DNA of 35,677 nucleotides from an uncultured Nitrospiraceae bacterium. GTDB taxonomy: Bacteria > Hydrogenedentota > Hydrogenedentia > Hydrogenedentales > SLHB01. A program made the translations under genes and the position numbers. The notes under the pieces were generated by a model. The model made no database searches. It saw only the letters and a list, made by a program, of their open reading frames with translations, and was not told the origin of the DNA. The stretch covers positions 1 to 35,677 of the forward strand of contig CAYVOE010000001.1 of NCBI GenBank assembly GCA_964452795.1, in the 5' to 3' direction. Positions 1-35,677 of this stretch are shown here, in pieces; the stretch's first letter is position 1, and the number at the start of each line of letters is the position of its first letter.

Positions 1-8369: not shown

Positions 8370-8390
8370 AAACCGAAACCCCGAACCTTA

Positions 8391-8438
8391 CTGTATCGAC
8401 CGAGCGTCACGGTAGCACCGGGAAGGGGCCCCTGTCAA
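8391..8438 (-). promoter_or_regulatory. Sigma70-type promoter of paralog D plus GTCGATACAG box
   Basis: Minus strand: TTGACA (8438..8433), 18-nt spacer, TACCGT (8414..8409). After an 8-nt gap comes GTCGATACAG (8400..8391). Confidence 0.6.
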
Positions 8439-8669
8439 GCGCCGGCCGGGGGCACGTCCTCGGCACGGGGCCGGACCATCCACCGTTCCGCAGGCTCGTC
8501 GGTCGCACGCAGGAACCGCGAAGGGCCCCGCACAAACTGTATATGCGCCGAAGACCCCCATCTCATGTCGAGACGAAGGCAGGACGCTGCGCAGGAGCCG
8601 CCGGAGCCCGCGCGAGCGGCCCCGTTTATCCGATCTCGGAGGCCGGCCCGCCTTCGGCTCAGCGATCGA

Positions 8670-8698
8670 TTGACAACTCTGGCGATTCGTCTTACACT
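8670..8698 (+). promoter_or_regulatory. Sigma70-type promoter for the ceramidase-like gene
   Basis: TTGACA (8670..8675), 17-nt spacer, TACACT (8693..8698), about 40 nt upstream of the ATG at 8738. Confidence 0.55.
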
Positions 8699-8737
8699 AT
8701 CGACCCTGTTAGGTCCGTACGGAAATCGGGAGACACT

Positions 8738-10102
8738 ATGAGCACCATGCGCGCCGGCGCGGCGGAACGGATCATCACGCCGCCCCTCGGAACTCCTCTG
8801 GCGGGTTACTTCGAGCCTCATTACGCCCAGGAAGTCGTGGCGGACATCCACGCCCGGGCCCTGGCCGTGGAAGACGAGGCGGGACGACGGGCGGCCATCG
8901 TGGCCTGCGACGTGCTGGCGGTGTCGGCGGAGACGGTGGCGGCGATCCGGGCCCGCGTCGAACGAGACGCGGGGATCCCCGCCGGCAACGTCCTGGTCTG
9001 CGCCACCCACACCCACACGGGCCCGCAGACCGCGGAAATCTTCGGTCAGCCGCCCCACGAGCCCTACATGCGCTTCTTTGAAGAGCAGGTGGCCGGCGCC
9101 GTGACCGATGCCATGGCCCGGCGGGCGCCGGCGCGGCTGACCTTCGGCACCGCGCAGGAAGACCGCATCAACATCAACCGGCGCGTGATCATGCGCGACG
9201 GCACCGTTCATACCCACACCACCGATGCCGACGCGGGCGACGAGGTGGGCCGCGAAGGCCCCTCCGACCCCGAGGTGGCGGTCCTGGCGGCGGAAGACGA
9301 CGACGGCCGGGCCCGAGCGCTTCTGGTGAACTACGCCCTCCACCCCACCAACGTCCGGGGCGACCGCATCTGCCCCGACTATCCGGGCTACCTGGCGGAA
9401 TTCCTGCGGCCGGAGCTGACGGGCGAGGCGGTGACCGTGTTCGCCAACGGCGCCTGCGGCGACCTGGATTCGAAGACGCCCTTCCTCAAAGACGTGGCCT
9501 ACGGGCCCGGTCGGGCGCAGCGCATCGCGGAGGTCCTGGCGGAAGCCGTGGGCCGGGCGCGGGCCGAGCGCCGGCCCGTCGAGGGCGACGGCGTGGGCGC
9601 GGCCCGAGAGCTGGTGCGGCTGCCCCTCAAGGAGGTCAGCCCGGAATGGCTCGAGCATGCCCGGGTCGTCCTGAGCCGCGACGAGCCCGGTGAACTGGTT
9701 TTCACCCGGGGGACGCGCCGGCCCAGCGCGCTCAAGGAGCGGATCTACGCCGCCGAGGCCCTGCGCATGGCGGAGCTTCGGGCCGTTCAGCCGTATTTCG
9801 AGGCCGAAGTGCAGGTGATCCGGATAGGCGACATCGCCGTGGTGGGCGTGCCCGTCGAGCTGTTCACCGAGTTCGGACTCGAGATCAAGCGCATCGCCCG
9901 CGAACGGTTCCGTCACGCCCTCGTGATCGAGCTGGCGAACGGATATTTCGGCTACGTCCCCACGCGCAAGGCCTTCGAGGGCGGCGGCTACGAGACCCGC
10001 CTCGCCCGGTCGAGCCCGGTGAAGCCCGAGTCCGGCGACCTGCTCGTGGAAGCCGCCGCCAGGCTCCTCGCCGAAGGGCTCCCGGCCGCGAAGACGGCCT
10101 GA
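8738..10102 (+). CDS. Neutral/alkaline non-lysosomal ceramidase N-terminal-domain-like hydrolase
   Basis: ATG at 8738 with a GGGAGA RBS. The N-terminus MSTMRAGAAERIITPPLGTPLAGYF...HARALAVEDEAGRRAAIVACDVL fits that family's pattern, recalled from memory. The promoter above supports this internal start over the track start at 8543. Confidence 0.75.
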   Translation: MSTMRAGAAERIITPPLGTPLAGYFEPHYAQEVVADIHARALAVEDEAGRRAAIVACDVLAVSAETVAAIRARVERDAGIPAGNVLVCATHTHTGPQTAEIFGQPPHEPYMRFFEEQVAGAVTDAMARRAPARLTFGTAQEDRININRRVIMRDGTVHTHTTDADAGDEVGREGPSDPEVAVLAAEDDDGRARALLVNYALHPTNVRGDRICPDYPGYLAEFLRPELTGEAVTVFANGACGDLDSKTPFLKDVAYGPGRAQRIAEVLAEAVGRARAERRPVEGDGVGAARELVRLPLKEVSPEWLEHARVVLSRDEPGELVFTRGTRRPSALKERIYAAEALRMAELRAVQPYFEAEVQVIRIGDIAVVGVPVELFTEFGLEIKRIARERFRHALVIELANGYFGYVPTRKAFEGGGYETRLARSSPVKPESGDLLVEAAARLLAEGLPAAKTA

Positions 10103-10287
10103 CGGCCCACGGCATTCCTTAACCCGTTGTCGCGATCCACCGATCGCGTGCCGGGCGGGGTGTGAGGTCCCACGGACCTCATCGCTCCGCCCGGCGATTT
10201 TTCTGGGTTCGGTGCGCCGGAAAGGTGCAACGCGCGAGGGCCGGTGGTATGCTCTCCGCCCGGCGCGGTCGCCGACGGAGAATCTCG

Positions 10288-11403
10288 ATGGAGCAGGCGA
10301 TAAAGAGCGTGGTGGACATCGGCAAAGGAGAGCCCGATTTCGCCACGCCCGAACACATCAAGGAGGCGGCGCGGCGGGCCCTCGCCGAAGACTTCACCCG
10401 GTACACCCCGCAGCCGGGGATCCCGGAGCTGCGCGAGGCGGCGGCGGAGAAGTTCCGGACCGAGAACGGCATCGACGTCTCCCCCGACCGGGTCGTGGTA
10501 TCGTGCGGCGGGAAGCACAGCCTCTACAACGCCTTTCAATGCCTGCTCTCGCCGGGCGATGAGGTGCTGGTCCCCACCCCTCACTGGTTCGCCTACACCG
10601 CCCAGATTGCCGCGTGCGGCGCACGGCCCGTCCTCGTGCCCGCGTCGCCCGAGTCGGGATTCCTGCCGGATATCGAGGATCTCCGCCGGGCCCGGACCTC
10701 CGCGACCCGCGCCATCGTCCTCAACAGTCCCCACAACCCTACGGGAGCGGTCTACGACCGGGCGCGGCTCGAGGCCATTGCCGCTCTGGCGGCCGAACAC
10801 GACCTCTACATCGTTTCCGACGAGGTATACGAGAAAATCGTCTTCGACGACGCGCGTCACCTGTCCGTGGCCGCCATCGACCCGGAAATCGCGCGGCGGA
10901 CCGTCACCGTAAACAGCGTGTCCAAGACCCACGCCATGACGGGCTGGCGCATCGGATACGCCGCCCTGCCCGGGGATCTCGCCCGGCGGGTCATCGCGCT
11001 CCAGGGCAACAGCACCTCGGCGCCGTCGGCCATCTCCCAGCGCGCGGCCCTGGCGGCCCTCACGGGCGACGCCTCCCACGTAGCGACCATGGTCGCCGCC
11101 TACGCGCGACGCCGGGCCTGGCTGCTCGATCGGCTGGAGGCCTTGCCGGGCCTGCGGTGCGTCCCGCCTCGGGGCGCCTTCTATTGCTTCGTGAACATGG
11201 AGGAGCGCATCGGCACGGAGGTGGCCGGCGAACCCATCGGTTCCGCCGACGACTTCGTTCGAGTGCTCCGCGAACGGGCGGGCGTGTCGATGGTGTCGGG
11301 CACGCCCTTCGGCGCCGACCGCCGCGTGCGGATTTCCTTCGCCGTGTCGGAATCGGACCTCGCCGAAGGAGTGGACCGCATGGCGGAAGCGCTGCTCCTG
11401 TGA
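10288..11403 (+). CDS. Class I/II pyridoxal-phosphate-dependent aminotransferase (aspartate aminotransferase-like)
   Basis: Motifs seen: GEPDFATPEHIKEAA, LNSPHNPTG, and SVSKTHAMTGWRIGY with the PLP-lysine. I prefer the ATG at 10288 (GGAG RBS, 7-nt spacing). The in-frame ATG at 10249 (GAGGG RBS) is an alternative. The track start at 10162 adds an Arg-rich non-family extension. Confidence 0.88.
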   Translation: MEQAIKSVVDIGKGEPDFATPEHIKEAARRALAEDFTRYTPQPGIPELREAAAEKFRTENGIDVSPDRVVVSCGGKHSLYNAFQCLLSPGDEVLVPTPHWFAYTAQIAACGARPVLVPASPESGFLPDIEDLRRARTSATRAIVLNSPHNPTGAVYDRARLEAIAALAAEHDLYIVSDEVYEKIVFDDARHLSVAAIDPEIARRTVTVNSVSKTHAMTGWRIGYAALPGDLARRVIALQGNSTSAPSAISQRAALAALTGDASHVATMVAAYARRRAWLLDRLEALPGLRCVPPRGAFYCFVNMEERIGTEVAGEPIGSADDFVRVLRERAGVSMVSGTPFGADRRVRISFAVSESDLAEGVDRMAEALLL

Positions 11404-11475
11404 ACGCCGATACCGGTCCGGGGACGGGGCGCCCCGAGGCCGTCGCCAAACCGCACACGTGCCGAGGATTTCCAA

Positions 11476-12651
11476 ATGCGCATGACTGAGATCAAGAGCT
11501 TTCTGCTGTCGAAGCCGCGGGATCTCCACATCGTCAAGGTGGAGACGGACGCGGGGATCTACGGCCTGGGCGAGGCGGGCTGCTCGACCCGCGAACACGG
11601 CCAGGACGGCGTGCTCAAGCACTTCCGCGAATGGCTCGTGGGCATGGACCCCCTGCAGATCGAGCACATCTGGCAGAAGATGTACCGCAGCGCCTACTAC
11701 GAGGGCGGACGCATCATCACGGGGGCCATGGCGGCCATCGACATGGCACTCTACGACATCGCCGGCAAGGCCCTCGGCGTGCCCGTGTACCAGTTGCTCG
11801 GCGGGGCCTGCCGCGACCGCATCTACGGCTTCGCCACGGTGGGGAACCTCGGCGCCCCCGACTGCATCGACCGCGCCCGGGAGGCCGCGGACGGGGGATG
11901 GCCGGCCATCCGGTTCTCGCCCGCCGACGGCGTGACGCCCCGGGCCCTTCGACCCGACGTCGAAGCGGAAGATCGCACCCGCGTCCTCGACGTTCGGGCC
12001 TCCATGGCCGCCACGGCGGAGCGCTTCACCGAGGCCTGGCACGCCATCGACAAGCGGATCCCGCTGGGGCTCGATTACCACCACCGCCTGTCGGTGGCGG
12101 AGGCGGCGACCTTCTGCCAGATGATCCCCCGGGGCAGCATGGGCTTCCTCGAGGAGCCCATCCGCTGCGAGAACCCCGACGCCTACGCCGCGTTGCGGAC
12201 CATGACCGACGTGCCCTTCGCCATCGGCGAGGAATGGCCCAGCAAGTGGGCCGCCCTGCCCTACATCGAGCGAGGGCTGACGAACTACGCCCGGGTCGAC
12301 GTGGGCTGCATCGGCGGCCTCACCGAGGCCAGGAAGGTGGCGGGCTGGTGCGAGGCCCATTACATCGACCTCATGCCCCACAACCCCATCGGTGCCGTGT
12401 GCACGGCCGCCACCGTCCACCTCGCCGCCGCGGTCAACAACCTCACCTGGCTCGAGATCATCCCCAGCTTCAACGAAGGCGCCACGGACGTGTTCCCCGT
12501 GATCCTCGAGCGCAACGGACCCTATTTCCCCCTGCCGACGCGGCCCGGCCTCGGCGTCGAGTTCGACGAGGACGCCGCCGCCCGGTTCCCCCTGGTCATG
12601 CACGAGCACCCGCACCTGGAACGACCCGACGGCAGCTACACCAACTGGTGA
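11476..12651 (+). CDS. Enolase-superfamily dehydratase (galactonate/mannonate dehydratase-like; mandelate racemase/muconate lactonizing enzyme family)
   Basis: The N-terminus HIVKVETDAGIYGLGEAG...MDPLQIEHIWQKMYRSAYYEGGRIITGAMAAIDMALYDIAGKALGVPVYQLLGG resembles the DgoD/ManD subgroup. A GAGGA RBS lies 7 nt upstream. Confidence 0.88.
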   Translation: MRMTEIKSFLLSKPRDLHIVKVETDAGIYGLGEAGCSTREHGQDGVLKHFREWLVGMDPLQIEHIWQKMYRSAYYEGGRIITGAMAAIDMALYDIAGKALGVPVYQLLGGACRDRIYGFATVGNLGAPDCIDRAREAADGGWPAIRFSPADGVTPRALRPDVEAEDRTRVLDVRASMAATAERFTEAWHAIDKRIPLGLDYHHRLSVAEAATFCQMIPRGSMGFLEEPIRCENPDAYAALRTMTDVPFAIGEEWPSKWAALPYIERGLTNYARVDVGCIGGLTEARKVAGWCEAHYIDLMPHNPIGAVCTAATVHLAAAVNNLTWLEIIPSFNEGATDVFPVILERNGPYFPLPTRPGLGVEFDEDAAARFPLVMHEHPHLERPDGSYTNW

Positions 12652-12685
12652 CTCGGCCGGCCCGGCTTCTGTCGCAACACGTGCT

Positions 12686-13309
12686 TCACGCCGGCGCGGT
12701 GAACAGGTGCCGGGCGAGGGCGCGGCCCGTCTCCGTGCGGAAGGTCTCCTCGATGATCCCGGCCTTGGTGTCGGGGCTCGACGCGCCGTGGAGCCGGGGG
12801 AAGTTGGCGAGCCCGTCGGCATCCCACACGATGCGGAACTCGGGCGTGTCGATGTCCGTGCCGCTGTGGTGCGACCCGATGATGCGGCTGATGTGCTCGA
12901 CCGCCTCGCGCTCCACGCCGTGCTTCTCCAGGATGGCCTCGGCGATGGGCGGGCCTTCCCGTTCCTGGAACAGGCCGGCCTTGGATCCGTGCCGCCGCAG
13001 GGCCTCGGGAATGCCGATGTCGTGGAGGGCCGCCGCGGCCCGGACCACCCGCGCGTCGCCGCTTTCCTCCTGCAGAAGGCGCTCCGCGTAGGCCAGGACC
13101 TCGAGGGTATGGTCGACCAGCTCCTGCCGTTCGCCGAAGACGGCCTTCATCTCCGCGACGAGGCCGTCGATCAGGGCGGACGCGGCCTCGCCTCGGCCAT
13201 CGCCGGCGTCGCGGGCGGGATCGTCCATGTTTGGGGCGTCTTCGGGTCTGACGTAGCCCGTGTCCGGACCGGAACTGCAAGGCGAATCCATCGCACCACT
13301 CCTCCCCAT
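12686..13309 (-). CDS. HD-domain metal-dependent phosphohydrolase
   Basis: Motifs seen: HTLEVLAYAERLL, AAALHDIGIPEA, and IIGSHHSGTDIDTPEF. The start is uncertain: ATG at 13309 or 13291. Confidence 0.8.
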   Translation of the reverse strand: MGRSGAMDSPCSSGPDTGYVRPEDAPNMDDPARDAGDGRGEAASALIDGLVAEMKAVFGERQELVDHTLEVLAYAERLLQEESGDARVVRAAAALHDIGIPEALRRHGSKAGLFQEREGPPIAEAILEKHGVEREAVEHISRIIGSHHSGTDIDTPEFRIVWDADGLANFPRLHGASSPDTKAGIIEETFRTETGRALARHLFTAPA

Positions 13310-13412
13310 GCCTGGGCGGACGGCGGGCCCGGGGACCTCATCCGCGGGACACCTGCAAGCCCTTCACCAATCGAAAGCGGTCCATACTCGTGTGCGACAG
13401 GAACAGAGCCCC

Positions 13413-13441
13413 AGTATACGCCTCCCCGCAGGCGGGGTCTA
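13413..13441 (-). promoter_or_regulatory. Candidate promoter for the HD-domain gene
   Basis: Minus strand: TAGACC (13441..13436), 17-nt spacer, TATACT (13418..13413). Confidence 0.35.
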
Positions 13442-13487
13442 TGTTTTGCTCGCCGTTATTTCGGCTCCCCTCCGCCCGGCGCGCGGC

Positions 13488-14405
13488 CTACGCCGATACC
13501 GATCGGGCCGCCTTCATCGCCCGGGCCACGGCTTCGATGTGCTCGGGCGACGAGCCGCAGCAGCCGCCGATGAACTTCGCCCCCGCCGCCAGCAAGGCCG
13601 GCACGGCATCGGCGTACGCCTGAGGCGAGGCCTTGTACACCGTCCGCCCCTCCGCGTCGACGGTGGCCTTGCCGGCGTTACCTTTCACCCAGATGGGGAG
13701 GTCGGTGCCGCAGGCGGCGAACTGTTCTGCAATGTTCACAAAGGTCTCGATGCCCGCGCCGCAGTTGGCCCCCACGAAAGCGGCGTGGTACTTCTTCGCC
13801 AGTTCATACACCTCGGCAATGCTCGCGCCCATCATGGTGCGGTCGTTGTTCTCGCCCGCGTCGAAGGTGAAGGAGAACCCCGTCGGCAGGTCGCACGCGG
13901 ACAACACGCCTTTCATCGCCGCCTCGGCCTCCACGAGATCGCTCTGAGTCTCGATGACGATGGCATCTGCCCCGCCGTCGGCGAAGGCCCGGGCCTGTTC
14001 CGCCGCCGCCGCCTCCACCTCCGCCGGCTCGATCTCCCCCATCATCACCATCTTTCCGCAGGGCCCCATGGACGCGAAGACGTAGGCCCGACCCGCGGCG
14101 GCCTGCTTCGAAATCTCCGCGCCCGCCTTCGAAAGCTCGTAGGCGCGGTCGGCGATTCCGTGGCGGGCGAGGACAATGCGGTTCGAGTTGAAGGTGTTGG
14201 TCAGGATCACCTCGGCCCCCGCTTCCACGTACCCGCGGGCGACGCTGAGCACCTTCTCGGGCTCGTCGACGTTCCACACGTCGCACATCTGCCCCGGCTC
14301 GGCGCCGCGCTTCTGCATCTCCGTGCCCCACGCCCCATCCGTGCAAAGCGCCGGCAACTCCCGGAGACTCGCCCGGGTCAGCTTCGCATTCGCGTCAAAT
14401 CCCAT
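13488..14405 (-). CDS. Homocysteine S-methyltransferase domain protein (MetH N-terminal/MmuM-like, Zn-thiolate type)
   Basis: Motifs seen: VILTNTFNSN, GGADAIVIETQSDLVEAEAA, FVGANCG, and GGCCGSSPEHI with the Zn-binding Cys residues. Confidence 0.88.
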   Translation of the reverse strand: MGFDANAKLTRASLRELPALCTDGAWGTEMQKRGAEPGQMCDVWNVDEPEKVLSVARGYVEAGAEVILTNTFNSNRIVLARHGIADRAYELSKAGAEISKQAAAGRAYVFASMGPCGKMVMMGEIEPAEVEAAAAEQARAFADGGADAIVIETQSDLVEAEAAMKGVLSACDLPTGFSFTFDAGENNDRTMMGASIAEVYELAKKYHAAFVGANCGAGIETFVNIAEQFAACGTDLPIWVKGNAGKATVDAEGRTVYKASPQAYADAVPALLAAGAKFIGGCCGSSPEHIEAVARAMKAARSVSA

Positions 14406-14744
14406 GTCCCATTCCCCCTTTCGTTCGTCCCCGCGAGCCGCTTATAGCAGGCAACGCTTCGAGTCCCCCGATGCCCTCCTGCGGGACCTCGAACACGCCT
14501 TCTAGCCGAGGCTGAAGGTCCCTTCGAGAGAAACCTTACCGCCCTCATTCTACCCAATTGGAACCCCGCACGACAGGCACAACTTAAGGCCCATTCCTCA
14601 CGATGGGTCAACATCACACGATTCCCCGCCCTCGATCCACGAAACGACCTATCTTCATTGCGAGTCCCCGAGCCGCGTGCGCGGACATTCCCCGTAACCC
14701 TCTTCACCCCAATACGTTCCAGGTTTCCGCCGGTACGAGGCCCC

Positions 14745-14790
14745 CAAAATGCAGAGCCCCCGGCGGGGACCGTGCAACCCCGCCGGGGGC
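14745..14790 (-). other. Strong 13-bp GC hairpin, terminator-like on the minus strand, inside a long intergenic region
   Basis: GCCCCCGGCGGGG (14756..14768) pairs perfectly with CCCCGCCGGGGGC (14778..14790) across a 9-nt loop. On the minus strand TCTGCATTTTG follows, so the U-tract is displaced by 5 nt. A second palindrome, CCCGGG-N7-CCCGGG, lies at 14801..14819. Confidence 0.3.
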
Positions 14791-15059
14791 CGTCTACGTC
14801 CCCGGGTTTTGCGCCCGGGTTCGATTCTGCGCGTTTCCCCAACGGTCGAGTCCGTCGCCGAAAGTCCGTGCATCTTTCGTCGCTCTTCGGTGCGGGGGGC
14901 TGCACCGCCGACCGTCCAAACTCGCGCAGCACGTGAGGGGCATCGCCGGGTACAGTCGACCCGGGACCCGCTACTTTGCGCAGGCCGTTGCAGCCCGCGC
15001 GTTCTATGCTGCACCGGCACCGAAAAAAAGGCAAGTAACAACTTTGTAAACGGTTCGGC

Positions 15060-15089
15060 TTGTCGCTGTGCACCGGGGCGAGGTAGAAT
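15060..15089 (+). promoter_or_regulatory. Candidate promoter for the GntR-family regulator
   Basis: TTGTCG (15060..15065), 18-nt spacer, TAGAAT (15084..15089). A GTGATGTGATGTGAC repeat follows at 15095..15109. Confidence 0.45.
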
Positions 15090-15131
15090 GTGGTGTGATG
15101 TGATGTGACGATAGCGAAAGCGTGATGCCTT

Positions 15132-16175
15132 ATGACCAGTCCCAGCGAGGCACTGACCCCTCTCTACCGCCGCCTGTTCGAGCAGTACCGCGACGACATC
15201 CTCGCCTTCCGACTCCAGCCGGGTCAGCGGATCGATTCCATCGCCGAGATCCAGCGGAAGCACGGCGTGGCCCGCGAGACGGCAAAGCGCGTCTTAAACC
15301 TCCTGGCGGAAGAGGGTTACATCGTTCAGCATCCCGGCAAGGGCTCCTTCGTGGCCGACCTGCGGCCCAAGCAGCCCATCTGGGGGCTCGTGTTCCCGTT
15401 CCACTCGGTGCAGTACGAAAACCTGTTGCGCCGGGTATCGGAACAGGCGGAGGCCCGGGGCCGAACCCTGCACTTCTTCTGCGATTACAACAACTGGGAG
15501 GAAGAGATCCGGCTGGTGGGCAAGATGCTCCAGGAGCACTACGAGGCCATCGTGGTCATCCCCACCCTGGACGAGACACGGACCTGGAGCTTCTACGAGC
15601 GCCTCTCTCCCCTGGACACGCCGGTGGTGCTCCTGGACCACACCATGTCCCTCCACGATTTCCCCTACGTGGTGCAGAGCTACGACCTCGGCGTGGTGCG
15701 GGCCATCCACCACCTCCTGGGGCGGCAGCCGGGCGGCATCGCCTTCATCGAGAACGAGCTGTGGTCAGGCCGAAACATGGTCCTGGAGGTGATGCGCGAG
15801 ACCTACCTGGGCTTGATGCGGGAGAAATGCCCCGGGTTCGAGCCTCTTCTATTGCGCGGAGCCCGAGGATTGCGGGCCGACGAACTCCGGAGCAAAGGGG
15901 TGACGGGCCTGTTCTGCTGCGACGACATCGTGGCGATCCAGACCCTGGGGCGGCTGAAGGAGCAGGGGGCGGAGGTGCCGCGGGACTTCGGCGTGGTGAG
16001 TTACGGGAACACGGAATTGGGCCGGTATTTTACCCCGGCCATCACGTCGGTGGACCCCCACAACGAGGAGATGGCCGCCGTCCTGGCCGACACTATCCGT
16101 GCCTCGGTCGAGGAACCGGGCGGCGAATCGCGCCAGCACGTGGTCCAGCCGGACCTGGTGGTGCGAAGCACCTGA
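15132..16175 (+). CDS. GntR-family transcriptional regulator with LacI/periplasmic-binding-protein-type effector domain
   Basis: The N-terminal winged HTH is LYRRLFEQYRDDILAFRLQPGQRIDSIAEIQRKHGVARETAKRVLNLLAEEGYIVQHPGKGSFV. The C-terminal ~270 aa have a PBP-like layout (GLFCCDDIVAIQTLGRLKEQGAEVPRDFGVVSYGN). Confidence 0.85.
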   Translation: MTSPSEALTPLYRRLFEQYRDDILAFRLQPGQRIDSIAEIQRKHGVARETAKRVLNLLAEEGYIVQHPGKGSFVADLRPKQPIWGLVFPFHSVQYENLLRRVSEQAEARGRTLHFFCDYNNWEEEIRLVGKMLQEHYEAIVVIPTLDETRTWSFYERLSPLDTPVVLLDHTMSLHDFPYVVQSYDLGVVRAIHHLLGRQPGGIAFIENELWSGRNMVLEVMRETYLGLMREKCPGFEPLLLRGARGLRADELRSKGVTGLFCCDDIVAIQTLGRLKEQGAEVPRDFGVVSYGNTELGRYFTPAITSVDPHNEEMAAVLADTIRASVEEPGGESRQHVVQPDLVVRST

Positions 16176-16238
16176 TTTTCAGATCGTGCCGATCCTGTCT
16201 GGAATCCGGGACCGGACTCGTGGCGACCGACTTTCGCG

Positions 16239-16691
16239 TCAGTCGGGGTAGGGTTCGTCCATACGGGCGGGCTGGCGGGGTTCGGTGCCGGCGGGATGCT
16301 CGGCGGTCGCAGCGGCGGCCGCACCGGAACCGGATGCGGAGGAGGCCGCGACTTCAGCGGGCGTCTCATCCGCGGATTCGGCGTTCGCTTCCACCGATTC
16401 CGTCTTCTCCTCGTCCTTGTCCTTCTTCTTGTCGTCCTTGGGCTCGGTGGCGACGGCCAGGGCCAGCGATTCGACGTAATCCTCGGGATTGTAGCGCGAC
16501 AGCTCCCGGAGCTCCTTCTTTACCGGCGCCAGCTCGCGCGTGATCTCGTGCATCATCTCGTCTTTGTAGCGCCGGAAATCGCGGTAGGTGTGCATGATCA
16601 CCTTGGCGAAAACGGGGAATCGCTCGGGCCCGAGGAAGAGCAGGGCCACCCCCATGATGATGATCAGTTCGCCAATGCCGATGTTGAACAT
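16239..16691 (-). CDS. Twin-arginine translocase TatA/TatB-family subunit (TatB-like by length, 150 aa)
   Basis: The N-terminus MFNIGIGELIIIMGVALLFLGPERFPVFAKVIMHTYRDFRRYKDE shows a TM helix, a GP hinge and an amphipathic helix. The C-terminal tail is long and acidic. Confidence 0.85.
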   Translation of the reverse strand: MFNIGIGELIIIMGVALLFLGPERFPVFAKVIMHTYRDFRRYKDEMMHEITRELAPVKKELRELSRYNPEDYVESLALAVATEPKDDKKKDKDEEKTESVEANAESADETPAEVAASSASGSGAAAAATAEHPAGTEPRQPARMDEPYPD

Positions 16692-16714
16692 GGTATCAAT
16701 CCCTTCTTCGCCGG

Positions 16715-16951
16715 CTACTCGAGCCGTCCCGCGAAGATCGTCCCGAGAACGTAGGCCCAGACCAGCAGTACCGTGATGATCACCGCCAAAATCAGGTCCC
16801 GGGCCTCGTAGCGGGAAACGTCGGACCGCGACCGGCCCATTTCCCGGCCCTGGCGGGCCACAGCCTTGAGGGCCGCGACCGACCGCACGCGCCCGACGGC
16901 GATGGCCACAACGGCCAGGAGCAGGAGGGTCTTGCCGAGACCGATTTGCAT
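16715..16951 (-). CDS. Small two-TM membrane protein (78 aa) between tatC and the TatB-like gene; N-terminus faintly TatA-like
   Basis: ATG at 16951 with a GGAGAGGG RBS about 9 nt upstream. The product is MQIGLGKTLLLLAVVAIAVGRVRSVAALKAVARQGREM...LILAVIITVLLVWAYVLGTIFAG. The track start at 16960 is a GTG abutting the RBS. Confidence 0.55.
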   Translation of the reverse strand: MQIGLGKTLLLLAVVAIAVGRVRSVAALKAVARQGREMGRSRSDVSRYEARDLILAVIITVLLVWAYVLGTIFAGRLE

Positions 16952-16978
16952 GAAAAACACCCTCTCCCTCGGGGCCGT

Positions 16979-17323
16979 CTAGTGGCGGCCGATCAAGAAG
17001 GGGCCTCCGCGGGGGAAATCGCCTCCCTGAAACATGATCCAGACCAGCAGGGCCGTGAGCACGACGACCAGCACGGCGCCCGTCGCCCAGAGCCGTTGCC
17101 GCCGCTGCTGCGCTTCCGCCTCCTTGAGTGCGTCCCGCTTGCGCGCGCGCATCTCCTCTTCCAGGCGGCGCTTGAACTCTTCCCGGCGCTGGCGCAGGGC
17201 CTCCCAGGGGCAGGCGATCCCGACCAGCAGGGGCGTCAGCTTGCTCGTTCCGATGAGCGCCAGGATCGCCAGCGCAATGACCAGGATGTCGCGCGTATCG
17301 AATCCGGCGTGCTGCACTTCCAT
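16979..17323 (-). CDS. Membrane protein (114 aa): two hydrophobic segments flanking a charged coiled-coil-like segment
   Basis: ATG at 17323 directly preceded by GGAGGGA. The product is MEVQHAGFDTRDILVIALAILALIGTSKLTPLLVGIA...RQRREEFKRRLEEEMRARKRDALKEAEAQQRRQR...GAVLVVVLTALLVWIMF. It begins 23 nt after the tatC stop codon. Confidence 0.55.
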   Translation of the reverse strand: MEVQHAGFDTRDILVIALAILALIGTSKLTPLLVGIACPWEALRQRREEFKRRLEEEMRARKRDALKEAEAQQRRQRLWATGAVLVVVLTALLVWIMFQGGDFPRGGPFLIGRH

Positions 17324-17345
17324 TCCCTCCGCGGCCCGAAGACGC

Positions 17346-18098
17346 TTAGGGGGCCTCGGCGGCGCTCTTCCGCCTGCGCCAGACAATAAGATACGAAAGC
17401 CAGATGCTCGCCTCGTACAACAAGTAGAGAGGCACGAACATCATGCCCATGGAGAAGAGATCGGGTCCCGGCGTGAGGACCGCGGCCGCGATGGCCATGA
17501 GCACGATGGCGAAACGCCGGTGCTTCTTGAGCGCCGCCGGCGTCAACAGGCCCAGATAGACCAGCACGAAGACGACCATGGGGAACTGGAACGCGATGGC
17601 GAAGCCCAGCATGAACTTGATGATGATCGCCACCGTCTCGTTCATGCGCAGCTCGTCGACCTGCACGGACTGGGGCGCCCAGGCGATGATCATGGGCAGG
17701 AACTGGGGCAGCACCTCGAAATAGGCCAGCACGATCCCCGCCAGGGCCAGGCCGCCTCCGCCGAAGATGAAGAAGTGGACCACGCGCCGCTCCGTGGGCT
17801 TCAACCCCGGAAAAATGAAGGCGCAGACTTCATAGACGATGATGGGGAGGCAGATGAACAGGGCCGCGTACAGGGCGAGTTGCAGCTTGACCCACACCGC
17901 CTCCAGCGGGTTCAACACCTGAATCTGGATGCCCTCGGTGTTGACCACGAGAGGACGGATCAGCAACTCGAAAAGCTGGTTCGAGAACGCATAACACACG
18001 AAGAAGCTGATGATTACCACGATAACGGAGATCATCAGGCGCTGACGGAGTTCCGCCAGGTGCTCCGTGAAGGTCATACGCGCGTCGTCTTTGCGCAA
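17346..18098 (-). CDS. tatC: Twin-arginine translocase subunit TatC
   Basis: The protein contains MTFTEHLAELRQRLMISVIVVIISFFVCYAF...PGLKPTERR... and has a six-TM layout. The start is either the TTG at 18098 or the ATG at 18077. Confidence 0.93.
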   Translation of the reverse strand: MRKDDARMTFTEHLAELRQRLMISVIVVIISFFVCYAFSNQLFELLIRPLVVNTEGIQIQVLNPLEAVWVKLQLALYAALFICLPIIVYEVCAFIFPGLKPTERRVVHFFIFGGGGLALAGIVLAYFEVLPQFLPMIIAWAPQSVQVDELRMNETVAIIIKFMLGFAIAFQFPMVVFVLVYLGLLTPAALKKHRRFAIVLMAIAAAVLTPGPDLFSMGMMFVPLYLLYEASIWLSYLIVWRRRKSAAEAP

Positions 18099-18216
18099 GT
18101 GCCCACCTCATGCTTCAGGCCCGAACGAAATCAATAAAGCCTATTCAGAAATGGTACAGGTCCGGCCCCGAATACGCAAATCCCCGGCGGATCGGCACCG
18201 TCGGGGCGGATAGGCC

Positions 18217-18609
18217 CTACGTGGAGGAAAGCGAACGGCTTCCGTCGGGTCGAGTCACGGCCTGCGCCACCAGGGTCGGCGCCGCCTCTTCCGATTCCGC
18301 CTCCGCCAGAGCTTCGTCATAGGCGCCGTGGTTCCCGCTCTGAACCAGCTCCTTGAGCGCCTTGCCGGGCTTGAAGGTGGCCACCTTCTTCTGCTCGATG
18401 GGAACCTCCTGGCCCGTGCGGGGGTTCCGGCCCATGCGCGCGTCGCGCGTCTTCACTTCAAAGACACCAAAATTGCGTATCTCGAGGCGCTGCCCTTCCG
18501 CCAGCGATTCCGTAATGGCCTCGAGCGCCGCCTGAACCACGTCGGCCACCTCGTTCTGGGTATATCCCAAACGATCGGCCACTTCTATGACGAGTTCCCG
18601 CTTAGTCAC
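18217..18609 (-). CDS. HU/IHF-family DNA-binding protein with Ala/Glu-rich C-terminal extension
   Basis: GTG start at 18609 with an AAGGAGAGG RBS. The product begins MTKRELVIEVADRLGYTQNEVADVVQAALEAITESLAEGQRLEIRNFGVFEVKTRDARMGRNPRTGQEVPIEQKKVATFKPGKALKE. Confidence 0.9.
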   Translation of the reverse strand: MTKRELVIEVADRLGYTQNEVADVVQAALEAITESLAEGQRLEIRNFGVFEVKTRDARMGRNPRTGQEVPIEQKKVATFKPGKALKELVQSGNHGAYDEALAEAESEEAAPTLVAQAVTRPDGSRSLSST

Positions 18610-18689
18610 TCGATCCTCTCCTTATTCACCTTACGCACATCCTCGACACCCTCGCTCTCGGCGCGGAAAATCCCATCCAACCGGCGCGG

Positions 18690-19283
18690 CTACTGTCCGC
18701 CGCCGGGGAGGCTGATGCCGAAAGTCTGGTTGATGGCGTTGACGTATGTGCGGCGGATGGGGTTGTCGAAGGCGGATATGGCGCCCACCGCAACGATGAT
18801 GACCAGTATTACCGCCATGATCTTCTTGTTCTTGGAGGACATGCCGGCGCCCTGGGCCACGCTTTCGCCTTCCAGCATCACCCGCTCGCCGGCTTCCGCC
18901 CGGGCCTTCTTGTCTTCGATGCCGCCCAGGGTCTCGTTGATAGAGATGAACGCCCGGTGCCATTCGTTCTGCAGCTTCTTGATCGCCACTTCCGACTGCG
19001 AATAAATGGTCTCGAGGTTGGTGGCGCCGGCCACGATGTTCATGGCGTTGGCGTCGATATGGTAGTCGCCCTTGAGGCTTTCCTTCAGCACCTTGTGCTC
19101 GCGCGCCAGCTTGCTCTTGATCTTGAGGAACTCGTTCTCGAGCTGGGCCTTGTTCACGCCCGGGCTCGGGTAGGCGCTGAGGATTTGGTTGAACAGAAGC
19201 CAGTCATTCATGAACTCGCGGCACAGTTGGACATTCCGCTCCAGGGTGTCGATGATCTTCTGTTGTTTCTTGCTGCGTCCCAT
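18690..19283 (-). CDS. Hypothetical protein (197 aa) with C-terminal TM helix; first gene of the IHF-tat operon
   Basis: An ORF with ATG at 19283 and a GAGAGG RBS. A helical soluble region is followed by KKIMAVILVIIVAVGAISAF. I recognise no family. Confidence 0.65.
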   Translation of the reverse strand: MGRSKKQQKIIDTLERNVQLCREFMNDWLLFNQILSAYPSPGVNKAQLENEFLKIKSKLAREHKVLKESLKGDYHIDANAMNIVAGATNLETIYSQSEVAIKKLQNEWHRAFISINETLGGIEDKKARAEAGERVMLEGESVAQGAGMSSKNKKIMAVILVIIVAVGAISAFDNPIRRTYVNAINQTFGISLPGGGQ

Positions 19284-19333
19284 TACCGCCGCCTCTCTAC
19301 CTGGTTGGTGATGCGCTCCCCAAAAAACGGCTC

Positions 19334-19362
19334 AATCTAGCACATCCATAGGGCAAAGTCAA
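19334..19362 (-). promoter_or_regulatory. Near-consensus sigma70-type promoter for the 18690..19283 gene and downstream operon
   Basis: Minus strand: TTGACT (19362..19357), 17-nt spacer, TAGATT (19339..19334), about 45 nt upstream of the ATG at 19283. Confidence 0.6.
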
Positions 19363-19414
19363 CCGTTGATTCCTGCTAAGTCATACGCCGGAAAGCGTTT
19401 ATAGCGTACAGCAC

Positions 19415-19448
19415 GAAAAGCGCGGACCGAAAACCGGCCCGGCCCGCG
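19415..19448 (-). terminator. Terminator after the alpha/beta-hydrolase gene
   Basis: Minus strand: CGCGGGCCG (19448..19440) pairs with CGGTCCGCG (19429..19421), including one G-U pair. CTTTTCG follows. Confidence 0.5.
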
Positions 19449-19452
19449 GCCC

Positions 19453-20568
19453 TCAACGGGGTCCCCGCTCCGGACGCAGGTGGGGCCGCACAAAATCGTA
19501 GGCCCCATCCCCCCGGAACTCGTGGCCGCCGTCGAACTCCACATAGACAAAGCGGTCTTCGAGGCCCAGCTCCCGCCAGGGACGCCCCGCCGCTTCAACC
19601 TGGCTGCGCGCCCCCTCGATATTGAACAAGGCGTCGTTCACGCCCACCTCGATCATCAGCGGACGGGGACAGATCAGCGCGCAGACCTCGGCATCGGTGA
19701 ATTCGTTGAGATAGTTGAAAAAAGACCAGTCGTCCCGCGAATACAGTTTCCGGTCGTTGAAGAAGCACGAGCTCACGCCCACGCGGATCCGCGGATCAAG
19801 GGCCGTGGCGTACTGGGTGTACAGCCCGCCGTAGGACAGGCCCATCATGCCGACCCGCTCCGGGTCCACCTCCGGCCGCTCCAGCACGGCGTCGAGGCCC
19901 CGCTGGAGCTTGTACAGCTCCACCGCCAGGATCGACGTCCCGACGTTTCGAAGCATCTTGTCCAGTTCCTGCCGGTCGGGTCCCTTGATCTCCTCGTTGC
20001 CGCCGATGCGAAAGATGAGGCCGGGCGACCACGTCACGTAGCCCTCCTGGAGGGCCCGCTGCACCATCCAGCCGTAGTTCGCCGTGCTCTTCTCAAAGGG
20101 CACGATGATCTCCGGGCTCCCCCCGCCGCCGTGCTGGCAGATGAGCAGAGGCGCCGGCTCGGTCAGGCCGTGGGGAATGCTGAGGATCCCGTAGACCTCC
20201 ACGCCCTCGAGCACTTCGCGGTACATGCGGTAGACGTCGGCGAAGGCGTCGGACGCCACCCGCTCGAAACGCGGCTCGGCGTCGGCTTTCGGCAACGGCG
20301 GCGGGAATCCGATGCGCTCGTGGATGTGCCGGCGCAGGGGGCCCAGGGATTCCGTGTAGGCCGCTTCCGACGAGTAGTCGAAATCCCAGACTCCGGACCG
20401 TTGCTCGTCGCTGCGCTCTTTCAGCCGCTCCGCGTAGCGCCGGATCTGGTCGAACTGCTCCTGGCGGATGGGTCGGGACGCGGCGATGTCCTCGGTGTGC
20501 CGCCCGGGATACGGCTCCGTATCCGACACCTGTGCTAGCACACTTACAAGAGTGACTATCGCAATCAT
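19453..20568 (-). CDS. Secreted alpha/beta-hydrolase (esterase; dienelactone hydrolase/acetyl-xylan-esterase-like)
   Basis: ATG at 20568 with a GGAGG RBS 9 nt upstream. The signal-like N-terminus is MIAIVTLVSVLAQVS. The nucleophile elbow is MGLSYGG, and a C-terminal GGHEF supplies a His. The track ORF to 20682 is an over-extension. Confidence 0.8.
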   Translation of the reverse strand: MIAIVTLVSVLAQVSDTEPYPGRHTEDIAASRPIRQEQFDQIRRYAERLKERSDEQRSGVWDFDYSSEAAYTESLGPLRRHIHERIGFPPPLPKADAEPRFERVASDAFADVYRMYREVLEGVEVYGILSIPHGLTEPAPLLICQHGGGGSPEIIVPFEKSTANYGWMVQRALQEGYVTWSPGLIFRIGGNEEIKGPDRQELDKMLRNVGTSILAVELYKLQRGLDAVLERPEVDPERVGMMGLSYGGLYTQYATALDPRIRVGVSSCFFNDRKLYSRDDWSFFNYLNEFTDAEVCALICPRPLMIEVGVNDALFNIEGARSQVEAAGRPWRELGLEDRFVYVEFDGGHEFRGDGAYDFVRPHLRPERGPR

Positions 20569-20694
20569 ACCCCGGCCTCCTGCCACTGCCGACCCGAACC
20601 CCCACCATAGGGGAAATGGGCGCGAAAAGTAAAGCGTTCCGATGGTCCGAAGCTGGTTCGGCGAAAATGAGAGTAATGACATTTCTGCGAGATC

Positions 20695-20724
20695 TTGACA
20701 GATTCCCGTCTTCCGCGCTATGCT
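20695..20724 (+). promoter_or_regulatory. Candidate promoter for the cold-shock gene (long 5' UTR)
   Basis: TTGACA (20695..20700), 18-nt spacer, TATGCT (20719..20724). It leaves about 110 nt of leader before the csp start. Confidence 0.5.
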
Positions 20725-20841
20725 GTCGTCGGCCTAAGCTTTGCGCCCCTGGGTGTCAGCAGGTGCACGGGCCTCGTTTTCGGATTCTTGACACGGACGG
20801 TCGCGCAAAGAGGAGATGTGGGTGTGGCTTCGGAAACTCAG

Positions 20842-21048
20842 ATGCAGCACGGAAAGGTGAAGTGGTTCAACGAGCAGAAGGGGTACGGCTTCATCACCAG
20901 CGACAGCAGCGGAGACGTGTTCGTCCACCATACGGCGATTGTCATGGAAGGGTTCCGTACCCTCAAGGAAGGCGAAGACGTTAACTTCGAGGTGACGCAG
21001 GGCCCCAAAGGCCCCCAGGCCATGAACGTTCGGCGCGACCAGTCCTAA
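20842..21048 (+). CDS. Cold-shock protein (CspA family, CSD)
   Basis: The product is [63 protein letters not shown], with the RNP1 (KGYGFI) and RNP2 (VFVHH) motifs. An alternative GTG start at 20824 has an AGGAG RBS. Confidence 0.93.
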
Positions 21049-21435
21049 ACGTTTCGCCGAGCGCGCATCCGGAGTGGGCCGGACTGTTCGGCTTGCCGCG
21101 GTGACGGGCGACGCGCCCGGAGGTCCGCGAACCGAGGGTGGTCTTTTGTGGCGGTCTCCGCCTCCTTTCCGAATACTTCCCGAGCGCCCTTGACCGGCCC
21201 GCCGTGCTCGCTCCGAATCGGGGTCGGCACGGAGCAATGGGAACGGCGGAAAGCTCCATTCCTCGCGCGCGGCCCCTCAACCCGCGCGGAACCACGTTCG
21301 GGGTGTAACGAACACGCGGAGGGAAGGTAGAATGGCCGAGGGTCTCGGGCCTGCCCCCCTCGCCTTTTCTCCTTCCCGGCACCGCGGCCCTCGTCGTCCG
21401 GGTTTGTGTCCCATGGCCCATGGGAGGCTTCGGTC

Positions 21436-24228
21436 ATGCGCACCCTCGGTCCGCTCTTCCTGATCCTCACGCTCCTGACGCTGACGGCCTGTCCCCGTTC
21501 GAACCGATCCGAATTCACCAGCGCCGACATCCGCGGGGGCGACCGTGTCTGGAGTTTGCCGGGCGCCTTCGTGGACGACATGCTTCAGGAAGGCGAAGCC
21601 GCCGCGGGCGGGGATATCCGGGAAATTGTGGAGCCCGACGTTGTGCGGCGCGACGGCTCCATCCTCTACGTCCTCAACCAGTACCGCGGCCTCACCCTCA
21701 TCGATCTCGACAGGGAGACCGTCCTGTCGCGGGTGCCCACGCTCGGGTTTCCTCGGGACCTCTACGTACGGGGGTCGCGGGCCTACGTGCTGTCCGCCCA
21801 GGGCGGCGCCTTCGTGACCCTCGACGCCGTTGCCGGGTACTCCGTCGATACGCGCCTCTACGTGGTGGACATCGGCGACCCGGAAGAGGCGGAAATACTC
21901 GCGGCCCTGGACCTCGGAGGCGATTTGGTGGACAGCCGGCTCGTGGGCGACGTGTTGTACGCCGTGGGCGCGGACTACCAATGGAGCTGGATCGAGGACG
22001 GCGGCGGCGCGGGCGCCGGCGACCCGGGCGGAGTGGAAGGCTCGCCCGGCCGATTCGTCAAAGGCGCCGGCACGGGCGGTTCCTGGATCACCAGCGTCCA
22101 AGTGGGCGATCCGCTCAACGTTCATATTGCGGACACGCTCTCCTTCGGAGATCCCGGCACCGTGATCCACGCCACCTCGGAGGCCGTCTTCGTGGCGTCG
22201 CCGGAATGGACCACCGGCGGCACCGTTCTGACCTACGTGGACATCGGCGATCCGGCGGGGACCCTGGCGGTCCGGGGATCGGCGCGCGTGCCGGGCACGG
22301 TGTCGGACCGGTTCAAGCTCGACGCCTGGAACGGGGTCCTCCGGGTGGTGTCCAACGCCTGGGAGGCCGAGCGACGGGTCTATGTGACAACCTTCGACCT
22401 CGCCAACCCCGACGCACCGATTCAACTGGGCCAGCGCGAGCTCGAAAGCGCCCGAGGCGACACCCTCTTCGCCACGCGCTTCGACGGCGACAAGGCCTAC
22501 GCGGTCACCTACTTCTTGGTGGATCCTCTGTACGTGCTGGACCTGTCGGACCCGACGGATCCGAAGATCGCCGGGGAATTGGAAGTGCCGGGTTGGTCCA
22601 CCCATATCGAGCCCCGGGGAGACCGCCTCATCGCCCTGGGCGTGGACGACACCCAGGGACGCCGGGTGAGCGTGAGCCTCTTCGACGTGTCCGACCCCGC
22701 TCGGCCCGCCCTTATTAAACGCGTCAGCTTCGGCGACGACTGGGCGTGGTCCACGGCATACGAGGACGTCAAGGCCTTCACGGTGCTCGACGGACTCCTG
22801 GCCGTGCCGTTCTCGGGGTGGAACGACGGCGTCGGCGGATACGACCGGCTCCAGTTCCTCACCTTCACCCCCGACGACCTCGCGGTGCGGGGGTACGTGG
22901 ATCTCCGCGGCGGCGCGCGGCGCACGCTCGAATACGGCGAAGCCCATTACGTGGTGACGTCCGAAGAGCTGGCCACCCTGGATGTGTCCGATCCGGATAA
23001 GCCCCGGGTGACCCACCGGCTGGCCCTGGCGGAGAACGTGGTGGATTACGTCGAACTGTCGCCCGACGTCGGCGTCGAGGTCATCGCCGCCGGAGACGGG
23101 ACCACCGTCGTGCGGACCGTGGGGACGGTCTCCGGAAGCGCCCGGGTGAACGTCGGCTCCGTGGTCCAGGCCCTGGCCTACGGCGACTCGGCGGTCCTCG
23201 TGGGGACGGCCTACGACTCCGGCCCGGCCTTCGCCCCCCTCGCCGACGGTTTCTACAAAGTGGTTGTCGTGGACTGCTCCGACCCGGCTGCGCCCCAGGC
23301 CGGTCCGGTGCGGAACGTCGATTTCCGCCCGTACTTCAACTATTTCCCCCTGTATTACGACGCCGTTCGCCAGGACGTCGCCCTTCCGGGGGCCTTCGAC
23401 ATCGCTCCCTGGTGGATGCCCGGCACGCCCCAGGAGACCGTGTTCCGCATCGGAAACGTCCTCCTGCTGCGCGGCCACAGCAACGCGTACGACCGAACCG
23501 TCGGCGGCGGCGCGGCCGGCGAGGGACTCGTCGGGATCAATCTCGACACGGGAGCGATCCTGCCGAAGCTGGGCCTGGGAATTCCGGGAATCGTGTCGGT
23601 GAGCGCCGCGGGCGACCGGCTCGTCGTGAGCAGCCGCGTGGAAGCCGGTTTCAGCGCCGGCCGGCCCGTATGCGCCTACTACGTCACGTCCGTCGATCCC
23701 CTGACGCCCCAGGCCGGGCCCACGGTGAACGTGCCCGGCACGGTGGTGCAGTACGACCGCGCCTCCGACGTGCTGGTGTTGCGCGACGACCAGTGGGACA
23801 GCGGATACGCCCTGGATTCCTTCCTGCGGACCGTTCGCTGGGACGAGGCGAACGCCGTGACGGTCCTCGACGACCTGTCCCTGCCCCGGGGAACCGGGGC
23901 CGTCCTCGGCCGGGGCGCCCGCATGTTTCTCGACGTCTACGGCGCCGACTACCGCGTCTACGGCGTCGCCGTGCCCGATTCCGGCCAACTGGCGCTCGGC
24001 GGCGGCGCGACGGTGGAGTCGTTCCCCGGCTCCCTGCTCGACGGACGCGGCGACAGCGCGTATGTGGCCACGGGATCGAACCGGGTGACGCGGTACGTCT
24101 TCGACGGCTCCGGAACCCCGGCCGAATCCGTCGAGGTCATGGCCCTGCCGCAGCGGGTTCGCTTCGGAGACGATACGGCGTACCTGGTCCTGGGGTACGC
24201 GGGCGTCGCGACCCTGCCCGCTCCTTAG
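21436..24228 (+). CDS. Lipoprotein with beta-propeller domain (secreted 'Beta_propel'-type family), 930 aa
   Basis: ATG at 21436 with a GGGAGG RBS 8 nt upstream. The lipobox is MRTLGPLFLILTLLTLTAC. Family-typical blocks are EIVEPDVVRRDGSILYVLN and ATRFDGDKAYAVTYFLVDPLYVLDLSDPTDPKIAGELEVPGWSTHIEPRGDRLIALG. Confidence 0.85.
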   Translation: MRTLGPLFLILTLLTLTACPRSNRSEFTSADIRGGDRVWSLPGAFVDDMLQEGEAAAGGDIREIVEPDVVRRDGSILYVLNQYRGLTLIDLDRETVLSRVPTLGFPRDLYVRGSRAYVLSAQGGAFVTLDAVAGYSVDTRLYVVDIGDPEEAEILAALDLGGDLVDSRLVGDVLYAVGADYQWSWIEDGGGAGAGDPGGVEGSPGRFVKGAGTGGSWITSVQVGDPLNVHIADTLSFGDPGTVIHATSEAVFVASPEWTTGGTVLTYVDIGDPAGTLAVRGSARVPGTVSDRFKLDAWNGVLRVVSNAWEAERRVYVTTFDLANPDAPIQLGQRELESARGDTLFATRFDGDKAYAVTYFLVDPLYVLDLSDPTDPKIAGELEVPGWSTHIEPRGDRLIALGVDDTQGRRVSVSLFDVSDPARPALIKRVSFGDDWAWSTAYEDVKAFTVLDGLLAVPFSGWNDGVGGYDRLQFLTFTPDDLAVRGYVDLRGGARRTLEYGEAHYVVTSEELATLDVSDPDKPRVTHRLALAENVVDYVELSPDVGVEVIAAGDGTTVVRTVGTVSGSARVNVGSVVQALAYGDSAVLVGTAYDSGPAFAPLADGFYKVVVVDCSDPAAPQAGPVRNVDFRPYFNYFPLYYDAVRQDVALPGAFDIAPWWMPGTPQETVFRIGNVLLLRGHSNAYDRTVGGGAAGEGLVGINLDTGAILPKLGLGIPGIVSVSAAGDRLVVSSRVEAGFSAGRPVCAYYVTSVDPLTPQAGPTVNVPGTVVQYDRASDVLVLRDDQWDSGYALDSFLRTVRWDEANAVTVLDDLSLPRGTGAVLGRGARMFLDVYGADYRVYGVAVPDSGQLALGGGATVESFPGSLLDGRGDSAYVATGSNRVTRYVFDGSGTPAESVEVMALPQRVRFGDDTAYLVLGYAGVATLPAP

Positions 24229-24283
24229 ACAGCGTCGCTCTCAAGAAGTTTGTGTGCGGGGGTCTTGCCCGAGAAGGTCCGTG

Positions 24284-24469
24284 CTATTCGGCCGCCCAGA
24301 ACCGGGCCCGGCTGCCGCCGGTTGCGGCCTTGATGTGGACGCGGGCGGCGCACCGCGGACAGGCTCCCGTGTAGGCGGTGCCTTCGCGATTGAGATAAAT
24401 GCGGAGGTAAATGTGGCAACAGCGAAACAGCATTCCGATGTAAGGGCGTGGCGCCGGCATCGCGCTCAT
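24284..24469 (-). CDS. Small Cys-rich (CC...CxxC) zinc-ribbon-like protein, 61 aa
   Basis: ATG at 24469 with a GGGAGG RBS. The product is MSAMPAPRPYIGMLFRCCHIYLRIYLNREGTAYTGACPRCAARVHIKAATGGSRARFWAAE. It is the last gene of the pilT operon. Confidence 0.55.
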   Translation of the reverse strand: MSAMPAPRPYIGMLFRCCHIYLRIYLNREGTAYTGACPRCAARVHIKAATGGSRARFWAAE

Positions 24470-24495
24470 GGTCCTCCCTTTCCGCCGAAGTGTCC

Positions 24496-24660
24496 CTATG
24501 CAGCTTCCCGCCGGGTCTCGGACGGGACGGGTTCGTCCGCGACCGGACGCAGGCGCCGGACGGCGGCCCAATTCTCGGCATAGCTCCAGCCCACCCAGAC
24601 CGCACCGGCCGCCACGGAACCGATTATCAACGATAGCACAATCATGGCGAAGGATGCCAC
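24496..24660 (-). CDS. Mini membrane protein (54 aa, single TM)
   Basis: The GTG at 24660 lies 4 nt after the upstream stop codon, with a GGGGGA RBS 8 nt upstream. The product is (V)ASFAMIVLSLIIGSVAAGAVWVGWSYAENW.... An ATG at 24645 is an alternative start. Confidence 0.45.
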   Translation of the reverse strand: MASFAMIVLSLIIGSVAAGAVWVGWSYAENWAAVRRLRPVADEPVPSETRREAA

Positions 24661-24664
24661 TCGA

Positions 24665-33067: not shown

Positions 33068-33859
33068 ATGAGTCGACCTTATTACGGATACGAGAGCACC
33101 TACGGATTCGATCGCGAGCGCATCACCTATGCCGTGCAGCGCCTGATCCTCGCCTGCGCGGCGGTCTTCGCGGCCCAGTTGCTCCTCGACATCCCCTTCG
33201 GCCGCCCCGGCGTGCCGCTGGGCGGACTGCCGGCGTGGCTGCTGGCCTTTCGTCCCGAGATCTCCGTGGGCCTGCTCTGGCAGCCCATCACCTACGTGTT
33301 CCTCCACGGGGACCTGTCGCACCTGTTCTTCAACATGCTCTGGTTCTACATCTTCGGACCCGAGGTGGAACGGGCGCTGGGCACGCGGCAGTTCTTCCGA
33401 TTCTTCCTCATCAGCGGGGCGCTGGGCGTGCTGGTCAATCTTCTGCCGATCCCGCTCATCGCCAACAACTACGCGCCCGTAATCGGCGCGAGCGGAGCGG
33501 TCATGGCGGTGCTGGTGGCCCACGCGGTCATCAACCCCGAGCGGGAGCTGTTCATCTTTCCCCTGGCGGTTCCCCTCAACGTCCGCGGGCTCATCATCAT
33601 CGTTATCGCGTTTAACCTGATCATGGCGGTGTTCGGAGCGGGGGTTACGTCCGTCGGCACACACCTGGGCGGCATGGCCGCCGGATACGCTTACATGAAG
33701 CTGGTGCCCCGGATGCGGACGTGGCGCTTCCGCCGGCCGGCGCGACGGCCTCGTCCGCGCGGCGCCGCGCCGGGCCGCTCGAGCGATACGCGGGACCCGC
33801 TGGGCGAGGCTGTGGACAACATCTTTCGCTTCGAAGACGAGAAGCGTCGACGGGAATAA
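33068..33859 (+). CDS. Rhomboid-family intramembrane serine protease
   Basis: Motifs seen: FLHGDLSHLFFNMLWFYIFG, GASGAVMAVLVA (GxSG catalytic Ser), and GTHLGGMAAGYAY (catalytic His). Confidence 0.92.
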   Translation: MSRPYYGYESTYGFDRERITYAVQRLILACAAVFAAQLLLDIPFGRPGVPLGGLPAWLLAFRPEISVGLLWQPITYVFLHGDLSHLFFNMLWFYIFGPEVERALGTRQFFRFFLISGALGVLVNLLPIPLIANNYAPVIGASGAVMAVLVAHAVINPERELFIFPLAVPLNVRGLIIIVIAFNLIMAVFGAGVTSVGTHLGGMAAGYAYMKLVPRMRTWRFRRPARRPRPRGAAPGRSSDTRDPLGEAVDNIFRFEDEKRRRE

Positions 33860-34194
33860 TGGGCACTTTCGGAATTCAAGAGATTTTAGTACTGATCATC
33901 GTGATCCTGGTCTTGCAGAAGACCGGGCTGTGGCGGATCATCTCGGACGGCTTGCGCGAACTGCGGGGAGAGCGGCCGACCGGCGCCGGCGGAGCTTCCG
34001 GTCCCGCCGGGGATTACCGCTTCTTTTTCCAGTCCCTGGGCATTTCGCCTTCCGCCCCCTGGGAGGAGATCGAGCGGGCCTACCGCGCCAAGGCGAAGCT
34101 GTACCATCCCGACGGCAAGGCCCTCGATGAGGACCACATGCGGGCCCTCAACGAGGCCTACGACGAGCTCAAGCGCCTGCGGCGCCGCCGGTAG
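33859..34194 (+). CDS. Membrane-anchored J-domain protein with TatA-like N-terminal TM/amphipathic segment (111 aa)
   Basis: The ATG at 33859 overlaps the rhomboid stop codon (TAATG). The N-terminus MGTFGIQEILVLIIVILVLQKTGLWRIISDGLRELRG resembles TatA ([25 protein letters not shown]). The C-terminal half LGISPSAPWEEIERAYRAKAKLYHPDGKALDEDHMRALNEAYDELKR is a J domain with the HPD motif. Confidence 0.75.
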   Translation: MGTFGIQEILVLIIVILVLQKTGLWRIISDGLRELRGERPTGAGGASGPAGDYRFFFQSLGISPSAPWEEIERAYRAKAKLYHPDGKALDEDHMRALNEAYDELKRLRRRR

Positions 34195-34275
34195 CGGAAT
34201 AAAGGGGGTAAGCGGAGAACAGCCGGCAAGCCGGGCATTGCCCGGGCGCGCCGATAAGGGCGCTCCGGCTCCGCT

Positions 34276-34692
34276 CTAGCTCTCGCCTTTCACGACGCGG
34301 TCCCACGACTCTTCGTCGGCTTCGATCTGGAGAGCCCGAACAAACCGTTCGTGGGCCTCTTCGGGGGCGCCGTAGATGACGAAAAGCTTGTCGAGGTTGG
34401 TGATCTCGAATACCTTGCGGATGTCCTTGTTGAGGGCGCACAGGCGCAGGCGCCCCCGCGCCTCCTGCACCGCCTCGTTGATGCGCAGCAGCTCCGTGAG
34501 TACCGCGCTCGAAAGGTAATCGACCCGTTCAAAGTTGAGAAGCAGATTGATTCGCGGCTTGCCTTGAATGTGGGCGAGGACTTCGTTGCCGAACTGAGAG
34601 ACGTTGAGCGTGTCCAGCACGCTCGACGATGTAATGGTCCCTTCGGTGATAGGCCCGCGCTCTTCGAAGGCTACCAGCGCTTTCTGCGGCAT
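34276..34692 (-). CDS. STAS-domain anti-sigma-factor antagonist (SpoIIAA/RsbV-like)
   Basis: The protein contains LDTLNVSQFGNEVLAHIQGKPRINLLLNFERVDYLSSAVLTELLRINEAVQEARGRLRLCALNKDIRKVFEITNLDKLF. Its ATG lies 3 nt after the kinase stop codon. Confidence 0.88.
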   Translation of the reverse strand: MPQKALVAFEERGPITEGTITSSSVLDTLNVSQFGNEVLAHIQGKPRINLLLNFERVDYLSSAVLTELLRINEAVQEARGRLRLCALNKDIRKVFEITNLDKLFVIYGAPEEAHERFVRALQIEADEESWDRVVKGES

Positions 34693-34695
34693 GCA

Positions 34696-35166
34696 TCACC
34701 CTCCTTTATTGCTGAGCGTCTTGCGCCGGAATGACATCTCAAAGCAATTCTGCGCCCGATTGTACTCGACATGGTCCATGAAATGTCGAATGAGGCAAAG
34801 TCCGCGGCCCCCTTTCTGGTGGCATTCGGGAACCGTTATGTCTTTGCAGCAGAACCCGCGGCCTTCGTCGCAGATTCGGATCCGACAGGAATCGCCGACT
34901 TCGGCCAGTTCAATGGCCACCCGTCGGGACGCATCGCCCTCGTTGCCGTGCTGGATCGCGTTGACCAGGGCCTCCTCGAGGCACAATCGTGCATAAAACT
35001 CTTCTTCCGGTTCGATCCAGTCACGCTCGATCAGCGACGCCAAGGCCCCTTGCAACGCGTCCGACATCGCATCGTACGTGCTCAAGAACTCCCGTCGATA
35101 AAAGACGTTCGCTGCTCGCACGAAACTGCTCCATGCTCGAAGGCTTCCGCTCGAAGGCTTCCTCAT
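34696..35166 (-). CDS. Anti-sigma regulatory factor, Ser/Thr protein kinase (RsbW/SpoIIAB-like HATPase_c)
   Basis: Motifs seen: LEEALVNAIQHGNEGD (N box), IRICDEGRGF (G1), and GGRGLCLIRHFMDHVEY (G2). I prefer the start at ATG 35166. The track ORF to 35283 adds an Arg/Gly-rich extension. Confidence 0.82.
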   Translation of the reverse strand: MRKPSSGSLRAWSSFVRAANVFYRREFLSTYDAMSDALQGALASLIERDWIEPEEEFYARLCLEEALVNAIQHGNEGDASRRVAIELAEVGDSCRIRICDEGRGFCCKDITVPECHQKGGRGLCLIRHFMDHVEYNRAQNCFEMSFRRKTLSNKGG

Positions 35167-35296
35167 GAGGATAACACACGACAACGGTTGAACGGTAAGA
35201 CCCAACCGGAGGCCCGATTTCGCACCCCTTCGCGGCCTTGTTCCCGACGGCCCTTTACGGGCCTCGGAAGGGCGCCGAGACAACGCCCGGACCGGC

Positions 35297-35677
35297 TCAT
35301 TTGAGGTAAACCGTGACGCGTCCGACGCGCCAGCCCGACTCGACGGTGCGCGAGGCCCGAACCTGGCGTATCCCCTGTTCCGCCTTCAACAGCGTGGCCG
35401 AAAGGGGATCGTCTTCCGGGGTGCGGGCGCCGACGCTCAGGGGCAGCAGTACCTGCCGAATGAACCCGTCGTCGAGCACCAGGGCGTTGTACCGCGGCTG
35501 GGCGGGGTCGTACGGCGGATCGAATGAGGCGAAGAAACCCGTGACGGCCTGTCTCTTGATGAGGTCCAGCGAGGACTTCAGCAGGTCGAGGTCGTCGGCC
35601 AGCAGGAGGAGGTCCTCGGCGAAGGCATAGTAGACGCCGATCTGAAGCGGCAGGGGAATGGTGTAGATCTCGATGTC
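35297..35677 (-). CDS. Hypothetical protein, C-terminal fragment (gene continues beyond right edge)
   Basis: The minus-strand frame stays open from the window edge to the TGA at 35299..35297. It reads ...DIEIYTIPLPLQIGVYYAFAEDLLLLADDLDLLKSSLDLIKRQAVTGFFASFDPPYDPAQPRYNALVLDDGFIRQVLLPLSVG...RVTVYLK. The track shows only the last 60 codons, from an internal GTG. I recognise no family. Confidence 0.6.
   Translation of the reverse strand, partial: DIEIYTIPLPLQIGVYYAFAEDLLLLADDLDLLKSSLDLIKRQAVTGFFASFDPPYDPAQPRYNALVLDDGFIRQVLLPLSVGARTPEDDPLSATLLKAEQGIRQVRASRTVESGWRVGRVTVYLK

Follow-up and report, generated by a model that had tools for sequence, protein, structure and literature searches.

Two adjacent genes on the forward strand of the window (the whole stretch of DNA that was analysed, 35,677 nucleotides in length) are predicted to encode a rhomboid intramembrane protease and a small membrane-anchored protein with a J domain, here called the J-protein. 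The features of the locus are as follows:

31373-32326, forward strand: gene for a TPR protein with an N-terminal signal-peptide-like segment (Pfam TPR families, E down to 6e-17)
32326-32877, forward strand: gene for signal peptidase I (LepB, S26; Pfam Peptidase_S26, 4.9e-32), the upstream neighbour in 47 of 80 related loci
32975-33004, forward strand: weak promoter-like site, TTGGGA-18-TATACT, in the 190-nt lepB-rhomboid spacer (consensus scan; one site against 0.4 expected by chance)
33068-33859, forward strand: rhomboid intramembrane serine protease gene, 263 aa (Pfam PF01694, AF2, Foldseek)
33491-33493, forward strand: codon of the predicted catalytic Ser142 (GASGA), invariant in homologues
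33662-33664, forward strand: codon of the predicted catalytic His199 (T-H-x-G-G), with T198, H199, G201 and G202 invariant
33803-33832, forward strand: C-terminal cytoplasmic tail motif of the rhomboid, G-E-A-V-D-N-I-F-[KR]-F, residues 246-255 (conservation)
33859-34194, forward strand: gene for the membrane-anchored J-domain protein, 111 aa, whose ATG overlaps the rhomboid stop (TAATG)
33859-33969, forward strand: anchor module, J-protein residues 1-37 (conservation, AF2, topology signal, hhalign)
34003-34191, forward strand: J domain, helices I-III without helix IV, residues 49-111 (Pfam PF00226, AF2, Foldseek)
34105-34113, forward strand: HPD codons, H83-P84-D85, invariant in 38 homologues

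The rhomboid and the J domain

A preliminary description of this DNA had recognised the first gene as a rhomboid from a GxSG serine and an HLGG histidine, and the assignment holds. The ORF matches Pfam PF01694 above the curated threshold (6.3e-28; 98.2 bits for a cutoff of 22.6), the Ser142/His199 dyad is intact, and G140-A-S142-G-A144, T198-H199-x-G-G and H85xxxN89 are invariant in an alignment of 38 rhomboid homologues, the whole GASGA segment, H199, H85 and N89 being invariant also across 72 locus-derived sequences. The AF2 model (pLDDT 83.5) has six TM helices, with the N and C termini both placed on the cytoplasmic side. With Foldseek it matches GlpG structures (E 4e-6, TM-score 0.73-0.76), and all 34 PDB matches at E<=1e-3 are GlpG (TM-score 0.66-0.76, normalised to the target). 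By its motifs and modelled fold the protein is predicted to be a catalytically competent rhomboid of the GlpG type. A basic disordered linker precedes the tail motif, in which D250, N251, I252, F253 and F255 are nearly invariant among the 38 homologues, with the same pattern in the 72 locus sequences; AF2 renders the tail as a short helix (244-253) of low confidence, and the motif is missing in one low-GC clade.

The J-protein opens with a short TM helix, which a Gly kink separates from an amphipathic helix; a linker then leads to a three-helix J domain that carries HPD. Its family comprises 161 full-length homologues of about 105-115 residues. Since homologues uniformly start 3-8 residues ahead of a conserved Q-E, the ATG at 33859 is favoured over an in-frame GTG upstream at 33721, which upholds the start codon assumed earlier and retains the TM segment. 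The TAA stop of the rhomboid (33857-33859) has one base in common with this ATG, and the TAATG overlap that had been pointed out is indeed present in the DNA of the window. The translational coupling read into that overlap did not hold up as a conserved feature: the overlap recurs in only 2 of 76 related loci, the gap between the two genes has a median of 27 nt and reaches 214 nt. Many loci have Shine-Dalgarno-like sequences of their own.

The minimal J domain with an intact HPD motif that had been proposed for the C-terminal half is borne out. Residues 56-111 match Pfam PF00226 (DnaJ) above the curated threshold (2.3e-10; 40.9 bits for a cutoff of 27.8), the invariant HPD tripeptide lies between helices II and III, and the alignment of 38 J-protein homologues places the basic residues K78 and K80 in helix II. 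AF2 sets the three helices at residues 49-60, 68-80 and 91-110. The best Foldseek matches are the J domains of Sis1, Tid1 and DnaJ (probability 0.9-0.99, rmsd about 2-2.6 Å), although the shortness of the domain limits the E values to 0.03-0.4. We infer that the J-protein is a dedicated class-C J-domain co-chaperone, tethered to the inner membrane by one N-out/C-in helix and predicted to stimulate the ATPase of DnaK.

The anchor module and its likeness to TatA

The anchor consists of an N-out tail, E8, a hydrophobic core of about 11 residues (I9-L19), a hinge at G23 and an amphipathic helix (24-35) that ends in R-E-L-R-G. E8, G23 and G37 are invariant in the anchor alignment, and conservation is strong along the whole module (E8, I16, L19, G23, W25, R33-E-L-R-G37), running beyond any cleavage site and thereby arguing for a specific protein contact. 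AF2 models a helix over residues 6-22, a kink, and a second helix over 24-35, whose hydrophobic moment is 0.73-0.87 versus 0.44 for E. coli TatA. The tail on the periplasmic side spans just 5-8 residues. Lys and Arg number 0.07 in the N-terminal flank versus 3.3 in the C-terminal flank, a positive-inside signal for an N-out/C-in orientation that bears out the cytoplasmic J domain on which the preliminary description depended. Compared with 1.84 billion representative proteins, the anchor profile gave eight matches, all from the same family or frameshifted fragments; it is thus seen in no other architecture and has no stand-alone TatA-like relatives.

The alignment of this segment with TatA, as first put forward, stands in part. 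hhalign reproduced the ungapped alignment to E. coli TatA (22% identity), with Q20-K21 opposite F20-G21, confirming the earlier reading of QK in place of the FG hinge, and with E8 aligned with Q8 of TatA and E8 of TatB. Against Tat profiles the anchor reached probabilities of 64-88%, ungapped over 32-38 columns: 88% (P 3.3e-6) against a profile of nine approximate TatA/B/E sequences, and 69% (P 4.3e-5) against a TatA/B profile of the lineage, which is shallow because a search with the window's own TatA/B protein gave only five homologues. Four decoy families with N-terminal TM segments scored 0.1-15%, a true Tat-versus-Tat control scored 98.3%, and 0-3 of 300 block shuffles reached the native score (native z about 3.6-4.2).

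The known TatA models do not recognise the anchor. Residues 1-45 gave no match to Pfam TatA_B_E (PF02416) at E<=10, residues 1-45 of E. coli TatA giving 5.5e-14 and 51.6 bits as a control, and NCBIfam TatA_Rickett gave 10.6 bits for a cutoff of 90. A PDB search with the anchor profile placed a pilin-like N-terminus (E 0.41) ahead of TatA (E 1.3), neither of them significant, and BLASTP of the anchor against the window's TatA/B protein yielded nothing usable. The Pfam miss is not decisive, because the Tat small subunits of the lineage are themselves divergent: the window's own TatA/B-family protein passes with 22.1 bits for a cutoff of 21. The anchor shares with TatA, TatB and TatE a short N-out TM helix that carries a polar residue at position 8 and is followed by a hinge and an amphipathic helix. 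The J-protein differs from them in staying below the model thresholds, in having a C-terminal J domain, in not being linked to tatC and in its hinge: no F-G stands in register right behind the TM helix, F20-G21 of TatA face S/Q-x, and the invariant Gly comes two residues later. The K-K positions of TatA are also lost. The anchor is TatA/B-like in architecture. The profile-profile comparison is specific and suggestive, the likeness to TatA is weakly supported overall, and a shared ancestry is no more than possible. Should the anchor be Tat-derived, it would be the first known case of a Tat-type helix put to use in positioning a different machine. The suggested link of the J-protein to the Tat pathway was not borne out by the gene neighbourhood: tatC of the window (17346-18098) lies 15 kb from the pair with a TatA/B-family gene of its own, and no tat gene occurs within 5 kb on either side of the pair in 80 loci.

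Conservation of the gene pair

In a tblastn-based comparison of related loci, the rhomboid gene lies directly upstream of the J-protein gene, on the same strand, in all of the 77 related genomes with upstream DNA. This adjacency persists even though the sequences share only 40-60% identity and every other neighbour varies; the pairing described from this locus is thus conserved, and we regard the two genes as functionally linked. One further genome (L081) has a 4.6-kb ROCO-like gene and a 72-aa ORF between the two. The two-gene module appears confined to Hydrogenedentota. No natural rhomboid-J fusion was found among the top 120 rhomboid homologues, and two apparent fusions (L068 and L078) were ruled out, a TGA separating the in-frame genes. 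One clade without the tail motif of the rhomboid keeps the R-E-L-R-G helix of the J-protein, and L077 shows the reverse; the co-variation is not strict and supports neither side.

The TPR gene is the first of a frequent TPR-lepB-rhomboid-J cluster, found in 50 of 80 loci. The literature searched, on rhomboids, J domains, TatA and Hydrogenedentes (the J-protein survey of Barriot et al. 2020 lying outside that search), holds no description of the pair or of a TatA-like/J-domain fusion, in keeping with the earlier impression that the fusion was undescribed. Compost metatranscriptome contigs, from libraries that may include DNA carry-over, match both genes at no less than 99% identity, and none of them crosses the rhomboid/J-protein junction.

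Possible roles of the pair

To our knowledge, what most bacterial rhomboids do physiologically is still poorly understood, and the handful of known cases suggest quality control of membrane proteins, performed together with an ATP-dependent partner. In mammals, RHBDL4 is coupled to p97. On the gene assignments made here, the rhomboid/J-protein pair ties intramembrane proteolysis genetically to the DnaK chaperone, in a link that the literature searched does not describe. The reading that we favour, with a probability of about 0.4, is that the two gene products together form a membrane proteostasis module, where the J-protein would recruit DnaK to the rhomboid. The anchor, with its Glu8 TM helix, Gly hinge and amphipathic R-E-L-R-G helix, would hold the J domain at the cytoplasmic face beside the rhomboid; the HPD J domain would set off ATP hydrolysis by DnaK; and Hsp70 would then clamp the cytoplasmic parts of membrane proteins bound or cut by the rhomboid, supplying the ATP-driven holding or extraction which the rhomboid is without. 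We infer the physical association, the recruitment of DnaK and the client class of this module. It is supported by the 77/77 adjacency, the intact dyad and HPD, the predicted folds, the cytoplasmic J domain and an anchor seen only in the J-protein family, and the conserved cytoplasmic tail motif of the rhomboid was counted for a partner model as well. Many loci also place the pair beside genes for signal peptidase I and a secreted TPR protein, which fits a part in processing envelope proteins and controlling their quality. The module is weakened in that a single-pass N-out protein beside a rhomboid looks equally like a substrate, in that co-variation of the tail motif with the R-E-L-R-G helix is not strict, and in that L081 has an insertion between the genes.

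Such a module would be analogous to YqgP-FtsH in Bacillus and to RHBDL4-p97 in the ER. YqgP (GluP) of Bacillus subtilis is a rhomboid that acts as an FtsH adaptor, so joining an ATP-driven cytoplasmic machine in membrane protein quality control (PMC7231995), and rhomboids act in the quality control of orphan membrane proteins (PMC7232013). Unlike in those two systems, the proposed ATPase here would be Hsp70/DnaK, reached through a separate small J-protein, and the coupling is drawn from gene linkage alone. The phylum-wide linkage of a rhomboid to a dedicated Hsp70 co-chaperone offers a concrete hypothesis for how a rhomboid might be coupled to chaperone power.

Possible, and put forward tentatively, is the idea of the preliminary description that the two proteins are instead a protease and its substrate, the rhomboid cutting the very short TM helix of the J-protein close to the periplasmic side. 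Cleavage there might mature the J-protein as AarA does Providencia TatA, or it might shorten the anchor below the length that a bilayer can hold; in the latter event, equally tentative, the J domain could be released or inactivated, tuning the recruitment of DnaK at the membrane. The N-out/C-in single-pass topology is the orientation that rhomboids cut, the hydrophobic core measures only some 11 residues, the gene linkage is strict, and the outer end of the helix carries helix-destabilising small or polar residues (G, Q/H/N and the invariant E8), the counterparts in TatA being G11, S12, P13 and Q15 (PMC2941825). Rhombosortase, paired genetically with its GlyGly-CTERM substrates, is a precedent for a rhomboid-family protease so linked (PMC3237569). 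The likeness to AarA and TatA of Providencia stuartii, invoked in the preliminary description, extends to a bacterial rhomboid with a small N-out single-pass protein whose short TM helix has a polar residue towards the outer end and leads through a hinge into an amphipathic helix. AarA, however, removes an N-terminal extension at a defined motif near the outer TM end, with a hydrophobic P4, a small P1 and a hydrophobic P2' residue (PMC2941825), whereas no such recognition motif is conserved in the J-protein: compatible sites occur in only 28 of 71 members, at scattered positions, and in many members (those beginning MPG) the tail is too short for the conserved small residue to have a P4 position. 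The extension on which AarA-TatA cleavage depends is moreover peculiar to Providencia TatA (PMC2941825), so TatA likeness alone does not predict cleavage, and the J-protein differs further from that TatA in its J domain, in failing the TatA models and in the strict adjacency of its gene to the rhomboid. Conservation across the whole anchor and amphipathic helix also exceeds the needs of a cleavage signal.

It is unlikely that the pair are co-transcribed housekeeping genes of membrane proteostasis that act independently, a general DjlA-like membrane tether for DnaK and a general GlpG-like protease, with their linkage reflecting shared regulation. The frequent larger cluster with lepB and the TPR gene, the spacers of up to 214 nt, the separate Shine-Dalgarno-like sequences of many loci, and the tolerance of an insertion in L081 would all fit; an adjacency kept in 77 of 77 genomes at 40-60% identity amid varying neighbours is nevertheless stronger than is usual for unrelated genes, and the anchor module is found in the J-protein family only. 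Quite improbable is a Tat accessory whose anchor, a diverged TatA/TatB paralogue, docks TatC via Glu8 and brings DnaK for the proofreading or hand-over of substrates, with processing by the rhomboid as in Providencia. The hhalign probabilities in an ungapped register that sets E8 opposite Q8 of TatA and E8 of TatB, the shuffle z scores together with the far lower decoys, and the divergence of the lineage's own Tat small subunits speak for it; set against these are the unmatched Pfam and NCBIfam TatA models, the hinge Gly two residues off with the F-G and K-K positions lost, the non-significant PDB profile search, the lack of tat genes near the pair in the 80 loci, and the window's tatC having a TatA/B-family gene of its own. 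Least probable of all is the strongest form of the idea, in which a true diverged TatA/TatB paralogue fused to a J domain would dock TatC, or the rhomboid gate, via Glu8 and deliver Hsp70 to the Tat translocase, with a rhomboid cut switching delivery on or off; if true, this would be a chaperone-coupled, protease-gated Tat accessory not known from any organism.

Under the favoured proteostasis module, the nearest parallels for the J-protein lie among other J-proteins. E. coli DjlA, which belongs to class C, starts with a TM anchor and has its J domain at the C terminus. The J-protein shares with DjlA, which partners DnaK (PMC8215388), a membrane anchor followed by a cytoplasmic J domain and the presumed recruitment of DnaK to the inner membrane; it is less than half the size, lacks the central domain and has a dedicated genetic partner in the rhomboid. 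The NCBIfam DjlA model PRK09430 gave 15.2 bits for a cutoff of 162, over the J domain only. The NCBIfam cold-adaptation J-protein model (ActJ), which we take to be the AtcJ family, gave 23 bits for a cutoff of 150. AtcJ of Shewanella oneidensis is likewise a minimal, dedicated J-protein with specificity from a short non-J segment and operon partners (PMC6715715). It is unlike the J-protein in being soluble and in having a C-terminal extension. At about 110 residues, the J-protein is a very small natural membrane J-protein that may be usable as a tool.

Conservation of the rhomboid-J-protein gene pair

The rhomboid and the J-protein are encoded by the following genes:

33068-33859 (+), rhomboid, 263 aa
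33859-34194 (+), J-protein, 111 aa, ATG start

Re-deriving the ORFs and the rhomboid and J-domain matches gave the same coordinates and features for both genes as the preliminary description. Within its family the rhomboid (Pfam PF01694, 6.3e-28) is ordinary. G140-A-S142-G-A, T198-H199-x-G-G and H85xxxN89 are invariant across 38 database homologues and 72 related-locus sequences; six TM helices are present in the AlphaFold2 model (pLDDT 83.5), which matches GlpG crystal structures (Foldseek E 4e-6, TM-score 0.73-0.76). The J domain, on residues 56-111 (PF00226, 2.3e-10), is likewise ordinary, though minimal in being without helix IV. Its HPD motif is intact, as had been proposed, and H83-P84-D85 is invariant in 38 homologues; the model has three J helices, and its top structural matches are J domains. 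The 161 full-length homologues measure about 105-115 aa, their named sources being Candidatus Hydrogenedentes/Hydrogenedentota. Because all of them start 3-8 residues ahead of a conserved Q-E, the ATG at 33859 originally chosen is favoured over an upstream in-frame GTG at 33721. We note that the J-protein of the window groups with P0002, P0004 and P0005 of the homologue alignment (A1) in a small subclade in which Q20 replaces Ser and W-R replaces W-P, and that its HPDGKALDED, with a one-residue insertion, is unique in that alignment, the family having HPDxGGDED.

Relatives were sought in one genome per species; 111 encode a J-protein relative, and 80 loci were retrieved. The proposed linkage held throughout, the rhomboid lying directly upstream of the J gene on the same strand in 77/77 loci for which 400 nt or more of upstream DNA was available. 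Translational coupling by overlap, also suggested at the outset, proved to be a local feature: in the window the rhomboid TAA stop (33857-33859) does share one base with the J gene ATG, but the two genes are usually separated by a gap (median 27 nt; 0-30 nt in 42 loci, 31-100 nt in 29 and >100 nt in 3) and overlap in only 2 loci. On one further contig (L081, 976 kb), a 72-aa ORF and a 1538-aa LRR-Roc-COR-metallophosphatase gene intervene between rhomboid and J gene (3746-10348), and a prepilin peptidase gene comes after the J gene.

Other neighbours are variable; a TPR gene often precedes the pair (50 loci), as does lepB, the signal peptidase I gene (47 loci). In the window, these two upstream genes likewise overlap by one base at 32323-32328 (TPR ends at 32326, where the lepB GTG starts). 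The cluster is thus made up of two closely joined gene pairs, and the 190 nt between them include a promoter-like site. Converging on the J gene are a gene like those of STAS anti-sigma antagonists and one for an RsbW-like HATPase_c_2 kinase (34276-35283, -); such a convergent pair lies downstream in 14/80 loci.

The rhomboid-J module is real and conserved, and appears phylum-restricted. It is built from known parts and, as far as checked, undescribed: the literature searched, the main survey of J-protein architectures in prokaryotes apart, describes no rhomboid-J-protein pair and, in line with the preliminary description, no TatA-like/J-domain protein.

The membrane anchor and its likeness to TatA

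The N-terminal part of the J-protein (residues 1-37, the anchor) had been likened to TatA, a claim that stands for its architecture and not for family membership. The anchor has a hydrophobic core of ~11 residues, an invariant Glu at position 8, and an invariant Gly that kinks it; the helix beyond the kink is strongly amphipathic (hydrophobic moment 0.73-0.87). The flanks give a clear positive-inside signal (K+R 0.07 on the N side vs 3.3 on the C side). Residues 1-45 had no match to Pfam TatA_B_E at E<=10, whereas E. coli TatA 1-45 gave 5.5e-14. The NCBIfam TatA model scored 10.6 bits, below its cutoff of 90, BLASTP found no match to the window's own TatA/B protein, and among PDB sequences the anchor profile placed a pilin-like N-terminus (E 0.41) ahead of TatA (E 1.3).

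Profile-profile comparison was more favourable. With hhalign, the anchor matched a profile of the TatA/B-family protein of its own lineage (encoded in the window, see below) at 69% probability (P 4.3e-5, 38 columns) and nine TatA/B/E sequences at 88% (P 3.3e-6, 32 ungapped columns), an earlier, noisier alignment having given 61%. E8 faces TatA Q8 or TatB E8 and W-P faces L-P; the F-G hinge is out of register, TatA F20-G21 standing opposite S/Q-x and the family Gly two residues later. Shuffling columns within pre-TM, TM and post-TM blocks gave null scores of 15-17 +/- 3; the native scores were 28.6 and 29.2, and 0-3 of 300 shuffles reached them (3-4 of 200 for the noisier alignment). Among other N-terminal TM families of these genomes, four taken as decoys gave 0.1-15%, and a true Tat-vs-Tat control 98.3%. 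We conclude from these sequence comparisons that the in-register similarity exceeds composition and, of the families compared, is specific to Tat. They do not establish homology, and the F-G hallmark is displaced. Since the anchor profile retrieved this J-protein family only from 1.84 billion representative proteins, the anchor module occurs in no other context.

The Tat genes of the window are:

16239-16691 (-), TatA/B-family protein, 150 aa (MFNIGIGELIIIMGVALLFLGPERFP...), Pfam threshold passed (22.1 bits)
17346-18098 (-), tatC (Pfam 2.1e-56)

Homologues of the former are annotated TatA/TatB in 5/5 cases. With these genes present, the J-protein is not the canonical Tat subunit of the lineage; that a genuine subunit scores so low in Pfam shows Tat proteins to be divergent here, which weakens the Pfam negative for the anchor. 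Two small membrane ORFs lie between these two genes (-). The 135-aa ORF (16979-17386, -) contains DILVIALAILALIGTSKLTPL, resembling a TatA TM-hinge, but scores only 8.3 bits against a small TatA HMM and has no Pfam match; it may encode a strongly diverged TatA.

The J-protein as a possible partner or substrate of the rhomboid

The rhomboid carries, after a basic disordered linker, a conserved C-terminal cytoplasmic motif, G-E-A-V-D-N-I-F-[KR]-F (residues 246-255, window 33803-33832), kept in most orthologues, replaced by D-D-I-L-[ED]-F in L030/L051 and missing from one low-GC clade (L065, L071, L072, L080). This motif may be where DnaK or the J-protein docks. The conservation of the J-protein spans the whole anchor, including R33-E-L-R-G37 of the cytoplasmic amphipathic helix; although no strict co-variation of the two motifs was found, this pattern, together with the scattered sites and short tail described below, is better explained by a specific and lasting contact between proteins than by a signal for cleavage. 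That the J-protein is instead a substrate, as the preliminary description proposed from the Providencia stuartii rhomboid AarA and its substrate TatA, is somewhat less probable. The AarA/TatA rule calls for a small P1, hydrophobic P4 and P2' and helix-destabilising residues nearby (PMC2941825), and the J-protein family has no conserved site of this type, compatible sites being scattered in position and present in only 28/71 members. On the periplasmic side the tail measures only 5-8 residues, and many members begin MPG..., so that the conserved small residue has no P4.

The best reading, to which we give a probability of about 0.4, is that the J-protein would tether DnaK activity to the rhomboid on the cytoplasmic side of the membrane, as suggested by the linkage of the genes, the conserved motifs, the predicted topology and analogy. 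There are precedents for rhomboids coupled to partners driven by ATP: YqgP serves FtsH as an adaptor (PMC7231995), and orphan membrane subunits are removed by GlpG and Rhom7 (PMC7232013). AtcJ is an example of a short dedicated J-protein (PMC6715715). Like DjlA, the J-protein has an N-terminal anchor and a C-terminal J domain and by analogy might work similarly, but it is no DjlA orthologue (15.2 bits, cutoff 162). Independent housekeeping roles for the two proteins appear improbable. A Tat accessory role, for which the resemblance of the anchor to TatA/B might speak, is very improbable, as the family tests failed and the pair is unlinked to tat genes. The module offers a testable link of bacterial rhomboids to Hsp70, its mechanism inferred and its host phylum known here from metagenome bins only.

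Occurrence and other genes of the window

Metagenome sources of the organism are manure, compost, sludge and digester. Four genes (lepB, rhomboid, J and STAS) are each covered in part by short contigs from compost metatranscriptomes at >=99% identity, none of which spans the rhomboid-J junction. The TPR-lepB-rhomboid-J synteny of Hydrogenedentota bins recurs in many bins that bear the names uncultured Nitrospirales/Nitrospiraceae, Bathyarchaeia, Rhodothermaeota or Robiginitomaculum (loci L002, L014, L015, L025, L027, L039, L058 and others); this naming is probably mistaken. Elsewhere, the window encodes three paralogous proteins with a prepilin-type N-terminal methylation motif (993-2183, 5499-6632 and 7005-8168, -), one of which also matches DUF1559, and a T2SSE-type secretion ATPase (25683-27359).
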